The notes under the pieces: model-generated
Databases searched by the model: none
Told to the model about the DNA's origin: nothing
The model's input: the letters and a program-made list of their open reading frames with translations, nothing else
Position numbers and translations under genes: made by a program
Sequence record: OQ378934.1
Length of the DNA stretch: 64,000 bases
Strand: one strand, 5' to 3'
Origin: Escherichia phage LH2
Shown: positions 1 through 64,000 of the stretch, piece after piece
How positions within the stretch are numbered: the stretch's first letter is position 1
How the letters are laid out: each line of letters opens with the position of its first letter

Positions 1-465
1 GTTGATCGTATTCTCGATTCGATGGAAAAAGGCGAAAACTTTGAATTTTATTTTCCGTTCCTGGAAAATCTGTTGGAAAACCCGAGCCAAAAAGCGGTAT
101 CTCGACTCTTTGATTTCTTGGTAGCAAACGATATTGAAATTACAGAAGACGGCTACTTCTATGCTTGGAAAGTAGTTCGCAGTAATTACTTTGACTGTCA
201 TTCAAATACTTTTGATAACAGTCCTGGTAAAGTAGTTAAAATGCCACGTACTCGTGTGAATGACGATGATACACAAACTTGTTCTCGTGGTCTGCATGTG
301 TGTTCTAAATCTTATATTCGTCACTTTGGCAGTTCAACCAGTCGAGTTGTAAAAGTTAAAGTGCATCCGCGTGATGTAGTATCAATTCCGATTGATTACA
401 ACGACGCTAAAATGCGTACCTGCCAATACGAAGTAGTTGAAGACGTTACTGAACAATTTAAATAA
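1..465 (+). CDS. rIIB: rIIB-like protein, C-terminal part (5' end lies outside window)
   Basis: Reading frame is open from nt 1 (no stop before the listed Met at 22); sits immediately upstream of denB/ndd as rIIB does in T4. Assigned by synteny only. Confidence 0.45.
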   Translation, partial: VDRILDSMEKGENFEFYFPFLENLLENPSQKAVSRLFDFLVANDIEITEDGYFYAWKVVRSNYFDCHSNTFDNSPGKVVKMPRTRVNDDDTQTCSRGLHVCSKSYIRHFGSSTSRVVKVKVHPRDVVSIPIDYNDAKMRTCQYEVVEDVTEQFK

Positions 466-492
466 GGGCTTGGCCCTTAAATAAGGAAAATT

Positions 493-687
493 ATGTTAGG
501 TTATCAAGCACGAGTAAAAGAAGAATACGAACAATTAATGCTCAAAATTAATGCATTGAGCAAATTTTTAGAAAGTGAAAAGTTTTCAACGGTTAATGCA
601 GTTGAGCAAGAATTACTGCTTTCGCAGTTTATCTCAATGAAATCTTATGCAGATTGTTTAGAGAAAAGAATTGCACAATTCAAATAA
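493..687 (+). CDS. hypothetical protein (64 aa)
   Basis: ORF with ATG start in compact early-gene array; followed by hairpin plus T-run at 691-714. Confidence 0.4.
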   Translation: MLGYQARVKEEYEQLMLKINALSKFLESEKFSTVNAVEQELLLSQFISMKSYADCLEKRIAQFK

Positions 688-773
688 AATAAAGGGCTTC
701 GGCCCTTTTGTTTTAAGGGAAACTATGATTTATTATACGAACATCAGTGATTCCGACGTAAAAGGAAAGTTTA

Positions 774-1331
774 ATGCAGAAAACGAATCCGGGTTTACAG
801 AGACTATTTCAGATTCCGACATTTACCCTATCGAACAGTGACTTGACTAGTGAAATGAAGGCTAAAATTGCTGATACAGCAAGATACTCTTTAAAACAAA
901 ATCCAAATCAGGATAAAGCAGAAGTTATTGAAAGATGCCGTATCGCTGTGTATGCAGAGTTTTTTGTAGCAGATTGGCTGAGCGGGTATGTTAATAAAGG
1001 TCAAGAGGATGTTAATGACCCGTATACATATGCGTGGGATGTACTGGCGCATCCAAAATACTGCGGGCTTCGTGTAGAAGTCAAAACACATCAAACTGAC
1101 TCACGTTGGATTTCGGTAACAACCGGATGCAGCGGAGAATATCCATACGGTTCTGGAATAAATCTAGGGCCCATTCTGAATCATCAGGTCGCTGACTGTA
1201 TAATTATATTCAACACTAAAGAAATTCATCCAGGTGTCATCCAGTACACTCCGAAGTTCATCGGTGATAGAGAAGACCTTCGTAAGGTTGTAAGAAAAAG
1301 CAACTACAACGGATGGTATCTTTCCATTTAA
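774..1331 (+). CDS. denB: endonuclease IV (DenB)-like protein
   Basis: 185-aa ORF, same length as T4 DenB, at the syntenic position between rIIB and ndd. Confidence 0.55.
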   Translation: MQKTNPGLQRLFQIPTFTLSNSDLTSEMKAKIADTARYSLKQNPNQDKAEVIERCRIAVYAEFFVADWLSGYVNKGQEDVNDPYTYAWDVLAHPKYCGLRVEVKTHQTDSRWISVTTGCSGEYPYGSGINLGPILNHQVADCIIIFNTKEIHPGVIQYTPKFIGDREDLRKVVRKSNYNGWYLSI

Positions 1332-1385
1332 AAATTTTCACAAAACAGTTTACATACCACAAGGACTGTGGTACTATACAACTAT
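1323..1385 (+). promoter_or_regulatory. T4-type early promoter (A/T-rich UP element, GTTTAC -35 at 1348-1353, TGnTACTAT extended -10 near 1369-1377)
   Basis: Sequence aaaaattttcacaaaacaGTTTACa...tgtggTACTATacaactatcaac matches the T4 early promoter consensus; the near-identical motif recurs at 4946-5006 and 22340-22400. Confidence 0.7.
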
Positions 1386-1411
1386 CAACTGATACGGATT
1401 TGGAGAATAAA

Positions 1412-1618
1412 ATGTTTACTACAGCTGAACTAAAACGAGCAAAAGCTAAGAAAGGGCAAGGAAAATATAAAGCTGAATTAGTTAAAGAACTTCAGTTTGC
1501 TGAGGCTGAATTGAATTCAATGATTATTCAAAATGCTCCAGAAACTGAAATTGCTCTTAAACGTATTGCGAATAAGTGTCTTCGTGATGCAATCGTCGAT
1601 CTTTTAGCGGATTATTGA
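1412..1618 (+). CDS. hypothetical small protein (68 aa)
   Basis: Internal ATG at 1412 preceded by ggag RBS and lying downstream of the early promoter; the upstream part of the listed ORF (from 1313) overlaps denB and the promoter. Confidence 0.4.
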   Translation: MFTTAELKRAKAKKGQGKYKAELVKELQFAEAELNSMIIQNAPETEIALKRIANKCLRDAIVDLLADY

Positions 1619-1811
1619 GTAAAATGAAAATCGTTGAGATTGAACTATGAGTTCATTATGGTGGTGTTTCGTTTGGTTAATTAGTATTCCATTAATTTGT
1701 TTAACATTTACTTTTGTGATGAGGTTATTATGAAAATTTTTAATTCTGTACTTATTGCTTGTGCGTGGTGGGTTGCGCAAGTTTCGGCAGTAGTGATTGG
1801 TATTCACATTT

Positions 1812-1870
1812 ATTACGAATATTTTTAAAAAAGTTGTTTACAAGACTGTTCCTCTGTGGTATTATTACCC
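1812..1870 (+). promoter_or_regulatory. T4-type early promoter (GTTTAC 1836-1841, TATTAT -10 at 1860-1865)
   Basis: aagttGTTTACaagactgttcctctgtggTATTATtaccctatcaactacggagg; same architecture as the other early promoters in the window. Confidence 0.6.
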
Positions 1871-1893
1871 TATCAACTACGGAGGAACAGAAA

Positions 1894-2007
1894 ATGAAAA
1901 AGATTGTTAAAGCTATATGGAATGTAGTTATAATACTAATAGTTTTGAGTATATTCCCAATCGTTTTAATGATTGATGTATTAAACGCTTACTTTGGATT
2001 TATGTGA
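1894..2007 (+). CDS. small hydrophobic membrane peptide (37 aa)
   Basis: ATG at 1894 after ggagg RBS; product MKKIVKAIWNVVIILIVLSIFPIVLMIDVLNAYFGFM is a single predicted transmembrane helix. Confidence 0.4.
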   Translation: MKKIVKAIWNVVIILIVLSIFPIVLMIDVLNAYFGFM

Positions 2008-2014
2008 GGAAAAT

Positions 2015-2212
2015 ATGAAGCGTAAACGCAGTGCTTTTACATTTATGGAATGGTTTTTCGATAATATTTTTCCGGCTTTATTCATTTTCATGCTGATTTT
2101 CGCCTTGGGGTCAGTTGTGGTTGGAATCTATTTGATGGCGGTTGTCGGAATGGATATTCACCAAAATGGTTTAAAATCTGTGGTTGAAACAATTTGGAAT
2201 GGTGTAAAATGA
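2015..2212 (+). CDS. small membrane protein (65 aa)
   Basis: ATG at 2015 with ggaaaa RBS; long hydrophobic stretch FPALFIFMLIFALGSVVVGIYLMAVVGM. Confidence 0.4.
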   Translation: MKRKRSAFTFMEWFFDNIFPALFIFMLIFALGSVVVGIYLMAVVGMDIHQNGLKSVVETIWNGVK

Positions 2213-2327
2213 TGAATTTGCTGAGTGGTTGGTTTTATATTCTCATGTTTTACATTGGTGCAAATTTCCCATATTGGATGGGATGGTCAACAACTGCATT
2301 TGGATTTTATACTCCCTGAGGTGAATT

Positions 2328-2543
2328 ATGAAAATTTTTAAAGATGTAAAGGTCGGTGAAATTTTTTGCTTAGATAATGGTGATCAGTTAATTCGTATTT
2401 CACCTCTTAAGAGCACTAGCGAGAAAATGACAGTTAACGCTACTTTAGCAAATAACAGTAATGAACGTTTCTGTATTGAAAATGATACTGAAACTTATAC
2501 TGTAGAAGAATTCTGGGAATTAAGTGTCGACTGCGACGATTAA
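2328..2543 (+). CDS. hypothetical protein (71 aa)
   Basis: ORF with gaggtg RBS in the ndd-proximal small-gene array. Confidence 0.45.
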   Translation: MKIFKDVKVGEIFCLDNGDQLIRISPLKSTSEKMTVNATLANNSNERFCIENDTETYTVEEFWELSVDCDD

Positions 2544-2602
2544 TTTATCGGCCGTATGTATTCATGCGGCCTTGGAGTAGAAAATAATTAGAGGAAATTA
2601 AC

Positions 2603-3058
2603 ATGAAATATATGACTGTTACTGATTTGAATAATGCAGGTGCAACTGTTATTGGTACAATCAAGGGCGGTGAATGGGTTTTTGGAACTCCGCATAAAGA
2701 CATTTTGTCTAACCCTGGATTTTACTTTTTAGTGAGTAAATTTGGTGGTCCATTTGATAGTCCGTGTGTATCTGCACGATTTTATGTAGGTAATCAGCGT
2801 TCTAAGCAAGGATTCAGTGCAGTTCTAAGTCATATTCGTCAACGTCGATCTCAGCTTGCGCGTACTATTGCAAATAACAATGTTCCATACACGGTATTTT
2901 ATCTACCTGCTTCTAAGATGAAACCTCTGACGACGGGATTTGGAAAGGGTCAGTTAGCTTTAGCATTTACTCGTAATCATCATTCTGAGTATCAAACACT
3001 TGAAGAAATGAACCGTATGTTGGCTGATAATTTTAAATTTGTTTTGCAGGCATATTAA
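2603..3058 (+). CDS. ndd: nucleoid disruption protein Ndd
   Basis: 151-aa ORF (T4 Ndd is 151 aa) directly upstream of stp/ac/52; gagg RBS; stop overlaps the stp start (TAATG). Confidence 0.75.
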
Positions 3059-3138
3059 TGAGCAATTTCCATAACGAACACGTGATGCAGTTCTATCGTA
3101 ACAATCTTAAAACTAAAGGCGTCTTCGGACGCCAGTGA
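3058..3138 (+). CDS. stp: Stp peptide (26 aa), activator of host PrrC anticodon nuclease
   Basis: Unlisted small ORF translating to [26 protein letters not shown], which I recognise as T4 Stp; syntenic with ac and gene 52. Confidence 0.8.
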
Positions 3139-3145
3139 GGAAAAT

Positions 3146-3295
3146 ATGAATATCGCAAAATTATTAGGAGTTATTTCATTTATTTGTTGGATAGTAGCAT
3201 GTGTTTTAACTATCTGTATTGATGTCAGCAGCGTGTTTTCGCAAGCTTTAGCTCAAGGGTATGTGTGCATGTTTAACATTTGCGTTGTTATCTAA
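3146..3295 (+). CDS. ac: acridine-resistance membrane peptide Ac-like (49 aa)
   Basis: Unlisted small ORF MNIAKLLGVISFICWIVACVLTICIDVSSVFSQALAQGYVCMFNICVVI, hydrophobic, positioned between stp and 52 as ac is in T4. Confidence 0.6.
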   Translation: MNIAKLLGVISFICWIVACVLTICIDVSSVFSQALAQGYVCMFNICVVI

Positions 3296-3435
3296 TGATT
3301 AAGAAAATCTTGGGCTACTCAGTAGCCCTTGCTGCTTTACTGGTAGCACTATATTATGGAGTAATGTTCGGATTAATTCAAGTCGTGCTTTTCATTTCTG
3401 ATGTTATTATGGCACTACATTCACTAGTATGGTAA
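3295..3435 (+). CDS. small hydrophobic membrane peptide (46 aa)
   Basis: Unlisted ORF MIKKILGYSVALAALLVALYYGVMFGLIQVVLFISDVIMALHSLVW, start overlapping the ac stop (TAATG). Confidence 0.4.
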   Translation: MIKKILGYSVALAALLVALYYGVMFGLIQVVLFISDVIMALHSLVW

Positions 3436-3439
3436 ATTT

Positions 3440-4768
3440 ATGCAACTGAATAATCGCGATTTAAAAAGTATCATTGATAATGAAGCATTGGCTTATGCTA
3501 TGTACACGGTTGAAAATCGTGCTATTCCAAATATGATTGATGGATTTAAGCCAGTTCAACGATTTGTTATCGCTCGAGCTCTTGATTTGGCACGAGGAAA
3601 TAAAGATAAGTTTCACAAACTCGCTTCTATTGCAGGTGGTGTAGCTGACCTTGGATATCATCATGGTGAAAACTCTGCGCAAGACGCGGGGGCTTTGATG
3701 GCTAATACTTGGAATAATAACTTTCCTTTGTTAGATGGTCAAGGAAACTTTGGTTCTCGTACCGTTCAAAAAGCAGCAGCAAGTCGTTATATTTTTGCTC
3801 GTGTAAGTAAAAATTTCTATAGTGTATATAAAGATACTGAATATGCTCCGGTACATCAAGATAAAGAACACATTCCGCCTGCTTTCTATTTGCCTATTAT
3901 TCCTACTGTTCTTCTTAATGGTGTTTCCGGTATTGCAACTGGTTATGCAACTTATATTCTTCCTCATAGTGTTTCTTCTGTCAAGAAAGCTGTACTACAA
4001 GCTCTTCAAGGAAAGAAAGTAACTAAACCGAAGGTAGAATTCCCAGAATTTCGTGGTGAAGTCGTTGAGATTGACGGGCAATATGAAATTCGTGGAACAT
4101 ATAAGTTTACTTCACGAACTCAAATGAATATCACTGAAATTCCGTATAAGTATGATCGTGAAACTTATGTGAGTAAAATCTTAGACCCGCTTGAAGATAA
4201 GGGCTTCATTACATGGGATGATGCTTGTGGTGAGCATGGTTTTGGCTTTAAAGTTAAATTCCGTAAAGAATATTCTTTGAGTGATAACGAAGAAGAACGC
4301 CATGCAAAAATCATGAAAGACTTCGGGTTGATTGAGCGTCGTTCCCAAAATATTACCGTTATTAATGAGAAAGGCAAGCTGCAAGTTTACGATAACGTAG
4401 TTGATTTAATCAAAGACTTCGTTGAAGTTCGTAAAACTTATGTCCAAAAACGAATTGATAACAAAATTAAAGAAACTGAATCAGCATTTCGTTTAGCCTT
4501 TGCCAAGGCGCATTTCATTAAGAAAGTAATTTCAGGTGAAATTGTTGTGCAGGGTAAAACTCGTAAAGAACTGACCGAAGAACTTTCTAAAATTGAGATG
4601 TATTCTTCTTATGTTGATAAACTAGTCGGAATGAATATTTTTCATATGACTTCTGATGAAGCAAAGAAACTTGCTGAAGAAGCTAAAGCTAAAAAAGAAG
4701 AAAACGAATATTGGAAAACTACTGATGTAGTTACAGAATACACCAAAGATTTAGAGGAAATCAAATGA
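3440..4768 (+). CDS. 52: DNA topoisomerase II medium subunit gp52
   Basis: 442-aa ORF (T4 gp52 is 442 aa) with the GyrA/ParC-like N-terminal segment (…AIPNMIDGFKPVQRFVIARAL…). Confidence 0.95.
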   Translation: MQLNNRDLKSIIDNEALAYAMYTVENRAIPNMIDGFKPVQRFVIARALDLARGNKDKFHKLASIAGGVADLGYHHGENSAQDAGALMANTWNNNFPLLDGQGNFGSRTVQKAAASRYIFARVSKNFYSVYKDTEYAPVHQDKEHIPPAFYLPIIPTVLLNGVSGIATGYATYILPHSVSSVKKAVLQALQGKKVTKPKVEFPEFRGEVVEIDGQYEIRGTYKFTSRTQMNITEIPYKYDRETYVSKILDPLEDKGFITWDDACGEHGFGFKVKFRKEYSLSDNEEERHAKIMKDFGLIERRSQNITVINEKGKLQVYDNVVDLIKDFVEVRKTYVQKRIDNKIKETESAFRLAFAKAHFIKKVISGEIVVQGKTRKELTEELSKIEMYSSYVDKLVGMNIFHMTSDEAKKLAEEAKAKKEENEYWKTTDVVTEYTKDLEEIK

Positions 4769-4914
4769 GTCCATTCATAGGTATTACAAGCGCGGCATTA
4801 GTATCTGGCGGCATTTTACTAGCGGGGGTAGGTGTTGTTCCAGCCGTAGCAGGAGGTCTTCTTGCATTCGGAATTCAACGTGTTATCATGACAGTTATCA
4901 CAGTCATGCAGTAA
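4765..4914 (+). CDS. small glycine/alanine-rich membrane peptide (49 aa)
   Basis: Unlisted ORF MSPFIGITSAALVSGGILLAGVGVVPAVAGGLLAFGIQRVIMTVITVMQ overlapping the gene 52 stop (ATGA). Confidence 0.45.
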   Translation: MSPFIGITSAALVSGGILLAGVGVVPAVAGGLLAFGIQRVIMTVITVMQ

Positions 4915-4918
4915 TTTT

Positions 4919-4946
4919 AGGGAGAGCCGAGGCTCTCCCTTTTTTA
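4919..4946 (+). terminator. rho-independent terminator (hairpin gggagagccgaggctctccc plus T6)
   Basis: Perfect GC-rich inverted repeat followed by TTTTTT immediately after the gene 52 operon. Confidence 0.8.
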
Positions 4947-5006
4947 TTTCAAAAATTTTTTCACAAAACGGTTTACAACCAAAGCATACTGTGGTACTAT
5001 ACAACT
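4946..5006 (+). promoter_or_regulatory. T4-type early promoter upstream of motA (GTTTAC 4971-4976, TACTAT -10 at 4995-5000)
   Basis: atttcaaaaattttttcacaaaacgGTTTACaacc...gtggTACTATacaactatcaac; near-identical to the promoters at 1323 and 22340. Confidence 0.75.
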
Positions 5007-5041
5007 ATCAACTACTGATACAGAATTACGGAGATTAGAAA

Positions 5042-5677
5042 ATGTCTAAAGTAACTTACATCATCAAAGCTTCTAACGATGTTCTGAATGAAAAAACTGC
5101 TGCGATTTTAATTACCATTGCTAAGAAAGATTTCATTACAGCCGCAGAAGTTCGTGAGGTGCATCCAGATTTAGGTAACGCAGTAGTTAATAGTAATATT
5201 GGGGTATTGATTAAAAAAGGCCTGGTGGAGAAATCTGGTGATGGATTAATCATTACGGGTGAAGCTCAGGATATTATTTCAAATGCGGCAACTTTATACG
5301 CACAGGAAAACGCTCCTGAACTGCTGAAAAAACGAGCAACTCGTAAAGCTCGCGAGATTACTTCTGATATGGAAGAAGATAAAGACCTCATGCTAAAACT
5401 TTTAGATGAAAATGGATTTGTTCTTAAAAAAGTTGAAACTTATCGTAGTAACTATCTCGCTATTTTAGAAAAACGCACTCACGGAATTCGTAATTTTGAA
5501 ATTAACAACAATGGAAATATGCGAATTTTTGGATACAAAATGATGGAACATCATATTCAGAAATTTACTGACATCGGTATGTCATGCAAAATCGCTAAAA
5601 ATGGTAATGTGTATCTTGACATTAAACGCTCAGCAGAAAACATTGAAGCTGTAATCACCGTAGCATCTGAACTGTGA
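5042..5677 (+). CDS. motA: middle-transcription activator MotA
   Basis: 211-aa ORF (T4 MotA is 211 aa) at the T4-syntenic position next to gene 52; gagatt RBS. Confidence 0.9.
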   Translation: MSKVTYIIKASNDVLNEKTAAILITIAKKDFITAAEVREVHPDLGNAVVNSNIGVLIKKGLVEKSGDGLIITGEAQDIISNAATLYAQENAPELLKKRATRKAREITSDMEEDKDLMLKLLDENGFVLKKVETYRSNYLAILEKRTHGIRNFEINNNGNMRIFGYKMMEHHIQKFTDIGMSCKIAKNGNVYLDIKRSAENIEAVITVASEL

Positions 5678-5687
5678 GGAATAAATA

Positions 5688-6017
5688 ATGAACAAGTTAG
5701 AAATTATCAATGAACTTCGTCGTTGTGCAGAACCCACTCAAGAGGGGTGGGATATCTGGTACCATGGAGCTTATCTTGGAACCATCGTAAAGATTAAGAC
5801 TGGCAAATACATGATTATTCGTGAAAGTAAAGATGCTCCAGTAGGTATTCGCAATAATTTCATGGCAGCGATAAGTTCCTTTACGGATTCAGCTTACGAA
5901 ATTTACCTTGCTGATTATAAAGAATTCCAGGAATCTCAACCAGTTATTCGCTCAATTGGTGTTAACAAAGCTCAACAGAAAACTTTGTGGCAACGTATTA
6001 AAGGATGGTTTAAATGA
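5688..6017 (+). CDS. hypothetical protein (109 aa)
   Basis: ORF in motA-arn interval; translationally coupled to the next ORF (ATGA overlap). Confidence 0.5.
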
Positions 6018-6475
6018 ATCCATTTATTAATCGTTTAAAAATGCTGAATGTTCCTTTATCTCGTGAGACTCCAGAAAGTCTTGCTGAAAAATTTAAAGCA
6101 CACGGTTATAAATGCACAGAAGAAGATATTCTAAAAGAAGTTCCTGAAATCTGTTGGCAGTCTGCATACTGGGATGAAAACCAAAAGTATCAACGACGAA
6201 TTGTCTGCGCAGCCAACCGTTTTAAATTAAAAGATGGACGAACTCTTATTATTCCAGGTGCTCGTCATTATTCTAAAGATATGGCAGAAGTTTTAGATGT
6301 AGTTAAACCTCAATTAGTTACTCAACAAGTTTGTGATGATGACCAAGGGTTTATTGACCAATATAGTAATTATTGGACACGTGAAGAAGCAATGATTATT
6401 GCAACTTACGCTGGACAAGTACGTATTGAACGCGGTGGTAGTGAAAAAGAACTTTACTCTGAGGACCTTTACTAA
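6014..6475 (+). CDS. hypothetical protein (153 aa)
   Basis: ORF in motA-arn interval; overlaps neighbours by 1-4 nt. Confidence 0.5.
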
Positions 6476-6771
6476 TGAATATTAAAAAGTTTCAAATTGA
6501 TGGAATTATGAATCAAATCCAGGCACTGGAATATGCCAATAAAATGATGTCAACTAATTGGGGAATTTATACCAATGAACCGGGATTTAAATTCTGTGAT
6601 ATGGAATTCACTAAAAAGCTCGTAGGAAAAGATTATGTATGTCCATTTAGTTCTCCAGTAAATGGAATGCTAAAACCTGCTTTGCGTGATCTTTATATTG
6701 CGATGAACGAAGAAATGATAAAAGAATTAAAACGTCAACTGAAGGTGATTCAATTTGGCCAGGGAAATTAA
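6475..6771 (+). CDS. hypothetical protein (98 aa)
   Basis: ORF in motA-arn interval. Confidence 0.5.
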   Translation: MNIKKFQIDGIMNQIQALEYANKMMSTNWGIYTNEPGFKFCDMEFTKKLVGKDYVCPFSSPVNGMLKPALRDLYIAMNEEMIKELKRQLKVIQFGQGN

Positions 6772-6973
6772 TTCAAAATCTGATTATTTTAATTCTCTCA
6801 ATGATAAAGATAAAAATCTAATACGGCATTTTATCGTTGAGATGGGATATACTGATACACGTGATTTAAGAGAACATATATTTGAATGTGGTGTAGCTAA
6901 AAAGTTTTCATTCACATGCAAATGTTTAAGAGAGGTAATTCAGCACTATGAACAATTTAGTCGCAAAACATAA
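6755..6973 (+). CDS. hypothetical protein (72 aa)
   Basis: ORF in motA-arn interval; overlaps the previous ORF by 17 nt. Confidence 0.4.
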   Translation: MAREINSKSDYFNSLNDKDKNLIRHFIVEMGYTDTRDLREHIFECGVAKKFSFTCKCLREVIQHYEQFSRKT

Positions 6974-7056
6974 TTTTAATAAAGCTTCTGTTCATAAAGA
7001 TAAGAAGAAAGCGTTTAAAGAATCTAATCGCAAACAGAAACATAAGGGGAAGGTCT

Positions 7057-7335
7057 ATGATTATTGATTCTCAATCTGTGGTTCAATATACAATCAAAAT
7101 TGACATTCTAGAAAAGCTATATAAGTTTCTACCAAATTTATACCACTCAATTGTCGATGAATTAGTTGAAGAACTACATCTTGAGAATAATGATTTCTTG
7201 GTTGGAACTTATAAAGATAACTCAAAGGCGGGATATTTTTACGTAATTCCAGCTCCAGGAAAAAGTATTGATGATGTATTAAAAACTATAATGATTTATG
7301 TCCATGATTACGAAATTGAAGATTATTTCGAATGA
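7057..7335 (+). CDS. arn: anti-restriction nuclease Arn
   Basis: 92-aa ORF (T4 Arn is 92 aa) at the syntenic position between motA and asiA. Confidence 0.75.
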   Translation: MIIDSQSVVQYTIKIDILEKLYKFLPNLYHSIVDELVEELHLENNDFLVGTYKDNSKAGYFYVIPAPGKSIDDVLKTIMIYVHDYEIEDYFE

Positions 7336-7496
7336 GTCATAATCTTGAAAAGGTAATCGAGCATAATGTAGCTCAGGAACGCGAGTCGTTCAAGGAATTC
7401 GTAGAAAAAATTTTTGAAGAAAATAACACAGACCAGTTTACAAATCAAGTGTCTGATGATATTATAATAAAGTCAACTAATTGAGTGGTATAGTTA

Positions 7497-7769
7497 ATGA
7501 ATAAAAACATTGATACAGTTCGTGAAATTATTACTGTTGCGTCTATTTTGATTAAATTTTCCAGAGAAGATATTGTTGAGAATCGTGCTAATTTTATCGC
7601 ATTTCTGAATGAGATTGGAGTAACGCATGAAGGTAGAAAGTTGAATCAGAATTCATTCCGTAAAATTGTTTCTGAATTAACTCAAGAAGATAAGAAAACC
7701 CTCATCGACGAATTCAACGAGGGTTTTGAGGGTGTATATCGATATCTAGAGATGTATACAAACAAATAA
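7497..7769 (+). CDS. asiA: anti-sigma70 factor AsiA
   Basis: 90-aa ORF (T4 AsiA is 90 aa) beginning MNKNIDTVREIITVASILIKFSREDIVENRANFIAFLNEIG; adjacent to t. Confidence 0.9.
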   Translation: MNKNIDTVREIITVASILIKFSREDIVENRANFIAFLNEIGVTHEGRKLNQNSFRKIVSELTQEDKKTLIDEFNEGFEGVYRYLEMYTNK

Positions 7770-8426
7770 TTATTTAGCCCGTCCTAATATTCTGGCCGCC
7801 TGAGAACATATTGATTCAAGGCGGTCATTACTTATATGATCATTTCTATACCAGTACATGGTTATTGTTCCAGCATAGATGTTATCCAAATTAAAATATG
7901 GACAACTGTACATGTAATTTATTTCGGGAGTAGGCTTTTTAGTTGGTAAAAAAGCAAATTTTGAATTGGAATAATAATGACGTCCATTTAAATGGACTGT
8001 ATATTCATCCATAGTTTTATCAACAGGATATCCTCCAAGTGATTTTTCACTTATTGTTGAAGGTAATTTTCCTTCATATGCTATAATATCAACAAAATAG
8101 TTTAAGTTTTTAGGGCGGAAAGAATACACCGCACTAAAGTCTGCCTCAGATGATATATGAACTATCTGGAGTTGTTCCAGGGCGACAGATTCAAAGCGTG
8201 CATTTCTTTCCTTTTCAATAATTTCACTGTATGTTTCATACTTTGATTGCTTATAGTACTCAAAGAAACTATCTCCCCTATACCAAACAATCGCCATTAT
8301 AAACAAAAGAATTACGACAGCTACCCGGGAAGCAAGAACTTTCCCGGTAGCGTTATCTTTGAACAAGCGATCTAGAACACCCAACAGAATATCAGAGGGC
8401 GAAAATGATATTCTAGGTGCTGCCAT
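7770..8426 (-). CDS. t: holin T
   Basis: 218-aa ORF (T4 holin is 218 aa) with one N-terminal transmembrane segment and a large periplasmic domain; convergent with asiA. Confidence 0.9.
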   Translation of the reverse strand: MAAPRISFSPSDILLGVLDRLFKDNATGKVLASRVAVVILLFIMAIVWYRGDSFFEYYKQSKYETYSEIIEKERNARFESVALEQLQIVHISSEADFSAVYSFRPKNLNYFVDIIAYEGKLPSTISEKSLGGYPVDKTMDEYTVHLNGRHYYSNSKFAFLPTKKPTPEINYMYSCPYFNLDNIYAGTITMYWYRNDHISNDRLESICSQAARILGRAK

Positions 8427-8456
8427 AGACCCTCCTTTTAAGGATATTTATTCAAA

Positions 8457-9248
8457 TTATACTCTTGCACCATATATTGTACCAACTTTAGTCCAAGTTG
8501 GAGCATTACCAGTAACAGCTTTACCCGCAGCACCACCCGAGTGAACAGTTCCTCCAGTACCGCCTTGAATATACGAAGACTTGCCAGCAGCTCCCAAATC
8601 TCCACCATTTCCTCCATAGTGAACCCCAGAAACAGTGCCTTTACCAGGAGCAGAAATTGTACCAGCAGATGCTGCCGACGCGCCGCCACCTGCTGCACCC
8701 GCTGCACCAAATGGACGACCTCCGCCGCCACCAAATATCATATCCATTTGAGGGAAAGGATGGTATCTAGCACCAGCGCCACCACCACCACCACCACCGA
8801 TAATACCATTATTGTTTATTCTTAAACGAGTTCCAATTCCGTTATTTATTGCAGTTCCTCCTGCTCCACCAGCAGAGTTACTTCCGCCATTTCCTCCTCG
8901 ACCTAATACATGAACCCCGCTATTAATATTTAAGGTAACGTATGCATTAGTTAATGAGCTAGGAAAATCTAAGCATGGAACACCAGTAGATTGAGAAACA
9001 ATATTTCCTGTAATAGTAACAACAACAGGAGTACTACCTTGAGATTTGAGATAATTTATTAGCGTGTCTTTATTATAAGAATTGCTAGCACCAATACTGT
9101 AATATACTTCTTTAGATTGTCCAGCCATTGAGCTCATCCAACCGGGAACTGAAACACGAACTGCTTTCATTGCAGCGTCCATCCAACGTTGTCCAGTTTC
9201 ATTCACGGCAGATTCACCAATCCAGCCAGGAACACCTACAATTGCCAT
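8457..9248 (-). CDS. 38: long tail fibre distal adhesin gp38 (T2/T6-type, glycine-rich motifs)
   Basis: 263-aa ORF immediately downstream of gene 37; N-terminus MAIVGVPGWIGESAVNETGQRW and multiple poly-Gly motifs (GGGGGGGAGA, GGGGGRPFGAAGAAGGG) separated by variable segments. Confidence 0.85.
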   Translation of the reverse strand: MAIVGVPGWIGESAVNETGQRWMDAAMKAVRVSVPGWMSSMAGQSKEVYYSIGASNSYNKDTLINYLKSQGSTPVVVTITGNIVSQSTGVPCLDFPSSLTNAYVTLNINSGVHVLGRGGNGGSNSAGGAGGTAINNGIGTRLRINNNGIIGGGGGGGAGARYHPFPQMDMIFGGGGGRPFGAAGAAGGGASAASAGTISAPGKGTVSGVHYGGNGGDLGAAGKSSYIQGGTGGTVHSGGAAGKAVTGNAPTWTKVGTIYGARV

Positions 9249-9259
9249 TAAAAATCCTT

Positions 9260-9277
9260 AGAGGGCCGAAGCCCTCT
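9260..9277 (-). other. intercistronic hairpin between genes 37 and 38
   Basis: Perfect GC-rich inverted repeat agagggccgaagccctct between the gene 37 stop and the gene 38 start. Confidence 0.5.
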
Positions 9278-9278
9278 T

Positions 9279-12200
9279 TTACATAAGTTTAGATTCAAGT
9301 TCTTTTACACGAGCAGAAAGTGTTTTCACAGCTTCAACCAGAAGAGCAATCTGGGCTTGAGAAGAAACAGTGAGTATTTTATTACCCTTGCTATCTTCTG
9401 TTTCACGGACAGCTTCTGGTAAAACGTCTTGTAACGTTTGAGCCACAATACCCGCTTCAGTTTCAATTGCCTCTCCACCGATGTATTCAGCTTTATCGTA
9501 AATGACACCGTTAAGTTTTTCAACTTTATCAAGTGCATTTTCGATAGGTTTAAAGTTGGATTTTAAACGAATATCAGAACGAATATAAACGTTTGGAGCA
9601 TTTATATTTTTATATGAGTACAAATCGCCGTTTTGGAAACGGAATACTTGTGCGCTGTTCGCATATATGTCTAATAATCCATCGCCATTTTGCTTAATAC
9701 CAGTATCGTTATCACCAAATGTTATACTATTTCCACCAAGTGCGTTTGATGTATTGACACCGAATGCTCTCGCAGATCCGCATGATAGTATAGGAGCATA
9801 AAATGTTCCATCCATATCAAAAGTCCAACGAGCCTGTTGCCCTGATGTACTGTCACCACGCATGCGAATAATGCCTTGACGCCAAGTACCAGAAACACCC
9901 AACCATCCAAATTCAAACGATTGTCGATAACCCGTGTCAGTTAAAAAACTGTATCCAGAAAATAGCGGGTAATAAGATTGACTTGTCTTGGAAATGCCGC
10001 CTGTATTCACTAAAAATGCAGAACGGTCACGAGTCACATCTGAAATATCAGAAAAGCCAACATTCCACTGTCCAGCAACTTTAACTCGTGAATTAATGTT
10101 TCCATTAATAGTAACATCTTTACCAAAAGAAGTATTTTCGTCAAGACGAACAGTACCAGCAGTCATATCAATTGAAAATGGTCGTTTTCCATTCCAACCA
10201 CCTTCTGTTGCTGTGTTATCGCCGTCTGAAGCGTTTTTGTCGGTCAGTAAAATATAGAAGGTTCCACCATCATTTCGAAATAAAGCAGAATTAGAACCTG
10301 ACCTATCAGAATTACTCGTAATACGAATACCGGTTTGGTTATTAATAGCAATTTCAGATTCTGCTACATAACGCTTAGGCCCGTTAGGCGTTTTTTGCAA
10401 GTTATTCAATATACTTGCAACTTGACCTTGAATTGCCGTCTCAGGAAGTTCAACTGCAGTTTCTGTGGCGCCGGATGAATCTGAAGCAAATATTTGATTA
10501 ACATTAGCGTTCGGTGTGGCATAATATGAAACAGCCAACGCCTGAGCGTATGTACCTACATTCACATAGATATCATAAACATCGCCTGATGTATTAACAG
10601 TGGCAACGTTTTTAATACCTTGAGCAACATCCAACGACCAAACAACAGCATTAATGCCTTTAGGATTGTTGTTAGAAGTTCTTAAAACAATTTGCGAAAT
10701 AACACACTGGTGAGGAGTGGAAACATTATACCCATTCCCGCCTGAAATTTCAAATTTAATAGTTGAGGTTGATTGCGGCATTGTCACCGTTGCTAATTTA
10801 TACCAGCCGCCAGTACCTGAATAAGAAACCATTCGGGTATTGACTTTACGGTCTAATGTCAAGTTCAAGTTAGCAAAGTTGGGTAATGAACCACCGGTGA
10901 TATTACCATCAGTGCCAAGAGTAGCAGCACCGGCAATAATTTTACCTGCCGCGCGGAAATCGCCTGTGCGACGGAATTCCCAACTCAAATCAGTGCCACC
11001 CGTACCGGTGCCTTGGCGGTAATGAACACGGAAATCTCCTTGAGAAATTAAGGTACCAATAGAATAAGTACTATCACCTTGTACGTAACGTTGTTTAACA
11101 ATAGGAATATATTCAGAAGGAGCAGTACGCTCTATATTCATATAAATCGGAGCTCTTACGTTTGCGTCATTCTGGGATGCAAATGAACCACACCCTGCTG
11201 GACGAATGCCGTCAGAAGCTTCAATATCTATATAAGCGTTTTGTCCTAATTGCATTCTAAAATTGGCATTAATGCGAGAGTTACTGTTTATTGTAGTTAA
11301 AGCATTATTTTGATCTACTATAAAAGAATCTCTTCCTAACCCAACCATGCCATCGTTTAATCCTATTCTCACAGGTCTCAAAGAGCTGTGAATGTCTCCG
11401 CTTTCGCCTTCATTTTGATTGGTTGGAATAATATAAAAGTTACCTTCCGAACGACGGAAAATAGCACCATATTCAGCGTTCCAAATTCTTAGTGCGTTTG
11501 CTGTTCCGCCAAATTTAGCTTGTCCATTTACAGACAATCCATTATTTGCAACTAAGCTTGATTCGGTTGTAATAGAACCAGAAGTAACAATATTACCTGA
11601 AGTTAATAAACCACCATTAACTCGGAGTTGAATAGGCCCGACAGTCGAACCAGGTGCAGGAGCTACGCGTTGAGAATAAAAATGGTAACCTTGCCCATCA
11701 GCTACTTCAAAAACGGTTTCACGATTACGATCACCAGATGCGTTAAATGAATTACCCCATGCTTTAACAGTTACATAACTCTTATTCTGGCCTGGTCGAG
11801 TACCGCCTTCCCACATGATTTGCTTAGTGCCGTCAATACCTGAAGCTGCTTTAAAAACTAGAGAAGCATTAGTTCCATCACCATTAAAATATAATCCATT
11901 ATTAAGTTTTAATGTTTGAACAGAAGCGATGGTACCATCAGCACGCAAACTTAATGTATTTGCTCCAGTTTTAATATCTAAAATTCCTGGTTCAACAATA
12001 AGTCCTTCGGCCATACTAACTGACATACGGCCCCGGCCACGGAAATAGTGATACATTTTAGAATTACTGTTATAACCGATATGAGTTTGCCCATCACCGT
12101 TATTATTGCCATCAGCATCGGTGCGTGCGGTAAACATTGCTTGGTTGTTATTTGGGAAATCCCAAGTAGAACCGGAATCTCGACTATAACCAACTGTCAA

Positions 12201-13289
12201 TTTCTTAGTGCTGTTAATACCGTTATTCAAAATGGTAGCAGTTGAAATACCGTTAGCCATCAGGTCATAAACGCCATCGCGAACCCATTTAATACCGGTA
12301 TCGTTATCGCCAATCGCAATACCAATAGAAATTGCAGAATCTAAAGGATAACGCCCATTTACACCATTATCAGGAAGACCTACTGAAATAGATTTACCTG
12401 CAGTAATACGACCAGAGGTATCAAAGGCCCACTGGAAAGACGAAGGTCCTACGCCGGTCCACCAAGAAATTTCTTGTGGCTTTCCCGAACGACAGTCAAC
12501 TATTTCATGGAAAATGCTAGAAGTATTTGAAGCTCGCATTTTACGCATATAGTTCAATCCGTTTGTATCACGGTCAGAACCATCTGCTGGTGGATTATAA
12601 ATCCAAGTAGGTAAAGAAACAATGTCATAACCCGCGTCATTATTCGGGATAAAGGTTTTAGAACTCAAGTTAATATTTTTAGTAACAACCTTTGGACCTG
12701 AAATATAACCGTTACGAGATTCTAAATTGCCGTAGGCCCATAGATTACCGGAACCAACAGCAAGGTCACCGGAATCAACCTGGAAATTACCATTACGATT
12801 AAAAGTCCAATATTTAGATTCACCTGCTTCACCAATGAAGTGAATTTTAAAACTGCCTTCGTTTACTAGTGTACCTGCTGAAAAAGTGCCGTCTTTATAA
12901 CGTTGCTTAATCAAAGGGTGGTATTCAGACACTGAGGTAGTTGAACTCAAATCTGTAAAGATAGGGGCCTTATTAAGATGTTGGTTAGCCCAGGCACCGT
13001 TACCGGCGGTCTTAGGTAAAAATTCAATATATTTACCGGCATAAACAAATTGGTTACCATTAAGATTAAATGTCCCGTTTTGTAAATAACTACCATTTTG
13101 AGTTACATTACCATTAATGTCCCCACCTTTAGCAAAACCAAGATCAATGATATTTCCTAAATCATCTTTAGTAAAAATTGTTCTATCTTTTAAGTTTATA
13201 GCCAATTCACCTTCGGCTAATACCGAAGCAGCAGGACGTGCACCTGCGGTTTTGCTTCTTTTAAATTGTATTTGTTTTAAAGTAGCCAT
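9279..13289 (-). CDS. 37: long tail fibre distal subunit gp37
   Basis: 1336-aa ORF starting MATLKQIQFKRSKTAGARPAASVLAEGELAINLKDRTIF (T4 gp37 N-terminus); longer than T4 gp37, as expected for gp38-adhesin-type phages. Confidence 0.9.
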   Translation of the reverse strand: MATLKQIQFKRSKTAGARPAASVLAEGELAINLKDRTIFTKDDLGNIIDLGFAKGGDINGNVTQNGSYLQNGTFNLNGNQFVYAGKYIEFLPKTAGNGAWANQHLNKAPIFTDLSSTTSVSEYHPLIKQRYKDGTFSAGTLVNEGSFKIHFIGEAGESKYWTFNRNGNFQVDSGDLAVGSGNLWAYGNLESRNGYISGPKVVTKNINLSSKTFIPNNDAGYDIVSLPTWIYNPPADGSDRDTNGLNYMRKMRASNTSSIFHEIVDCRSGKPQEISWWTGVGPSSFQWAFDTSGRITAGKSISVGLPDNGVNGRYPLDSAISIGIAIGDNDTGIKWVRDGVYDLMANGISTATILNNGINSTKKLTVGYSRDSGSTWDFPNNNQAMFTARTDADGNNNGDGQTHIGYNSNSKMYHYFRGRGRMSVSMAEGLIVEPGILDIKTGANTLSLRADGTIASVQTLKLNNGLYFNGDGTNASLVFKAASGIDGTKQIMWEGGTRPGQNKSYVTVKAWGNSFNASGDRNRETVFEVADGQGYHFYSQRVAPAPGSTVGPIQLRVNGGLLTSGNIVTSGSITTESSLVANNGLSVNGQAKFGGTANALRIWNAEYGAIFRRSEGNFYIIPTNQNEGESGDIHSSLRPVRIGLNDGMVGLGRDSFIVDQNNALTTINSNSRINANFRMQLGQNAYIDIEASDGIRPAGCGSFASQNDANVRAPIYMNIERTAPSEYIPIVKQRYVQGDSTYSIGTLISQGDFRVHYRQGTGTGGTDLSWEFRRTGDFRAAGKIIAGAATLGTDGNITGGSLPNFANLNLTLDRKVNTRMVSYSGTGGWYKLATVTMPQSTSTIKFEISGGNGYNVSTPHQCVISQIVLRTSNNNPKGINAVVWSLDVAQGIKNVATVNTSGDVYDIYVNVGTYAQALAVSYYATPNANVNQIFASDSSGATETAVELPETAIQGQVASILNNLQKTPNGPKRYVAESEIAINNQTGIRITSNSDRSGSNSALFRNDGGTFYILLTDKNASDGDNTATEGGWNGKRPFSIDMTAGTVRLDENTSFGKDVTINGNINSRVKVAGQWNVGFSDISDVTRDRSAFLVNTGGISKTSQSYYPLFSGYSFLTDTGYRQSFEFGWLGVSGTWRQGIIRMRGDSTSGQQARWTFDMDGTFYAPILSCGSARAFGVNTSNALGGNSITFGDNDTGIKQNGDGLLDIYANSAQVFRFQNGDLYSYKNINAPNVYIRSDIRLKSNFKPIENALDKVEKLNGVIYDKAEYIGGEAIETEAGIVAQTLQDVLPEAVRETEDSKGNKILTVSSQAQIALLVEAVKTLSARVKELESKLM

Positions 13290-13297
13290 AAGTCCTC

Positions 13298-13963
13298 TTA
13301 ATAATAGCCGAAATCTTGAACAGAATCCTTAATTACGATTTGGTCAAATCGTGGAACGTGTGAAGGTTGAGATGCGGGATTCTGCGAGAAAAAGTTTGGC
13401 GCGGTTAAATTACCTGTCATAGTGTCGCCAGAACGCAACACTCTAGAGTTCGCATTTGCTGTAACAGTATTTATTGCTCCATCAACATAGTCCTTTCTAG
13501 TAAGGTCATTTGCTGATACAGGAGAAACTGCATTACTTCTTATTTGACCTACTGCTGTCACAACGCCTTTTGTACTAATATCACCATTACGTGCATTAAT
13601 TACAACATTTCGTTCCGCTGAACCTTGTGATGATTTAAAACCAATACCATTCCACGAAACAATATCAATATTTGCTACAGCAAAAGTAGCATTATCACCG
13701 TTACCTGGATAAATACCACATTGGTTTGTGTTGTTTATAGCATACGGAACTTGTACGCCACCGTTAAATGTTACCTTTGATGCATAAGTACCACCATTAG
13801 CTTTAGAAACGAAATCGTTATCAGTTGCCTGTGGTTTATTATATTCTGAATATATTTTAAATGATTTATAGAGTACATCGTCACCGGCTGGATTCAATGG
13901 AAAATTTCCTTGATGCCAAATGACAGAGCCTCCGGATGTTGAACCTACTTTTAAATCAGCCAT
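13298..13963 (-). CDS. 36: long tail fibre hinge/distal connector gp36
   Basis: 221-aa ORF (T4 gp36 is 221 aa) between genes 35 and 37. Confidence 0.9.
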   Translation of the reverse strand: MADLKVGSTSGGSVIWHQGNFPLNPAGDDVLYKSFKIYSEYNKPQATDNDFVSKANGGTYASKVTFNGGVQVPYAINNTNQCGIYPGNGDNATFAVANIDIVSWNGIGFKSSQGSAERNVVINARNGDISTKGVVTAVGQIRSNAVSPVSANDLTRKDYVDGAINTVTANANSRVLRSGDTMTGNLTAPNFFSQNPASQPSHVPRFDQIVIKDSVQDFGYY

Positions 13964-13986
13964 TGTATGCCCCTTTATTTTAATAG

Positions 13987-13994
13987 TATTTATA
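13987..13994 (-). promoter_or_regulatory. late promoter TATAAATA for gene 36
   Basis: Plus-strand tatttata is TATAAATA on the - strand, about 25 nt upstream of the gene 36 start; preceded by a hairpin at 14003-14020. Confidence 0.65.
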
Positions 13995-14002
13995 AAGAAA
14001 AA

Positions 14003-14020
14003 GGGAGCCCGAAGGCTCCC
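14003..14020 (-). terminator. hairpin (gggagccttcgggctccc) plus T-run after gene 35
   Basis: GC-rich inverted repeat followed on the - strand by ttttc, between the gene 35 stop and the gene 36 late promoter. Confidence 0.55.
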
Positions 14021-14025
14021 TCAAT

Positions 14026-15141
14026 TTATACTTCTCTAAATTCTTGTCCAAACACTTTACCAGTTTTAGACGATGCTTGTGTAGGAAGTACCATTATATC
14101 CGGAGGTGAAGCGGATTCACAGATATAATTAACACGAATACCATTGACGCCAAATTCAGCAGGTTTCGAAATGCCGCCATTTCTTGATACTTCAGAAAAG
14201 CTTAAATTTCGCATACCGCCTTGTCCCGCTTGAGCAGTTCTCTGTGCGTATATCGTAAATCCTACTGCGTTTTCTGGAACAACTACATAATCTTCCTTTA
14301 ATTCCCATGACCCAGCTTGTCCAGTAAATTCAGCCTGCGTTGAAGAAATATATCTGTTAGATGCATCATAAAATCGAATGGATATATTCGTAGTTCCAAG
14401 AGCAAGTAAATCAGCATCGGCGTATAGCTGTGTTTTAAGATAAAGAACATCACCAGGAATTAAATTATAATCAGAGAGTTTACTTATTGCAGCCGAAGTT
14501 GGTAAACGCGCGATTTCGTTATTAGTTCCACCAACCGCTGACATAAATTGCTCAACGCTTTCATACGTTCTTCTTGGAAACCCGGTAGCTCCAACATCTT
14601 CTAAACTGTCAAATACAACATCTAAAATAGTTTGATAATCATCTGTGCTTTTTCTATTACTCAGTTTAACATGCTCTAATGCAATAGCTCTTTTAGAAGA
14701 AGTATAAAAAGCAGCATATGATACGTCAAATCTTGACAATATAGAGTCAGATGGAAAAGCAGACGTTCCTGCGGTTCTTAACCAAGATACTACTTCAGGA
14801 GGAAAATTAACCTTTCCGTTAGTTAATATAGCAACAAGTCTATTGCTTGAAATAGAATTCATGAAGCTAACAAAAGCGGCAGATGTAGTATCATTTGAAG
14901 TCGAAAAAGCATATGACTTACTATCAACTAATGCTCCGGTGGAAGGGTCAAAAACTCTTAAATGAAGGCCTGCGCTAAATGTTTGATTTCCGATAGGATT
15001 ATCCTGAAATTTAACGTATGGTCCTGCTGTAGAAAGCGGGCAAGAACCCGCTATGCTTATTTTGTATCTTACTGAATTGCTTTCCGATAAAAATGGCGTT
15101 TGGACATATCCTTGTCCAAACTCTGCCATAAATTTTTCCAT
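14026..15141 (-). CDS. 35: long tail fibre hinge gp35
   Basis: 371-aa ORF (T4 gp35 is 372 aa) between genes 34 and 36. Confidence 0.9.
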   Translation of the reverse strand: MEKFMAEFGQGYVQTPFLSESNSVRYKISIAGSCPLSTAGPYVKFQDNPIGNQTFSAGLHLRVFDPSTGALVDSKSYAFSTSNDTTSAAFVSFMNSISSNRLVAILTNGKVNFPPEVVSWLRTAGTSAFPSDSILSRFDVSYAAFYTSSKRAIALEHVKLSNRKSTDDYQTILDVVFDSLEDVGATGFPRRTYESVEQFMSAVGGTNNEIARLPTSAAISKLSDYNLIPGDVLYLKTQLYADADLLALGTTNISIRFYDASNRYISSTQAEFTGQAGSWELKEDYVVVPENAVGFTIYAQRTAQAGQGGMRNLSFSEVSRNGGISKPAEFGVNGIRVNYICESASPPDIMVLPTQASSKTGKVFGQEFREV

Positions 15142-15149
15142 AATACCTC

Positions 15150-18100
15150 TTATTCAACCCATTCAAATTTAACAGATTTATTCACTGGGTCAGGAACAAT
15201 GCGAACATTACCAATTCGTAAGAAATCACGAATAGTAAGATTCCCCATTGTAGCATTATCAGATGGTAAAGCACCGATATCAGATGGTTGAGGAGGGTTA
15301 CCTCCATCAAATACCTGAACAAAACTCGACCAAGAGTTTTTGGTTTTCTGCCATGTACGTGTCCAACGGGTTGTACGTGCTTCTGGAGTTGTTGGATAAG
15401 TAATCCAATCTTGGTAAAGCGAATCAAGTGTGTTACCAAACTGAGTCAGTGTACCAGGAGATTTAACTTCTTCGCCACGTTCTAAGTATGGAAGCCCAGT
15501 CACTTCATTAGTTTTTTCAACCATTTTAAAATAACCCGGGAATTGGTTATAAGTAGCTGAATCATTAATATCGATTGACCAGAATCCTACTGTATCAGAT
15601 GTTGGCGCACGGGTATATAAATCAGATGTTTTATTACCCTGAGAACGAATTCTCGAGTTAACAGTTAAGCCACCTGAGTTTATAGTAACACCTTTGGCAA
15701 CGATTAAGCCTTCACCAATCGTTACTTGACCAGATGCATTGTTAATAGCTAAAGGACGTAATCCATTAAATCCGCCAGTCTGATCACCAGATGCAGTGAG
15801 CATAAAATATGTGCTAACGCCATCATTCCTGATAAAGAATCCATAATTACCATTTATTGCTCTAAAGGCATTTGCTGATTTACTGGTGAATTCGCCATTA
15901 GCAGTAACTGAACGACCGAATGTTGCAACGCCATTCACATTCATCAAACCGGAAGCATTAATATTTATTGGCATTACAGTACCATTAATGCTAAACGCTA
16001 TATTCCCGTCTTTATTACGTTGAGAATAAAAGTGATAAGATGTTTCATCACCAACTTCAAATACAGTAGAACGTGCTGTATCTGATCCGCCACCAAACTG
16101 ATTTCCCCAAACTTTGATAGCCATCGTCTGCGCTGGGTTAGTTCCAGTCTGAGGTCCTTTCTCAAAAATCAGACGAGTTGCCGTTCCAGTATTAGAAATA
16201 GTTAATGTACTATTTGCCGAAACTGATCCACCAAACGTAGCAGTACTAGATGATACAAGAGGGGCACTCAGATTCATTTGTTGGGTTAAGGTTAGTGAAC
16301 CATTAACCGTCTGTGCAATATCCCTACGAATGAACTGAGATGAATCTAGACCATCCAATAAATTTGTATCAGCAGCTTTTGCTTTTAACGGCAAATAATT
16401 TGCTAATACACGGTTTAATTCATATGGTGATACCGCATAGCTATTTTTCTCATATGATTCTAATGGCTGTGTTGAACCTACCGTATCATTACCAACGAAT
16501 GTAATTGAACCAGATGAAGTTTTAACAAAACCTCTTATCGCAGTAGTAGCTGCCCAGGTAGGTTCACTCTGCACAATCCATTTTAAATTTTTTGGAGATA
16601 CAGCAGTATTTGCTGACGTTCCAGTCACAGTTTCAGACTGAGTTGCAACTTTAATAACACCTTCTTGTGCTTCAGTAGATTTAGTACCTAAAAGCTTTTT
16701 AGGAGTTATTAAAACATTATCTAATTTTCCTGCAGCAGCTTCAACCTGTGTAGCTACACGAAGTGTACCACGCTGTGTCTCATTTGCTTCAAGAATATTA
16801 AGTGTATAATGGTCCCAGAGAGTTCCTGATTCAACTAATCCAGATAGAGCAACAACAGAAGTACGATCAGTACTATTAAATCTAGTTTTAATTTTTAATG
16901 GTGTAGAGATACGAGTATCGTCGACGCCTGCGTCGAATTCAACTTGTGTAGCAATTTCAGCTATACCACTTAAACTTTCAGTTGCTCTACGGTCATTTAA
17001 AGTTTTAGGAGTGACTGCACGAGTATAATCAGTCCCAGCATTAGTTTCTGCTTGCGTAGCAATTTCAATTAAACCAATTCTTCCATCAGTTGATGTCTTT
17101 TTATGTAACGTTTCTGGCGTTACAACAGCATTTGCCCATCCTTGCTGACTTTGTCCAGCAATTACTTCACTTTCAACTGCTAAAATTACTGCACCCTGTT
17201 GAGTAGGCGTAGCTTTATACTGATCCAAAGCTTTAGGCGAAACAACTAAATTATTAGTGTTTTTATTATAAACATTCGTACCATTTAATTCACGGCTAGA
17301 AGCTGGAGTAGCACCTGCAGTAGATACAAAGGTTACAATACCAGATAATGATTCAGAACCTTGTCGAGCTTGAAGCTTTTTAGGAGTAATGATTGTAGTA
17401 TCATCAGTACCTGCATTAGTTTCTTGCTGCGTAGCAATTTCAGCAACACCTCTACGAGTTTCTGTAGCAGTTCTTTCATTCAGCTTTTTAGGAGTAATGA
17501 TAAGATCATCAGCAAAAGAGAATGTGGTGTTCTGATTCACTTGAGCAGTAGTTGCTATTCTTGCAATACCTCTGCGAGTTTCAGTAGCAGTACGATTAGC
17601 TAACGTTTCTGGAGTAATTGCTAATTCTTTTTGTGGAGAATTTTCTAAATCGACATTAGCTTGAGCTTGTGTAGCTAAAGCAATTACGCCTAATCTTGCT
17701 CTAGTAGAATCATTTAAAGAGTCTACTCTTTCTACAGTTGGAACGTTTTGCTGTACTACCCAGTATTTTCCATCAGAATCTTCTATATAAGCAAGTTGTA
17801 AAACTGGAACATAATTAGTTTCACCGTTAAAAACTAATTCTTGAACAGTCACCCATTTAGTTTCAGGCGGATACTCTGAACGTTTTGGGAATTGCAGCAA
17901 TTGAACTGAAGAAGCAATTTTATCTTCACCGGCAGCTTTGATTTTAACTGTTTGTCCTTTTCTCATGTAATTCATGGAAATTTTAACAGTATCACCAACA
18001 GAAATATCAGTCGGAAGCTGAAGTTCAATTGTCTGAGCTGTTCCGTTATTCGCACCAAATACCATAACTTCTTCATTTGGACGAATATTAGAATTAGTCG

Positions 18101-19019
18101 TTATAATGCGTAAACGCGCTTTATTATCCCCGTCAAACAATCTCCACAATTTCTCATTATCATCAAACATCAAGAAACCGTCAATCGTTGTACGGCCTTC
18201 AATGGAATGAGTTCCAACTTCTTGTATTGAAGTCGTTTCATCGTATGTAGTAACAATTGTATGATAAAGCGGATTTAGTTTATCTAAATCGACGAAATTA
18301 ATAATATCGCCATGATTAGCAAATCTTGGAAGTTTAACATTAATTGGTGCAGCAGAAGTAAATCTACGTACGATAAAATCGTTGGATTGCGCTTGATAAG
18401 TATTCGCTGGTGTTACAACTATAGCTTCTCTACTATAATCAGCAACATACATTTGCCACAGACGATTACTAAAAATTAAAACTAGCTGTGACTTTGGATG
18501 AGTCATTAGTACTGAACGTACTTGTTCACCTCTAAAGTTTACAATACTTTGCACTGGAGCTACAATTAAAACTTGGTTAACTCCAGGTTTTCCTCCAATA
18601 TCTTGGAGAATGATAGTATCACCATCAATTGGAGAAGACGGTAAAGTAAACGTAATGTCATTTCCAGCTGCAGTGTTAACCGAAATTGCTTCACCAGATT
18701 TTAATTGATATGAACCAGATGAAACCGTAATCCAGTTTGCATCGGTACGTAATGCTCTCCAGCGTCCGCTATTAAAAGCTCCTGCTGGTTTTGGAATATC
18801 ATTTATAGCAGCCCAAAAGCGGTTATCATAAATGATTACAAAATCTTTTAAATATCCACGAGTTGGATCATATTGTTGAACTGTATTTTCTTGAATTAAG
18901 TAATCAACGTTAACACCGTCAGTTCCTACGGTACGATCAGCTAAAGCTACGTTGATTATTTTATCACCACCTGCGTCCAGACCATCTTCTGCTCTGAACT
19001 TTCTTTTAATCTCGGCCAT
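15150..19019 (-). CDS. 34: long tail fibre proximal subunit gp34
   Basis: 1289-aa ORF (T4 gp34 is 1289 aa); N-terminus MAEIKRKFRAEDGLDAGGDKIINVALADRTVGTDGVNVDYL; contains internal ~40-aa sequence repeats. Confidence 0.95.
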   Translation of the reverse strand: MAEIKRKFRAEDGLDAGGDKIINVALADRTVGTDGVNVDYLIQENTVQQYDPTRGYLKDFVIIYDNRFWAAINDIPKPAGAFNSGRWRALRTDANWITVSSGSYQLKSGEAISVNTAAGNDITFTLPSSPIDGDTIILQDIGGKPGVNQVLIVAPVQSIVNFRGEQVRSVLMTHPKSQLVLIFSNRLWQMYVADYSREAIVVTPANTYQAQSNDFIVRRFTSAAPINVKLPRFANHGDIINFVDLDKLNPLYHTIVTTYDETTSIQEVGTHSIEGRTTIDGFLMFDDNEKLWRLFDGDNKARLRIITTNSNIRPNEEVMVFGANNGTAQTIELQLPTDISVGDTVKISMNYMRKGQTVKIKAAGEDKIASSVQLLQFPKRSEYPPETKWVTVQELVFNGETNYVPVLQLAYIEDSDGKYWVVQQNVPTVERVDSLNDSTRARLGVIALATQAQANVDLENSPQKELAITPETLANRTATETRRGIARIATTAQVNQNTTFSFADDLIITPKKLNERTATETRRGVAEIATQQETNAGTDDTTIITPKKLQARQGSESLSGIVTFVSTAGATPASSRELNGTNVYNKNTNNLVVSPKALDQYKATPTQQGAVILAVESEVIAGQSQQGWANAVVTPETLHKKTSTDGRIGLIEIATQAETNAGTDYTRAVTPKTLNDRRATESLSGIAEIATQVEFDAGVDDTRISTPLKIKTRFNSTDRTSVVALSGLVESGTLWDHYTLNILEANETQRGTLRVATQVEAAAGKLDNVLITPKKLLGTKSTEAQEGVIKVATQSETVTGTSANTAVSPKNLKWIVQSEPTWAATTAIRGFVKTSSGSITFVGNDTVGSTQPLESYEKNSYAVSPYELNRVLANYLPLKAKAADTNLLDGLDSSQFIRRDIAQTVNGSLTLTQQMNLSAPLVSSSTATFGGSVSANSTLTISNTGTATRLIFEKGPQTGTNPAQTMAIKVWGNQFGGGSDTARSTVFEVGDETSYHFYSQRNKDGNIAFSINGTVMPININASGLMNVNGVATFGRSVTANGEFTSKSANAFRAINGNYGFFIRNDGVSTYFMLTASGDQTGGFNGLRPLAINNASGQVTIGEGLIVAKGVTINSGGLTVNSRIRSQGNKTSDLYTRAPTSDTVGFWSIDINDSATYNQFPGYFKMVEKTNEVTGLPYLERGEEVKSPGTLTQFGNTLDSLYQDWITYPTTPEARTTRWTRTWQKTKNSWSSFVQVFDGGNPPQPSDIGALPSDNATMGNLTIRDFLRIGNVRIVPDPVNKSVKFEWVE

Positions 19020-19053
19020 TCTCCCGGGCTCCTATTGTGTTTTCAATAATAAG

Positions 19054-19061
19054 TATTTATA
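19054..19061 (-). promoter_or_regulatory. late promoter TATAAATA for gene 34
   Basis: Plus-strand tatttata is TATAAATA on the - strand, about 35 nt upstream of the gene 34 start codon. Confidence 0.7.
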
Positions 19062-19063
19062 CT

Positions 19064-19095
19064 TGTTTACTTTAAGATTTGGATGGTATATAATA
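19064..19095 (+). promoter_or_regulatory. early/middle-type promoter upstream of rnh (GTTTAC 19064-19069, TATAAT 19087-19092)
   Basis: GTTTACtttaagatttggatggtaTATAATagaaa with 17-nt spacing. Confidence 0.6.
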
Positions 19096-19123
19096 GAAAT
19101 CTCACTAATTGAACGAGGTTCAT

Positions 19124-20041
19124 ATGGATTTAGAAATGATGTTGGATGAAGATTACAAAGAAGGAATCTGCTTAATTGACTTTAGTCAAATTGCGCTTTC
19201 AACTGCTCTGGTAAACTTCCCAGATAAAGAAAAAATTAATTTATCAATGGTTCGTCATTTGATATTGAACTCAATTAAGTTTAATGTCAAAAAAGCAAAA
19301 ACTCTTGGATACACTAAAATTGTATTGTGTATTGATAACGCGAAATCTGGATACTGGCGTCGTGATTTCGCTTATTACTATAAGAAAAACCGCGGAAAAG
19401 CACGAGAAGAATCTACTTGGGACTGGGAAGGTTATTTTGAATCCAGCCATAAAGTTATAGATGAATTGAAAGCTTATATGCCATACATTGTTATGGATAT
19501 TGATAAGTATGAAGCAGATGACCACATTGCTGTTCTTGTTAAAAAGTTCTCTTTAGAAGGACATAAAATTTTAATCATTTCGTCGGATGGTGACTTTACT
19601 CAACTTCACAAATACCCAAATGTTAAGCAATGGTCACCGATGCACAAGAAATGGGTTAAAATTAAAAGCGGTTCTGCTGAAATTGACTGTATGACTAAAA
19701 TCCTTAAAGGCGACAAAAAGGATAACGTTGCTTCAGTTAAAGTACGATCTGACTTTTGGTTTACCAAAGTTGAAGGTGAACGAACTCCTTCAATGAAAAC
19801 TTCAATCGTTGAAGCTATTGCTAATGATCGTGAGCAAGCTAAGGTGCTTCTCACAGAATCTGAATATAATCGTTATAAAGAAAATTTAGTTCTAATTGAT
19901 TTTGATTATATTCCTGATAATATTGCTTCAAACATTGTGAATTACTATAATTCATATAAATTACCACCGCGTGGCAAAATTTATTCATATTTTGTAAAAG
20001 CGGGTCTTTCTAAATTAACTAATAGCATTAATGAATTTTGA
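19124..20041 (+). CDS. rnh: RNase H (5'-3' exonuclease, FEN family)
   Basis: 305-aa product from the MDLEMMLDEDYKEGICLIDFSQIALS start, matching T4 RNase H in length and sequence; the listed ORF begins 15 nt upstream at an alternative ATG. Confidence 0.95.
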   Translation: MDLEMMLDEDYKEGICLIDFSQIALSTALVNFPDKEKINLSMVRHLILNSIKFNVKKAKTLGYTKIVLCIDNAKSGYWRRDFAYYYKKNRGKAREESTWDWEGYFESSHKVIDELKAYMPYIVMDIDKYEADDHIAVLVKKFSLEGHKILIISSDGDFTQLHKYPNVKQWSPMHKKWVKIKSGSAEIDCMTKILKGDKKDNVASVKVRSDFWFTKVEGERTPSMKTSIVEAIANDREQAKVLLTESEYNRYKENLVLIDFDYIPDNIASNIVNYYNSYKLPPRGKIYSYFVKAGLSKLTNSINEF

Positions 20042-20049
20042 GGTGAATA

Positions 20050-20319
20050 ATGGCTAAAAAAGAAATGGTTGAATTTGATGAAGCTATCCATGGCGAAGAC
20101 TTAGCTAAATTTATTAAAGAAGCATCTGATCATAAACTGAAAATTTCCGGTTATAATGAACTGATTAAAGATATTCGAATTCGTGCTAAAGATGAACTTG
20201 GTGTTGATGGTAAGATGTTTAATCGTCTATTAGCTTTGTATCATAAAGATAACCGTGATGTGTTTGAAGCTGAAACTGAAGAGGTAGTTGAACTTTATGA
20301 CACAGTTTTCTCTAAATGA
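20050..20319 (+). CDS. dsbA: dsDNA-binding protein DsbA (late transcription enhancer)
   Basis: 89-aa ORF (T4 DsbA is 89 aa) between rnh and gene 33. Confidence 0.8.
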   Translation: MAKKEMVEFDEAIHGEDLAKFIKEASDHKLKISGYNELIKDIRIRAKDELGVDGKMFNRLLALYHKDNRDVFEAETEEVVELYDTVFSK

Positions 20320-20635
20320 TATTCGTCCGGTCGATGAGACCGGTCTTTCAGAAAAAGAACTTTCAATTAAGAAAGAAAAGGATGAAATAGCAAAGCTTCT
20401 TGATCGTCAAGAAAATGGATTTATTATTGAAAAAATGGTAGAAGAGTTTGGAATGAGTTATCTTGAAGCTACGACAGCATTCTTGGAAGAAAACTCTATT
20501 CCTGAAACTCAATTTGCTAAATTTATTCCTTCGGGTATAATTGAAAAAATTCAGTCAGAAGCTATCGACGAAAATCTTTTACGTCCTTCTGTTGTTCGTT
20601 GTGAAAAAACTAATACATTAGATTTTCTACTATGA
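20297..20635 (+). CDS. 33: late transcription co-activator gp33
   Basis: 112-aa product from the MTQFSLNDIRPVDETGLSEKELSIKKEKDEIAKLL start (T4 gp33 is 112 aa). Confidence 0.85.
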   Translation: MTQFSLNDIRPVDETGLSEKELSIKKEKDEIAKLLDRQENGFIIEKMVEEFGMSYLEATTAFLEENSIPETQFAKFIPSGIIEKIQSEAIDENLLRPSVVRCEKTNTLDFLL

Positions 20636-21285
20636 TTAAACTCCGCATGCCTGCTGGTGGTGAAAGATATATTGATGGTAAATCAGTTTATAAATTATAC
20701 TTAATGATAAAACAACATATGAATGGAAAGTATGATGTAATTAAGTATAATTGGTGCATGCGGGTGTCTGATGCCGCTTATCAAAAGCGAAGGGATAAGT
20801 ATTTTTTCCAGAAGTTATCAGAAAAATATAAATTAAAGGAACTTGCTTTAATCTTTATAAGTAATTTGGTTGCTAACCAAGATGCTTGGATTGGTGACAT
20901 CTCTGACGCTGATGCACTTGTGTTTTATCGTGAATATATCGGACGCTTAAAGCAAATTAAATTTAAGTTTGAAGAAGATATTCGCAATATTTACTATTTT
21001 AGTAAAAAAGTTGAAGTTTCTGCTTTTAAAGAAATCTTTGAATATAATCCAAAGGTTCAGTCAAGTTATATTTTTAAACTACTTCAATCGAATATAATTT
21101 CGTTTGAGACGTTTATCTTGCTTGATTCGTTTTTAAATATAATTGATAAACATGATGAACAGACTGATAATTTAGTCTGGAATAATTATTCTATAAAGTT
21201 AAAGGCTTATAGAAAAATTTTAAATATTGATTCACAGAAAGCTAAAAATGTTTTCATTGAAACTGTGAAATCTTGTAAGTATTAA
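20632..21285 (+). CDS. 59: helicase loader gp59
   Basis: 217-aa ORF (T4 gp59 is 217 aa) immediately upstream of gene 32. Confidence 0.85.
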   Translation: MIKLRMPAGGERYIDGKSVYKLYLMIKQHMNGKYDVIKYNWCMRVSDAAYQKRRDKYFFQKLSEKYKLKELALIFISNLVANQDAWIGDISDADALVFYREYIGRLKQIKFKFEEDIRNIYYFSKKVEVSAFKEIFEYNPKVQSSYIFKLLQSNIISFETFILLDSFLNIIDKHDEQTDNLVWNNYSIKLKAYRKILNIDSQKAKNVFIETVKSCKY

Positions 21286-21293
21286 TTGCTTAT

Positions 21294-21301
21294 TATAAAT
21301 A
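21294..21301 (+). promoter_or_regulatory. late promoter TATAAATA in the gene 32 leader
   Basis: Exact TATAAATA on the + strand about 85 nt upstream of the gene 32 start. Confidence 0.5.
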
Positions 21302-21339
21302 GATTATAATTATCTCACTGACCAGCTATGAGGTCATAC

Positions 21340-21384
21340 ATCGTCATAGCACCAACTGTTAATTAAATTAAAAAGGAAATAAAA
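21340..21384 (+). promoter_or_regulatory. gene 32 translational operator region (A/U-rich unstructured leader)
   Basis: Leader ...gttaattaaattaaaaaggaaataaaaATG is extremely A/T-rich with repeated TTAAA elements, as in the T4 gp32 autoregulatory operator. Confidence 0.5.
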
Positions 21385-22290
21385 ATGTTTAAACGTAAAT
21401 CTACTGCTGAACTCGCTGCGCAAATGGCTAAACTGAATGGCAATAAAGGTTTTTCTTCTGAAGATAAAGGCGAGTGGAAACTGAAACTCGATAATGCGGG
21501 TAACGGTCAAGCAGTAATTCGTTTTCTTCCGTCTAAAAATGATGAACAAGCACCATTCGCAATTCTTGTAAATCACGGTTTCAAGAAAAATGGTAAATGG
21601 TATATTGAAACATGTTCATCTACCCACGGTGATTACGATTCTTGCCCAGTATGTCAGTACATCAGTAAAAATGATTTGTACAACACTGACAATAAAGAGT
21701 ACGGTCTTGTTAAACGTAAAACTTCTTACTGGGCTAACATTCTTGTAGTAAAAGACCCAGCTGCTCCAGAAAATGAAGGTAAAGTATTTAAATACCGTTT
21801 CGGTAAGAAAATCTGGGATAAAATCAACGCGATGATTGCGGTTGATGTTGAAATGGGTGAAACTCCGGTTGATGTAACTTGTCCGTGGGAAGGTGCTAAC
21901 TTTGTACTGAAAGTTAAACAGGTTTCTGGATTTAGTAACTACGATGAATCTAAATTCCTGAATCAATCTGCGATTCCAAACATTGACGATAAATCTTTCC
22001 AGAAAGAACTGTTCGAACAAATGGTTGACCTTTCTGAAATGACTTCTAAAGATAAATTCAAATCATTTGAAGAACTGAGCACTAAATTCGGTCAAGTCAT
22101 GGGAACTGCTGTGATGGGCGGTGCCGCTGCAACTGCTGCTAAGAAAGCTGATAAAGTTGCTGATGATTTGGATGCATTCAATGTTGATGACTTCAAAACA
22201 AAAACTGAAGATGATTTTATGAGCTCAAGCTCTGGCAGTTCATCTAGTGCTGATGACACGGACCTGGATGACCTTTTGAATGACCTTTAA
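21385..22290 (+). CDS. 32: single-stranded DNA-binding protein gp32
   Basis: 301-aa ORF matching T4 gp32 in length and sequence ([51 protein letters not shown]…; acidic C-terminal tail). Confidence 0.97.
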
Positions 22291-22312
22291 TAGATTATAT
22301 TACTAATTAATC

Positions 22313-22339
22313 GGGGACCTCTAGGGTCCCCTTTTTTTA
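22313..22339 (+). terminator. rho-independent terminator (ggggacctctagggtcccc plus T7)
   Basis: GC-rich hairpin followed by TTTTTTT directly after the gene 32 stop. Confidence 0.8.
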
Positions 22340-22400
22340 TTTCAAAAATTTTTTCACAAAACTGTTTACATCCTTGTCCTTCCGTGGTACTATACAACTA
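22340..22400 (+). promoter_or_regulatory. T4-type early promoter (GTTTAC 22364-22369, TACTAT -10 at 22388-22393)
   Basis: atttcaaaaattttttcacaaaactGTTTACatcc...cgtggTACTATacaactatc. Confidence 0.75.
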
Positions 22401-22436
22401 TCGGCAATACTGCTGATAGTTAAAGAGGAAAATAAT

Positions 22437-22664
22437 ATGGCTAAAGTTGATATTGACATCGTTGATTTTGAATATATTGAAGAAATTATTCGTAATCGTT
22501 ATCCTGAACTTAGTATCACAAGCGTGCAAGATTCTAAGTTTTGGAGTATTCAAATCGTTATTGAAGGTCCTCTTGAAGACCTCACCCGTTTTATGGCTAA
22601 TGAATATTGTGATGGCATGGATTCTGAAGACGCAGAATTTTACATGGGACTGATTGAACAATAA
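22437..22664 (+). CDS. hypothetical protein (75 aa, frd.3-like position)
   Basis: ATG at 22437 with gagga RBS downstream of the early promoter; the listed longer ORF start at 22374 would overlap the promoter. Confidence 0.5.
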
Positions 22665-22694
22665 TTATCAAGGGGCTATTACAGTCCCGTTAAA

Positions 22695-23096
22695 ATGAGG
22701 AAAATCAAAATGGAAATCGGCAAAAAATATGAGTTAAATCCACACCGTATTAAATCTTTCATTGATATTAGTTCATCAAATGCTAATATGGTCAGCATCA
22801 TTCAAGAAAATGGCGGTTGGTTTGAAGTTAAATCAATATCAAGTTTAGATGGCTTTGATTATGTAACTGAAATCATTTGTGCTAATGGCGAAATCTATTA
22901 TAATGATGGCATAGGTGATGATTATTTTGAACTTAGTGAAGAAGAGTTTTATTGTTTCCGCGAGTATAAAGAACCGACTTCTGAAGAAGATGAAGTCGAA
23001 GACAAGATTTCTGGCGTAACAAAAATTCACTGCATTGTAGACGAAAACAATGTAGATGAAATCATTGAACTTTTGCGAAAAACTTTCAAAAAGTAG
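22695..23096 (+). CDS. hypothetical acidic protein (133 aa)
   Basis: ORF in the 32-frd interval. Confidence 0.5.
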   Translation: MRKIKMEIGKKYELNPHRIKSFIDISSSNANMVSIIQENGGWFEVKSISSLDGFDYVTEIICANGEIYYNDGIGDDYFELSEEEFYCFREYKEPTSEEDEVEDKISGVTKIHCIVDENNVDEIIELLRKTFKK

Positions 23097-23132
23097 TTTA
23101 CAGCAGGGTAGTAGTGTGATACTATTACCCTA
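23075..23132 (+). promoter_or_regulatory. T4-type early promoter (GTTTAC 23096-23101, TACTAT -10 at 23120-23125)
   Basis: agtaGTTTACagcagggtagtagtgtgaTACTATtaccctatcaactaaggag. Confidence 0.6.
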
Positions 23133-23150
23133 TCAACTAAGGAGAATAAA

Positions 23151-23393
23151 ATGAGATTACAACGTCAGAGCATTAAAGATTCAGAAGTTAGAGGTAAATG
23201 GTATTTTAATATCATCGGTAAAGATTCTGAACTTGTTGAAAAAGCTGAACGTCTTTTGCGTGATATGGGATGGGAAGATGAATGCGATGGATGCCCTCTT
23301 TATGAGGATGGAGAAAGCGCAGGATTCTGGATTTACCATTCTGACGTTGAACAGTTTAAAGCTGATTGGAAAATTGTGAAAAAGTCTGTTTGA
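23151..23393 (+). CDS. hypothetical protein (80 aa)
   Basis: ORF with aggag RBS in the 32-frd interval. Confidence 0.5.
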   Translation: MRLQRQSIKDSEVRGKWYFNIIGKDSELVEKAERLLRDMGWEDECDGCPLYEDGESAGFWIYHSDVEQFKADWKIVKKSV

Positions 23394-24186
<793 letters not shown>

Positions 24187-24187
<1 letters not shown>

Positions 24188-24738
24188 TGAAACAATACCA
24201 ATTTTTAATTAAAGATATCCTGGAAAACGGTTATGAAACCGATGACCGAACAGGCACAGGAACAATTGCTTTGTTCGGTACTAAATTACGCTGGGATTTA
24301 ACTAAAGGTTTTCCTGCAGTAACGACTAAGAAGCTTGCCTGGAAAGCTTGCATTGCTGAGCTCCTTTGGTTTTTATCAGGAAGCACAAATGTTAATGATT
24401 TACGATTAATTCAACACGATTCATTAATTCAAGGCAAAACAGTCTGGGATGAAAATTACGAAAATCAAGCAAAAGATTTAGGATATCATAGCGGTGAACT
24501 TGGTCCAATTTATGGAAAACAGTGGCGTGATTTTGGCGGTGTAGACCAAATTGTAGAAGTTGTTGATCGTATTAAAAAACTGCCAAATGATAGACGTCAA
24601 ATTGTTTCAGCATGGAATCCGGCAGAACTCAAGCAGATGGCATTGCCACCTTGTCATATGTTCTATCAGTTTAATGTGCGTAATGGCTATTTGGATTTGC
24701 AGTGGTATCAACGATCAGTAGATGTTTTCTTGGGTTAA
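24187..24738 (+). CDS. td: thymidylate synthase, exon 1
   Basis: MKQYQFLIKDILENGYETDDRTGTGTIALFG… through …QRSVDVFLG, ending at the canonical td intron 5' splice site (exon ends ...TTGGGT); the listed ORF begins 12 nt upstream at a TTG. Confidence 0.95.
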
Positions 24739-25751
24739 TTTAGGCCTGAGTATAAGGTGACTTATACTTGTAATCTATCTAAACGGGGAACCTCTCTAGT
24801 AGACAATCCCGTGCTAAATTGTAGGACTACCCTTTAATAAATACTTCTATATTTAAAGAGGTATTTATGAAAAGTGGAATTTATCAGATTAAAAATACTT
24901 TAAACAATAAAGTATATGTAGGAAGTGCTAAAGATTTTGAAAAGAGATGGAAGAGGCATTTTAAAGACTTAGAAAAAGGATGCCATTCTTCTATAAAACT
25001 TCAAAGGTCTTTTAACAAACACGGTAATGTGTTTGAATGCTCTATTTTGGAAGAAATTCCATATGAGAAAGATTTGATTATTGAACGAGAAAATTTTTGG
25101 ATTAAAGAGCTTAATTCTAAAATTAATGGATACAATATTGCTGATGCAACGTTTGGTGATACATATTCTGTACATCCATTAAAAGAAGAAATTATTAAGA
25201 AACGCTCTGAAACTGTTAAAGTTAAGATGCTTAAGCTTGGCTCTGATGGTCGGAAAGCTCTTTACGGTAAACCCGGAAGCAAAAATGGGCGTTGGAATCC
25301 AGAAACCCATAAGTTTTGTGAATGTGGGGTTCGTATACAAACTTCTGCTTATACTTGTAGTAAATGCAGAAATCGTTCAGGTGAAAATAATTCATTCTTT
25401 AATCATAAGCATTCAGACAAAACTAAATCTAAAATATCAGAAAAAATGAAAGGTAAAAAGCCTAATAATATTAAAAAGATTTCATGTGATGGGATTATTT
25501 TTGAATGTGCAGCTGATGCAGCTAGATATTTTGAAATTTCATCCGGATTAGTTACTTACCGTGTAAAATCTGATAAGTGGAATTGGTTCTACATAAATGC
25601 CTAACGACTATCCCTTTAGGGAGTAGGGTCAAGTGACTCGAAACGATAGACAACTTGCTTTAGCAAGTTGGAGATATAGTCTGCTCTGCATGGTGACATG
25701 CAGCTGGATATAATTCCGGGATAAGATTAACGACCTTATCTGAACATAATG
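24739..25751 (+). mobile_element. td group I self-splicing intron (1013 nt) carrying the I-TevI gene
   Basis: Intron 5' sequence taatttaggcctgagtataaggtgacttatacttgtaatctatctaaacgggg and 3' end ...ctgaacataatG match the T4 td intron; the exon 1 and exon 2 reading frames join across it. Confidence 0.9.
24867..25604 (+). CDS. intron-encoded GIY-YIG homing endonuclease I-TevI
   Basis: 245-aa [38 protein letters not shown]… with GIY-YIG catalytic domain, zinc finger and C-terminal HTH; length and sequence match I-TevI. Confidence 0.95.
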   Translation: MKSGIYQIKNTLNNKVYVGSAKDFEKRWKRHFKDLEKGCHSSIKLQRSFNKHGNVFECSILEEIPYEKDLIIERENFWIKELNSKINGYNIADATFGDTYSVHPLKEEIIKKRSETVKVKMLKLGSDGRKALYGKPGSKNGRWNPETHKFCECGVRIQTSAYTCSKCRNRSGENNSFFNHKHSDKTKSKISEKMKGKKPNNIKKISCDGIIFECAADAARYFEISSGLVTYRVKSDKWNWFYINA

Positions 25752-26063
25752 CTTCCATTCAACATTGCCTCGTACGCTGCCTTGACGCATATTGTAGCTA
25801 AGATGTGTAATCTTATTCCAGGAGATTTGATATTTTCTGGTGGTAATACTCATATCTATATGAATCACGTAGAACAATGTAAAGAAATTTTACGTCGTGA
25901 ACCTATGGATTTATGTGAATTACAATTAAAATTTCCAGATGAATTTGATGAATGGGGCACAGAATCTCAGGTATTTTGGTTGAGTCAATTCGCAAAGCCA
26001 CATAATTTTGTTCTTAACAACTATGTATCTCATCCGCCAATTAAAGGAAAGATGGCGGTGTAA
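25752..26063 (+). CDS. td: thymidylate synthase, exon 2
   Basis: Continues LPFNIASYAALTHIVAKMCNLIPGDLIFSGGNTHIYMNHVEQ… to …VSHPPIKGKMAV; in frame with exon 1 after intron removal (287 aa total). Confidence 0.9.
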   Translation, partial: LPFNIASYAALTHIVAKMCNLIPGDLIFSGGNTHIYMNHVEQCKEILRREPMDLCELQLKFPDEFDEWGTESQVFWLSQFAKPHNFVLNNYVSHPPIKGKMAV

Positions 26064-26074
26064 TTTTAATTTAA

Positions 26075-26332
26075 TTGAGAGGATATATGATTTTACGATT
26101 TAAGGATACTTCTGGTGTCGTTCTTTTTACACTTCCTAATCCAAGTGAACTGGAAGTTCCAGGGCCAGAACAGCCTATTATCATTTATGGCAAAAAATAT
26201 TATACTCATAAAATGACTCGTGAGTATTTTGATAATAAAATTTCTACAGTTAAAACTTCTTCTGATTGTTATTATGATATTACTGTTTTAACGGAAAAAC
26301 AATATGACGAATGCAGAACTTTAGCAGTATAA
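26075..26332 (+). CDS. hypothetical protein (85 aa)
   Basis: ORF with gagagga RBS between td and nrdA; its last 12 nt overlap the convergent GIY-YIG gene. Confidence 0.5.
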
Positions 26333-27052
26333 ATATGATTCCCAGCAATCTAGAGCGCATCTTTTAGATATAAGTTTTCTGCTTATTCCGGTTTGACGCA
26401 CAGCTTCTGCTATTGTTGGATATTCTACCCCATCTATACTTACTCTTAGATGGGGTTTCTTTTTACCTCTTTGCGAGTCAGAAATTCGTTTTCTAACTTC
26501 ATTGGTATGTGTCTGTCCATAATATGGGTTATTGATGCCTTTCATATTAAGTGCAGCGTTTCTTTCTTGGAACTTTTTGCTTATTTCTATAGCACGATCT
26601 AACCCATAGTGTTCTTCTATAGTTTTACCTTTGATATCTCTAGGTCTACCATGTTTTTGCTTAAGTTCTTCTGGTGATAATTTTGAATTATTATTTTTAA
26701 TTGCATTTGAAATTTTATTAAGGATTTCTTTCTTTCTTGGGTGATGAGATAAGGTATCCCCAAACGATGCGTCTGCTATATTATACCCATTTTCCTTTGA
26801 GTCATATTCATGCATCCAATAATTTTCACGTTCAATAATGATAGATTTTTCGTATGGAAGTTCTTCTATGATTTTACATACGAAAGCATCTTTCCCATGC
26901 TTATTATAAGAACGCTGCAGCTTTATTGAATGATGATTTCCATTATCTAAATCTTTAAAGTGTCGTTTCCATCGTTCTTCAAAATTAATTGCACTTCCTA
27001 TATAGTGCTTATTGGTTTTAGTGTTTATAATAGCATATATTCCAGATTTCAT
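26321..27052 (-). CDS. free-standing GIY-YIG homing endonuclease (I-TevI-like, seg-type)
   Basis: 243-aa [38 protein letters not shown]… whose N-terminal ~95 aa closely parallel I-TevI; C-terminus has NUMOD3-like ([20 protein letters not shown]) and NUMOD1-like HTH ([24 protein letters not shown]) motifs. Confidence 0.85.
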
Positions 27053-27074
27053 TATATTCTCCTATATAAAATTA

Positions 27075-27082
27075 TATTTATA
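27075..27082 (-). promoter_or_regulatory. late promoter TATAAATA upstream of the free-standing GIY-YIG gene
   Basis: Plus-strand tatttata is TATAAATA on the - strand, about 23 nt upstream of the endonuclease start codon. Confidence 0.55.
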
Positions 27083-27107
27083 TGGGGTAACTTACTATAG
27101 AGGACTT

Positions 27108-29372
27108 ATGCAATTAATTAATGTTATCAAAAGTAGTGGTGTTTCTCAGAGCTTTGATCCACAAAAAATTATTAAAGTTTTATCTTGGGCAGCTGAAGGA
27201 ACATCTGTAGATCCTTATGAATTATATGAAAATATTAAATCATATCTCCGTGATGGAATGACCACTGATGACATTCAAACCATTGTAATTAAGGCTGCTG
27301 CGAATTCTATTTCAGTTGAAGAGCCTGATTATCAATACGTAGCTGCACGCTGTTTAATGTTTGCTCTTCGTAAGCATGTTTACGGGCAATATGAACCACG
27401 TTCATTTATTGACCATATTTCTTACTGCGTAAATGAAGGTAAATACGACCCTGAATTGTTGTCAAAATATTCTGCAGAAGAAATTACATTTTTAGAATCA
27501 AAAATTAAGCACGAGCGGGATATGGAATTTACTTATTCCGGGGCGATGCAATTAAAAGAAAAATATCTCGTTAAAGATAAAACCACTGGTCAAATTTATG
27601 AAACTCCACAGTTTGCATTTATGACTATTGGAATGGCATTGCATCAAGATGAACCTGTTGATAGACTAAAACACGTTATTCGTTTTTATGAAGCAGTATC
27701 TACTCGACAGATTTCATTACCAACTCCTATTATGGCTGGTTGCCGTACTCCAACTCGGCAGTTTAGTTCATGCGTTGTTATCGAGGCGGGTGATTCGCTG
27801 AAGTCTATCAACAAGGCTTCCGCTTCAATTGTTGAATATATCTCCAAACGCGCTGGAATTGGTATTAACGTTGGTATGATTCGTGCTGAAGGTTCTAAGA
27901 TTGGCACAGGTGAAGTACGTCATACTGGTGTTATTCCTTTTTGGAAACATTTTCAGACTGCTGTTAAATCATGCTCACAGGGTGGAATTCGTGGCGGCGC
28001 TGCTACTGCTTATTATCCTATTTGGCATTTGGAAGTTGAAAATCTTCTCGTTTTGAAAAATAACAAAGGTGTAGAAGAAAACCGTATCCGTCATATGGAT
28101 TATGGTGTTCAGCTGAATGACCTAATGATGGAACGATTCGGAAAGAACGATTACATTACTTTGTTTAGTCCGCATGAAATGGGTGGCGAGCTTTATTATT
28201 CTTATTTTAAAGACCAAGACCGTTTCCGCGAATTATACGAAGCAGCAGAAAAAGACCCTAATATTCGCAAAAAGCGTATTAAAGCCCGTGAACTATTTGA
28301 ATTACTCATGACTGAACGATCAGGAACAGCAAGGATTTATGTACAGTTCATTGATAATACGAATAACTATACTCCATTTATTCGTGAAAAGGCACCTATT
28401 CGTCAGAGTAACTTGTGTTGTGAAATTGCTATTCCAACAAATGATGTGAATAGTCCTGATGCTGAAATCGGATTGTGTACCCTTAGCGCATTTGTGTTGG
28501 ATAACTTCGATTGGCAAGACCAAGATAAAATTAATGAATTGGCAGAAGTCCAAGTTCGCGCTCTTGATAATCTTTTGGATTACCAAGGATATCCAGTTCC
28601 TGAAGCAGAAAAAGCTAAAAAGCGTCGAAATCTTGGTGTAGGTGTTACTAACTATGCAGCTTGGCTGGCAAGCAACTTTGCTTCTTATGAAGATGCTAAC
28701 GATTTAACACATGAACTATTTGAGAGACTACAGTATGGACTCATTAAAGCATCCATTAAGCTCGCCAAAGAAAAAGGACCTTGCGAATATTATTCAGACA
28801 CTCGTTGGTCTCGAGGCGAATTACCTATCGACTGGTACAATAAAAAGATTGACCAAATCGCAGCTCCAAAATACGTTTGTGACTGGTCGGCGCTGCGGGA
28901 AGACCTTAAGCTCTTTGGCATCCGTAATAGCACATTATCAGCACTTATGCCATGTGAGTCATCTTCCCAAGTTTCTAACAGTACAAACGGTATCGAGCCT
29001 CCACGTGGACCAGTCTCTGTTAAAGAGTCAAAAGAGGGTTCCTTTAATCAAGTCGTGCCCAATATTGAACATAACATAGACCTCTATGATTATACGTGGA
29101 AATTAGCTAAGAAAGGTAATAAACCTTATCTTACGCAGGTAGCTATTATGCTGAAATGGGTATGTCAATCAGCTTCAGCGAATACATATTATGACCCGCA
29201 GATTTTTCCAAAAGGAAAGGTTCCAATGTCTGTAATGATTGATGACATGCTATACGGATGGTATTATGGCATTAAAAACTTCTATTATCATAATACCCGC
29301 GATGGTTCTGGTACTGATGATTATGAAATAGAAACTCCAAAAGCTGAAGATTGTTCATCCTGTAAATTATGA
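27108..29372 (+). CDS. nrdA: aerobic ribonucleotide reductase large subunit NrdA
   Basis: 754-aa product from the MQLINVIKSSGVSQSFDPQKI start (T4 NrdA is 754 aa); ATP-cone N-terminus and class I RNR motifs. Confidence 0.95.
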   Translation: MQLINVIKSSGVSQSFDPQKIIKVLSWAAEGTSVDPYELYENIKSYLRDGMTTDDIQTIVIKAAANSISVEEPDYQYVAARCLMFALRKHVYGQYEPRSFIDHISYCVNEGKYDPELLSKYSAEEITFLESKIKHERDMEFTYSGAMQLKEKYLVKDKTTGQIYETPQFAFMTIGMALHQDEPVDRLKHVIRFYEAVSTRQISLPTPIMAGCRTPTRQFSSCVVIEAGDSLKSINKASASIVEYISKRAGIGINVGMIRAEGSKIGTGEVRHTGVIPFWKHFQTAVKSCSQGGIRGGAATAYYPIWHLEVENLLVLKNNKGVEENRIRHMDYGVQLNDLMMERFGKNDYITLFSPHEMGGELYYSYFKDQDRFRELYEAAEKDPNIRKKRIKARELFELLMTERSGTARIYVQFIDNTNNYTPFIREKAPIRQSNLCCEIAIPTNDVNSPDAEIGLCTLSAFVLDNFDWQDQDKINELAEVQVRALDNLLDYQGYPVPEAEKAKKRRNLGVGVTNYAAWLASNFASYEDANDLTHELFERLQYGLIKASIKLAKEKGPCEYYSDTRWSRGELPIDWYNKKIDQIAAPKYVCDWSALREDLKLFGIRNSTLSALMPCESSSQVSNSTNGIEPPRGPVSVKESKEGSFNQVVPNIEHNIDLYDYTWKLAKKGNKPYLTQVAIMLKWVCQSASANTYYDPQIFPKGKVPMSVMIDDMLYGWYYGIKNFYYHNTRDGSGTDDYEIETPKAEDCSSCKL

Positions 29373-29388
29373 TATAATTACCACAAGG

Positions 29389-30981
29389 ATGTGGTTAACT
29401 AAGAATAACGCTATGTTTGATAATATATACAAAAACGGAAAGTTTCTTCCATTTGGAGAAGAAAAACTTAAATCTAGACTAACAGAAGAAGATAAAGCTC
29501 TTCTAACTGATGGAATAGATTTTAAGCTCAATGTGTTCCAAATTATGGAAGGCATTGACATTAACGATCTAAAATGTGCAGTTTGTGGAAATTTCATTTC
29601 TCTGAAAACAGCAAAGAAACGTGTATTTCCAGCAACATGTAGTAAATCCTGCGCAGGGATATTTTTCGCGGATAAGAGAATTCAAAGCCGTGATACAAAT
29701 TTTGGCGGAAAAGAAAAATATAAAAAATATTTGTCTGAACTTCAACACAAAAATTCTTTAGAAAAATATGGAACAACTCATCAAAAAATTTCAAGAAATA
29801 AAAATAGAAAAACTTTAATTGAACGATATGGGGTAACGCATAATTCACAATTAGAAAGTGTGAAAGAAGCGAGAAAAGTTATAGAAAACGGTAAATCAGT
29901 TGATATTCTGCATTCTAGAAAATCTCGCGAAAAATCTAAGAAGACTAAATTAAATTGGACTAAAGAATATAAGGCATCGTTATATTCATCTATAGGAAAA
30001 TCTATTAAAAATAACGGTCATATTAATCATGATATACTAGATAAAATCAATTACAAAATTTCTATAGAAGAACTACAACAATTAGCAAATTGTTCTCGGA
30101 TGACGGCTTATAGAGCTCTTTCATCCAAAGGACTAATTGACGTTCATTATACTCAAAGTTCTATAGAGCAGTTCATTTTAGATCTAGGATTTGATTGCGT
30201 AGAAACTAGAAAAATTATTCCTCCGTATGAATTAGATATTTACATTCCTGAGAAAAAATTGGCTATAGAATACGATGGAATTTATTGGCATTCTAGCGGG
30301 TCAAAGGAAACAGATAAAATTAAAGAAACTTATCATTTGATGAAGACAGAGATGTGTGAAGCACAAGGAATTCAATTACTTCACATCTTCGAAAATGAAT
30401 GGATTGATGATACAAAAAGAGAGATCTGGAAATCCATTATAAAGCATAAATTAGGATTATCAGAAAGAATACCAGCCCGAAAATGCAAAGCACGGTTTGT
30501 TAATAAGGATGAGGCAAAAGAATTTATTAATAAGAATCATCTTCAAGGATTTTGCTCAGGAGCTCATACGTATAAAGGACTTTATTACAATAATGAGTTA
30601 GTTCAAATTATTTCTATCGGTAAATCTAGATATAGCTCAGGTGATGAACTTTTAAGGATGTGTTCAAAATTAGGGGTTTGTGTTGTAGGAGGAGCCTCAA
30701 AATTATTAAAAGGAATTAATTGTCTATCTTATGGCAATCGAAGATGGTGCAGTACATTATCAAATGTTTATGACTCTGTCATGGAATTTAGTCATATCTC
30801 TGAGCCATGTTATTGGTACGTCGATAAAGGAGAGGTATTTCACCGCTCAAGCTATATGAAACATAAGCTTAAAAACAAGCTTAAAAATTATGATGATACA
30901 ATAACTGAAGTAGAAAATTGTTATGCAAATGGTCTTAGAAGAATCTGGGACTGTGGAAATTTAGTTTACAGGACAAAATAA
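29389..30981 (+). CDS. putative free-standing homing endonuclease with Vsr-like PD-(D/E)xK nuclease motif (530 aa)
   Basis: Large AT-rich ORF filling the nrdA-nrdB gap; N-terminal Cys cluster (CAVCGNF…CSKSC), internal KYGTTH/RYGVTH repeats, and a central motif ELDIYIPEKKLAIEYDGIYWHS resembling the Vsr/DUF559 FxDGxxWH endonuclease signature. Confidence 0.55.
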   Translation: MWLTKNNAMFDNIYKNGKFLPFGEEKLKSRLTEEDKALLTDGIDFKLNVFQIMEGIDINDLKCAVCGNFISLKTAKKRVFPATCSKSCAGIFFADKRIQSRDTNFGGKEKYKKYLSELQHKNSLEKYGTTHQKISRNKNRKTLIERYGVTHNSQLESVKEARKVIENGKSVDILHSRKSREKSKKTKLNWTKEYKASLYSSIGKSIKNNGHINHDILDKINYKISIEELQQLANCSRMTAYRALSSKGLIDVHYTQSSIEQFILDLGFDCVETRKIIPPYELDIYIPEKKLAIEYDGIYWHSSGSKETDKIKETYHLMKTEMCEAQGIQLLHIFENEWIDDTKREIWKSIIKHKLGLSERIPARKCKARFVNKDEAKEFINKNHLQGFCSGAHTYKGLYYNNELVQIISIGKSRYSSGDELLRMCSKLGVCVVGGASKLLKGINCLSYGNRRWCSTLSNVYDSVMEFSHISEPCYWYVDKGEVFHRSSYMKHKLKNKLKNYDDTITEVENCYANGLRRIWDCGNLVYRTK

Positions 30982-31656
30982 TGAGTACAGTTTTTAATAC
31001 TAAACAGGTCGATGTTTTAAAAGAACCTATGTTTTTTGGTTCAGGTCTTGGTATTGCGCGTTATGATATTCAACGGCATCGAGTATTTGAAGAACTTATT
31101 GAACGTTCGCTCTCGTTTTTCTGGCGTCCGGAAGAAGTAAACTTGATGATGGATGCTGCACAGTTTAATAAGCTTCCTCAGTATCAACAAAATATTTTTA
31201 CTAATAATCTGAAGTATCAATCATTACTTGATAGTATTCAAGGTCGTGCGCCGTCTGCTGTACTTATGCCATTGCTTTCAGACCCAAGCCTTGATACATG
31301 GGTTGCTACATGGACTTTTAGTGAAACTATTCACAGTCGTTCATATACTCATATCATGCGAAATCTTTATACTGATCCGTCAAAGGTATTTGATGAGATT
31401 GTATTAGATGAAGCTATTATGAAACGCGCTGAATCCATTGGGCGTTATTATGATGATGTTCTGATTAAAACCCGTGAATGGGAAAATGCTAAAGAATTTG
31501 TAGAACTAGCTAAAGAATCTCCTGATGCCGACTTTCGTTTAAACCGAGCTATTAAACAAGAAGCCGAAGCTAAACGTGCTTTAATGAAATCTCTTTATCT
31601 CTGTTTGCACGTTATTAATGCCTTAGAAGCTATTCGTTTTTATGTATCTTTTGCGT
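30981..31656 (+). CDS. nrdB: ribonucleotide reductase small subunit NrdB, exon 1
   Basis: MSTVFNTKQVDVLKEPMFFGSGLGIARYD… to …EAIRFYVSFA; the frame is interrupted by a stop that is removed once the intron is excised. Confidence 0.9.
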
Positions 31657-32247
31657 AAAATGCGCCTTTAAACGGTAACGTTTATCGAAAACTCCTTTAA
31701 TTGCTGGAAAGTCCTTTATAGGAAAACTAGCAGCCAAGGTTTTGCTTGCACCTTTAATTAGTATAATATGATTATACTTTTAAGAGGATGCACAATTGAA
31801 CTATAGAAAAATTTGGATAGATGCTAACGGACCTACCTAAAGATTCTGATGGAAGACCATAAGAAAAGAACATCAGCAAAAACATTAGAAATGGTTAAGA
31901 ATGGGACCCATCCTGCACAAAAAGAAATCACATGTGATTTCTGCGGTCACATTGGTAAAGGTCCTGGATTTTATCTAAAACATAATGACAGATGTAAATT
32001 AAATCCAAATAGAATTCAATTGAATTGTCCATATTGTGATAAGAAAGATTTATCACCATCAACATATAAACGATGGCACGGCGACAATTGCAAAACAAGG
32101 TTCAACGACTAGTCTTCGGACGTAGGGTCAAGCGACTCGAAATGGGGAGAATCCCTCCGGGATTGTGATATAGTCTGGACTGCATGGTAACATGCAGCAG
32201 TTCATAAGAGAACGGGTTGAGAATTAGCGAGCTCAATCGAACATACG
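31657..32247 (+). mobile_element. nrdB group I intron (591 nt) with decayed homing endonuclease ORF
   Basis: Exon 1 ends in T and the intron ends in G (…acatacG|gtacc…), restoring codon TGT and the conserved NrdB junction FAC-TFNFH; size is close to the T4 nrdB intron. Confidence 0.8.
31849..32112 (+). pseudogene. I-TevIII-like endonuclease remnant (87-aa zinc-finger C-terminal fragment)
   Basis: Intron-internal ORF with CxxC…CxxC zinc-finger (CDFCGH…CPYCDKKD) but no HNH catalytic domain; consistent with a deleted I-TevIII. Confidence 0.55.
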
Positions 32248-32750
32248 GTACCTTTAACTTCCACAAAAACATGGAAATCATGGAAGGTAATGCCAAGATT
32301 ATGAAGTTCATTGCTCGTGATGAGCAGCTTCACCTTAAAGGCACTCAATATATTATTCGTCAACTTCAATCCGGTACTGATGGCGATGAATGGGTTAAAA
32401 TTGCTCAAGAGTGTGAACAAGAAGCAGTTGATATTTTCATGGAAGTTAACCGCCAAGAAAAAGATTGGGCAGTTCATTTATTTAAAGATGGCGATGTTCC
32501 TGGATTAAATACAAATAGCATGTGGAGCTTTATTGATTACTTAACTGTATCTCGTATGAAACAGTGTGGTCTTCCATGTCCAATTACCGATGCTCCGGTT
32601 AAACATCCATATCCTTGGATTCGTGAATATCTTAATTCTGATAATGTTCAATCCGCGCCACAAGAAGTAGAACTTTCATCTTACCTTGTAGCACAGATTG
32701 ATAATGATGTTGATGATAAAGTTATGATGAGTTTTAAAAAATATTTTTAA
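32248..32750 (+). CDS. nrdB: ribonucleotide reductase small subunit NrdB, exon 2
   Basis: …TFNFHKNMEIMEGNAKIMKFIARDEQLHLKGTQ… in frame with exon 1 after splicing (392 aa total). Confidence 0.9.
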
Positions 32751-32777
32751 GGAGTGGGCCGCAAGGCCCATTTTATT

Positions 32778-34405
<1,628 letters not shown>

Positions 34406-34429
34406 CTGACATAACATGAGGACTTTATG

Positions 34430-34933
34430 ATGGATTTACAGCTTATTACTACTGAAATGGTCGTTGAAGCATACGGTGATACTACAGATGGGATTTCTGT
34501 ATTTAAAGGAAATCGTCGAGTTGGATATATCACCGATCTTAAGAAAGATTTAGCTAAGCAAGTCAAGCGGAAAACGACCATTAAAGAATATCGAAATCGT
34601 CGTCTTGAGCAAGCCCGTGATATGCTTCCTGATGCAGTTGAGGAGATGAAAGTCTTTTTAGAAAATCAGCTTGCGAAATATGATTGTGATGTGTTCATTA
34701 ATCAGACTCAACCTAATGTTCATATCAATAATTGTAAATGCTACATCATCGTTAATCCTTTGACGGGAAAACATCGTCTTGGAATTAGTAATCCAAATCG
34801 TAGCGCATCGGATATGGCAGAAGATGTTGCGGCATGCTTTAAAATTTCTAAATCTCCGGCGGAACATCATATTTTAATTAACGGTCTTTCTCAAGACGAT
34901 ATTATAGAGGTTATTAAAACTTTATGCATGTAA
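34430..34933 (+). CDS. alc: Alc (host transcription elongation inhibitor)
   Basis: 167-aa product from the MDLQLITTEMVVEAYG start (T4 Alc is 167 aa); between rnlA and pseT. Confidence 0.8.
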   Translation: MDLQLITTEMVVEAYGDTTDGISVFKGNRRVGYITDLKKDLAKQVKRKTTIKEYRNRRLEQARDMLPDAVEEMKVFLENQLAKYDCDVFINQTQPNVHINNCKCYIIVNPLTGKHRLGISNPNRSASDMAEDVAACFKISKSPAEHHILINGLSQDDIIEVIKTLCM

Positions 34934-35277
34934 GTAATTTTACAGCTGGATTGCTATTACTTGTAATAGCATTTGGCGGAACATCTATTATTTTAAAAAA
35001 TAAGGTAGAAAGATTAGAAACATCAGTTACTGAAATTACAAAAACAGCCAATGAAAACGCCTTAGCATTAAATAATTTGCGAATTCAGTATAATTATATT
35101 GATGCGATGAATAATAAAAATCGTGAGGCAATTGCTGCTATTGAGCGTGAAAATGAAAAACTGCGCAAAGATGCAAAGAAGGCGGACGTGGTGGCTCATA
35201 AGCCAGGATTGGTTGAAAAACAAATCAACAAATCCTTCAACAAGTTCGCAGAAGACATCCAGGACCTTTCTAAATGA
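34924..35277 (+). CDS. hypothetical membrane-anchored coiled-coil protein (117 aa)
   Basis: N-terminal hydrophobic helix GLLLLVIAFGGTSIIL followed by a charged, helical region. Confidence 0.5.
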   Translation: MHVSNFTAGLLLLVIAFGGTSIILKNKVERLETSVTEITKTANENALALNNLRIQYNYIDAMNNKNREAIAAIERENEKLRKDAKKADVVAHKPGLVEKQINKSFNKFAEDIQDLSK

Positions 35278-35573
35278 TTAAACTATCAGCAGTAATATTA
35301 TCTATTGGTCTTCTAGTTGGTTGTTCGACAAAGCCTCTAGAAGTAAAGAAAGAAACAGTTCATCCTAATTGGCCAGTACAAATAAAGTCATACGATGAAG
35401 CTAAACTATCTTGGCAGGTTAAAGTTATTGATGGTAAAGCTTGGGTCGGTATGCCATTCGAAGATTCTCAGGAATTTCGTATTTGGCTTAATGATGTAAA
35501 ACGATATGTACATGACCAGAAAACTATGATATGTTATTATCGTCAAGAGTTAAAAGAGGATAAATGTAAATGA
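35274..35573 (+). CDS. putative lipoprotein (99 aa)
   Basis: Signal peptide with lipobox LLVGCS (MIKLSAVILSIGLLVGCSTKP). Confidence 0.5.
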   Translation: MIKLSAVILSIGLLVGCSTKPLEVKKETVHPNWPVQIKSYDEAKLSWQVKVIDGKAWVGMPFEDSQEFRIWLNDVKRYVHDQKTMICYYRQELKEDKCK

Positions 35574-35797
35574 TTTCATGGCATCAATTTGAACATCTCA
35601 AAGGATTGATTTATGAATCCGAGATGGCTGCAATGATTTATGGACGCCAGATTCAGCGGTTAGAATCTTTACCTCCAACTAATGATGTTTTATTAGCTCA
35701 ATCACGTGCTAATCTCAAAAATGAATATCAAAATAAGTGGGGTAAAGCATCTAAAAACCTACATGATTATATTCAATCATTAGTTGAGAAAAAATAA
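35570..35797 (+). CDS. hypothetical protein (75 aa)
   Basis: ORF overlapping neighbours by 4 nt, immediately upstream of pseT. Confidence 0.5.
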   Translation: MISWHQFEHLKGLIYESEMAAMIYGRQIQRLESLPPTNDVLLAQSRANLKNEYQNKWGKASKNLHDYIQSLVEKK

Positions 35798-36702
<905 letters not shown>

Positions 36703-36703
<1 letters not shown>

Positions 36704-36900
36704 TGGCGTGGCATCATGAAACTTGGTCTATTGTTATTGTAAATAGTGGTTTAGTTGGTACTAGTAATGGGCAATTTTGTGTATTCACTAGTGAAATCAG
36801 AGCTTGGGAGGAATGCCTTAAATTAAGAGAAAAGAATCCTGATGTTGAACTAACAGTAAAGAAAACTAAACTGCCTTTACCATGGAAAACTTATGAATAA
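36703..36900 (+). CDS. hypothetical protein (65 aa)
   Basis: ATG overlapping the pseT stop (TAATG). Confidence 0.45.
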
Positions 36901-37093
36901 CATAGAAAAGATTTATCAACTTTGCGATAAAATTGAAAAAGAAAAGAAATATCTATTTTGTTTATGGCCTATTGTTGATGGAAGAATAGACTTAGATATT
37001 CTTGATTATGAAACAGAAGACATAGTAGATGGTTCAACTTTTGATAATGCGTTGGATGTTATTAATTGGCTTGAAGAAAATTATGTGGGGTGA
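36893..37093 (+). CDS. hypothetical protein (66 aa)
   Basis: ORF in pseT-cd interval. Confidence 0.45.
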   Translation: MNNIEKIYQLCDKIEKEKKYLFCLWPIVDGRIDLDILDYETEDIVDGSTFDNALDVINWLEENYVG

Positions 37094-37371
37094 ATATGTT
37101 TCCGACTTATTCTAAAATCGTAGAAGTAGTGTTTAGCCAAATTATCGCTAATAATATGTTTGAAAAGCTTGATAACGCAGCCGAGCTTCGAATTCATGCT
37201 CAAGTGACTCATGTATTGAACACTTTGCTTCCAGACCAGGTGGATTCTATTGCCATTACGCTGTATCCAGGTTCCGCGCATATCATTGTCGTATTTGGTC
37301 TTGATGCTGAGCTAGTCATCAAAGGCGATATTCGTTTTGAATCGCAGACATCAGAATTCAAAGCAATTTAA
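37090..37371 (+). CDS. hypothetical protein (93 aa)
   Basis: ORF in pseT-cd interval. Confidence 0.45.
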   Translation: MNMFPTYSKIVEVVFSQIIANNMFEKLDNAAELRIHAQVTHVLNTLLPDQVDSIAITLYPGSAHIIVVFGLDAELVIKGDIRFESQTSEFKAI

Positions 37372-37410
37372 TAGTTTACTTTACGGTAGAGTTGTGATAT
37401 TATAGCTCTA
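37350..37410 (+). promoter_or_regulatory. T4-type early promoter (GTTTAC 37375-37380, -10 tattat near 37398-37404)
   Basis: atagTTTACtttacggtagagttgtgaTATTATagctctacc upstream of the ORF at 37434. Confidence 0.55.
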
Positions 37411-37433
37411 CCAAAACAAACGAGGAAATTGAA

Positions 37434-37961
37434 ATGAGCGAATGGTTTGAAGAAGATAAGGTTTATCGCTTTAAAACTGGGTATAAAGATATTTTTAATG
37501 AAACTTGCGGGGCTAATAAACGAATTGCCCAGTTTATTGGGGAAAATTCATTTAAAGTAAAAATTGACCCTGCAAAGAATGTTATTAGCATTAAACGCGA
37601 AATTGATGACTGCTGGTATAAAGCTGTTGATGTAATGGGCGAATCTTATAAAGTTAGCCCGTTATTTTCAATTGCTTATATGTCAGAATATTCTTTTTTC
37701 GAAGAAGTTCAAAAAGATGATTCTGTCAGTAAATTTGAAATTAAAACTGATAAAGAAATTAAGTGGAAAGTAGTAGGTATTACTGGTTGTATGTTTTATA
37801 TCTATGCTCAAACTGATACGAAGGAAGAAGCTAAAAAGAAAGCTCTAGAATATCTTGAAGAGTATGAAGAAGGCCCGGTAATGATTACTCAAGATGCTGA
37901 ATTAGTTTCTGTCAAATTAGTTAAAAACGTTGAAAGTAAGGAGCTGGGATCAACATGCTAA
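37434..37961 (+). CDS. hypothetical protein (175 aa)
   Basis: ORF with gagga RBS in pseT-cd interval. Confidence 0.5.
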   Translation: MSEWFEEDKVYRFKTGYKDIFNETCGANKRIAQFIGENSFKVKIDPAKNVISIKREIDDCWYKAVDVMGESYKVSPLFSIAYMSEYSFFEEVQKDDSVSKFEIKTDKEIKWKVVGITGCMFYIYAQTDTKEEAKKKALEYLEEYEEGPVMITQDAELVSVKLVKNVESKELGSTC

Positions 37962-38191
37962 GTGAAAAACCAATTACTGTTAAAGAATTCCAAGAAAAAG
38001 TTAAACTATTTGCACAGGAATTAGTAAATAAGGTTTCTGAACGATTTCCTGAAACATCGGTTCGTGTTATTACCGAAACTCCTCGTTCAGTATTAGTAAT
38101 TGTGAATCCAGGTGATGGCGATCAAATAACGCATCTTAAACTGGATTTTGATGGATTAGTTGAAGCACAAAGGGTGTATGGCGTACTATGA
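37955..38191 (+). CDS. hypothetical protein (78 aa)
   Basis: ORF in pseT-cd interval. Confidence 0.45.
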   Translation: MLSEKPITVKEFQEKVKLFAQELVNKVSERFPETSVRVITETPRSVLVIVNPGDGDQITHLKLDFDGLVEAQRVYGVL

Positions 38192-38526
38192 TGAATTTAA
38201 CTGATATAATTGATAATTGTCTTGAAAATGATACTGGTGATCATAGAGCGCTTGACTCTGAAACAGCAAAGTTCATTAGAATAACTTTAATGAATGACAC
38301 TCTAGTGAATAGTATTCATCCTTCTGTGTATGATGCTATTATTGTGACGAAGTATCCAGTTGAGCTTCACAAAAAGATGACTGGCGCAGTTTTTATTGAT
38401 AAGAAAAACCGCTTTAAAGATGGGCAGAATATAATTAGTTCTGTTATTAAAAGTATAACTAAACTTCGTCACGAAATTTATCGTGTTGAAACTGCTAAAT
38501 CTGCTTATCTGGTGATTATGAAATGA
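38188..38526 (+). CDS. hypothetical protein (112 aa)
   Basis: ORF in pseT-cd interval. Confidence 0.45.
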   Translation: MMNLTDIIDNCLENDTGDHRALDSETAKFIRITLMNDTLVNSIHPSVYDAIIVTKYPVELHKKMTGAVFIDKKNRFKDGQNIISSVIKSITKLRHEIYRVETAKSAYLVIMK

Positions 38527-39104
38527 AAGCGAGTACAGTACTTCAAATTGCATATTTAGTATCGCAGGAATCAAAATGTTGCTCCTGGAAGGTAGGAGCA
38601 GTAATTGAAAAGAATGGACGTATTATTTCTACTGGGTATAATGGTTCCCCCGCAGGGGGTGTGAACTGTTGTGATTATGCTGCTGAGCAAGGTTGGTTGT
38701 TGAATAAGCCTAAACATACTATCATTCAAGGTCATAAGCCTGAATGCGTATCATTTGGTTTAACTGATCGTTTTGTCTTGGCGAAAGAACATCGTAGTGC
38801 TCACTCGGAATGGTCATCTAAAAATGAAATTCATGCTGAACTAAATGCAATTTTGTTTGCTGCACGAAATGGTTCTTCTATTGAAGGTGCTACTATGTAT
38901 GTAACACTTTCTCCTTGTCCGGATTGCGCAAAAGCGATAGCTCAATCTGGTATTAAAAAGCTAGTTTATTGTGAAACATATGATAAAAATAAACCTGGCT
39001 GGGATGATATTCTGCGAAATGCAGGTATTGAAGTGTTTAATGTTCCTAAGAAAAACTTGAATAAGTTAAACTGGGAAAATATCAACGAATTCTGTGGTGA
39101 ATAA
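38523..39104 (+). CDS. cd: dCMP deaminase
   Basis: 193-aa ORF (T4 Cd is 193 aa) with zinc-binding deaminase motifs HAELNA and SPCPDCAKAI. Confidence 0.95.
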   Translation: MKASTVLQIAYLVSQESKCCSWKVGAVIEKNGRIISTGYNGSPAGGVNCCDYAAEQGWLLNKPKHTIIQGHKPECVSFGLTDRFVLAKEHRSAHSEWSSKNEIHAELNAILFAARNGSSIEGATMYVTLSPCPDCAKAIAQSGIKKLVYCETYDKNKPGWDDILRNAGIEVFNVPKKNLNKLNWENINEFCGE

Positions 39105-39340
39105 TGAAATTTCGTTTGGTACAACTCACAGCAATTAGTTCTTATTCTAATGAGAACATTTCATTTGCTGTAGAGTATAAGAAATATTTTTTCTCTAAAT
39201 GGAAACAGTATTATAAGTCAGAATGGGTTTGTATTGATAGGCCGTATAGTTGGAAATCTGATTTAGAAAAATGCCAAAAGTTGCTTTCCACTCTTAAAGA
39301 ACGTGGAACAACTCATATTAAAACTGTAATAGGTAAATAA
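39104..39340 (+). CDS. hypothetical protein (78 aa)
   Basis: ORF between cd and gene 31. Confidence 0.45.
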   Translation: MKFRLVQLTAISSYSNENISFAVEYKKYFFSKWKQYYKSEWVCIDRPYSWKSDLEKCQKLLSTLKERGTTHIKTVIGK

Positions 39341-39649
39341 ATGAAACTGACGACTGAGCAAAAAGTAGCAATTCGTGAAATTTTGAAAACTAAATTGTCC
39401 ATGGGTATTTCAAACGTGGTTTTTGAAAAGTCTGATGGTACTATTCGTACTATGAAAGGCACCCGTGATGCTGACTTTATGCCAACTATGCAAACCGGTA
39501 AATTGACTGAATCTACTCGGAAAGAATCTACTGATATGATTCCGATATTTGATGTTGAACTCGGTGCATGGCGAGGTTTTTCTATTGACAAATTGATTTC
39601 CGTTAATGGCATGAAAGTTGAGCATTTGCTTCAATTTATTGGTAAATAA
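39341..39649 (+). CDS. hypothetical protein (102 aa)
   Basis: ORF between cd and gene 31. Confidence 0.45.
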   Translation: MKLTTEQKVAIREILKTKLSMGISNVVFEKSDGTIRTMKGTRDADFMPTMQTGKLTESTRKESTDMIPIFDVELGAWRGFSIDKLISVNGMKVEHLLQFIGK

Positions 39650-39652
39650 ATG

Positions 39653-39685
39653 CTTTAAGAATTATTTGTTATTATTAATTCATCT
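39653..39685 (+). promoter_or_regulatory. candidate middle promoter for gene 31 (MotA box TGCTTTA)
   Basis: aaaTGCTTTAagaattatttgttattattaat: MotA-box-like element followed about 12 nt later by an A/T-rich -10. Confidence 0.4.
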
Positions 39686-39705
39686 GTTAACAAAAAGGAA
39701 AAACG

Positions 39706-40041
39706 ATGTCTGAAGTACAACAGCTACCAATTCGTGCTGTCGGTGAATATGTTATTTTAGTTTCTGAACCTGCGCAAGCCGGTGATGAAGAAGTTACAGA
39801 ATCAGGACTTATTATTGGTAAACGTGTCCAAGGTGAAGTTCCTGAACTGTGTGTAGTTCACTCTGTTGGTCCTGATGTTCCTGAAGGTTTCTGCGAAGTT
39901 GGTGATTTGACTTCTCTTCCAGTTGGTCAAATTCGAAACGTTCCTCATCCTTTTGTAGCTCTGGGTCTTAAGCAGCCAAAAGAAATTAAACAAAAATTCG
40001 TAACCTGTCACTATAAAGCTATTCCGTGTCTTTATAAGTGA
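39706..40041 (+). CDS. 31: co-chaperonin gp31 (GroES analogue)
   Basis: 111-aa ORF (T4 gp31 is 111 aa) next to rIII. Confidence 0.9.
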
Positions 40042-40188
40042 TATAAATAATAATATGAATTGGGTGTCGGAATAATAAGTTAACCGAACAATTCTATGTG
40101 GTAGTCTACAACTGAGAGATCTGTCGAAAGAAGATGAAATTCAGAAGAACGTGACTACCGAGTTTTAATCTCTAACGAGAATTTTTAA

Positions 40189-40437
40189 ATGATTAAACAA
40201 TTACAACACGCTCTTGAACTGCAACGAAACGCATGGAATAATGGTCACGAAAACTATGGCGCATCTATTGATGTTGAAGCCGAAGCTCTTGAAATCCTGC
40301 GTTATTTCAAACATCTGAATCCTGCTCAAACTGCATTAGCCGCTGAGCTTCAGGAAAAAGATGAACTTAAATATGCTAAGCCTCTGGCTTCTGCCGCACG
40401 AAAAGCAGTTCGTCACTTTGTGGTAACACTGAAGTAA
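40189..40437 (+). CDS. rIII: lysis inhibition accessory protein RIII
   Basis: 82-aa ORF (T4 RIII is 82 aa) downstream of gene 31. Confidence 0.8.
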   Translation: MIKQLQHALELQRNAWNNGHENYGASIDVEAEALEILRYFKHLNPAQTALAAELQEKDELKYAKPLASAARKAVRHFVVTLK

Positions 40438-40835
40438 TTTATTGGAGAGTCACTGCCTTAGTGTGAAGTTAAAACGAGGAGCCGTCGAACTGTCTGATTA
40501 ATGATTTGCGAATCATTATAGTTTTAAGACCCCGGCAGTTTTACGGTGTACCTCTTGAATGTTATTCTTATAGCGGCAAGTGCATGCTACCCCGAGGTGA
40601 TGGCTAATCGGGAGTACGCCTCAAGGCCTATATATCCATCAGTATATATCTTATCCTCGAGAAATCGGACCCGGAACCTTTAAGCTAACGGTGTGCAACA
40701 GATAAGAGCTATAAGGTATGATGACGGGTTTATGGTTATCCTGGTCGTTAAATATTCAAAAACCTATGTTCCCCTTGAGGGCTTGCGCAGGCAATGCCAA
40801 TAAGTCCTGCATTTTCATTTAAAAGAGAATTTATA

Positions 40836-41012
40836 ATGGCAAAACAAGCTAAAGCAAAGAAAGCAGTTGAAAAGAAAGTTGGTGATTCTAAACGCGCTGG
40901 TTACAAGCGTGGGTCGAACTCTCGTATCAATCAAACTGTTGAGAAGATCATGCGCCGAGCACGTGCGGTTCTTCGAGATGATGCTTCTCGTTTTGGTAAG
41001 CAGAAAGCATAA
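40836..41012 (+). CDS. small highly basic protein (58 aa)
   Basis: MAKQAKAKKAVEKKVGDSKRAGYKRGSNSRINQTVEKIMRRARAVLRDDASRFGKQKA; strongly Lys/Arg-rich; followed by a strong terminator. Confidence 0.45.
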   Translation: MAKQAKAKKAVEKKVGDSKRAGYKRGSNSRINQTVEKIMRRARAVLRDDASRFGKQKA

Positions 41013-41017
41013 GTTAA

Positions 41018-41046
41018 GGACTCCTTCGGGAGTCCTTTTTTATTTT
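41018..41046 (+). terminator. rho-independent terminator (ggactccttcgggagtcc plus T-run)
   Basis: GC-rich hairpin followed by tttttatttt. Confidence 0.8.
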
Positions 41047-41100
41047 CCAAAGATTGCACAAAGTTGTTTACAGTATGGTTCCTTTGTGATAGTATTATCT
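41041..41100 (+). promoter_or_regulatory. T4-type early promoter (GTTTAC 41066-41071, TAGTAT -10 at 41090-41095)
   Basis: aagttGTTTACagtatggttcctttgtgaTAGTATtatcttacacaaacaaaggag. Confidence 0.6.
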
Positions 41101-41182
41101 TACACAAACAAAGGAGAATAAAATGAAAACGATTAATCGGGTTACGGTCATTGGGCTGATGTTGAAATTATAAGTATTAAAG

Positions 41183-41641
41183 ATGTCTGAATTAGAGATT
41201 AGAAGCAATTTTAGATGGCCATCATGTGCATTAAGCAATTTCGCCCAATGGCCTTTCGTTATGGATGGTATCCAATTTGGAGGTCTCGAAGGATTCCTCC
41301 AAGGATGTAAGGTGAAAAATGTTGAACACCAACGTCGTATATTTGGGTTATCTGGGCTTGCCGCCCAACAAGCTGGAAGGTCTTATGCTAGAGCTCAGGA
41401 CCGTGGCACGTTGTTCTGGCTTGGAACTCCGTTTTCAAGATACTCCTCAGCGTGGAAAGAATTATACACAAATGCATATTTTGAAGCAGCGTTCCAAAAC
41501 AAGGGCTTTCGTGATGCATTACAAGTCTCGAAAGGAAAAGTTTTGAAGCACAGCATGGCTAGTGGTCTAACAAAAGATGATACAATACTAACCGAAGCTG
41601 AATTTATTGATGTGTTAAACCTATTAAGAGACTCTCTATGA
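41183..41641 (+). CDS. NADAR (YbiA/DUF1768)-like protein, putative ADP-ribose-processing enzyme
   Basis: 152-aa ORF with the NADAR-type signature …LSNFAQWPFVMDGIQF…LEGFLQ… that parallels E. coli YbiA (…FSNFAAWPIKVDGKTW…SEHYFQAQKF). Confidence 0.55.
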   Translation: MSELEIRSNFRWPSCALSNFAQWPFVMDGIQFGGLEGFLQGCKVKNVEHQRRIFGLSGLAAQQAGRSYARAQDRGTLFWLGTPFSRYSSAWKELYTNAYFEAAFQNKGFRDALQVSKGKVLKHSMASGLTKDDTILTEAEFIDVLNLLRDSL

Positions 41642-42501
41642 AGCCTACTATTTTAACTGATATTGATGGAGTATGTTTAAGCTGGCAATCAGGTCTTCCT
41701 TATTTTGCTCAGAAATATAATCTTCCATTAGAACATATTTTAAAAATGATCCAAGATGAGAAATTTATTTCTCCGGGTAAACTCTTTAATTGTGATGAAG
41801 AACTTGGCGTCAAGTTAATTGAAAAATACAATCGTTCAGATTTTATTCGTTACTTGTCTCCGTATAAAGATGCCCTGTGTGTAATTAACAAATTAAAAGA
41901 AGATTATAATTTTGTAGCTGTTACAGCATTGGGTGATTCTATTGACGCTCTGTTAAATCGTCAATTTAATTTGAATGCTCTTTTTCCTGGTGCCTTCTCA
42001 GAAGTAATGATGTGTGGTCATGATTCTTCAAAAGAAGAGTTATTCAAAAAGGCAAAAGAGAAATATAACGTAATTTGTTATATTGACGATCTCGCTCACC
42101 ACTGTGACCACGCGAGTGAAATATTGAATGTTCCTGTTTATTGGATGGCTCGAGGAGAGCGTGACAATATTCCAAAAACTGCGCAGCGAGTTTATACATG
42201 GAATGATGTAGAAAATAAGCTTTTTTCGCCGAAGGAAAATAAAGAAAGTTTTGATAGTGAAAAAGCTATAAAAGATGTAATTGAGAAGATGGTTAAAAAC
42301 GATTCTTTTCGTTGGAACACTACCTGGAGAACTCCTGGATTTAATCCGTATAATCCATATTATACACATCCATATAATCCATATTATACACACCCGTATC
42401 ATATGAATCCATTCCATACGTGGAGTTATACTAAGCCTGGTGATGCAGGGTATTTTAATAGATTTACTAGTGGTGATAATATTTTCCAAGGAGCATTCTA
42501 A
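41638..42501 (+). CDS. HAD-superfamily hydrolase-like protein with Pro/Tyr-rich repeat tail (287 aa)
   Basis: N-terminal HAD motif I ILTDIDGV; C-terminus carries tandem PYNPYYTH repeats. Confidence 0.5.
   Translation: MKPTILTDIDGVCLSWQSGLPYFAQKYNLPLEHILKMIQDEKFISPGKLFNCDEELGVKLIEKYNRSDFIRYLSPYKDALCVINKLKEDYNFVAVTALGDSIDALLNRQFNLNALFPGAFSEVMMCGHDSSKEELFKKAKEKYNVICYIDDLAHHCDHASEILNVPVYWMARGERDNIPKTAQRVYTWNDVENKLFSPKENKESFDSEKAIKDVIEKMVKNDSFRWNTTWRTPGFNPYNPYYTHPYNPYYTHPYHMNPFHTWSYTKPGDAGYFNRFTSGDNIFQGAF
42349..42392 (+). repeat. 24-bp tandem duplication (2 copies) encoding the PYNPYYTH repeat
   Basis: tataatccatattatacaca occurs at 42349-42368 and 42373-42392 with a 24-nt period, in frame. Confidence 0.7.
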
Positions 42502-42770
42502 TGTTTGTCGTTCACACTATTTATGAAAATGAAGGTAATACTACACGTGATTACGGTCACGTAAATCAATTTTTTAGATGCAATCCAGAATTCCGAGCTC
42601 AAAAAGACGAACGAATTTTTAAAAAATGTGTAGAGCAAGGTTTCATTTACGTCAAGCACTGGATGCAAGGAAATAAAGTTAGAACTACATATCATAAGTC
42701 TTTGCCTGAGCTTAATGATGAATTGATTTATAATAGAGCTGTAAATCAAACTCTGAAGGATGAACAATGA
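42501..42770 (+). CDS. hypothetical protein (89 aa)
   Basis: ORF immediately upstream of gene 30, overlapping neighbours (ATGA/TAATG-type coupling). Confidence 0.45.
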   Translation: MFVVHTIYENEGNTTRDYGHVNQFFRCNPEFRAQKDERIFKKCVEQGFIYVKHWMQGNKVRTTYHKSLPELNDELIYNRAVNQTLKDEQ

Positions 42771-44227
42771 TTCTTAAAATTCTGAATGAAATAGCATCTA
42801 TTGGATCAACTAAGCAGAAGCAAGCAATTCTTGAAAAGAATAAAGATAATGAATTGCTTAAACGGGTATATCGTCTGACTTATTCTCGTGGGTTACAGTA
42901 TTATATCAAGAAATGGCCTAAACCTGGTATTGCTACCCAGAGTTTTGGAATGCTGACTATTACCGATATGCTTGACTTCATTGAATTCACGTTAGCTACT
43001 CGGAAATTGACCGGAAATGCTGCAATTGAGGAATTGACTGGATATATCACCGATGGTAAAAAGGATGATGTTGAAGTTTTGCGTCGAGTGATGATGCGAG
43101 ACCTTGAATGCGGTGCTTCAGTATCTATTGCAAACAAAGTTTGGCCAGGTTTAATTCCTGAACAACCTCAAATGCTGGCAAGTTCTTATGATGAAAAAGG
43201 CATTAGTAAGAATATCAAGTTTCCAGCTTTTGCACAGTTAAAAGCAGATGGAGCTCGGTGTTTTGCTGAAGTCCGAGGTGATGAATTAGATGATGTTCGT
43301 CTTTTATCACGAGCTGGTAATGAATATCTAGGATTAGATCTTCTTAAGGAAGAGTTAATCAAAATGACTGCTGAAGCCCGCCAGATTCATCCAGAAGGTG
43401 TGTTAATTGACGGCGAATTGGTATACCATGAGCAAGTTGAAAAGGAACCAGAAGGCCTAGATTTTCTTTTTGATGCTCCTGAAATCAGTAAAGCTAAAGA
43501 GTTTGCCGAAGTAGCTGAATCTCGTACTGCTTCTAATGGAATCGCCAATAAATCTTTAAAGGGAACTATTTCAGAAAAAGAAGCCAAATGCATGAAGTTT
43601 CAGGTCTGGGATTATGTTCCGTTGGTAGAAATATACGGTCTTCCGGCGTTTCGTTTAAAATATGATGTACGTTTTTCTAAACTAGAACAAATGACATCAG
43701 GATATAATAAAGTAATTTTAATTGAAAACCAAGTAGTAAATAACCTAGATGAAGCTAAGGTAATTTATAAAAAATATATTGACCAAGGTCTTGAAGGTAT
43801 TATTCTCAAAAATACCGATGGATTGTGGGAAAATGCTCGTTCAAAAAATCTCTATAAATTTAAAGAAGTAATTGATGTTGATTTAAAAATTGTAGGAATT
43901 TATCCTCACCGTAAAGACCCTACTAAAGCAGGTGGATTTATTCTTGAATCAGAGTGTGGAAAAATTAAAGTAAATGCAGGTTCAGGCTTAAAAGATAAAG
44001 CCGGTGTAAAATCACATGAACTTGACCGTACTCGCATTATGGAAAACCAAAATTATTATATTGGAAAAATTCTAGAGTGCGAATGCAACGGCTGGTTAAA
44101 ATCTGATGGCCGCACTGATTACGTTAAATTATTTCTTCCAATTGCGATTCGTTTACGTGAAGATAAAACTAAAGCTAATACATTTGAGGATGTATTTGGT
44201 GATTTTCATGAGGTAACTGGTCTATGA
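42767..44227 (+). CDS. 30: ATP-dependent DNA ligase gp30
   Basis: 486-aa ORF (T4 ligase is 487 aa) beginning MILKILNEIASIGSTKQKQAILEKNKDNELLKRVYRLTY, with adenylation motif KADGAR. Confidence 0.95.
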   Translation: MILKILNEIASIGSTKQKQAILEKNKDNELLKRVYRLTYSRGLQYYIKKWPKPGIATQSFGMLTITDMLDFIEFTLATRKLTGNAAIEELTGYITDGKKDDVEVLRRVMMRDLECGASVSIANKVWPGLIPEQPQMLASSYDEKGISKNIKFPAFAQLKADGARCFAEVRGDELDDVRLLSRAGNEYLGLDLLKEELIKMTAEARQIHPEGVLIDGELVYHEQVEKEPEGLDFLFDAPEISKAKEFAEVAESRTASNGIANKSLKGTISEKEAKCMKFQVWDYVPLVEIYGLPAFRLKYDVRFSKLEQMTSGYNKVILIENQVVNNLDEAKVIYKKYIDQGLEGIILKNTDGLWENARSKNLYKFKEVIDVDLKIVGIYPHRKDPTKAGGFILESECGKIKVNAGSGLKDKAGVKSHELDRTRIMENQNYYIGKILECECNGWLKSDGRTDYVKLFLPIAIRLREDKTKANTFEDVFGDFHEVTGL

Positions 44228-44412
44228 AAGCTTACTTAGAAACAATTGTCATTGCTCAAAAAGAAGGTGGAGATGTTTCTACTTCTGTATCACAAATCGT
44301 TCTTGAATTTGTAGATGCATATGCTTATAATAAATTCACAGAAACATTTGATGCCTATGAAAAAGGTCCAAAGTTTGAAATATATCGTACTCTCTTACCA
44401 TTAGATTATTAA
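44224..44412 (+). CDS. hypothetical protein (62 aa)
   Basis: ORF overlapping the gene 30 stop; followed by a hairpin. Confidence 0.45.
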   Translation: MKAYLETIVIAQKEGGDVSTSVSQIVLEFVDAYAYNKFTETFDAYEKGPKFEIYRTLLPLDY

Positions 44413-44435
44413 AGGCCTTCGGGCCTTTAATTTTA
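44411..44435 (+). terminator. hairpin (aaaggccttcgggccttt) plus A/T-run
   Basis: GC-rich inverted repeat directly after the stop at 44412. Confidence 0.55.
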
Positions 44436-44441
44436 TAAATA
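44434..44441 (+). promoter_or_regulatory. late promoter TATAAATA upstream of alt
   Basis: Exact TATAAATA about 30 nt upstream of the alt start; alt is a late, virion-packaged protein in T4. Confidence 0.6.
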
Positions 44442-44470
44442 GAATAAGAATAAACACTAGAGAGGATATG

Positions 44471-46525
44471 ATGGAACTCATTACAGAATTATTTGACGAA
44501 GATACTACTCTTCCGATTACAAACTTAAATCCAAAGAAGAAAATACCGCAAATTTTTTCAGTTCATGTTGATGACGCAATTGAACAACCAGGCTTTCGTT
44601 TATGTACCTATACATCTGGAGGTGATACTAACCGTGATTTAAAGATGGGCGATAAAATGATGCATATTGTTCCTTTTACATTAACTGCTAAAGGTTCAAT
44701 TGCTAAATTAAAAGGTCTCGGTCCAAGCCCAATTAATTACATCAATTCAGTTTTTACTGTTGCGATGCAAACGATGCGTCAGTATAAAATTGATGCCTGC
44801 ATGCTTCGTATTCTTAAGTCTAAAACCGCTGGTCAAGCTCGACAAATTCAAGTTATTGCTGATAGACTTATCCGCAGTCGTTCAGGTGGCAGATACGTCC
44901 TTCTTAAGGAACTCTGGGATTACGATAAAAAGTATGCATATATTCTTATACATCGCAAAAATGTATCGCTAGAAGACATTCCAGGAGTTCCGGAAATTAG
45001 TACCGAGCTCTTTACTAAAGTTGAATCGAAGGTCGGCGATGTTTATATCAATAAAGATACTGGAGCTCAAGTAACTAAAAATGAGGCAATTGCAGCATCT
45101 ATTGCGCAAGAAAATGATAAACGTTCTGACCAAGCTGTAATCGTTAAAGTTAAAATTTCCCGTAGAGCAATTGCACAAAGTCAGTCATTAGAATCTTCTA
45201 GATTTGAAACACCAATGTTTCAAAAATTTGAGGCTTCAGCGGCAGAATTAAATAAACCCGCCGACGCACCTTTAATTTCTGATGCTAACGAATTAACTGT
45301 TATTTCTACTTCAGGATTTGCATTAGAGAATGCTCTTAGCAGTGTTACAGCTGGGATGGCATTCAGAGAAGCTTCTATAATTCCTGAAGATAAAGAATCC
45401 ATTATTAATGCAGAAATAAAAAATAAAGCTTTAGAAAAATTACGAAAAGAATCTATTACTTCAATAAAAACTTTAGAAACTATTGCTTCTATCGTCGATG
45501 ATACTTTAGAAAAATATAAAGGTGCTTGGTTTGAAAGAAATATTAACAGACATTCGCATTTAAACCAAGATGCTGCAAATGAGTTAGTACAAAATTCTTG
45601 GAATGCAATAAAAACAAAGATTATTCGAAGAGAATTACGTGGATATGCTCTTACCGCTGGATGGTCATTACATCCTATAGTCGAAAATAAAGATTCATCT
45701 AAATACACACCAGCGCAAAAACGCGGAATTCGTGAATATGTAGGTTCAGGATATGTAGACATAAATAATGCTCTTTTGGGATTATATAATCCAGATGAGC
45801 GTACAAGTATTTTAACAGCACCTGAAATAGAACAAGCCATTGATAATTTAGATTCAGCCTTTAAAAATGGTGAACGATTACCAAAAGGTATTACTTTGTA
45901 TCGTTCACAACGAATGTTACCTTCAATATATGAAGCAATGGTAAAAAATCGAGTTTTTTATTTTAGAAACTTTGTGTCAACATCATTATATCCAAATATT
46001 TTTGGTACTTGGATGACTGATTCATCTGTGGGTGTTTTACCAGACGAAAAGCGTTTAAGTGTTTCTATTGATAAAACTGATGAAGGGCTTGTTAATTCTA
46101 GCGATAATTTAGTCGGAATTGGATGGGTTATTACTGGGGCTGATAAAGTCAATGTTGTTTTACCCGGTGGAAGTTTAGCGCCTTCAAATGAAATGGAAGT
46201 CATTTTGCCACGTGGATTAATGGTCAAAGTTAATAAAATAACCGATGCATCTTACAACGATGGAACAGTTAGAACTAACAACAAGCTTATTCAAGCTGAA
46301 GTTATGACCACAGAAGAACTCACCGAATCGGTAATCTATGACGGAGACCATTTAATGGAAACTGGTGAATTGGTTGCAATGACAGGTGATATTGAAATAG
46401 AAGACAGAGTTGACTTTGCATCATTTGTTTCATCAAACGTTAAACAGAAAGTAGAATCATCTCTCGGAATTATTGCGTCTTGCATAGATATTGCAAACAT
46501 GCCTTACAAGTTCGTTCAAGGATAA
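44471..46525 (+). CDS. alt: ADP-ribosyltransferase Alt
   Basis: 682-aa product from MELITELFDEDTTLPITNLNPKKKIPQIF (T4 Alt is 682 aa); the listed ORF has one extra N-terminal Met. Confidence 0.9.
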   Translation: MELITELFDEDTTLPITNLNPKKKIPQIFSVHVDDAIEQPGFRLCTYTSGGDTNRDLKMGDKMMHIVPFTLTAKGSIAKLKGLGPSPINYINSVFTVAMQTMRQYKIDACMLRILKSKTAGQARQIQVIADRLIRSRSGGRYVLLKELWDYDKKYAYILIHRKNVSLEDIPGVPEISTELFTKVESKVGDVYINKDTGAQVTKNEAIAASIAQENDKRSDQAVIVKVKISRRAIAQSQSLESSRFETPMFQKFEASAAELNKPADAPLISDANELTVISTSGFALENALSSVTAGMAFREASIIPEDKESIINAEIKNKALEKLRKESITSIKTLETIASIVDDTLEKYKGAWFERNINRHSHLNQDAANELVQNSWNAIKTKIIRRELRGYALTAGWSLHPIVENKDSSKYTPAQKRGIREYVGSGYVDINNALLGLYNPDERTSILTAPEIEQAIDNLDSAFKNGERLPKGITLYRSQRMLPSIYEAMVKNRVFYFRNFVSTSLYPNIFGTWMTDSSVGVLPDEKRLSVSIDKTDEGLVNSSDNLVGIGWVITGADKVNVVLPGGSLAPSNEMEVILPRGLMVKVNKITDASYNDGTVRTNNKLIQAEVMTTEELTESVIYDGDHLMETGELVAMTGDIEIEDRVDFASFVSSNVKQKVESSLGIIASCIDIANMPYKFVQG

Positions 46526-46528
46526 ATC

Positions 46529-46914
46529 GTGGAACTTATTACAGAATTATTTGACGGCGCTTCGGCGCCGGTTGTTAACTTAAATCCTAAGCATAAAATA
46601 CCACAAATTTTTGCTATTCAAGCCGGCGAAGAAAGCGTGCTTCCTGGATTTAGATTTTGTACATACACCTCTGGCGGTGATACAAATAAAACGTTAAACC
46701 AGGCGACAAAATGATGCATATCGTAATGATAGGTGTTAATGAGAAACTATCATTAGTTAAGCTTAAAAACTTGGGTGGAAATCCAATTGGTGTCATTAAT
46801 GCTGTTTTTGATACTGCTCTTCAAACAATGAAACAGTATAAAATCGACGCATGCCTATTACGCGTACTAAAAAGTTCAAAATGTAGTTTACAAGTCCCTC
46901 GTGTTGTGTTATAA
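46529..46914 (+). pseudogene. frameshifted partial duplicate of the alt 5' region (alt N-terminal paralog remnant)
   Basis: Two consecutive short ORFs (61 and 67 aa) in different frames: the first parallels Alt residues 1-55 (MELITELFD…PGFRFCTYTSGGDTN), the second Alt residues about 63-125 (MMHIV…LKNLGGNPIGVINAVFDTALQTMKQYKIDAC). Confidence 0.6.
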
Positions 46915-46922
46915 TAATCTTA
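46865..46922 (+). promoter_or_regulatory. T4-type early promoter, second copy of the 34369 cassette (GTTTAC 46886-46891, TATAAT 46910-46915)
   Basis: taGTTTACaagtccctcgtgttgtgtTATAATaatcttactgacataacacgagga; shares a ~55-nt near-identical block with 34369-34425. Confidence 0.6.
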
Positions 46923-46946
46923 CTGACATAACACGAGGAACACAAA

Positions 46947-47237
46947 ATGAAATCTTCTTTGCGCTTTTTAGGTCAAGAACTTGTAGTTGAAGGCGTTATT
47001 CCTGCTGATAATGCTTTTAATGAAGCAGTTTACGATGAATTTATCAAAATTTTTGGAACAGATAAAAAGTTCGGAATTTTTCCTTCTGAAAATTTTTCAA
47101 AGCCAGAGCAGACTGAAAGTATTTTCCAAGGTGTAGTAACAGGTAAATTTGAGTCAGAAGCTCCGGTAAAAATTGAAGTTTATATTGAAGACAGTTTAGT
47201 TGCTTCAGTTGCTGCTTTTATTTCATTCCGTAAATAA
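46947..47237 (+). CDS. hypothetical protein (96 aa)
   Basis: ORF with cgagga RBS downstream of the duplicated promoter cassette; followed by a bidirectional hairpin. Confidence 0.5.
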   Translation: MKSSLRFLGQELVVEGVIPADNAFNEAVYDEFIKIFGTDKKFGIFPSENFSKPEQTESIFQGVVTGKFESEAPVKIEVYIEDSLVASVAAFISFRK

Positions 47238-47239
47238 AA

Positions 47240-47270
47240 ATATGGGGACCGAAAGGTCCCCATTGTTATA
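47240..47270. terminator. bidirectional hairpin terminator (atggggaccgaaaggtccccat) between convergent genes
   Basis: GC-rich hairpin flanked by A/T runs on both sides, between the + strand ORF ending 47237 and gene 54 (-) ending 47266. Confidence 0.65.
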
Positions 47271-48231
47271 TTGCTCCTAATATTTTACTTTGCGAGTTGA
47301 CAATTCCCGTCATAGTATTAATGTTTGAAATGCTTCCTGAGGTTCCTCCTAGTCTACTAAGTCGTGAAAGCGAATTAGATAGTCCAGTAACACCTCCACT
47401 ATTTCCGAGAACGCTTTGAATGCCATTTATAGCAGCAGATTCAAGCCACTCAAGCGCAGCTTGTCTATCAACCGACCCAGCCTGCATGACTCTATACGCA
47501 AAAGTAACATCAAATGTAGTTATTTGGTTATCTCCATCATATGATAACTCAGGAGCGCTCACTGACACTGGAATGCATCCGGTGAACATCACAGCAGTAT
47601 GAGGTAATCCATTACGAGCATGAAGATTAACCTGAATGTCTGCTTCAACATCTTGCGGCAAAGCACGTAATCCAGTTACTGGGTCTTGAACAGCGTTAAC
47701 CCAGTCTTGCATCGCACGATAATTACATGCTTCTGAATCCATCCTAAATGAAATAACCAAAGGGTCTAATTCTCTCCCAGTTATACGAATATTAGGAGAA
47801 TTATAGTTCCAGTCAGTTTCATAGGATAATCTATTCTCTGGCATTTTTACAGAATATATCATCAATCCAGATGAGTTATATGCCATGTTAAAGAAGTCAA
47901 TTAAATATGTACCAACCGTAAATGAGCCTAATAAACTTTGAACTGTGCGTTGACTCATGGCACCAATAAGATATTTACTGACTCCTGATTTTCTTATTAG
48001 TTTTTGTGTGCCAGCTGTAATTAGCGTGGTAATTCCCTGATTAATATCACCTTGAGTTAATCCTAACCAATTTGAATTTAGGCCCAAGTTATTATAAGAA
48101 AAGTTGCTAATTGAACTTATCAACGAAGAGCTTTTAGTTGATGGAGTTGTCGCAAAAACGCAGCTAAACATATTATTACGTTGGAAATCTGCGTTTATTG
48201 CTTGATTATTAAATTCCTCTAAAGAATACAT
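47266..48231 (-). CDS. 54: baseplate tail-tube initiator gp54
   Basis: 321-aa ORF (T4 gp54 is 320 aa) at the end of the 51-27-28-29-48-54 operon. Confidence 0.9.
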   Translation of the reverse strand: MYSLEEFNNQAINADFQRNNMFSCVFATTPSTKSSSLISSISNFSYNNLGLNSNWLGLTQGDINQGITTLITAGTQKLIRKSGVSKYLIGAMSQRTVQSLLGSFTVGTYLIDFFNMAYNSSGLMIYSVKMPENRLSYETDWNYNSPNIRITGRELDPLVISFRMDSEACNYRAMQDWVNAVQDPVTGLRALPQDVEADIQVNLHARNGLPHTAVMFTGCIPVSVSAPELSYDGDNQITTFDVTFAYRVMQAGSVDRQAALEWLESAAINGIQSVLGNSGGVTGLSNSLSRLSRLGGTSGSISNINTMTGIVNSQSKILGAI

Positions 48232-49325
48232 TAAAAAGTCCCCGCATATAAAGAAGCACGGTTTAACGTGATAATTTCTCTCATAGTAATCTCAAGAGTA
48301 AATGTACTAGAGAGGTTTGGAGCAATAGCTAATCCATTAAAGTTACCGTTAGGCGTTTTATCAAATCTAATGCTCTGTATTTGACATGGGCCAAATATTT
48401 CCGTTTTTCCATCAAACTTAGATGTTGCACCAAAGTTTTTCACCATCCAAACTGTCGGGTTTGAAACTACTAGAACGTTCGTTAAACTTGCTGTCATTTT
48501 CTCAAATAGTGTTTTATTTTTAGCCGCGTCTTCCGGAGATAAAGGTTCAATTAACGTAGAACGATACCAATCATCCAAATACCCCTTTATTTCAGCAGCG
48601 TATTGAGATTTACCTGTTTCGCCATAAGAAAAATAGTTAAAATATTGATAGATATTAATAATAGCCATTAAATCTTCTGTTGAACGTGGAGTCAAATCCC
48701 ATGTAAACACTTTAGTTCTATTCTCAGCACCACCATACATACTTCTGGCTGTTGTATAAATCTGTTCATTATTATCAGCCATTATACCTTGCGTTATACT
48801 TTCCAGTGCCCCAAACACTGCAGTTGAAGCAATATTACTTAGCACACCAGTAGCAGTACCTCCGCCTCTGCTGATAAGACTTTCTTGAACATCATTAAAT
48901 CTATGTGATGATGTATCAACGTCAGATTTAGATCTCGGCAAAAGAATATTTGCAACAGGTGCTTTACTTATTGTTCCTGAATTATTATCTGATATTAATC
49001 CATTTGATAGTTTTGATACTGTACTACTAATAGTGTTTCTGGCTGTACGTAAAATACTCGAAGATGAAGAAGAGTAGTTAGATCTCATCGATCTAAGACT
49101 TCCAGAATCCCTAGATGACATATTGTATGCAGTAAATAATAATCCATTCTTATATAGATCTGTTACCTGGAAGTCCCCTGTAGTGTCATTACCACTAGCA
49201 CGCCCAGTTGGAAACTGGGCAGTGTATGTTTTAGTTGCTACTTCTGATTTAGTACTCTGTCCGGCTGAAATTTTCTCACCGGACTTTTTAATTAAATCAG
49301 CAGTTATTTCTTTAACAATTGCCAT
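48231..49325 (-). CDS. 48: baseplate tail-tube cap gp48
   Basis: 364-aa ORF (T4 gp48 is 364 aa). Confidence 0.9.
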   Translation of the reverse strand: MAIVKEITADLIKKSGEKISAGQSTKSEVATKTYTAQFPTGRASGNDTTGDFQVTDLYKNGLLFTAYNMSSRDSGSLRSMRSNYSSSSSSILRTARNTISSTVSKLSNGLISDNNSGTISKAPVANILLPRSKSDVDTSSHRFNDVQESLISRGGGTATGVLSNIASTAVFGALESITQGIMADNNEQIYTTARSMYGGAENRTKVFTWDLTPRSTEDLMAIINIYQYFNYFSYGETGKSQYAAEIKGYLDDWYRSTLIEPLSPEDAAKNKTLFEKMTASLTNVLVVSNPTVWMVKNFGATSKFDGKTEIFGPCQIQSIRFDKTPNGNFNGLAIAPNLSSTFTLEITMREIITLNRASLYAGTF

Positions 49326-49333
49326 ATTATTCC

Positions 49334-51106
49334 TTAATTAACTCCAGTCGCATCAAATACACCAGGAGCAGTCGTGCTCGTTACAGGTGTCATATTATGA
49401 ACGACAGTATTTTTCTTAATAACATTATTAGTATTATTGATCGAAGGAGATGCTTGTTGAACAGGAGCTTGCTGTGCTTTGTTCTTTTCTATTACCTGGA
49501 CTTGTTTTGCTTCTGGCGATTTAGCAGAAGTTTCAGGTTTGGCATTAGGTTGATTTTTCTTGAGCTCTTGATAAGTAGCATCAATTTTAGAAAATCTAGC
49601 AGCAAGTTCTTTTTTAACTGCCGGTGAATTATTTAAATCCGGGTCATCCATCCGTTTTTTAAGGTCTTCATAGGCAGCTTCAACTGATTTAACCGTTGAG
49701 TCTTTACTCATATCAGCTGAATTAGCGTATTCATCAAAACGATTCATAGCAGCACGAGCTTCATTAGCTTTCATTAAAGCAATTTTAGCTTCCTCCGGAG
49801 AAAGTTGCTTTAATTTTTCTTCTTCCTCTGCTCTCTCTTCATCAGTCGTTAGTGCTTCTTTATTATCAACGCCACGAATCCAGTTAGATGCACGAGTTTT
49901 CCAGTTCGCAATCTTGTCTAACCCTTTTGCTATCGGACCAAGTTCTCCATTCATTCTTTTATATTGATAGTTTGCAACTTTTTCTTGGTCTTCTTTGTTA
50001 AGAGAAGCATTTGTAGTATTTTGGAAATTTTCTAGTGCTCTTCCTTCTACTTCATCAGCAGTATCCTTCATGCCAGGAATAACTCGAAGAATTGCCGCAG
50101 ATAATTTAGCCATTCCAAGCTGAATAAGTTCTCCTAAATTATAAAGAACCTTTCCAAGCCCTTCTACAATAGCTACCGTCAAACCGCCCCAATCTCCCTC
50201 TTCCCAGAATTTTTTAATTTCATCAATAGAACTAAAGATGCTATGTAATAAAGGACCCCATGTTCCGGTTTCGCTAGAGAATTTAGTAAAGTCTGTACTG
50301 AACAAATCCCAAGCCTGTGAAAATTTATCTGACCAATATTTAAAGTGAACCATCAGCAGGTCTATTCCGACAACAACAGCCAATATCATTGCTGTCATTT
50401 TAGCAGCTTCAATAGCAGCACTGACGGTATACTTAAATAACATGCTTGATATTTTATCAGTAATTGAAATGGATTTCTTAAATCCAAAATCAACAGTCTT
50501 TGTTAATTTATCTAAAGCTTGAGATAATTTTAAGTTAAATGCGTCTTTTTTCTGTTTTTCTTCTGGCGATTCTTGTTTGGGCTCAACTGGCTGAGGGGTA
50601 GGGAAAAAATCAGCATCAGGATCATTATTAACTGCTTCAGGAGCCGGTAATAAAGGACCCACAGATTCAGCTGTATCATCCTCAACAACTTTAACAGGAA
50701 TAGCGCTTTCAACCGTGGCTAAACTGGTTCCTGTTTGTTGAATTCCAGCTGTCTGAATTTTTTGCTCTAGTAAACTTGTTAATTTATCTAATTTGCTCCC
50801 GAGTGATTCACCGATTTCTTTATTAATATTGTTGCCAATTTCAACAGTTTCAGCAATTAACTCAGAACCGGCAGTAGTATCACTCACTGCGTTTTCTACG
50901 TTGTCAATTGCTCCAATTATTTCATTCGATTTTTCTTCGACAGTTTGAGCAATTAATTCAGAAGCAGCTTGAGCATCATCCAATTTCGTAGATATATCGT
51001 TAAGTCCAGATAAAGTGTTAGAAGCGGATTTAGCCGCTTCCTGTGTTGGTTTATTATCTGAAATAACTTTTCTACGCATCGTTTGCATTTCTTGTGGCTT
51101 TTTCAT
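49334..51106 (-). CDS. 29: tail tube tape-measure protein gp29
   Basis: 590-aa ORF (T4 gp29 is 590 aa), largely alpha-helical and low complexity. Confidence 0.9.
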   Translation of the reverse strand: MKKPQEMQTMRRKVISDNKPTQEAAKSASNTLSGLNDISTKLDDAQAASELIAQTVEEKSNEIIGAIDNVENAVSDTTAGSELIAETVEIGNNINKEIGESLGSKLDKLTSLLEQKIQTAGIQQTGTSLATVESAIPVKVVEDDTAESVGPLLPAPEAVNNDPDADFFPTPQPVEPKQESPEEKQKKDAFNLKLSQALDKLTKTVDFGFKKSISITDKISSMLFKYTVSAAIEAAKMTAMILAVVVGIDLLMVHFKYWSDKFSQAWDLFSTDFTKFSSETGTWGPLLHSIFSSIDEIKKFWEEGDWGGLTVAIVEGLGKVLYNLGELIQLGMAKLSAAILRVIPGMKDTADEVEGRALENFQNTTNASLNKEDQEKVANYQYKRMNGELGPIAKGLDKIANWKTRASNWIRGVDNKEALTTDEERAEEEEKLKQLSPEEAKIALMKANEARAAMNRFDEYANSADMSKDSTVKSVEAAYEDLKKRMDDPDLNNSPAVKKELAARFSKIDATYQELKKNQPNAKPETSAKSPEAKQVQVIEKNKAQQAPVQQASPSINNTNNVIKKNTVVHNMTPVTSTTAPGVFDATGVN

Positions 51107-51636
51107 TCAAATAATCCAATAATATTGCCAATTCCGGTTATTGGACCATTAGGGCCAGGAATTGCTAAAGTTGTAAAAATATCATTTGCCCATTTTAAAA
51201 CGAATGCTGGCATCTCAAGAAAATTAATTTCTTTAACTTCATCATTGACCTTAAGCAAGCACTTGGATAACATATCGCTCACCGTTAAAAATTGTTCAAA
51301 TTTTCCAGGAGGTCTAAAATAAAATGTATTTCCTTGGTATTGAAATTCCAATCTTTGGCATACATAAACATCATTAATGTCATAAGTATAACCATCTATT
51401 TCTTTACGAGATTTAATTTTTCCATTAAATTCCAATAAATGAATAGAAACGAAATCAACTTCTGCCGGTGATAAATTTGGACAAATAGAATCAATAAGAA
51501 GTTTTAAATTTTCATCGGGTCCTTTAACATCTTTTAAAATGTTATAATGTTTAAGACCCATTTTAGGAATAGAAACTTCTTTATTGCTTATTGGAAGAAC
51601 TACTTTCTTCAGTGGTAGTATCAGATTTAAATTCAT
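51103..51636 (-). CDS. 28: baseplate hub distal subunit gp28
   Basis: 177-aa ORF (T4 gp28 is 177 aa). Confidence 0.85.
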
Positions 51637-52756
51637 TTTTAACCTTAACTGGGTCTATTGTTTCCAGTTTCGTTGCATTAGTGAACATATATAGATGAGT
51701 TACTGAATTATTATTGGATAATTCGTGGATAACTTCATCAACGTAAAATTCTGTTTTAAATTGGTTTTTACTATCATTAAAAATAATTTTAACGCCAGGG
51801 GTTAAGTTAAAATTACCGACAGTAGAACATTTAGCATAGCCATCGTATTGTGCCATAGTTTGAAGACGAATAGCTTCTTCATATCCATTCCTATAAGTCA
51901 TTTCAGAATAAGCACCTGACCTTGACACTACAATAGAGTTTTCGCCTTTTCCTGTAGTAATCATTGGCAATGAAGAATCTAAAAATGAATGCGCATAGAT
52001 AGTAGCGTTTTTCATTGGGTCGCGTTTGTGAGGATTCGATTTAGTCAACCAAACGAAATCATATGCTAATGGATATTTTAATTCTTGGATGAATTGACCT
52101 ATTAAAGATGGCTCACCGACAATCATTGGATACGGTTCTTGATTTATCATCATATCATAGTCCATCATGTTAACTCCCATGATGTCTTGCCATACAAATA
52201 CAAATTTGTCACTTCCTACAGCTAGAGCAACTTCTCTGACATACGACAAATAGTTTTCAAATGTACTAGTCCACGGAATATCAGGAACATAAGCATTTAT
52301 AGCATTTATCGCTGGAGTTAATAGCGTGCGGTCTTGATAAATGACACCAAGCATTTCCTTTATAGATTCACCTGCATCAGGGAAAAACGGTCTGCCAAAT
52401 TTAAGATTTTCTATAGAATGAATAGTTCCCAATTCAATAGCAATGATGTTATCACCTTTTGAATCTACTGACACTGAAAAATGCTTACATCCATAAATTC
52501 TTGTTTTAACATTATTAATATCGTTTGCATTAGCTACAGAAATCTGAATTATTTCATTTCCATCCATTTTTGTATGGATATTTTTAGAATCATAAAACTG
52601 CAGCATTCCTTCATTTCGGCCATAAAGAGAATCCCGCATAGTTAATGTTGTAATAGTAGCAGCTAATTCAACAAATCTATTATTACTCCAAGCGTCGTAG
52701 CTATCAAACAATTTAACGCTGAGATTTGGATATCCTGGGCGTTGCAACATACTCAT
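51581..52756 (-). CDS. 27: baseplate hub subunit gp27
   Basis: 391-aa ORF (T4 gp27 is 391 aa). Confidence 0.9.
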
Positions 52757-53505
52757 TATTGTTTATCCTTCTCAATCAGTTTTAATACGAATCCGCGCTC
52801 GGCAGGAATCATTTTCATTATTGAATTTAAGCTATAATTACTTTTTACGAGTGTGTGATTAATTTGATAAAAAGTAAATATCTCATCTGGGTTAACTAAT
52901 AGCTTAAACACATCTACTATATCAGTGTATTTTTTTACATACTTATCACAGCAGGACATGTGTAGCGTTAAATTAATAGGATTCATTGCATCAAGAATTT
53001 TTTCTAATGTTTCTATCTCGATGGCATCAACAAGTTCTATTTGACTTGATTCACTAATTTCCTTCCAATCATACCATGTTTCATCTACTTGAACAGAATG
53101 AATATTTTCAGTAATCATCTTTGCTTTATTTTCATAAAACTCAGAAGGAAACTTTAATTTAATTTTAACATTAGCTACATCAAAAACAGGTTCCTTTAGT
53201 TCTTTTTGATATATTTCAAATGGAACTGTCTTTTCTTTTTTACATTTTGGACATACAAATGTGACCGGTACTTTAGTTTTACCTATTGACCCTACAAATA
53301 CCTGCAAAAATATAAATGGCTGCCAAGTCTTCGGATAGTCTCCAAAATAATCGGCAATTAAATCAGCAATTATTTCTTTTTGTTCTTGTGGTGACCGATG
53401 TTCTATATCGTTTCGAACTAACAAAAAATCTCGATAATCTTCTACCGTAAATGGTTTAAAACGATGAACACCATCTGGTAATTTACAACGAATAATGTTT
53501 GCCAT
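52756..53505 (-). CDS. 51: baseplate hub assembly catalyst gp51
   Basis: 249-aa ORF (T4 gp51 is 249 aa); first gene of the minus-strand baseplate operon. Confidence 0.9.
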
Positions 53506-53522
53506 AGATGCTCCTTTTATTC

Positions 53523-53534
53523 TATTTATAAATA
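53523..53534. promoter_or_regulatory. divergent late promoters for genes 51 (-) and 26 (+) within a 12-bp palindrome TATTTATAAATA
   Basis: tatttataaata is its own reverse complement and contains TATAAATA on both strands, centred between the divergent start codons at 53505 and 53556. Confidence 0.7.
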
Positions 53535-53555
53535 TGATAAATAAAGGAGCTAAAT

Positions 53556-54182
53556 ATGTATGAATACAAATTTGACGTGAGAGTTGGTTCTAAAATAATC
53601 AACTGTCGTGCATTTACTCTTAAAGAATATCTAGAACTTATTACTGCTAAAAAGAACGGTTCAGTCAAAGAGATTGTTAAAAAGCTAATCAAAGACTGCA
53701 CAAATGCAAAAGATTTAAACCGCCAAGAATCAGAACTACTGCTGATTCATTTATGGGCACATTCTCTTGGAGAAGTTAATCACGAAAACTCCTGGAAGTG
53801 CACCTGTGGAACTGAAATACCAACCCATATAAATCTATTACATACACAAATAGATGCACCAGAAGACCTCTGGTATACACTGGGTGACATTAAAATTAAG
53901 TTCCATTACCCTAAAATTTTTGATGATAAAAACATAGCCCACATGATAGTATCATGTATAGAAACAATTCATGCTAACGGTGAAAGCATTCCAATTGAAG
54001 ACTTGAATGAAAAAGAGTTGGAAGATTTATATTCTATCATCACAGAGTCAGATATTGTAGCTATAAAAGATATGCTTTTAAAGCCTACTGTTTATTTGGC
54101 TGTTCCAATTAAGTGTCCAGAGTGTGGAAAATCTCACGCTCATGTAATAAGAGGACTCAAAGAATTCTTTGAGCTATTGTAA
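53556..54182 (+). CDS. 26: baseplate hub subunit gp26
   Basis: 208-aa ORF (T4 gp26 is 208 aa). Confidence 0.9.
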
Positions 54183-54580
54183 TGGCAAATATTAATAAGC
54201 TTTATTCTGACATTGACCCAGAAATGAAAATGGATTGGGACAAAGACGTTTCCAGATCTCTTGGATTAAGGTCAATTAAAAATAGTCTTTTAGGAATTAT
54301 TACAACCAGGAAAGGGTCAAGGCCATTTGACCCAGAATTTGGATGCGATTTATCTGATCAGCTTTTTGAGAATATGACTCCTCTTACGGCTGATACAGTT
54401 GAGCGTAACATTGAAAGCGCAGTAAGAAACTACGAGCCACGTATTGATAAATTAGCAGTTAATGTAATACCGGTTTATGATGATTATACTCTGATAGTAG
54501 AAATACGCTTTTCGGTCATCGATAATCCTGATGATATTGAGCAGATAAAACTGCAACTGGCTTCTAGTAACAGAGTATAA
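54182..54580 (+). CDS. 25: baseplate wedge subunit gp25
   Basis: 132-aa ORF (T4 gp25 is 132 aa). Confidence 0.9.
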   Translation: MANINKLYSDIDPEMKMDWDKDVSRSLGLRSIKNSLLGIITTRKGSRPFDPEFGCDLSDQLFENMTPLTADTVERNIESAVRNYEPRIDKLAVNVIPVYDDYTLIVEIRFSVIDNPDDIEQIKLQLASSNRV

Positions 54581-54606
54581 TGCTTCACGTGTAAACGTGG
54601 TATAAT
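54581..54606 (+). promoter_or_regulatory. uvsY middle promoter (MotA box TGCTTCA 54581-54587, TATAAT 54601-54606)
   Basis: aTGCTTCAcgtgtaaacgtggTATAAT with 13-nt spacing; in T4 this promoter region also functions as replication origin ori(uvsY)/oriF. Confidence 0.7.
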
Positions 54607-54646
54607 GAATCTAAGTCCATCCAATAACAATTGAATAGAGAACAAT

Positions 54647-55060
54647 ATGAGATTAGAAGATCTTCAAGAAGAATTGAAGAAAGATGTGTTTATAGATTCG
54701 ACTAAATTACAGTATGAAGCAGCTAATAATGTGATGTTATATAGTAAATGGCTTAATAAGCATTCAAGTATTAAAAAGGAAATGCTTAGAATTGACGCAC
54801 AGAAAAAAGTTGCTCTTAAAGCTAAATTAGACTACTACTCGGGACGAGGAGATGGTGATGAATTTAGTATGGACCGTTATGAGAAATCAGAAATGAAGAC
54901 AGTTCTATCAGCTGATAAGGATGTTTTAAAAGTTGATACTTCATTACAATATTGGGGAATTTTATTAGATTTCTGTAGCGGAGCTCTTGATGCTATTAAA
55001 TCACGTGGATTTGCTATTAAGCATATTCAAGACATGCGAGCATTTGAGGCTGGAAAATAG
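54647..55060 (+). CDS. uvsY: recombination mediator UvsY
   Basis: 137-aa ORF (T4 UvsY is 137 aa). Confidence 0.95.
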   Translation: MRLEDLQEELKKDVFIDSTKLQYEAANNVMLYSKWLNKHSSIKKEMLRIDAQKKVALKAKLDYYSGRGDGDEFSMDRYEKSEMKTVLSADKDVLKVDTSLQYWGILLDFCSGALDAIKSRGFAIKHIQDMRAFEAGK

Positions 55061-55209
55061 TGAGGTTAATTATGAAAGAAAATATTAGTAAGATTCTTGA
55101 TGAGATGGTGATTTCTGCTAATCGTATTACGGAAATCGTTAATGAAATGAAAGCCAGAGCAGCTGTTATGAAGGCTAATAAATAGATATATAATTCAGAG
55201 GAGACAATC

Positions 55210-55377
55210 ATGTCAGATAAGATTTGTGTTGTCTGTAAAACTCCAATCGATTCTGCATTGGTTGTTGAAACAGACAAAGGTCCTGTACATCCTGGGCCTT
55301 GCTATAATTACATTAAAGAACTACCAGTTTCAGAAAGTTCGGAAGAACAATTAAATGAAACACAACTTTTGCTATAG
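55210..55377 (+). CDS. small Cys-containing ORF (55 aa, zinc-ribbon-like)
   Basis: Unlisted ORF MSDKICVVCKTPIDSALVVETDKGPVHPGPCYNY… with CxxC…C spacing and aggagacaatc RBS. Confidence 0.3.
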   Translation: MSDKICVVCKTPIDSALVVETDKGPVHPGPCYNYIKELPVSESSEEQLNETQLLL

Positions 55378-55433
55378 TGTGACCTTTAGTCTATAGTTTT
55401 GGCCCTTCCTTTTTGGTTGGGCCTTTTTTTAAT

Positions 55434-55676
55434 TTAAAAGCTTTCTTCTACTTCATCGTCTGAATCTTCTAATTCAGCTCTTTTTCCTGCCAAAGCATCT
55501 CTCACAGAGATGTCATCAGTATCTTTTAATTCAGTTTCTTTAACTCTTTTCTTATAATAAGCTTCAAGTTCTTCTAGACCTTCTAATGTTTGGCAAGAGG
55601 CAATTTTACCCATAAATTCATCAATAGAAGCTTCATAAAGAAATTGTTTAAATTCTAGTAACATCTTTTTCTCCAA
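55434..55676 (-). CDS. uvsW.1: UvsW.1 (small acidic protein downstream of uvsW)
   Basis: 80-aa ORF (76 aa from the second Met) directly downstream of uvsW on the - strand, separated from it by a hairpin. Confidence 0.7.
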   Translation of the reverse strand: MEKKMLLEFKQFLYEASIDEFMGKIASCQTLEGLEELEAYYKKRVKETELKDTDDISVRDALAGKRAELEDSDDEVEESF

Positions 55677-55689
55677 AGGGCCGAAGCCC

Positions 55690-57198
55690 TTATAAATTAA
55701 CTGTTTTCATTACGTAATTAAATTTTTCATCTGCGTAGCGCTGAATACGATCAATGCCGTGTTTTAAAAGATAGTTCAAATGCGAGTATTTTTTAGAAGA
55801 TGTTTTTGATTTAGAAACTACGCCCGCGTCATCTATGAGGTCCCAGACCGTTGCGATTGTTTTAGAACCATGCTTACGTAATACGCGACCTATTGTTTGC
55901 AATACAATAATTTTAGATTTAACACCGTGCGCTAAAACAACGTGATGCAGATTTTTAACTGAAATACCAGTAGAAAATACACCATAACTCGCTACTATAA
56001 TTATTCCTTTACCATTTTCAGCTAAGGTTTTCATTATATTGCGGGTTTCGGTATCAACTTCCCCTGATACGTAATAAACTTTATCGTATTCATTTTTAAT
56101 TAAATCGAAAATAGCTTTACCGTGCGATACATGTTTAAACATGACAAAAGCGTTTTCATCTTTTTGTGCAAGCTTAATAGCTAATTTAGCGATCCATTTA
56201 TTTCTTTTACTGAGCCCAGTAATAATTTTTATTTCTTCTTGGTAAGTTTTTCCCTTTAATTTAGTAGTGAACTCATCGGGATAGCGAAGAAAAATACTAT
56301 TAATTTTTAGCTCAGTTACTTGTCCATCTTCCATTAATTTAGAAGTCGTTACTGGCTTAAATATTTCACCAAACATTCCAACATACTGCATGATATTGGC
56401 TTTGCCATCACGTAATGAACCGGACAAACCAAATTTAAACATGCAGTTATTTAAACCTGATATGATAGATGAAATACTTTTTCCTGTAGCAAGATGGCAT
56501 TCATCATTCATCATCATTCCAAACTGTGAGAACCATTCTTTCGGTTGTTTTACTACAGTTTGCCATGTACCAACAACGACTGGTGCATCATTTTTATATT
56601 TATCATCTTTTGATGCTCCACCACCAATTTTCTTTATCATTGCATGACTGAATAAACGATAGTCAACAAAGTCATCAGCCATCTGAGTTGTCAGAGCAGT
56701 TGTTGGAACAATGATAAGAATTTTACCTTCATAATTTTCCAAATAATATCGAGCAAGCAAAGCTTGAATTAAGGATTTACCTGCGGATGTTGGAAGATTA
56801 AGAATTCTACGACGATTAACTAATCCTTCGAACACTGCATCTTTTTGATACCAATGCGGTTCAATTCTTTTATTTCCTGAATAGATTTCTAATTTAGAAA
56901 GCCATTCATCAAAATCTTTTCTTGATAATTCTTCTTTTTCGTTAATCTGTGGGTCAATCCAGGCTTTATAGCCAAAGTTATCACAGAACTTTTTAATTTG
57001 CCCGACTAAGCCGAATGGAAGAAGACGATTATAATCTAAAAGACGGATTCGTCCATCCCAGTTGCCATATCTGAAGCGAGGATTAAACCTATATCCATCG
57101 GCCTCAAACGAAAAGAAATCTCTTAATTCGTGGAACGTGCTCTCTTCACAATCGATGCGTACATGACTGAAGTCGTGAAAATGTACTTTAATATCCAT
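55690..57198 (-). CDS. uvsW: RNA-DNA and DNA-DNA helicase UvsW
   Basis: 502-aa ORF with SF2 helicase motifs (Walker A TSAGKS, DEAD-box-like MMNDECH). Confidence 0.9.
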   Translation of the reverse strand: MDIKVHFHDFSHVRIDCEESTFHELRDFFSFEADGYRFNPRFRYGNWDGRIRLLDYNRLLPFGLVGQIKKFCDNFGYKAWIDPQINEKEELSRKDFDEWLSKLEIYSGNKRIEPHWYQKDAVFEGLVNRRRILNLPTSAGKSLIQALLARYYLENYEGKILIIVPTTALTTQMADDFVDYRLFSHAMIKKIGGGASKDDKYKNDAPVVVGTWQTVVKQPKEWFSQFGMMMNDECHLATGKSISSIISGLNNCMFKFGLSGSLRDGKANIMQYVGMFGEIFKPVTTSKLMEDGQVTELKINSIFLRYPDEFTTKLKGKTYQEEIKIITGLSKRNKWIAKLAIKLAQKDENAFVMFKHVSHGKAIFDLIKNEYDKVYYVSGEVDTETRNIMKTLAENGKGIIIVASYGVFSTGISVKNLHHVVLAHGVKSKIIVLQTIGRVLRKHGSKTIATVWDLIDDAGVVSKSKTSSKKYSHLNYLLKHGIDRIQRYADEKFNYVMKTVNL

Positions 57199-57200
57199 AA

Positions 57201-57818
57201 TTATGCCTTACTAAATTTGCCTTTAGAGTCTCTTTTCATGAGACGACCTTTAATAAATCCGTCGGGAATAATACCGTCTGGTTGTATTAATTTATTTATT
57301 GCTCCATTATTGACCCAAAAAGTTCCTGTGGTAGTCGGTTTGACTTTACATCCTTTTCTGGACTTTCTATTAAGATGAACCATCCCTTTTACAAATCCTT
57401 CTGGAACAAGTTCTCCAGGTTTAATAAAAATATTTTTAGTTCCATTAGTGTAACAAGTTGTACCTAATACCGTGCCCGGTGAGTTTTCAAATCTCTTAGC
57501 GGAAGATTCTTTCATCTTTGCTATAACCTCTGCAGTCATAACAATTCCACCAATTCCACCAGGTTTCATATTATAATAATTTTTGCTTTTTATTAGTTCA
57601 GGAGTTATAATTTCTTCTTCATACATGTACGCTTCTTCGGAAGTTTTAAACTCTTTTAGTATTGTTCTAGAGAAATTCTTTTCACCATATTTCTTTATAG
57701 CCTGCTGAATTGCCTTACCGGAACCAAGGTAGCCATCATTCAAGTCATCAGTAGAGTGTTTTCCTATATACTTTTTACCATTTATTAGATTTGTCGTTTC
57801 ATATACAAAGTGATACAT
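57201..57818 (-). CDS. segE: GIY-YIG site-specific endonuclease SegE-like
   Basis: 205-aa ORF with N-terminal GIY-YIG motif (YHFVYETTNLINGKKYIGKH) at the T4 segE position between uvsW and inh. Confidence 0.75.
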   Translation of the reverse strand: MYHFVYETTNLINGKKYIGKHSTDDLNDGYLGSGKAIQQAIKKYGEKNFSRTILKEFKTSEEAYMYEEEIITPELIKSKNYYNMKPGGIGGIVMTAEVIAKMKESSAKRFENSPGTVLGTTCYTNGTKNIFIKPGELVPEGFVKGMVHLNRKSRKGCKVKPTTTGTFWVNNGAINKLIQPDGIIPDGFIKGRLMKRDSKGKFSKA

Positions 57819-57846
57819 ACTATTTTCCGAGTAATAAATATATCTA

Positions 57847-57854
57847 TATTTATA
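57847..57854 (-). promoter_or_regulatory. late promoter TATAAATA upstream of segE
   Basis: Plus-strand tatttata is TATAAATA on the - strand, about 30 nt upstream of the segE start. Confidence 0.5.
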
Positions 57855-57867
57855 CTGAGGAAATATT

Positions 57868-58548
57868 ATGATAGATAAAGATTATATTGCAGAGCTGAAG
57901 GCTCTTGATGATAATAAAGAAGCTAAGGCTAAATTAGCTGAATATGCTGAACAGTTTGGTATAAAGGTCAAAAAGAATAAATCTTTTGATAATATCGTTA
58001 TTGATATTGAAGAAGCCCTCCAGAAGCTCGCTAGTGAACCTATGCCAGAGACTGATGGGTTATCTATTAAAGACTTAATCAATGCTGCTGATGCCGCAGA
58101 GGGGTTAAAATATGACGATGAAGAAGTCAATCCAGAGGCAGCACTTCTGATTGATTCTCCGGTTAAATCTGATATTAAAATTGAAGTAGTCGAAACGGAT
58201 AAAATTCCCGAAAATACCGATGTTTTGATTGAAGATACTCCTTTTGTTGAAGAAAAATTCGAACAGGCTATAACTGAGATTATTGAATCTGAAAAGCCGT
58301 CTGTATTTACTCTTCCGGAAAACTTTAGTCCTAATCTTCAGCTGATTGGAAAAAATCCAGGATTCTGCACTGTTCCTTGGTGGATTTATCAATGGATTGC
58401 TGAAACTCCGGATTGGAAATCTCACCCAACTAGTTTTGAACACGCGTCGGCACATCAAACTTTATTTAGCTTAATTTACTACATTAACCGTGACGGATCA
58501 GTTCTAATTCGTGAAACACGCAATTCTTCTTTCGTAACATTAAAATAA
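57868..58548 (+). CDS. inh: Inh-like protein (inhibitor of prohead protease)
   Basis: 226-aa ORF (T4 Inh is 226 aa) immediately upstream of hoc. Confidence 0.7.
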   Translation: MIDKDYIAELKALDDNKEAKAKLAEYAEQFGIKVKKNKSFDNIVIDIEEALQKLASEPMPETDGLSIKDLINAADAAEGLKYDDEEVNPEAALLIDSPVKSDIKIEVVETDKIPENTDVLIEDTPFVEEKFEQAITEIIESEKPSVFTLPENFSPNLQLIGKNPGFCTVPWWIYQWIAETPDWKSHPTSFEHASAHQTLFSLIYYINRDGSVLIRETRNSSFVTLK

Positions 58549-58557
58549 GGATAACTT

Positions 58558-59688
58558 ATGGCTTTTACAGTTGATATAACTCCTAAAACACCTACTGGAG
58601 TTATAGATCAGACCCAGCAGTTTACTGCTACACCCAGTGGTCAAACTGGAGATGGACCTATTACATATGCTTGGACTGTAGATGATGTTCCACAAGATGG
58701 AGCTGAAGCAACTTTTAATTATGTACTAAAAGGACCTGCCGGTCAAAAAACTATTAAAGTAGTTGCAACAAACCCAGTTCCAGATACTGATGCTGAAACA
58801 GCAGAAGCTACTACAACTATCACAGTTCAAAATAAGACACAGACAACTACCTTGGCAGTAACTCCTGCTAGTCCTGCTGCTGGAGTGATTGGAACTCCGG
58901 TTCAATTTACTGCTGCCTTAGCTTCTCAACCTGATGGAGCGTCTGCCACGTATCAGTGGTATGTAGATGATTCACAAGTTGGTGGAGAAACTAACTCTAC
59001 ATTTAACTATACTCCAACTACAAGTGGAGTAAAAAGAATTAAATGCGTAGCCCAAGTAACTGCAGAAAATTATAATGAAAAGGAAGTTACTTCTAATGAA
59101 GTATCACTGACTGTTAATAGGAAGACAATGAATCCACAGGTTACATTGACTCCTCCTTCTATTAATGTTCAGCAGGATGCTTCGGCTACATTTACTGCTA
59201 ATGTCACTGATGCCCCGGAAGAAGCGCAAATTACGTATTCATGGAAGAAAGATTCTTCTCCTGTAGAAGGATCAACTAATGTATACACCGTTGATACATC
59301 ATCTATTGGAAGTCAAACTATTGAAGTTACTGCAACTGTTACAGCAACTGACTATGATAGCAAAACTATTACAGCAGAAGGTCAAGTTCAGGTAACTGAT
59401 AAAGTTGCTCCGGAACCGGAAGGTGAATTGCCTTATGTTCATCCTCTTCCACATCGTACTTCAGCTTATATCTGGTGCGGTTGGTGGGTTATGGATGAAA
59501 TCCAAAAAATGACTGAAGAAGGTAAAGATTGGAAAACTGACGATCCAGACAGTAAATACTACCTGCATCGTTACACTCTCCAGAAGATGATGAAAGACTA
59601 TCCAGAAGTTGATGTTCAAGAATCGCGCAATGGATACATCATTCATAAAACTGCTTTAGAAACTGGTATCATCTATACCTATCCATAA
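58558..59688 (+). CDS. hoc: highly immunogenic outer capsid protein Hoc
   Basis: 376-aa ORF (T4 Hoc is 376 aa) composed of repeated Ig-like segments (…TPSGQTGDGPITYAWTVDD…, …QPDGASATYQWYVDD…, …PEEAQITYSWKKD…). Confidence 0.9.
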   Translation: MAFTVDITPKTPTGVIDQTQQFTATPSGQTGDGPITYAWTVDDVPQDGAEATFNYVLKGPAGQKTIKVVATNPVPDTDAETAEATTTITVQNKTQTTTLAVTPASPAAGVIGTPVQFTAALASQPDGASATYQWYVDDSQVGGETNSTFNYTPTTSGVKRIKCVAQVTAENYNEKEVTSNEVSLTVNRKTMNPQVTLTPPSINVQQDASATFTANVTDAPEEAQITYSWKKDSSPVEGSTNVYTVDTSSIGSQTIEVTATVTATDYDSKTITAEGQVQVTDKVAPEPEGELPYVHPLPHRTSAYIWCGWWVMDEIQKMTEEGKDWKTDDPDSKYYLHRYTLQKMMKDYPEVDVQESRNGYIIHKTALETGIIYTYP

Positions 59689-59691
59689 TCT

Positions 59692-59720
59692 TAGGGGCTT
59701 CGGCCCCTTTCTTCATTTTG
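59692..59720 (+). terminator. rho-independent terminator (aggggcttcggcccct plus T-rich run)
   Basis: GC-rich hairpin followed by tttcttcatttt after hoc. Confidence 0.7.
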
Positions 59721-59776
59721 AAAGCACACAAAACACAATCAGAAAATGATGTATATAATGGCACCAACTCGATAAC

Positions 59777-59992
59777 ATGAGATTGATTATGAGAACTGAG
59801 GTTGTGGTGTTTACTCTTCATGAGTCTGGAAAGTCATTCATTGAAATTGCTCGTGAATTGAACTTACAGGCGAAAGAAGTGGCTGTATTATGGGCTCGAG
59901 CTATGACTGCTAAAAATAAATTTGAGACTCGAGAAAAAGTTGTCTATAGAAAAAGACATATTAATAAAAAGGTGAAAAATGGAACAGTATGA
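59777..59992 (+). CDS. small HTH-like protein (71 aa)
   Basis: Contains helix-turn-helix-like segment ESGKSFIEIARELNLQAKEVAVLWARAM. Confidence 0.4.
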   Translation: MRLIMRTEVVVFTLHESGKSFIEIARELNLQAKEVAVLWARAMTAKNKFETREKVVYRKRHINKKVKNGTV

Positions 59993-60257
59993 TCTTTATG
60001 AAAATGAATCTTTTGCTAATCAATTACGCGAAAAAGCACTTAAAAGTAAACAGTTTAAACTAGAGTGTTTTATTAAAGATTTTTCGGAACTTGCTAATAA
60101 AGCAGCTGAACAAGGTAAAACATATTTTAGTTATTATTGCACTACTCGCGATAAATTGATTACTGAAGAAATTGGTGATTGGCTGAGAAAAGAAGGATTT
60201 AGCTTTAAAGCCAATAGTGATCAGCGTGATGGTGATTGGTTAGAAATTACATTTTGA
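59979..60257 (+). CDS. hypothetical protein (92 aa)
   Basis: ORF upstream of rnlB. Confidence 0.45.
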   Translation: MEQYDLYENESFANQLREKALKSKQFKLECFIKDFSELANKAAEQGKTYFSYYCTTRDKLITEEIGDWLRKEGFSFKANSDQRDGDWLEITF

Positions 60258-60266
60258 GGATTAATT

Positions 60267-61271
60267 ATGTTTAAAAAATATAGCAGTCTTGAAAATCATT
60301 ACAATTCTAAGTTCATTGAAAAACTTTACAGTTTAGGATTGACTGGCGGCGAATGGGTAGCTCGTGAAAAGATTCATGGCACAAATTTCTCACTGATTAT
60401 TGAACGCGATAAAGCAACTTGTGCTAAACGTACTGGACCGATTCTTCCTGCTGAAGATTTCTTTGGGTATGAAATTATTCTAAAGAATTACGCTGATTCC
60501 ATTAAAGCAGTACAAGATATTATGGAAACTTCGGCAGTTGTATCTTATCAAGTCTTCGGCGAATTCGCTGGACCTGGCATTCAGAAGAATGTCGATTATG
60601 GTGATAAAGATTTTTATGTATTTGACATTATTGTTACTACAGAAAGTGGTGATGTGACTTATGTCGATGATTATATGATGGAATCATTCTGTAATACATT
60701 CAAATTTAAAATGGCTCCACTTTTGGGTCGTGGTAAATTTGAAGAACTTATTAAATTGCCAAATGATTTAGATTCTGTCGTCCAGGATTATAATTTTACA
60801 GTAGACCATGCTGGATTAGTTGATGCAAATAAATGCGTTTGGAATGCCGAAGCAAAAGGCGAAGTATTTACTGCTGAAGGATATGTATTGAAACCTTGTT
60901 ATCCTTCTTGGATGCCTAATGGCAATCGTGTCGCTATTAAATGCAAGAACTCTAAATTTAGCGAAAAGAAAAAGTCTGATAAGCCTATTAAAGCTAAAGT
61001 TGAGTTGTCAGAAGCTGATAATAAATTGCTGGGAATTTTAGCTTGCTACGTTACACTGAACCGAGTAAATAATGTTATTTCTAAAATTGGCGAAATTGGT
61101 CCAAAAGATTTTGGAAAGGTGATGGGACTAACTGTTCAAGATATTTTGGAAGAAACTTCTCGTGAAGGTATTACTTTAACTCAAGCGGATAATCCTTCTT
61201 TGATTAAAAAGGAATTAGTTAAAATGGTACAAGATGTACTTCGTCCGGCTTGGATTGAATTGGTAAGTTAA
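60267..61271 (+). CDS. rnlB: RNA ligase 2
   Basis: 334-aa ORF (T4 Rnl2 is 334 aa) with nucleotidyltransferase motif I KIHGTN. Confidence 0.9.
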
Positions 61272-61273
61272 AT

Positions 61274-61304
61274 AAAAAGGGACCTTTCGGTCCCTTTGTT
61301 TTAT
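61274..61304. terminator. bidirectional hairpin terminator (aaagggacctttcggtcccttt) between rnlB (+) and gene 24 (-)
   Basis: GC-rich hairpin flanked by A/T-runs on both strands between convergent stop codons. Confidence 0.7.
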
Positions 61305-62584
61305 TCATCAACGATAATTTTTGGTAGTTTAACACCTAATAAAACAGACAAATCTGAACGACCCGCCATTTTATCCATGTCTCCACCATCAATTATTCTT
61401 GCTTCTTTTTCATCTTTTGCTACAGTGTAAGGATTTGCAGATAAAGCATATCTAACCAATAAACCGATAGATGGCTGCAAACTTTCTGGATCAACTACAA
61501 CTTTAAATGCACCTACATGTTCAGGGTCATCTAAGTCAAGACCTTCTGTATACGGAGCATAGAAAATTGATCCAACAATTTCTTTTTCGCCAATATTTTC
61601 TACCACACCAACGATTACATAATCTAATGGGCTGTTAGTATCGCAATAAAGCGGTAAACCATTAGCTAAGAACCCGTAGGCATTTTGTGAAAGATATTTA
61701 TCATCTTCTGGTTTATGTTTTAACCAACCTGATGCAGCAAGAATCGCAGCGGCACGAGCTGAAGCAACACAGAACGTTGCTGTATAAGTTGATTCTTTTT
61801 GGATATGCGAAACCATTTCACACACCATTCGATATAATGAACGACCAGCTTCAGGCGCAGATGCATAACTCAAATCAATGAATCCAGTATCAGTAATTCC
61901 TGTAACTTTATAGCGTTTTGACACTGTAATCAAAGACTGCAGAATATCTTTATTGATTTCATCCGCCATTTCAGTTGCAAGCAAATCTTCCAAGAAATTA
62001 GGAGCATCGAATCCATTTGCTTCTAAATCTTGTGCTAATTCAACTGTGATGCCAGTTTTAAGTTTACGAGATTTAACTGCGGTTTGCCATTTATTAATCT
62101 GGAATCTAGCATCCGCAATTTCGCTATCAGAGCTTTCAAATTTGCTTGTTGATGCTGCATCAGAAAATAGACGAACCTTTAAAAGAACAATTGCAATCTG
62201 AAGAGCTAATTCTAAATCGCTTTCTTCAATATCAGCAAATGGTGTATCTTCTAATACTTTATAAACGATATTATTATATTTGAATAAATCGCCTTTATTG
62301 AGAGTTAATTTAGACTCTTCTGTTAATTCTGTGATTTGTTCTCGGTCTACGTACCCAGCTTCGCCAGCGTAAGTAGCACCAGTTTTAAATGTAAATTCGT
62401 TATCTGGGTTAAGGTATTTGATACCATAAAAAGCAGCAACAGGTTGATTAGTTCTTTGCGTTGCTACAATGTCAGAATATATTAATTTAGTGGTAGCGCG
62501 AGTCAAAGCAACGAGATTTGGGCGACCGATTGAGTTGCTATTCGTTGTGGTTGATTCGCGCAGAAGTTCGTTGATTTTAGCCAT
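61301..62584 (-). CDS. 24: head vertex protein gp24
   Basis: 427-aa ORF (T4 gp24 is 427 aa), paralogous to the adjacent major capsid protein. Confidence 0.9.
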   Translation of the reverse strand: MAKINELLRESTTTNSNSIGRPNLVALTRATTKLIYSDIVATQRTNQPVAAFYGIKYLNPDNEFTFKTGATYAGEAGYVDREQITELTEESKLTLNKGDLFKYNNIVYKVLEDTPFADIEESDLELALQIAIVLLKVRLFSDAASTSKFESSDSEIADARFQINKWQTAVKSRKLKTGITVELAQDLEANGFDAPNFLEDLLATEMADEINKDILQSLITVSKRYKVTGITDTGFIDLSYASAPEAGRSLYRMVCEMVSHIQKESTYTATFCVASARAAAILAASGWLKHKPEDDKYLSQNAYGFLANGLPLYCDTNSPLDYVIVGVVENIGEKEIVGSIFYAPYTEGLDLDDPEHVGAFKVVVDPESLQPSIGLLVRYALSANPYTVAKDEKEARIIDGGDMDKMAGRSDLSVLLGVKLPKIIVDE

Positions 62585-62611
62585 TGCGCTTTCCTTTTGG
62601 TTTATATGATT

Positions 62612-62619
62612 TATTTATA
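62612..62619 (-). promoter_or_regulatory. late promoter TATAAATA for gene 24
   Basis: Plus-strand tatttata is TATAAATA on the - strand, about 28 nt upstream of the gene 24 start. Confidence 0.7.
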
Positions 62620-62620
62620 C

Positions 62621-62654
62621 CATAAAAACAACTAAAGGGACCCGAAGGTCCCTT
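62621..62654 (-). terminator. terminator/attenuator hairpin downstream of gene 23 (gggaccttcgggtccc plus T-run)
   Basis: GC-rich hairpin followed on the - strand by ttgtttttatg, between the gene 23 stop and the gene 24 late promoter. Confidence 0.65.
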
Positions 62655-62667
62655 AAATCGTCAAAGA

Positions 62668-64000
62668 TTAGATACCTTTAACATATACACGGCGGAAGTA
62701 AGCGTTTTTACCAAGGCTATTCAGAATAGAAGGCATACCGCTCTGGATGCGAGAAGCCGGAGCTTGAGCAGCGGATTCTGCAAATGGGTTGATACCGATA
62801 CCGTAACGAGTTTTGAATCCCATTACTGGTTGGAAGTTCTTCGGATCGGAACCACGCAGCGGAGTCAGAGCTACATATGGAGCATAGTAAATACCAGCAT
62901 CCATTTCGTTCGGACCTTTATAACCTACAGTGAAATAATCCTGTTTAGCATACTGGTCGATATATACACGGTATTTACCACCCAGAACACCAGCAAATAC
63001 TGACTTGGTAGTATCAGTGTTAAAGCCGGTAGCCAGACCCTGTGCAGCATAAGAAATGCCAGTATCAACTGAAGCCAGAACGTTAACTACGTTACGGGAA
63101 GCGATAATGAAGTTACCTTCACCACGACCGGTCTGACGAGCAATTTCAACTGCTTCTTTGTCAATCTGGAACAACAGAGCTTTAAAGGATTCACCCGCCC
63201 AGCGAGCACCACGAATATCAATCGGATCCTGGAAGTCAAATACACCAGCTTTAGAACCTGGAGTCAGGGTCATACCAGATTTACCAACCTGAGCCGAGTA
63301 GTTAATCCAATCAACAACTTCACGGTTGATTTCCAGCATGATTTCGGTAGCCAGAATACCAGACAGTTCGGCATCAGCATCCATACCGTGAACAGCGCGG
63401 AGGTCTTGTGCTAATTCGATAGAGTAAGCAGCTTTCAGCTGGCGAGATTTAGCTTCGATAACTTGTTTATCGATACGGAAGCCCATTTCATTCCATGGGT
63501 TATCGGTAGAACCGTTGAAACCTTCCTGGAGTTCAGCGATAGAAGTAGCCATACCTTCAGCGATTTCTACCAATGCACCAGCTTCCATTTGTTTCTTAAT
63601 TTCAGCATCTAATTTAGCTGCATCAGTTGCGCTTGCACTAATTGTTACTTGAGCAGAAGCCTGCAGATACACAGTACCAGTGTCCTGGAAGAAGTGAGTA
63701 TAGATATCACCTACTGTGGTTTCTGTGCTAGCAGCCAGAGCCGGGAATTTCTTAGCAGCACCCTGACCAGAGAACATTGCATCTGGGCCATACATTGGGT
63801 GGAATGCTTCTTTAGCACCGGAAGCGATTGGGTCTTTACCATATACTGCGCGCAGTGCGAATACCTGGCCAGTCGGGCTGTTCATCGGCTGAACACCGCA
63901 AATATCGAAAGCAATCAGGTTAGGAATAGCACGACGTACCATACCCATAACAGCTGGGCCAATCTGAGTTACTGCGCCAGAAGTCTGACCAGCAGCGATG
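62668..64000 (-). CDS. 23: major capsid protein gp23, C-terminal ~444 codons (5' end outside window)
   Basis: Frame is open to the window edge (…IAAGQTSGAVTQIGPAVMGMVRRAIPNLIAFDICGVQPMNSPTGQVFALRAVYGKD…), matching T4 gp23. Confidence 0.95.
   Translation of the reverse strand, partial: IAAGQTSGAVTQIGPAVMGMVRRAIPNLIAFDICGVQPMNSPTGQVFALRAVYGKDPIASGAKEAFHPMYGPDAMFSGQGAAKKFPALAASTETTVGDIYTHFFQDTGTVYLQASAQVTISASATDAAKLDAEIKKQMEAGALVEIAEGMATSIAELQEGFNGSTDNPWNEMGFRIDKQVIEAKSRQLKAAYSIELAQDLRAVHGMDADAELSGILATEIMLEINREVVDWINYSAQVGKSGMTLTPGSKAGVFDFQDPIDIRGARWAGESFKALLFQIDKEAVEIARQTGRGEGNFIIASRNVVNVLASVDTGISYAAQGLATGFNTDTTKSVFAGVLGGKYRVYIDQYAKQDYFTVGYKGPNEMDAGIYYAPYVALTPLRGSDPKNFQPVMGFKTRYGIGINPFAESAAQAPASRIQSGMPSILNSLGKNAYFRRVYVKGI

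Follow-up and report, generated by a model that had tools for sequence, protein, structure and literature searches.

Escherichia phage LH2 (OQ378934.1) carries one large ORF in the gap between nrdA and nrdB, and the locus raises the questions of which gene this is and what the separate parts of its product do. A reading made from the letters alone (the sequence-only reading) of the 64,000-nt stretch analysed here, referred to below as the window, had described an AT-rich ORF of 530 codons filling a gap that in T4 is the site of mobE, and had taken it for a Vsr/DUF559-type homing endonuclease of the EDxHD kind, either a replacement or a distinct nuclease, whose last ~160 aa had no assignable function. 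We conclude that the ORF at 29389..30981 is hef, a free-standing gene for a homing endonuclease that was originally reported from phage U5. The probability that we attach to this explanation, about 0.88, is that of the whole (Hef identity, modules, and homing together) and not of its parts. The hef gene, its locus, its homing-endonuclease activity, and the Vsr-like class of its nuclease have all been published already. Our own data establish the gene identity, the folds, the residue conservation, and the population pattern; what they add is confirmation of the fold guess, refutation of the new-nuclease idea, and an assignment for the C-terminus. The features of the locus are:

27108..29372, + strand: nrdA, the upstream flank
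29380..30980, no strand assigned: approximate extent of the hef insertion, from alignment with the empty-site phages T2 and ES21
29389..30981, + strand: hef coding sequence, 530 aa from the ATG at 29389, from the ORF and its near-identity to U5 hef
29575..29652, + strand: four-Cys cluster (C63, C66, C84, C88), a putative zinc ribbon
29710..30018, + strand: helical KYGxxH repeat region, DUF7487-like, including KYGTTH and RYGVTH
30052..30126, + strand: helix-turn-helix-like segment, aa 222-246 (tentative)
30142..30456, + strand: Vsr-like EDxHD-type nuclease domain, aa ~252-356
30229..30294, + strand: motif ELDIYIPEKKLAIEYDGIYWHS, aa 281-302
30460..30978, + strand: Mom-like GNAT domain, aa ~358-530, with key residues H384, R423, G434-G435-A436-S437, N450, R452, and Y461
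30981..31654, + strand: nrdB exon 1, the reported Hef target gene, whose first ~260 nt are the hef-linked haplotype
31655..32247, + strand: nrdB group I intron (boundaries ±2 nt), from colinearity (92.9% identity) with the intron-containing nrdB of T4
31849..32112: defective I-TevIII ORF inside the nrdB intron
32248..32750, + strand: nrdB exon 2

Identity of the ORF between nrdA and nrdB

The 530-codon ORF is present at 29389..30981 and fills the gap, as the sequence-only reading had it, and its AT-richness was borne out by a GC content of 31.1%, compared to 38.1% in nrdA, 36.4% in nrdB exon 1, and 36.0% in the whole window. At the composition of the ORF itself, the probability of meeting no stop in 530 codons is ~6e-22. 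The TAA stop of hef (30979-30981) shares one base with the ATG of nrdB at 30981 (TAATG). Megablast found the full-length ORF in 16 phage records, each at an identity of at least 99%, and the U5 record (AY262133.2) annotates it as "hef: Hef, homing endonuclease" between nrdA and nrdB. The LH2 ORF and U5 hef are 99.4% identical in nucleotide sequence, and their proteins share 526/530 aa without gaps. Moreover, PHROG 3339, "homing endonuclease", matches the ORF with an E of 3e-151, and in PADLOC only the generic "HEase" model matched. According to a review, phage U5 Hef cleaves nrdB (PMC2988022), and the "EDxHD" Vsr-like family that Taylor et al. 2011 defined around I-Bth0305I includes the "bacteriophage Hef type homing endonucleases" (PMC3239194).

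These results dispose of the proposal that a novel nuclease distinct from Hef had replaced mobE. T4 mobE does occupy the same nrdA-nrdB gap, and the proposal drew on two observations that hold: the Pfam scan of Hef contained no HNH family, and BLASTP against T4 MobE, as had been suggested, gave an E of only 0.94. U5 Hef, in contrast, shares 526/530 residues and the same locus with the ORF, which refutes the proposal and leaves it with practically no weight. The sequence-only reading was thus right about a Vsr/EDxHD homing endonuclease that lacks HNH and wrong about novelty, since the gene is the known hef. The label "HNH endonuclease" that PHROG 559 puts on Hef was without support from any HNH match. 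We ruled out that hef is a decayed pseudogene, since the reading frame is unbroken and 16 records have it at an identity of at least 99%.

The conserved start of hef is probably the ATG at 29413 (M9, MFDNIYKNG...), which would give 522 aa. The residues MFDNI... come first in homologues P0004 and P0010 and in the SG1 annotation, and two further homologues (P0002 and P0003) of 521-522 aa match from query residue 9, consistent with a start at M9. Residues 1-6 are the sole low-confidence part of the AF2 model, and the upstream ATG annotated for U5 hef is missing in the LH2 window owing to a SNP. Promoter and terminator scans around hef gave only background levels, no T4 late-promoter motif was found near hef, and the 64-kb window contains no further Hef-like copy.

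Sequence common to LH2 and the empty-site phages runs on the left up to TGATATAATT and on the right from ATGAG, and the hef insertion takes the place of the intergenic sequence between TGATATAATT and the nrdB ATG. The nrdB intron downstream is absent from phages N2 and T2. Introns in the window were inferred because the sequence is colinear with T4; Rfam over 23500..33500 returned no group I intron at gathering score.

Three modules of the Hef protein

The centre of Hef has a Vsr-type nuclease fold. Profiles and structures were needed to see this, because Pfam and NCBIfam searches with the single Hef protein gave sub-threshold nuclease matches or none; the Pfam matches to Hef alone, below gathering score, were MTES_1575 REase (E 1.7e-4) and DUF559 (E 0.011). 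Over 56 homologues, Pfam matched MTES_1575 in 29, Vsr in 3, and DUF559 in 3. The sole PDB match by sequence was I-Bth0305I (3r3p), with an E of 0.029 for the single sequence that improved to 1.9e-5 with a 29-sequence domain profile. For the nuclease domain, values of 11.2, 10.8, and 10.6 were obtained with Vsr (1cw0), the DUF559-like 3hrl, and I-Bth0305I (3r3p), respectively. The motif ELDIYIPEKKLAIEYDGIYWHS is present at aa 281-302, as had been noticed, and its D283 and H301 are invariant among the 56 homologues and align with D196 and H213 of I-Bth0305I (D51 and H69 of Vsr). The structure and profile searches that the sequence-only reading had suggested therefore confirmed its assignment of the centre to the Vsr/DUF559-type, EDxHD class, and they also matched the C-terminus to Mom. 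By analogy with Vsr and I-Bth0305I, D283 would bind the metal and H301 would act as general base.

In the profile alignment, Q256 of LH2 Hef falls at the first Glu of the EDxHD signature (I-Bth0305I E170, Vsr E25). Many Hef relatives have Glu at this position, and in LH2 Hef E260 lies one helical turn further on. This Glu was described as merely a possible participant in catalysis (Taylor et al., PMC3239194). As to the last Asp of the signature, D222 of I-Bth0305I (Vsr D97), D309 is kept in most relatives and falls, depending on the alignment, 1-2 positions off it.

N-terminal to the nuclease, the Cys cluster and the KYGTTH and RYGVTH repeats picked out from the sequence are both real. C63, C66, C84, and C88 are each kept in at least 90% of the 56 homologues, and Hef relatives match the zinc-finger families DUF4379 and YacG. 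The repeats lie at aa ~126-131 and ~146-151; Pfam DUF7487 matches 27/56 homologues (best E 2e-28), and the AF2 model is helical across the repeat region. The helix-turn-helix-like segment that follows had weak Pfam matches (HTH_11, E 0.13; UPF0175, E 0.1) and is modelled with helices at 226-233 and 237-246. Together, the zinc ribbon, DUF7487 repeats, and helix-turn-helix-like segment form a predicted DNA-binding region that may set target specificity.

The C-terminus, to which no function had been assignable, is a GNAT domain whose closest solved relative is Mom of phage Mu. The AF2 model of full-length Hef is confident (pLDDT 93.3; pTM 0.62). In Foldseek searches, the top PDB match of this domain was Mu Mom (8bv8; E 2.5e-6), with generic GNAT acetyltransferases ~1000-fold behind. 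The Pfam Mom model PF25680 matched 13/56 relatives at E < 0.01 and at the equivalent position (best E 3.9e-8), and found no match in LH2 Hef itself even at E ≤ 1. An hhalign comparison of a 121-sequence domain profile with a Mom-family profile gave 90.5% probability and an E of 1.3e-6 over 127 columns. Against the single Mu Mom sequence, the Hef C-terminal profile scored weakly (hhalign P 0.033; hmmsearch E 0.0036).

The hhalign match is convincing only in profile-profile form.

Silva et al. 2026 showed that Mom moves glycine from Gly-tRNAGly onto adenine N6 in double-stranded DNA, that a flipped dA is the acceptor, and that R111, S124, and R151 are essential and H58, Y59, D149, and Y159 important, with activity strongly reduced in D149A and Y59A (PMC13219725). 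We counted the equivalent residues in 121 homologues, whose median identity in the Mom-like domain is only 50%. The equivalents of Mom H58 (Hef H384; 119/121), R111 (R423; 120/121), R151 (R452; 121/121), and Y159 (Y461; 119/121) are nearly invariant. The position of D149 (N450) has Asn in 92/121 and Asp in 29/121, and that of Y59 (L385) has Leu in 115/121. The equivalent of S124 may be S437 (119/121), in an alignment that is ambiguous here, where a GGAS loop lies at the GNAT cofactor-binding position. In addition, helices inserted ahead of the last strands (aa ~486-513) have a parallel in the essential HTH-like insertion of Mom.

Literature searches tying Hef to Mom, GNAT, or acetyltransferase found nothing, including any connection of the U5/T4-type Hef with Mom; one GenBank record names a Hef relative "putative nuclease/acetyltransferase". 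Iyer et al. 2021 noted that jumbo phages have Mom-nuclease fusions, which they interpreted as restriction-modification-like, and mentioned five such enzymes in PA5oct (PMC7824862). By tblastn, PA5oct has five Hef-like places, which are annotated "Hef-like homing endonuclease". The "Hef-like homing endonuclease" and "Mom-REase" literatures seem to have given two names to one architecture.

Distribution of hef and the pattern in nrdB

Hef-like sequences were found at 959 places in 407 phage records, and a single Campylobacter phage genome can hold as many as 10-11 copies. The conserved core spans aa ~255-530, and the N-termini vary among DUF7487, DUF723, and zinc-finger families. The C-terminal domain alone matched 12,954 cluster representatives at E ≤ 1e-3; in the best 150 of these, it is almost always C-terminal, in proteins of 450-800 aa. 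An orthologue in phage Acj9 (50% aa identity, same N-terminus) also lies in the nrdA-nrdB gap, and a paralogue in coliphage RPN226 (43%, different N-terminus) lies between the gp24 and gp23 capsid genes. This modularity and scatter are the usual pattern of homing endonucleases.

At nrdA-nrdB, hef is present in ~16 of the 824 T4-like records that match the flanks (~2%). Most T4-like records have an empty junction of ~50 nt, some carry different endonuclease genes, and the T4 gap holds mobE plus nrdB.1. A free-standing gene with this presence/absence polymorphism has the context of a mobile element. In 200-nt windows, identity among eight hef+ genomes is 98.6-99.8% for hef and 93.6-99.4% for nrdA, and in nrdA the hef+ genomes are no nearer to one another than to hef− genomes. 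Over 11 loci, with only three hef− references (T4, T2, and ES21) and "fixed" meaning that the two groups have no base in common, nrdB exon 1 has 16 fixed differences, of which 15 fall within the first ~260 nt, compared to none over the 2265 nt of nrdA. Through one of these differences, residues 8-9 of NrdB are KQ in the hef+ genomes and NP in the hef− ones. When the first 300 nt of nrdB were compared in 513 records, the 14 best matches to the window (92-100%) were all hef+. The hef+ phages U5 and Manna match by only ~91% at the nrdB 5' end, so that the haplotype linkage is not absolute. The pattern in nrdB fits co-conversion of a variable nrdB tract along with hef and agrees with cleavage on the nrdB side.

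Proposed function and known systems

We propose that Hef would work through its N-terminal DNA-binding region, its Vsr-like EDxHD nuclease, and its C-terminal Mom-like GNAT domain. In a mixed infection, Hef would cut the nrdB region of phages that lack hef, and recombinational repair off the hef+ genome would copy hef into the recipient along with the neighbouring 5' portion of nrdB. The Mom-like domain may engage an adenine at or near the target, by base flipping or N6 modification, alongside the nuclease. The nrdB cleavage step is taken from the literature, and the roles of the DNA-binding region and Mom-like domain are those that we infer. The Mom-like domain is always coupled to the Hef nuclease subfamily, and we think that it is not a passive appendage.

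A homing endonuclease with a catalytically dead Mom-like domain that serves only for DNA binding, DNA bending, or dimerisation is a distinct possibility, which we would nonetheless not call probable. Substitutions at the positions of D149 (Asn in 92/121) and Y59 (Leu in 115/121) point this way, given the strong loss of Mom activity in D149A and Y59A (PMC13219725), as do the sub-threshold Pfam Mom score of LH2 Hef, the ambiguous alignment near S124, and the fact that we came across no account of modified adenine in hef+ phages of the T4 type. However, the equivalents of R111, R151, H58, and Y159 and the GGAS loop are 98-100% conserved at a median identity of 50%, and Asp is kept at the D149 position in 29/121; this is a pattern seen more often in active sites than in scaffolds. 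The same conservation of R111, R151, H58, and Y159 would fit an active nucleic-acid-modifying enzyme that transfers, for example, an aminoacyl group from tRNA to adenine N6 at or near the target, conferring modification-based immunity or marking repaired sites. Mom is the nearest solved structure, and its chemistry is defined: Gly-tRNAGly donates and a flipped dA accepts the group (PMC13219725). Yet most members carry the Asn and Leu substitutions, and a modifier acting in trans would shield donor and recipient genomes alike, and we consider this activity rather unlikely. In 2005, Sandegren et al. reportedly found that Hef cuts both hef+ and hef− DNA in vitro, the site in its own genome included, and such self-cutting would leave room for an immunity that is not based on sequence.

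Another reading turns Hef into a single-chain, restriction-modification-like weapon, in which the Mom domain marks the adenines of its own genome and the nuclease attacks unmodified DNA of the host or of a superinfecting phage, with homing secondary or absent. This was predicted in print for the identical architecture (PMC7824862), and the "five momylating enzymes" of PA5oct match the five Hef-like places in that genome; the near-invariant equivalents of the Mom catalytic residues also speak for it. Nevertheless, the nuclease-Mom core is joined to many N-terminal DNA-binding regions at different loci and reaches 10-11 paralogues per genome, and the gene sits at a classical hotspot of endonuclease genes in only ~2% of T4-like phages, linked to a co-conversion-like tract in nrdB. 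Moreover, the reported cleavage by U5 Hef lies beside the hef gene itself, and a diffusible modifier cannot distinguish two genomes in a co-infected cell. We regard a weapon of this kind as improbable, and we retain homing as the function of Hef.

A further conjecture, which we hold to be doubtful, is that Hef-type endonucleases are bifunctional, in that an invariably fused, active GNAT domain would covalently modify adenine at or near the homing site, perhaps with an aminoacyl-tRNA as donor like Mom, and cleavage would be coupled to modification for immunity, marking, or substrate distortion. If true, this would make Hef the first homing endonuclease to contain a DNA hypermodification activity of its own, and the "Hef-like homing endonuclease" and "Mom-REase restriction-modification" readings would be reconciled. 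Hef is an experimentally validated homing endonuclease, and the putative active site of its Mom-like domain is well conserved. The chemistry of Mom is recent (preprint 2023, paper 2026), so DNA modification by widespread phage endonucleases is now directly testable.

Among known systems, T4 MobE resembles Hef in occupying the same nrdA-nrdB gap and in having nrdB as its reported target, but it is a 141-aa HNH protein of no detectable similarity to Hef (BLASTP E 0.94). E. coli Vsr (1CW0/1VSR), a nickase of T:G mismatch repair, has a zinc site and intercalating Trp residues and, unlike Hef, is not mobile and has no accessory domains. In I-Bth0305I (PDB 3R3P), D196 and H213 align with Hef D283 and H301, whereas Glu170 aligns with Hef Q256. 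I-Bth0305I further differs in being an intron-encoded protein of 266 aa with a C-terminal nuclease domain and no Mom-like domain, and in an N-terminus of NUMOD motifs plus HTH, where Hef has a zinc ribbon plus DUF7487.

The jumbo-phage Mom-REase fusions have the same two-domain core, and the five copies in PA5oct are Hef-like; they were read as restriction-modification-like, whereas U5 Hef has experimental homing-endonuclease data, and the T4/U5-type Hef is undiscussed in that paper, in which "Vsr" has 0 occurrences (PMC7824862). Mu Mom (PDB 8BV8; PF25680) shares with Hef the equivalents of H58, R111, R151, and Y159 and a helical insertion before the last strands. In contrast to the Mom-like domain of Hef, which is fused to a nuclease, Mu Mom stands alone; the identity is only 19-20%, D149 is Asn and Y59 is Leu in most Hef members, and there is no apparent Com-type regulation of Hef. 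Mu Mom modifies adenine, which no Hef is known to do.

The nrdB intron of U5 is ~475 nt longer than that of the window, which has the T4-type truncated copy, and we take these extra ~475 nt to be a full-length I-TevIII ORF. The U5 nrdB 5' end is 91.7% identical to that of the window. U5 Hef (AY262133.2) differs from LH2 Hef by four substitutions and by an upstream ATG that the window does not have, and is otherwise the same protein, alike at 526/530 aa, in the same position between nrdA and nrdB, and with the same one-base stop/start overlap.

Mobile elements across td-nrdA-nrdB

The td-nrdA-nrdB stretch is a mosaic in which selfish elements segregate independently. Among the phages carrying the homing-endonuclease gene hef at loci L002 and L004-L009, three mobile elements near hef vary from phage to phage, namely the td intron with I-TevI, the nrdB intron, and an extra GIY-YIG gene. 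The following features were located in the window:

24867..25604, + strand: full-length I-TevI ORF (245 aa), within the split td gene
~25749..26063: td exon 2, following the I-TevI ORF-bearing interruption of td
26321..27052, - strand: free-standing GIY-YIG gene (243 aa), 45% identical to I-TevI over its full length
27075..27082, - strand: T4 late-promoter motif TATAAATA, 23 nt upstream of the GIY-YIG gene start
31001..31007: non-synonymous difference at NrdB residues 8-9, lying 20-26 nt beyond the end of hef
31655..32247: T4-type group I intron of nrdB
31849..32112: truncated (defective) I-TevIII ORF inside the nrdB intron

Across 23500..33500, Rfam detected no group I intron at gathering score. 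The 243-aa GIY-YIG gene, which lies at the position of nrdA.1 and nrdA.2 in T4, is present in 26 phage records, from coliphages and Klebsiella T4-like phages. The nrdB intron and hef likewise assort independently, because nrdB of the hef-containing phage N2 has no intron and the U5 intron is ≈475 nt longer than that of the window.

The start of hef and the start of NrdB

Three different hef starts are in use across database annotations. AAGG directly precedes ATG 29389, the start of the 530-aa reading, which leaves nearly no spacing for a Shine-Dalgarno interaction; in hef homologues, the start codon corresponds to ATG 29413 (M9). Beyond the hef stop, each of the eight hef-containing genomes examined encodes Lys-Gln at NrdB residues 8-9, where T4, T2, and ES21 have Asn-Pro. 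The site of Hef recognition or immunity may include this difference.

The family label of Hef and the DNA of its carriers

PHROG 559, which carries the label 'HNH endonuclease', aligns with residues 61-528 of Hef (E 3e-77). Despite this label, no HNH domain was detectable in Hef, and the family name appears to be a misannotation, one that could propagate. Carriers of Hef-like genes include phages whose DNA contains unusual bases, namely T-even phages (hmC), Bacillus PBS1 (dU), and Campylobacter phages in which G is replaced.

Follow-up and report, generated by a model that had tools for sequence, protein, structure and literature searches.

A degenerate I-TevIII intron in the nrdB gene of a T4-like phage and its linkage to the endonuclease gene hef

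Phage T4's nrdB intron, together with its deleted I-TevIII gene, has been textbook material since 1986–1991, and another copy carries little weight as a discovery. Autocatalytic GTP labelling of the T4 intron was shown by Gott et al. 1986 (cited in PMC2790892), and in its defunct endonuclease state it is an RB3-type intron shortened by deletion (Eddy & Gold 1991, cited in PMC1865063 and PMC2790892). The RB3 intron itself (KM606994; Robbins et al. 2007, PMC1865063) still specifies the complete HNH enzyme of 269 aa, has a late promoter, and homes by itself.

The enzyme encoded by the RB3 intron has been dissected in some detail. I-TevIII carries two CX2CX12-13HX3C zinc fingers, with C211/C214 and C242/C245 as their leading cysteines (PMC1865063). 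A construct comprising residues 166–269 (166C) binds DNA and constitutes the minimal DNA-binding domain, while a shorter construct (194C, residues 194–269) binds two Zn and dimerises but gives no DNA shift (Robbins et al. 2007, PMC1865063). Expression of the gene is also controlled. In T4, a hairpin keeps read-through transcripts from being translated, and escape is limited to transcripts made from the late promoter (PMC2988022). The figure legend of that paper describes the hairpin of phage U5 as having an 'alternative structure'.

The T4 nrdB intron does not home by itself, and is mobilised by the neighbouring endonuclease MobE, a process termed 'trans homing' (Wilson & Edgell 2009, PMC2790892). 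A second homing endonuclease, Hef, is described as replacing mobE and is reported to cut the nrdB of hef-less phages (reviewed in PMC2988022).

The locus described here lies in the genome of Escherichia phage LH2 (OQ378934.1). 'The window' refers to the whole stretch of 64,000 nucleotides that was analysed. Megablast places the region with Tequatrovirus (T4-like) phages, the best match being 98.2% identical. The segment at 31657..32247 is very probably the group I intron found in nrdB of T-even (Tequatrovirus) phages, here with a dead endonuclease. This T4-type intron with its defunct I-TevIII is already known (Eddy & Gold 1991, and later work), and near-identical alleles are present in GenBank for phages G8, F26, and FL23.

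The intron, its host gene and its ribozyme

A preliminary description of this DNA had nrdB interrupted between YVSFA and TFNFH by a 591-nt element. Both the interruption and its coordinates are confirmed, and the intron (591 nt in the window, 598 nt in T4, and 1091 nt in RB3) divides the gene as follows.

30981..32750, plus strand: nrdB, the whole gene, split by the intron
30981..31656, plus strand: nrdB exon 1, 676 nt, with the 3′ end ...TTTGCGT; U31656 forms the U.G pair of P1
31657..32247, plus strand: nrdB group I (IA2-type) intron, predicted to be self-splicing, 591 nt; recognised from the T4/RB3 alignment, RF00028 matches to its two halves, ORF-less sister alleles, and pair counts
32248..32750, plus strand: nrdB exon 2, 503 nt including the stop codon, opening with GTACC (GTACCTTTAAC)

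The intron begins with AAAATGCG (in longer form, AAAATGCGCC) and ends with ACATACG. It follows the group I end rule, since U31656 of exon 1 pairs with G31662 in P1, and the terminal base of the intron is G32247. P1 has only 4 bp, and P10 is read as having at most 2 bp. When the exons are joined in silico, the T of exon 1 and the GT of exon 2 form TGT, and the Cys codon that splicing had been expected to restore is indeed recovered as Cys226 (exon 1 ending in T, intron in G). The product is an uninterrupted NrdB of 392 aa (...YVSFACTFNFH...), in which the Pfam domain Ribonuc_red_sm spans the junction (residues 33-335, E=1.4e-36).

In the infected cell, the ribozyme would join U31656 to G32248, giving the normal 392-aa NrdB. 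From the precedent of T4 and RB3, we infer that the intron is active in splicing. T4 can be grown in the laboratory without nrdB, and because the gene is dispensable there, a viable phage is not in itself proof that splicing takes place.

A search of the whole window with Rfam at the gathering threshold, which is 50 bits for RF00028 (Intron_gpI), gave no match. With permissive filters, the whole intron region scores 35.7 bits (E=2.5e-7), with its 5′ half misplaced. Taken alone, 31640-31800 aligns with positions 1-136 of the model (18.5 bits, E=0.007), and 32080-32197 with positions 112-253 (31 bits, E=1.4e-6). Natural ORF-less alleles of the same intron match at full length, with 71.7 bits for phage CJY920 and 69.1 bits for SP21535. 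The score of the window's intron falls below the gathering level because the ORF, an insertion of ~350 nt in the P6 loop, splits the core. The gathering-level miss is explained by this insertion, and was not counted as an argument against a group I intron. Once the ORF is set aside, the core in the window is identical to that of phage FL18, and it differs from that of SP21535 only at seven T4-type/RB3-type positions of the 3′ half.

The structure was mapped from the Rfam alignment of the ORF-less alleles, and comprises the following elements.

31657..31742, plus strand: ribozyme 5′ half, matched by RF00028
31653-56/31662-65, plus strand: P1
31669-74/31679-84, plus strand: P2, GUAA loop, two compensatory pairs
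31692-97, plus strand: P3, 5′ strand
31702-07/31727-32, plus strand: P4
31712-15/31720-23, plus strand: P5, one compensatory pair
31733-42, plus strand: P6, 5′ strand
32092..32247, plus strand: ribozyme 3′ half, matched by RF00028 and identical to T4 over the stretch
32092-101, plus strand: P6, 3′ strand
32107-11/32171-75, plus strand: P7
32112-14/32119-21, plus strand: P7.1, UUCG loop, IA-type
32125-29/32134-38, plus strand: P7.2, IA-type
32144-49, plus strand: P3, 3′ strand
32151-55/32159-63, plus strand: P8
32180-86/32191-97, plus strand: P9, GUAA loop, with a compensatory change from G-C to A-U between T4-type and RB3-type alleles
32200-03/32210-13, plus strand: P9.1
32215-21/32232-38, plus strand: P9.2

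The RNA folds as a group IA2-type ribozyme. Counted over 11 distinct alleles, the 82 mapped pairs give 900 cells, all of which pair (100%), although this percentage is biased upward because the structure was derived from those same sequences. The compensatory changes are unaffected by that bias. Double changes of this kind occur in five pairs (two in P2 and one each in P5, the ORF hairpin, and P9), and slid controls over the same 11 alleles contained none. The core helices P3-P8 and the P3/P7 pseudoknot pair; P3, P7, and P8 are invariant, and the covariation comes from P2, P5, P9, and the ORF hairpin. Folding all 618 nt of the region by unconstrained minimum free energy (MFE) gives most of the helices (P1, P2, P4, P5, P6, P7.1, P7.2, P9, P9.1, and P9.2), and in this fold P6 closes over the ORF. 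The two ribozyme halves (31657-31742 and 32092-32247) come together through P3, P6, and P7, across an ORF remnant held in the P6 loop.

In automatic annotation, nrdB ends up as two separate CDSs and the intron goes unnoticed, since the Rfam model does not reach its gathering score in the presence of the ORF remnant. Some near-identical alleles in GenBank are annotated as 'defective intron-associated endonuclease'. The minus-strand ORFs that PHANOTATE calls 'hypothetical proteins' within the intron of FL23, ESh36, and other phages were discarded as spurious, being shorter than 70 aa, antisense to both the ribozyme and the known ORF, and unsupported.

The I-TevIII remnant and its deletion

The intron once specified I-TevIII, an enzyme with an HNH nuclease at its N terminus and, at its C terminus, a domain of two zinc fingers for DNA binding and dimerisation. 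What is left of the C-terminal part in the window can be listed briefly.

31849..32112, plus strand: remnant ORF, 87 aa, I-TevIII residues 184-269 plus a Met created at the junction
31852..31859, plus strand: deletion junction GAAGACCA, placed by the T4/RB3 alignment, with a gap of 491 columns
31933..31995, plus strand: zinc finger 1, C29-x2-C32-x12-H45-x3-C49
32026..32091, plus strand: zinc finger 2, C60-x2-C63-x13-H77-x3-C81

The ORF matches positions 184-269 of the 269 positions in PHROG 12324 (full-length I-TevIII, E=6.9e-60) and positions 11-97 of PHROG 27406 (the truncated T4-type form, E=2.2e-61). The 87-aa ORF of the preliminary description is present at 31849..32112 on the plus strand, but its single CxxC...CxxC finger has to be redrawn, as the cysteines belong to two tandem CCHC fingers, which correspond to those of C211/C214 and C242/C245 in RB3 I-TevIII. 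The dimerisation region is retained in the ORF as well. The last ~7 codons of the ORF and its stop overlap the 3′ strand of P6, J6/7, and the 5′ strand of P7.

Pfam detects HNH_3 at residues 4-48 of RB3 I-TevIII. In the 87-aa ORF, no Pfam match to HNH was obtained, as expected of a remnant said to have lost its catalytic domain. An intact HNH domain in another frame had been named beforehand as the observation that would contradict this reading; it was sought in a six-frame translation of the intron, and none was found there.

The remnant had also been likened to the defunct I-TevIII state of T4, and comparison with the RB3 intron and I-TevIII bears this out. The window has the same 491-nt internal deletion relative to RB3 as T4 does, with the same end points, and in its ribozyme parts it matches T4 exactly or almost exactly. 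The missing 491 nt of RB3-type sequence (I-TevIII codons ~22-183) lay between imperfect direct repeats that share the 8-bp form GAAGAnCA, the upstream one being GAAGAACA and the downstream one GAAGACCA. The deletion also shifts the reading frame, because the two repeats stand in different codon phases. The ATG of the 87-aa ORF was created at the junction, from ...GAT joined to G. Only codons 1-21 of the I-TevIII N terminus survive, spread over two frames (NYRKIWIDANGPT and KDSDGRP, each followed by a stop).

At the protein level, the deletion took away the catalytic motif in full, together with a portion of the minimal DNA-binding region, and put the remainder out of frame. The minimal DNA-binding domain (residues 166-269) is incomplete, as the ORF begins at residue 184. 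Judged by its sequence, the 87-aa ORF is a pseudogene fragment and not a functional member of the I-TevIII family.

The junctions of the window and T4 differ by a single base (GAAGACC in the window and GAAGAAC in T4, which has GAAGAACA at the same place). This difference lends itself to another history, in which the same imperfect repeat gave rise to two separate deletions. Crossovers to the left or right of the mismatch would be expected to leave GAAGAACA in some lineages and GAAGACCA in others, and T4 strains do carry the former, while the window and all wild isolates carry the latter. However, one A/C substitution, or short-patch conversion after a single event, explains the same distribution equally well. 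A 6-nt deletion that removes the late promoter (see below) occurs in the undeleted U5 allele too, which favours separate events, whereas the 3′ half of the window is identical to that of T4, and phage Manna combines T4-like 5′ features with the GAAGACC junction. Independent deletion is considered rather unlikely, and the deletion in the window is treated here as the one known from T4.

Hef and the persistence of the intron

The intron is incapable of homing by itself. It had been described in advance as probably immobile unless mobilised in trans, and this agrees with the behaviour of the T4 intron, which is not self-homing and depends on MobE (PMC2790892). A candidate for the same role lies immediately upstream of nrdB.

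29389..30981, plus strand: hef, free-standing homing endonuclease gene, 530 aa, located between nrdA (which ends at 29372) and nrdB; its stop codon overlaps the nrdB start codon

This gene has 99.4% nucleotide identity, over 1593 nt, to the hef gene of phage U5 (AY262133.2, 'Hef homing endonuclease'), and the two proteins differ by four amino acids over 530 aa. Hef matches PHROG 3339 'homing endonuclease' (E=3.4e-151), and has weak Pfam matches to the nuclease folds MTES_1575 and DUF559. By analogy with T4, the likely trans-mobiliser of the intron in the window would be Hef, not MobE. Hef would cut the nrdB of a hef-less phage, and repair of the break would co-convert the linked intron, as happens with MobE in T4. 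The chance that such Hef-driven trans-homing takes place is put at roughly even.

The distribution of related alleles provides the context for this proposal. In the phage collection, the undeleted I-TevIII segment was found in 85 records and the T4-type deletion in 27 (16 of which are T4, T4T, RB55, or RB59), while about 196 records have an uninterrupted nrdB junction. The hef gene occurs in 16 records from 14 phages, and lies directly upstream in nine of the ten non-T4 phages with the same deletion; 215Ecol030PP has the deleted intron, and no endonuclease is encoded between its nrdA and nrdB. The hef+ phages carry the following introns.

U5: intron of 1083 nt, with a frameshift in the ORF after residue 52
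G8, F26, FL23, FL12, Lv5cm, Manna, ESh36, and FL18: intron of 587-599 nt, same 491-nt deletion
FL44: same deletion junction, known from the junction match alone
SG1: intron of 420 nt
CJY920: intron of 309 nt, ORF-less
SP21535: intron of 300 nt, ORF-less
N2: no intron

Across the hef+ genomes, erosion is graded, from a frameshifted allele of 1083 nt, through alleles of ~590 nt and 420 nt, to ORF-less alleles of 300-309 nt, and finally to the absence of the intron. The whole ORF of CJY920 and SP21535 was lost by deletion between ACAATTG repeats, and frameshifts are present in the alleles of p215, ESh36, FL18, and FL12. An intact I-TevIII is found in none of the 13 intron-bearing hef+ genomes of the phage database, and 84 of the 85 records with the undeleted segment are hef-less genomes. 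Among hef+ phages, exon 1 and the intron form mosaics, with T4-type and RB3-type 3′ halves joined to different 5′ halves, which indicates that recombination in this interval is frequent. Beyond the phage collection, exact-pattern scans of IMG/VR found the window-type deletion junction in the G8 genome only and the T4-type junction nowhere, and both types were absent from the metagenome contigs scanned, so these scans added no further independent allele.

Vertical inheritance combined with hitch-hiking on Hef would most likely account for the persistence of this intron. A more general and more tentative proposal is that the degenerate nrdB introns of wild T4-like phages are kept by hitch-hiking on Hef, while I-TevIII, made redundant by the mobility of its neighbour, erodes. 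If true, the hef+ series would show the life cycle of homing endonucleases caught in nature, with endonuclease replacement as its driving force.

The pattern of introns in hef+ phages fits Hef hitch-hiking and linkage by descent equally well. Under the latter, the intron would be a neutral vertical passenger, Hef would have no part in its spread, and their association would reflect the common descent of one haplotype block. The hef gene and the intron are just 676 bp apart, which favours a single block, but the MobE precedent indicates that co-conversion over such a distance occurs (PMC2790892). Near-identical 5′ nrdB sequence is common to hef+ phages, yet the visible mosaicism of exon 1 and intron among the same phages indicates frequent recombination. 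The two elements can also be found apart, since 215Ecol030PP retains the deleted intron without a neighbouring endonuclease gene and N2 is hef+ but intronless; on the other hand, the roughly 196 records with an intronless junction represent potential recipients. A purely passive passenger is rated as rather doubtful. Hitch-hiking on Hef, alongside vertical inheritance, is retained as the working explanation, and the hef-linked series of eroding introns offers ready natural material for studies of trans-homing and endonuclease decay.

Further decay of the remnant and comparison with known systems

Upstream of the remnant ORF, the window preserves two regulatory and coding features of the original I-TevIII gene, both of them altered.

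31751..31787, plus strand: hairpin sequestering the I-TevIII Shine-Dalgarno (SD) sequence (AAGAGG, 31782-87), identified by alignment, fold, and one compensatory pair
31796..31840, plus strand: original I-TevIII start stub, with a TTG start, a strong SD, 14 codons, and TAA

A 6-nt deletion at about 31764/31765 reduces the hairpin loop from 9 nt to 3 nt, and the late-promoter motif TATAAATA, present in this loop in T4 and RB3, is lost with it. The hairpin folds with -14.3 kcal/mol into the same stem as in T4, with the SD still paired, and its compensatory pair runs from A-U via G.U to G-C. The U5 allele, in which the 491-nt segment is undeleted, shares this 6-nt deletion, and the 'alternative structure' reported for U5 is presumably its effect. 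A second lesion, a 2-nt (TA) deletion at about 31834-31836 in the N-terminal stub, causes the native TTG frame to stop after 14 codons and breaks the 97-aa frame of T4. This copy of the intron is more decayed than the T4 copy. Because the late promoter is gone and the SD is locked in the hairpin, the remnant is probably silent. Most likely, then, the 87-aa zinc-finger ORF is a relic that is either not expressed or without function.

There is only a slim chance that the two-finger remnant is instead a retained, expressed small protein, acting as a dominant-negative dimer against co-infecting full-length I-TevIII, or as a residual autorepressor or operator binder. In all 12 of the ~590-nt alleles, even in those with 5′ frameshifts, both fingers lie in an open frame that, counted from an internal Met, is at least 69 aa long, and every frameshifting indel falls within the first ~30 nt of the ORF, which is mildly suggestive of constraint. 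However, the indels lie in A-runs and may be sequencing errors. A selection test on the remnant would be uninformative because the finger region holds only five SNPs (three synonymous and two non-synonymous), mostly common to full-length alleles, a diversity too low to gauge selection. Fragment 194C, which is of like extent, retains the binding of two Zn and dimerisation but does not bind DNA (PMC1865063). Re-initiation is conceivable, as the ATG of the ORF comes 8 nt after the stop of the 14-codon stub, yet no SD precedes either that ATG, at 31849, or Met15, in addition to the loss of the late promoter and the sequestration of the native SD. Furthermore, SG1 lacks one finger, and CJY920 and SP21535 lack the whole ORF, yet these phages are viable, so the module is dispensable. 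A silent relic remains the preferred reading.

It is highly improbable that the intron has lost splicing and that nrdB has thereby become a pseudogene here, for although the window has no RF00028 match at the Rfam gathering score and laboratory T4 does not require nrdB, the ORF insertion accounts for the Rfam miss, both exons are intact and in frame, all ribozyme helices pair, and the core equals that of FL18, with the 3′ half of T4 and the 5′ half of RB3, U5, and SP21535.

Compared with known systems, the locus stands closest to T4 in the anatomy of its deletion. The T4 intron (NC_000866, T4p230/T4p231) shares the host gene, the insertion site (the Cys codon, between T and GT), and the end points of the 491-nt deletion; its ribozyme 3′ half is identical, and its 97-aa ORF contains the 87 aa of the window with one substitution. 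In contrast to T4, the window lacks both the 6 nt carrying TATAAATA and 2 nt in the stub, the latter placing the upstream ATG of T4 out of frame and leaving an ORF of 87 rather than 97 aa. Its P5 loop holds one A more, as in RB3, and its upstream neighbour is hef rather than mobE/nrdB.1. Its NrdB, at 392 aa, is of the RB3 type, while that of T4 has 388 aa.

RB3 carries the same intron, with a 5′ ribozyme half that is identical save for the 6-nt loop deletion. Residues 184-269 of its I-TevIII agree with the ORF in the window at 85 of 86 residues, and its 3′ half differs from that of the window at seven positions, including the compensatory P9 pair. Phages G8, F26, and FL23 (MK373787, OP870145, and PP400787) have the same gene order, nrdA-hef-nrdB(intron)-denA-rnlA, the same deletion junction, and both of the small deletions (6 nt and 2 nt), and their 87-aa ORF is annotated. 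They differ in having an RB3-type 3′ ribozyme half in an intron of 592 nt, whereas the window has a T4-type half in one of 591 nt. The combination of core parts seen in the window is matched exactly by FL18.

The closest functional parallel is that of MobE and the T4 intron. In both cases, the gene directly upstream of nrdB encodes a free-standing endonuclease, and the intron close by is not mobile by itself. The neighbour in the window, however, is Hef, a member of an unrelated endonuclease family, and mobilisation of the intron by Hef at this locus is putative.

Endonuclease genes of the td-nrdA-nrdB region

Besides the nrdB intron, the window carries intron-borne and free-standing endonuclease genes, as follows.

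24736..25751, + strand: group I intron of td (thymidylate synthase), 1016 nt
24867..25604, + strand: I-TevI ORF within the td intron, full-length, 245 aa
26321..27052, - strand: free-standing GIY-YIG endonuclease gene, 243 aa, between td/nrdA.1 and nrdA
29389..30981, + strand: hef, intact, the free-standing homing endonuclease gene of phage U5, between nrdA and nrdB

I-TevI of the td intron has GIY-YIG, I-TevI zinc-finger and I-TevI DNA-binding domains (Pfam). The td intron itself had no Rfam match at gathering score in the window search, probably because of the ORF inside it, as with the nrdB intron. The product of 26321..27052 is paralogous to I-TevI; Pfam assigns it NUMOD3 and I-TevI DNA-binding domains. 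At the matching position, the annotation of phage N2 lists an ‘endonuclease’. Counting this gene, the 9-kb td-nrdA-nrdB stretch contains four endonuclease genes or remnants. Where T4 has mobE/nrdB.1 in the nrdA-nrdB interval, the window has hef instead, and in the phage database, every hef-positive genome that bears the nrdB intron carries a degenerate I-TevIII.

Deletions in the nrdB intron

At the junction of the 491-nt I-TevIII deletion (31852..31859), the window shares the sequence GAAGACCA with all wild isolates; all records of T4 (L002), T4T, RB55 and RB59 have GAAGAACA there. Crossovers at two different points of one imperfect repeat would fit this difference, which would then reflect either independent deletions or later conversion.

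More strongly reduced introns occur in nature. Those of phages SP21535 (L016, 5605..5904; 300 nt) and CJY920 (L015; 309 nt) lack the ORF, while that of SG1 (L014; 420 nt) retains half of it. All three forms are products of deletion between short repeats; in the ORF-less pair, the repeat is ACAATTG. Such natural introns are of use as minimal ribozymes, and they provide evidence for stepwise erosion of I-TevIII.

In phage U5 (L013, AY262133.2), the ‘full-size’ I-TevIII ORF has lost 2 nt after codon ~52, and the late-promoter motif is missing from the intron. Barring sequencing error, this ORF also appears to be a pseudogene.

Among the GenBank relatives (loci L004-L016), automatic annotation has broken nrdB into two CDSs in G8, F26, FL23, Manna, ESh36, FL18, FL12, SG1 and SP21535. 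In several of these nine records, short ‘hypothetical proteins’ in antisense orientation occupy the intron, and the F26 record names the HNH-less I-TevIII remnant ‘HNH endonuclease’.

Sequences flanking the intron

Two further features lie on either side of the intron.

31480..31580: NrdB segment KEFVELAKESPDADFRLNRAIKQEAEAKR, nrdB exon 1, residues ~170-199, RB3 type
32752..32790: GC-rich hairpin followed by a T-run, GGAGTGGGCCGCAAGGCCCATTTTATT, between nrdB and denA

In G8, the hairpin and T-run between nrdB and denA are annotated as a putative terminator. Translation of denA could start at either of two codons: GTG at 32754 yields a protein of 144 aa (T4 annotation), ATG at 32778 one of 136 aa (RB3).

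The T4 counterpart of the NrdB segment, DMVEYYKDQGLILADKDVEQRAKRD, is unrelated to that of the window and four residues shorter, and ESh36 has a further, different version of the segment. The segment is therefore a hypervariable cassette, placed between the region targeted by the endonuclease and the intron.

Follow-up and report, generated by a model that had tools for sequence, protein, structure and literature searches.

A structured RNA of 149 nucleotides, here called module A, lies between genes rIII and 30.9 of Escherichia phage LH2, a T4-like phage (Tequatrovirus). Module A is a conserved, covarying and autonomously closed fold of the + strand that can be exchanged as a cassette, and it almost certainly represents a real structured RNA family. 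The gap that contains it (positions 40438-40835 of the 64,000-nucleotide stretch of record OQ378934.1 analysed here, hereafter the window) is a non-coding spacer made of exchangeable structured-RNA modules. The non-random signal in this spacer is the deep conservation and covariation of the 149-nt element, which is invisible from a single sequence.

On the + strand the gene order is cd, 31.2, 31.1, 31, rIII, the gap, 30.9 and a terminator (Table 1). The upstream neighbour of module A in all Straboviridae copies is rIII, the gene for a lysis-inhibition accessory protein. A Pfam search with the 30.9 product gave no hit. Because no sigma-70-like promoter site was found inside 40438-40835, and the first terminator-like sites are located within 30.9 and just past it, we infer that the gap is co-transcribed with rIII and 30.9. 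The next strong terminator after module A in the window is the one 3′ of 30.9, which is probably the end of the rIII-30.9 transcript. Neither a tRNA nor a tmRNA is present in the gap.

Table 1. Positions in the window of module A, its helices, the other spacer modules and the neighbouring features. Counts of paired cells and double changes refer to the alignment described in the text.
Feature	Positions	Strand	Description
Gene 31	39706-40041	+	
T4-type late promoter box	40042-40049		TATAAATA
rIII	40189-40437	+	ORF, 100% identical to T4 rIII (tblastn, T4 annotation)
Module F hairpin	40451-40463	+	CACU-GCCUU-AGUG, in 5′ part of spacer
A+U-rich hairpin	40499-40518	+	8-bp stem, tgcg loop; present in T4, T2, T6 and ATK47
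Module A	40567-40715	+	149-nt structured RNA including closing helix P1; model hit of 184 bits, single copy in window
P1	40567-40574 / 40708-40715	+	CUUAUAGC/GCUAUAAG; double changes at 7 of 7 counted pairs; lineage-dependent sequence, e.g. CAAACAG/CUGUUUG in PKM.Lu.22.1
Helix a	40575-40577 / 40626-40628	+	GGC/GCC; 100% paired; C-G to U-A in fHe-Yen9-01, to U.G in L038
H1	40588-40616	+	stem 40588-40595 / 40608-40616, bulged A40613, 12-nt loop; 95.8% paired, double changes at 5 of 8 pairs
Kissing helix	40598-40603 / 40636-40641	+	UGAUGG (H1 loop) / CCAUCA (H2 loop); 100% paired in 24 sequences
H2	40629-40648	+	stem 40629-40635 / 40642-40648, 6-nt loop; 99.4% paired, double changes at 4 pairs
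Helix L	40649-40655 / 40701-40707	+	UCUUAUC/GAUAAGA; 99.4% paired, double changes at 4 pairs
H3	40657-40668	+	4-bp stem 40657-40660 / 40665-40668, GAAA (GNRA) tetraloop; 100% paired, double changes at 3 of 4 pairs; loop GAAA or GUAA in most sequences
Helix b	40669-40694	+	40669-40673 / 40689-40694, bulged U40692, 15-nt loop; 100% paired; G-C to A-U in fHe-Yen9-01, A-U to U-A in Cronus
Junction strand	40695-40700	+	GCAACA, invariant, 3′ of helix b
Module B	40716-40764	+	hairpin, stem 40721-40725 / 40744-40748, then GUUAAAUA..CAAAACC tail; present in T4
Module C	40772-40781	+	small G+C hairpin CCC-UUGA-GGG, then GCUUG; contains ccttgagg
Gene 30.9	40836-41012	+	58-aa basic protein, downstream neighbour; matches PHROG 1427
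Intrinsic terminator	41016-41045	+	9-bp stem, UUCG loop, T run

The gap had been singled out in an earlier note, made from the window alone, as an ORF-free and GC-elevated region with hairpin and long-range complementarity, and every literal feature that it recorded is present at its position. ORFs contained entirely in 40438-40835 do not exceed 45 aa, in agreement with that description, and small ones of 33-45 aa are present. The GC content of the gap is indeed raised, at 0.42 compared to 0.36 on average over the window, which puts it at the 94th percentile among 398-nt windows, but almost all of this excess comes from module A. Its GC content is 0.47, while the flanking parts of the gap are at 0.38-0.40 and rIII is at approximately 0.43. 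The perfect 8-bp hairpin taatgatt-tgcg-aatcatta was likewise confirmed. Such hairpins are common in this DNA, with 29 in the window versus 11 ± 3 in shuffled sequences, but this particular one is conserved in relatives.

A different fate awaited the proposed pairing of cctcaagg (40619-40626) with ccttgagg (40773-40780). Although these 8-mers are perfectly complementary, we rejected the pairing, which does not exceed chance expectation and lacks conservation. The region contains three long-range complementary 8-mer pairs when 1.4 are expected (p ~0.19). T4 has the right arm without the left one, and Klebsiella phages carry CCTCAAGG on one side but CCCTTAGGGG opposite. The left arm instead sits in a conserved internal loop of module A, with its last base, 40626, belonging to helix a, whereas the right arm forms the local hairpin of module C. 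The suggestion that the gap encodes a structured non-coding RNA has found strong support, though not from the two features cited for it: the structure responsible is another and far bigger one, the 8-bp hairpin is no part of module A, and the 150-nt complementarity is unsupported.

The helices of module A were drawn by eye from six and then 24 distinct sequences, and were counted afterwards. The resulting model comprises 47 pairs in eight helices, and 95.7% of its cells hold standard pairs among the 24 distinct sequences. Double (compensatory) changes occur at 29 of the 47 pairs, although relatedness inflates some of these counts because much of the covariation is supplied by about eight divergent lineages in an alignment with an effective sequence number of 1.27. 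None of 500 shuffles reached any of five measures. When the partners were slid by one to three columns as controls, 30-42% of cells were paired and 7-10 pairs showed double changes. G.U pairs, including 21 U.G at one H2 pair and six at one H3 pair, identify the + strand as the RNA strand. Energy-based prediction agrees with these helices in both the minimum-energy and the centroid fold, and the stability of the fold is ordinary (z = -0.57).

Four helices, P1, a, H2 and L, meet in a four-way junction that has no unpaired linker bases. The strand of helix a runs straight into H2 and that of H2 into L, which is continuous with P1. Helix a begins a long arm in which a conserved internal loop of 10/9 nt is followed by H1, and six bases of the H1 loop pair with the whole loop of H2. 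Three pairs of this kissing helix covary (CG in 16 sequences and UA in 8; GC in 19, AU in 3 and UA in 2; GC in 21 and AU in 3). Given a junction with no linkers, stacking of a on H2 and of P1 on L would let H1 fold back at the internal loop to lie beside H2, and we infer from this proposed geometry that the contact could well be intramolecular; the covariation counts themselves fit intramolecular and intermolecular kissing alike. The other arm, L, is an inverted repeat that encloses a three-way junction, where it leads to H3, helix b and the invariant GCAACA strand.

Several further contacts were considered and dropped. A pseudoknot between GCAUG (40582-86) and UGUGC (40692-96) was abandoned because the U-to-A change in Erwinia phage Cronus that breaks it is exactly compensated within helix b. 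Pairing of CCUU in the loop of helix b with AAGG (40623-26) shows no covariation, and the k-turn consensus is absent by eye from either strand of the internal loop.

Module A has no conserved reading frame across its members, and divergent members carry between one and five stops in every frame. Selection acts on the nucleic acid, whose sequence is held more tightly than that of the genes around it. When compared to Klebsiella phage Roth21, the core of module A has 95.5% nucleotide identity, versus 74% for rIII and 66% for gene 31; the corresponding values for Erwinia phage Cronus are 81.5%, 67% and 64%. Unpaired core positions are invariant in 26 of 53 cases, versus 27 of 82 for paired positions, and invariance is highest in the three-way junction (ACCCGGA.CC ... 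GCUAACGGUGUGCAACAGAU).

These data bear directly on the notion, raised in the earlier note, that the gap is the scar of a decayed insertion or ORF. Small ORFs exist, annotators place one to three ‘hypothetical proteins’ on this sequence in GenBank records, and an 8-bp terminal inverted repeat together with presence/absence polymorphism could be taken as signs of a mobile DNA element of the miniature inverted-repeat type. It is nonetheless extremely improbable that module A is such an element, a decayed gene or a stretch coding for small real proteins, and a reading of module A as something other than RNA is already contradicted. Beyond the stops in every frame, indels among members are of 1, 2 and 7 nt rather than in threes, and substitutions in helices are compensatory and include G.U pairs. 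The ‘terminal repeats’ covary between lineages instead of staying conserved, and the element is present as a single copy per genome, at one locus in Straboviridae, with no bacterial copy. The scar interpretation is also opposed by the conservation of the element above its adjacent genes and by the appearance of the T4 locus, which looks as though a cassette had been lost.

A passive role is also unlikely. A stable RNA block could shield the rIII message from 3′ exonucleases or insulate cistrons with no specific partner, and it would suit the invariable location of module A directly behind a coding sequence (that of rIII or of an SSB-like gene, see below) and the make-up of the spacer, a series of hairpin modules open to exchange and loss. 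However, a stabiliser needs helices only, and in module A invariance across genera extends to half of the unpaired bases. Moreover, module A is far more conserved than the adjacent genes, and its fold is not especially stable.

Searches by BLAST against 50,697 phage records revealed approximately 1,000 T4-like genomes that share parts of the gap, and module A itself is present in 407-412 records. Carriers belong to many Tevenvirinae genera that infect Enterobacterales. Most of them, including phages of Klebsiella, Enterobacter and Citrobacter whose flanking genes are barely aligned by megablast, share a stretch of ~135-150 nt with 92-99% identity. The most divergent carriers, Aeromonas PS49, Erwinia Cronus and EcS1, have 75-85% identity. 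Every Straboviridae copy is located between rIII and 30.9. Exact-pattern scans added 17-21 IMG/VR loci and 14 metagenome loci with module A. The element is present at 15 of 40 IMG/VR loci that encode rIII, and the model, run with filters off on 22 of the rIII loci without it, gave no match.

There were no hits among bacterial and archaeal genomes (one genome each of 185,579 species), and the 5,426 complete E. coli genomes and 72,556 plasmids searched were also free of module A. Candidates for wider homologues were discarded, as a degenerate two-anchor scan of IMG/VR returned only chance matches in G+C-rich coding DNA, and a relaxed 3′ pattern gave a chance match in L044. Module A is restricted to virulent phages of Enterobacterales.

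Close relatives differ in whether they carry module A. The rIII-30.9 gap of T4 is 244 nt long and lacks ~155 nt exactly at the position of module A. In T2 and T6, where the model found no match with filters off, a different and unrelated module of ~45 nt occupies the same junctions (‘cttgaatgt | X | gtatgatgac’). This smaller module is also carried by ATK47 and several Gaprivervirus genomes, while their sister VR26 carries module A. Next to rIII there is evidently a site for cassettes that has three or more states, because module A, the ~45-nt module or nothing can be found there, and the T4 arrangement has the look of one from which a cassette was lost. These phages also demonstrate that module A is dispensable in T4, T2 and T6 and their laboratory hosts.

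One copy was found outside Straboviridae, in the 76-kb Grimontviridae phage PKM.Lu.22.1, with 84-85% identity. Here the order is an SSB-like gene, module A, module F, a strong terminator and a gene for a sigma-70-family factor, and module A would lie within the 3′ untranslated region of the SSB-like gene, just before the terminator. For a small RNA derived from a 3′UTR, which would end in a terminator hairpin with a U tail, the two loci thus differ, since modules A and F are followed by a strong terminator in PKM.Lu.22.1 but the next one in the window comes only after 30.9. A possible promoter for module A itself in this phage (TTGACG-N18-TAAATT) is weak and would start inside P1; we disregarded it because ~0.9 such matches are expected by chance. 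The proposal that the gap is a long regulatory leader for 30.9 is weakened by this second phage family, in which the same RNA precedes a gene for a sigma factor. In addition, the sequence between module A and 30.9 varies among genera.

Each of the spacer modules is present as a single copy in the window, and their order changes between phages: A-B-C here, B-F-A-C-E in Klebsiella phage Roth21 and C-A-B in Aeromonas PS49/COW86c. Module F is kept in T4, ATK47, Roth21, fHe-Yen9-01, KLB31 and PKM.Lu.22.1, and its stem takes the forms CAC/GUG, CGC/GCG, UGC/GCA and AGC/GCU, as read by eye from the sequences. The A+U-rich hairpin has changes confined to the loop in VR5 and L076, and compensatory stem changes in L080 (TATCGATT-TACG-AATCGGTA). 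Module B, whose position relative to module A varies by genus, has a 5-bp consensus stem with double changes at two pairs among 13 sequences. The stem of module C is kept while its loop varies (UUAG, UAUG, CUCGA), and this hairpin is upstream of module A in Aeromonas PS49/COW86c and downstream of it in Klebsiella phages.

A comparison with known RNA families yielded no counterpart for module A. A search of 1.4 kb with the 4227 models of Rfam 15 at E ≤ 10 gave no hit inside 40438-40835, and the sub-threshold hits in that search are explained by the terminator 3′ of 30.9. The isolated 171 nt, searched with the laxest filters, gave only a chance hit of 11.8 bits to a sobemovirus frameshift element. 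The earlier note had proposed an Rfam scan and a comparison of homologues: the scan matched no family, and the comparison revealed covariation and no conserved reading frame. No description of module A was found in the literature searched, although the 10,006 candidate viral RNAs of a 2023 study (PMC10690425) may list it; it is likewise not described in PMC11618068, 10.64898/2026.09.22.753630, PMC12152347 or PMC9697503. Judged by these comparisons of sequence and text, module A represents a previously uncatalogued RNA family.

Large riboswitch aptamers are among the RNAs that module A resembles, including those for lysine (L2-L3 kissing), SAM-I (a four-way junction and bent P2 arm) and cobalamin (L5-L13 kissing). 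Common to both are a length of ~100-200 nt, a variable closing P1, invariant unpaired junction bases, covarying peripheral helices, a loop-loop contact formed by folding back and a GNRA tetraloop. By fold and conservation, module A fits an aptamer as it would fit a protein-binding or catalytic RNA. There is, however, no similarity of sequence or model. Candidate matches to the TPP and SAM-I cores (CUGAGA..ACCC and UCUUAUC..ACCCGG.AACC..AGAUAAGA) were rejected, as there is no model hit and the CUGA/UCAG segment is a covarying hairpin.

A cis-acting, riboswitch-like sensor, in which P1 would control downstream events and through these 30.9 or the sigma-factor gene of PKM.Lu.22.1, is an unlikely account of module A. 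Its outputs might be translation of an AUGAUG mini-frame in module B, or access by Rho or RNase. The short, variable P1 that closes multi-way junctions with invariant unpaired bases, the GNRA loop and a kissing contact that could pre-organise the fold are what such a sensor would have, and the 3′ strand of P1 overlaps a conserved GUAUGAUG that opens module B in JS98, L022, EcS1, L013 and Merlin. Yet the sequence 3′ of P1 is not a conserved expression platform: depending on the lineage it is module B (Tequatrovirus and some others), module C (Klebsiella/Serratia type) or module F and a terminator (PKM.Lu.22.1). We found neither a terminator/antiterminator pair nor conserved sequestering of a ribosome-binding site, and the module B mini-frame is not conserved as a peptide. 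Unlike a riboswitch, module A is 3′ of a gene and not in a 5′ leader, and the genes downstream belong to no consistent class, being 30.9 in Straboviridae and an unrelated sigma-70-family factor in PKM.Lu.22.1.

Phages are known to carry small ribozymes, and the compact multi-junction fold of module A, with its invariant junction bases and tertiary contacts, is compatible with a catalytic role, by self-cleavage or otherwise, in processing of the rIII-30.9 transcript. Nonetheless, this possibility is a very slim one. The models for small self-cleaving ribozymes in Rfam 15 (hammerhead, twister, twister-sister, hatchet, pistol, HDV-like and hairpin) gave no hit even at E ≤ 10 with lax filters. At ~150 nt, module A exceeds the small self-cleaving classes in size, and no candidate cleavage site is identifiable in it. 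A hammerhead-like GAAA proved to be the loop of a covarying hairpin.

Module A also differs from the structured RNAs of other phages. The pRNA of phi29 is comparable as a phage RNA of ~120-170 nt that relies for its function on pairing of complementary loops, first recognised by covariation. Its loops, however, pair between molecules to give a ring on the portal; for module A, where the counts suit either kind of pairing, the geometry fits an intramolecular contact, and module A has no link to packaging genes. T4-type packaging is not known to need an RNA. The small structured RNAs rnaC and rnaD of the T4 group, at 119-139 nt, are located in a tRNA cluster and matured with the tRNAs, and T4 has both of them while lacking module A. 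A search of T4 positions 69500-73500, the rnaC/rnaD region, with covariance model R1 and filters off gave no match. The observation that the element fits no known T4 RNA family has therefore held, with no Rfam hit and no similarity to rnaC or rnaD.

ROOL and GOLLD are several hundred nucleotides long and thus far larger than module A. They resemble it as elaborate conserved folds on phage DNA but, unlike module A, which no Rfam family matched, they are included in Rfam. Both form RNA-only multimers (10.1101/2024.12.08.627333). A further comparison is with the PeSL cassettes, short conserved non-coding modules of T4-type intergenic regions that undergo indels and modular shuffling among close relatives (PMC2839356, PMC4122927). 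In a PeSL an early promoter, TTTACW-N17-TAYWAT, comes right after a stem-loop that resembles a terminator (PMC4122927), and a unit of this kind is located 3′ of 30.9 at 41016-41095 (terminator 41016-41037 and TTTACA-N17-TAGTAT). In contrast, module A is a multi-helix RNA of 149 nt, and 40438-40835 holds no promoter-like site.

The explanation that best accommodates these findings, and which we consider reasonably probable from the comparative evidence, is that module A is an autonomously folding accessory RNA in the rIII-30.9 message that binds a conserved partner. The RNA would be made within the rIII-30.9 transcript, or within the 3′ untranslated region in PKM.Lu.22.1, and would fold on its own. 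Its near-invariant junction and loop bases would then bind the partner, either a small molecule or a macromolecule of the Enterobacterales host. The binding step is suggested by the pattern of conservation, by transfer to an unrelated phage unaccompanied by any gene and by restriction to Enterobacterales phages. Any benefit to the phage would be accessory rather than essential, since T4, T2 and T6 live without module A.

Since no gene travelled with module A into the unrelated phage, the partner may be host-encoded or a small molecule, and not a phage protein; we advance this specific mode of action, in which the transcribed RNA acts on such a partner through its invariant bases, as a possible but somewhat doubtful one. 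More speculatively, and with a still smaller likelihood, module A might exemplify a new class of functional RNA in virulent Enterobacterales phages that is traded as a cassette. Such an RNA could work like an aptamer, as a sponge or sensor of a metabolite of the host or of a nucleotide used in immune signalling. It could also be a decoy for a host protein (for example a sensor in defence, a ribonuclease or RNA polymerase), or an RNA that assembles through complementary loops. It would constitute a self-sufficient cassette of ~150 nt beside the smaller cassettes B, C, E, F and G at an ‘RNA cassette site’ near rIII.

A complex and near-invariant RNA in hundreds of T-even relatives seems to have been overlooked, although T-even genomes are among the best studied of all; its absence from T4, T2 and T6 alike is a plausible reason. 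The two junctions, tetraloop, kissing contact and unpaired bases that surpass paired ones in conservation are features typical of RNAs with a specific job, as are conservation above that of the flanking genes and gene-free transfer to an unrelated phage family. Annotators should drop the ‘hypothetical proteins’ assigned here, and an Rfam family can be built from the present alignment and model. Phages carrying module A are available in public collections; matching records include Paracelsus and AlbertHofmann, two phages of the BASEL collection. Natural ‘alleles’ of the site exist, with module A, the 45-nt alternative or nothing, and T4 genetics permits clean swaps among them. Should the partner prove to be a factor in host defence or regulation, module A would provide lytic phages with an RNA-based accessory function, a class that has few examples.

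Module A, the 149-nt structured RNA in the spacer between rIII and gene 30.9, lies at a cassette site. The junction reads cttgaatgt / X / (g)tatgatgac in the window and in T6, T2, ATK47 and four further related loci (L071, L076, L078 and L080), and X takes one of three states: module A, the shorter module G, or nothing, as in T4. Sequences resembling module G are also present elsewhere in the spacer in L070, L082, EcS1 and L102.

Module A is covered in many GenBank records by between one and three annotated “hypothetical proteins” (for example XNO93669.1, at 2507-2632 of the related locus L002), and some public records carry the labels “terminator” or “glycogen branching enzyme” over it. Because module A lacks any conserved frame, such annotations are probably spurious. 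The adjoining module B begins in the window and its homologues with a conserved AUGAUG, whose AUG is overlapped in several lineages by the 3′ strand of P1, the closing helix of module A. This start opens mini-frames of very different lengths, with 34 codons in the window (ORF 40718-40822) versus 3-19 in the relatives examined, including MMWTL*, MMSWL* and MMS*. The nucleotides GUUGUAGGUUAUC of module B are conserved, whereas the peptide is not.

A second conserved structured module, E, consists of a closing stem, UACAAC, inner hairpins capped by GAAA, and GAAGAACGUG. Its closing stem covaries (GGUAGUC/GACUACC, GGGAGC/GCUCCC and GGCGA/UCGCC). Module E precedes rIII in the window, while in Klebsiella and Citrobacter phages it is found directly upstream of 30.9.

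Features of the rIII region and of related loci (window coordinates unless a locus is named)
Feature	Position	Setting or composition
Late-promoter box, T4 type	40042-40049	TATAAATA; right behind the stop codon of gene 31
Module E	40098-40162; L002 2655-2718	gene 31-rIII interval (window)
Cassette site	40559-40725	
Module B	40716-40764	
Terminator, then TTTACA-N17-TAGTAT	41016-41095	after 30.9; 9-bp stem, UUCG loop
Module G		~45 nt; CTATCAYGCGTCAGAAAA..GTTATCTGT.TAAG..
Modules A and F in PKM.Lu.22.1	L006 1150-1420	between SSB-like gene and sigma-factor gene

The predicted late transcript from the box behind gene 31 would span module E, rIII, the spacer and 30.9. The sequence after 30.9 is a terminator/early-promoter unit of the PeSL (promoter-early stem-loop) type, which also accounts for sub-threshold Rfam matches to Atu_C8 and Phe_leader.

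Some close relatives (UPWr_E4, SHFML-11 and G3F7) match window 39700-41700 in two pieces over about 3.43 kb, and the ~1.4 kb of extra DNA within this 2-kb stretch could be a homing-endonuclease-type insertion. In PKM.Lu.22.1, an unrelated 76-kb phage of the Grimontviridae, module A is accompanied by module F, a small hairpin, and the stretch that holds them ends at a strong terminator with a UUCG loop; the two modules have evidently moved jointly into this genome.

Follow-up and report, generated by a model that had tools for sequence, protein, structure and literature searches.

The NADAR proteins were described in 2023 as guanine-ADP-ribose hydrolases and as antitoxins of DarT1, in a study that also noted a His variant in the NADARs of phages (PMC11543638). 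One of the latter, phage T4 gp30.3, was found in 2024 to hydrolyse G-ADPr DNA in vitro while leaving T-ADPr DNA intact (PMC11125620), and in 2026 it was reported to leave C-ADPr in place as well (PMC12945103). In the meantime, a study of 2025 mapped the resistance of T-even phages to DarTG1 to gene 30.3, which was renamed adfN (anti-DarT factor NADAR) and proved both necessary and sufficient for this resistance, as shown for the T4 and T2 alleles (PMC11825919). According to the same work, AdfN-T4 strips ADP-ribose off DarT1-modified DNA and is impaired by the E36A and K43A mutations and by C-terminal truncation, whereas phage RB69, in which a frameshift takes away the last 15 residues of the 30.3 product, is sensitive to DarTG1 (PMC11825919). 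AdfN-T4 is inactive against DarTG2, and its full activity requires a further T-even factor, which is something other than DNA modification (PMC11825919).

The NADAR clade reported to be nearest to AdfN-T4 is that of the DarT1-linked antitoxin DarG1 (E. coli C7, Geobacter/Trichlorobacter lovleyi; BC4488 family) (PMC11825919). Both share the NADAR fold, the guanine-specific removal of ADP-ribose from DNA and the neutralisation of DarT1. They differ, however, in that T4 gp30.3 fails to rescue uninfected E. coli from DarT1 (PMC11125620, PMC11825919). Orphan NADARs that reverse DarT1 modification are also encoded by T5-like and Vequintavirinae phages (AdfN-Bas32 and AdfN-Bas60), but these belong to other NADAR clades, were independently acquired and are active in uninfected cells with no need for a T-even factor (PMC11825919). 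E. coli YbiA, the product of a chromosomal, LexA-linked housekeeping gene, hydrolyses G-ADPr in vitro as T4 gp30.3 does (PMC11125620) and, unlike the T4 NADAR, removes C-ADPr too (PMC12945103). Among eukaryotes, the NADAR of Phytophthora nicotianae (8bau, 189 aa) contacts ADP-ribose through a Glu and a Lys that correspond to E36 and K43 of AdfN-T4 (PMC11825919, PMC11543638), and carries a Glu (Glu125) in the last strand where the 30.3 product has a His.

The gene considered here lies in a stretch of 64,000 nt of Escherichia phage LH2 (OQ378934.1), hereafter the window, which belongs to a T4-like (Tequatrovirus) phage and is read opposite to the T4 map orientation. Its fold, catalytic residues, enzymology and role were published between 2023 and 2026 for the near-identical T4 orthologue, so that the gene must be regarded as already characterised. 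An anti-defence gene has been correctly re-found from raw sequence, and there is little in it to surprise the specialist.

The 30.3 gene of LH2 and its product

The gene and the reading frame nested in it are the following:

41183..41641, plus strand: 30.3 (adfN), ATG start, 152 aa, from the ORF list and a reading of the DNA
41319..41546, plus strand: 30.3', internal ORF in the +2 frame (75 aa), which the T4 annotation gives as an internal translation

The first-pass annotation had claimed a frame of 152 aa at 41183-41641. It was found on the plus strand with an ATG start, and both of the motifs quoted for its product are present, LSNFAQWPFVMDGIQF as residues 17-32 and LEGFLQ as residues 35-40. 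Judged by its sequence, this product is the orthologue of phage T4 gp30.3: the two proteins have the same length (152 aa) and are identical at 146 positions (96%) with no gaps, and the whole of the Pfam model PF08010 (Phage_30_3) is covered with an E-value of 1.1e-67 and 226.6 bits, against a cut-off of 36. The six substitutions that separate LH2 from T4 (Q49H, V82T, P89S, I104F, A114V and I125M) are conservative, and all of them fall outside the conserved columns. The LH2 allele is full-length and colinear with that of T4 down to the stop codon, with no frameshift of the RB69 type. At the DNA level, many T4-like phages of Escherichia and Shigella match positions 40500-42800 with identities of up to 98%. 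Comparison of the T4-group alleles with alleles about 84% identical to them gave a dN/dS of 0.107, a value that points to strong purifying selection on the 30.3 frame. A chance ORF at 41183..41641 was considered and is ruled out by the PF08010 match, the identity to T4 and the dN/dS; the ORFs of the minus strand beneath adfN are short (43-53 aa).

As to 30.3', its frame is open in 13 of 14 close alleles, but the synonymous divergence of 30.3 is nearly the same within the overlap (0.361) as outside it (0.394). This measure gives no hint that the overlap is constrained by two coding frames, bar a local dip at 30.3 codons 39-57, and the candidature of 30.3' as a selected overlapping gene finds no support.

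The NADAR-type assignment proposed by the first-pass annotation was borne out at the level of sequence, profile and fold. The Pfam NADAR model (PF08719) has no direct match in LH2 30.3, even at E <= 1, and for this reason the link has to be made through profiles, intermediate sequences or structure. When 30.3 was compared with all PDB sequences by phmmer, a single chain was returned, that of E. coli YbiA (2b3w, E 0.99), with SNFAQWP...DG...LEGFLQ of 30.3 aligned to SNFAAWP...DG...SEHYFQ of YbiA and E36 facing YbiA E48. The two proteins thus have in common the motif SNFAxWP...DG...E(G/H)(F/Y)(L/F)Q, their overall identity being about 18-23%. A profile made from 57 homologues reached YbiA in the PDB at E 0.0037, and hhalign of the 57-homologue profile against E. 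coli K-12 YbiA gave a probability of 93.75% and an E-value of 1.8e-7 over residues 15-122. In addition, 7 of the 57 PF08010 family members individually match the Pfam NADAR model (best E 1.5e-7), and several carry the JGI label YbiA/DUF1768. The AlphaFold2 model of 30.3, built on the alignment of the homologues, is confident (pLDDT 93.6, pTM 0.89). In a Foldseek search of the PDB it retrieved YbiA 2b3w (E 3.9e-5, TM 0.68) and, in second place, the Phytophthora NADAR in complex with ADP-ribose (8bau, E 0.012), all further matches having E > 2. YbiA is hence the best structural as well as the best profile match. Sequence and model together support membership of the 30.3 product in the NADAR superfamily, with a predicted YbiA fold in which small beta-sheets flank an alpha-helical core. 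NCBIfam and PADLOC returned no matches for gp30.3 or gp30.2.

The catalytic Glu and Lys of the SNF...E-x-x-x-Q-x-x-K segment are present as E36 and K43 (T4 numbering). In the alignment of 57 sequences, S18, N19, F20, E36, G37, F38, Q40 and H123 do not vary and K43 reaches at least 90% conservation, while N19, E36, Q40, K43 and H123 are invariant across 158 related loci, half of them on viral contigs (79) and half on contigs of bacterial genome assemblies (79). H123 lies in the last strand (120-122/123, LKHS), at the place where other NADARs have a Glu or an Asp, and the hhalign alignment to YbiA, whose last-strand residue is a Glu, stops one residue before it. The phage (gp30.3) family of NADARs is recognised by a His in the last strand (PMC11543638, PMC11125620), and His123 is to be seen as a hallmark of this subfamily, not as a loss of function. 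The conserved acidic residues on which the first-pass annotation had made its assignment depend were accordingly recovered in part: E36 is present and invariant, and the last-strand Glu/Asp is replaced by His123.

In the AlphaFold2 model the NADAR core of LH2 30.3 begins at about residue 3, with no N-terminal extension, and the C-terminal helix (138-151) is intact. This helix, E36, K43 and H123 are all common to LH2 and T4. DarG1, in contrast, has an N-terminal extension and a last-strand Asp, where 30.3 is a bare core with His123.

Gene order and His-type relatives

The genes that surround adfN in the window are listed below:

39706-40041: gp31 co-chaperonin (Cpn10)
40189-40437: rIII
40794-41012: 30.9 homologue
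41638..42501, plus strand: gene 30.2, a predicted HAD-superfamily hydrolase of 287 aa (HAD motifs, AlphaFold2 and Foldseek)
42501-42770: 30.1 (DUF3045)
42767-44227: DNA ligase gp30
44224-44412: alt.1
44468..46525, plus strand: alt, ADP-ribosyltransferase (PF03496, E 1.4e-34)

The order rIII–30.9–[30.3]–30.2–30.1–ligase–alt.1–alt matches that of T4, and the position of adfN between the 30.x genes and 30.2-30.1-ligase is common to both phages. DarG1 is encoded beside DarT1, whereas the neighbours of 30.3, namely 30.9, 30.2 (HAD fold), 30.1 (DUF3045) and the ligase, carry no DarT/ART domain.

Full-length alleles such as that of LH2 are not the only ones in circulation. In many natural T4-like phages, for example SV76, UGJNEcP4, NR1 and RPN226, the 30.3 allele is truncated or chimeric, with products of 86-126 aa (proteins P0004-P0008, P0013-P0017 and P0054), some of them fused to other T4 ORF families. 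By analogy with RB69, such phages would be expected to be sensitive to DarTG1.

Beyond phages, a scan in which each prokaryotic species was represented by a single genome yielded 263 loci with PF08010-type, His-bearing NADARs. Some of these are phage contigs, an example being L120 with homologues of the T4-like ligase, gp31 and 30.2, but others are chromosomal. In Akkermansia (L106, L111, L119 and L146) a tandem pair of His-type NADARs lies on the chromosome beside trigger factor, LemA and Mfd, and in Eubacteriales (L096, L109, L110 and L142) a chromosomal His-type NADAR has GroEL and a Na:alanine symporter as neighbours; both groups keep E36, K43 and H123. Fusion proteins were also observed. 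Christensenella has a GDSL-hydrolase-NADAR fusion (L095), and in Gastranaerophilales (L125, L127, L136, L158 and L159) the NADAR is followed by a C-terminal domain of about 190 aa of no assigned family, the fusion genes adjoining a conserved ORF of 200 aa and genes for large PRTase-CE (PF24390) proteins. Further fusion forms of the His-type NADAR occur at the loci L094, L121 and L128, with N-terminal extensions of 175 aa among them. The Gastranaerophilales fusion and its PRTase-CE neighbourhood may constitute a conflict module. Given that His-type NADARs are chromosomal in bacteria and occur in fusion proteins, the name "phage NADAR" is too narrow.

Proposed mechanism and competing explanations

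The LH2 gene is the orthologue of T4 adfN, and its product would very probably act as a minimal NADAR-fold glycohydrolase, de-ADP-ribosylating DNA guanines against DarTG1. What was observed here is the identity to T4 gp30.3, the fold, the conserved catalytic residues, the intact full-length allele, the purifying selection and the synteny with T4. The enzymatic activity, the guanine specificity, the anti-DarTG1 phenotype and the dependence on a T-even factor are known from published work on the T4 protein, to which that of LH2 is 96% identical, and the LH2 allele would be expected, by analogy, to behave like that of T4. A role in countering a host defence that ADP-ribosylates DNA, one of the two put forward by the first-pass annotation, has indeed been demonstrated experimentally for AdfN-T4 against DarTG1 (PMC11825919; in vitro PMC11125620).

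In this mechanism, AdfN would cut the N-glycosidic bond that joins ADP-ribose to the N2 of guanine in DNA and would in this way erase from the phage DNA the marks left by the host DarT1 toxin. Their removal would restore phage replication and transcription, and the DarTG1 abortive-infection system would be defeated. E36 and K43 would keep the distal ribose and the diphosphate in place, the last-strand Glu/Asp of other NADARs is replaced by H123, and the C-terminal helix would be required for full activity. The enzyme alone fails to explain the phenotype, because in E. coli that is not infected AdfN-T4 fails to neutralise DarT1.

The second role put forward by the first-pass annotation, which placed alt at about 3 kb, is a modulation of ADP-ribosylation directed by the phage itself. 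In such a reading the protein would act on the programme of Alt, ModA and ModB, for example by reversing the ADP-ribosylation or RNAylation of host proteins, and the closeness of alt would have a meaning. The distance itself was confirmed, alt starting 2.8 kb downstream of the 30.3 stop codon on the same strand, and NADARs are part of NAD/ADP-ribose networks (PMC9503650). However, only 13 of the 158 loci have an Alt homologue at 6 kb or less from the NADAR gene, all 13 being close T4 relatives, and none of the other 145, the 79 bacterial-assembly contigs among them, has one; homologues of the ligase, gp31 and 30.2 reach slightly further than Alt, to other T4-like phages. With Alt confined in this way, its nearness reflects conserved T4 synteny only and carries no functional signal, and a functional pairing of 30.3 with alt was rejected. 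The chemistry is also a mismatch for the protein targets of Alt, since every NADAR activity characterised is directed at ADP-ribose linked to a base (G, and in some cases also C) and not to protein arginine (PMC11543638, PMC12945103), and the genetics indicate DarT1 as the target (PMC11825919). A modulator of phage-directed ADP-ribosylation is therefore very improbable. Still less credit can be given to the view that 30.3 encodes a YbiA-like housekeeping N-glycosidase, one that during infection would destroy reactive intermediates of the riboflavin pathway or other nucleotide-like metabolites. In its favour, no solved structure is closer in sequence and fold than that of E. coli YbiA, and bacterial PF08010 relatives are found in housekeeping contexts, next to tig, mfd and groEL; yet the last-strand Glu that defines the YbiA subfamily is a His in 30.3, and for the T4 orthologue both the removal of ADP-ribose from DNA and a role against host defence are clearly established (PMC11825919).

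Of another nature is the suggestion that the targets are broader, covering guanine ADP-ribosylation on RNA or by other guanine-directed ARTs (variant DarT1s, pierisin/ScARP-like toxins or secreted toxins), with DarTG1 as one target of several. Such breadth would add to the anti-DarTG1 reading and would not exclude it. All four NADAR families, the phage NADAR included, are reported to remove G-ADPr from DNA and RNA (PMC12945103, after earlier work); moreover, many bacteria have members of the His-type family with no DarT adjoining, and in Gastranaerophilales these members adjoin PRTase-CE proteins of conflict type. On the other hand, AdfN-T4 does not counter DarTG2 (PMC11825919), and a wider range of targets is considered possible but somewhat doubtful.

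The 30.4-30.8 deletion and gene 30.2

In comparing LH2 with T4, the region immediately upstream of adfN stands out, and it is there that the first-pass annotation was right in calling the region variable: genes 30.4-30.8 are absent directly upstream of 30.3. The features that remain between 30.9 and adfN are these:

41016..41037, plus strand: terminator-like hairpin followed by a T-run, 3' of gene 30.9
41067..41095, plus strand: promoter-like site TTTACA-17-TAGTAT with a TG extension, from a consensus scan; it precedes 30.8 in T4
41123..41173, plus strand: remnant ORF of 16 codons, made of the first 5 codons of 30.8 and the out-of-frame 3' end of 30.4

[quoted passage not shown] The deletion is rare, as only 1 of 611 phage records matching the junction region spans it whole, the sole junction-sharing record being that of Escherichia phage CJY920 (PQ349265), with 97.7% identity. 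In consequence, whereas adfN comes after 30.4 in T4, in LH2 it comes after the 30.8 promoter-like site and the 16-codon remnant. The deletion brings the promoter-like site to about 90 nt upstream of adfN; the site is a consensus match only, the count of promoter-like matches in the region being not above that of shuffled sequences. The remnant retains the Shine-Dalgarno sequence of 30.8 and its stop codon lies 9 nt ahead of the adfN ATG, an arrangement in which it may serve as a leader ORF. An Rfam scan of 40300-41300 gave only sub-threshold terminator-type matches, the 41016..41037 hairpin among them, and no structured RNA. Should LH2 resist DarTG1, the genes 30.4-30.8 would not be the missing co-factor of AdfN.

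Further upstream, between rIII and 30.9, about 155 nt (~40563-40717) are inserted in LH2 as compared with T4. Relatives commonly share this insertion, with 178 phage records covering at least 80% of the 40430-40800 query. No Rfam family matches it, its predicted folding is not better than that of shuffled sequence (z -0.55), and a 45-aa ORF with a GTG start found inside it (40546-40683) is of doubtful meaning.

On the other side of adfN, the start codon of gene 30.2 and the stop codon of adfN share bases (ATGA at 41638-41641). Searches of Pfam and the PDB with the gp30.2 sequence gave nothing significant, and, the sequence profiles being uninformative, the protein can be placed in the HAD superfamily only through its predicted structure. 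In the AlphaFold2 model, a core of pLDDT > 90 gives way at about residue 225 to a disordered tail, and Foldseek matched the model to HAD hydrolases, the most compact matches being 5'(3')-deoxyribonucleotidases with a target-normalised TM of 0.63-0.70. The HAD motifs are seen in the alignment as D8-x-D10, T96, K132 and D150-D151. The stop/start overlap with adfN, the HAD fold and the finding of gp30.2 homologues only in T4-like phages make gp30.2 a candidate for the missing T-even co-factor of AdfN, a speculative one to which we would give little chance. It is likewise improbable, if somewhat less remote than the two disfavoured functions discussed above, that AdfN and gp30.2 form a two-gene module with gp30.2 as the T-even factor while, separately, the 30.4-30.8 deletion has rewired adfN through an early-type promoter and a leader ORF. 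As matters stand, 30.2 is genomic context for adfN and not a proven functional partner. The 30.4-30.8 deletion, the 30.2 overlap and the bacterial His-type NADARs, although side observations, do bear on two questions, namely what potentiates AdfN and where it originated.

A last observation concerns the disordered tail of gp30.2, whose length differs among relatives. In LH2 a 24-nt tandem repeat at 42344-42399 (2.3 copies, 90% matches) duplicates the sequence PYNPYYTH within this tail.
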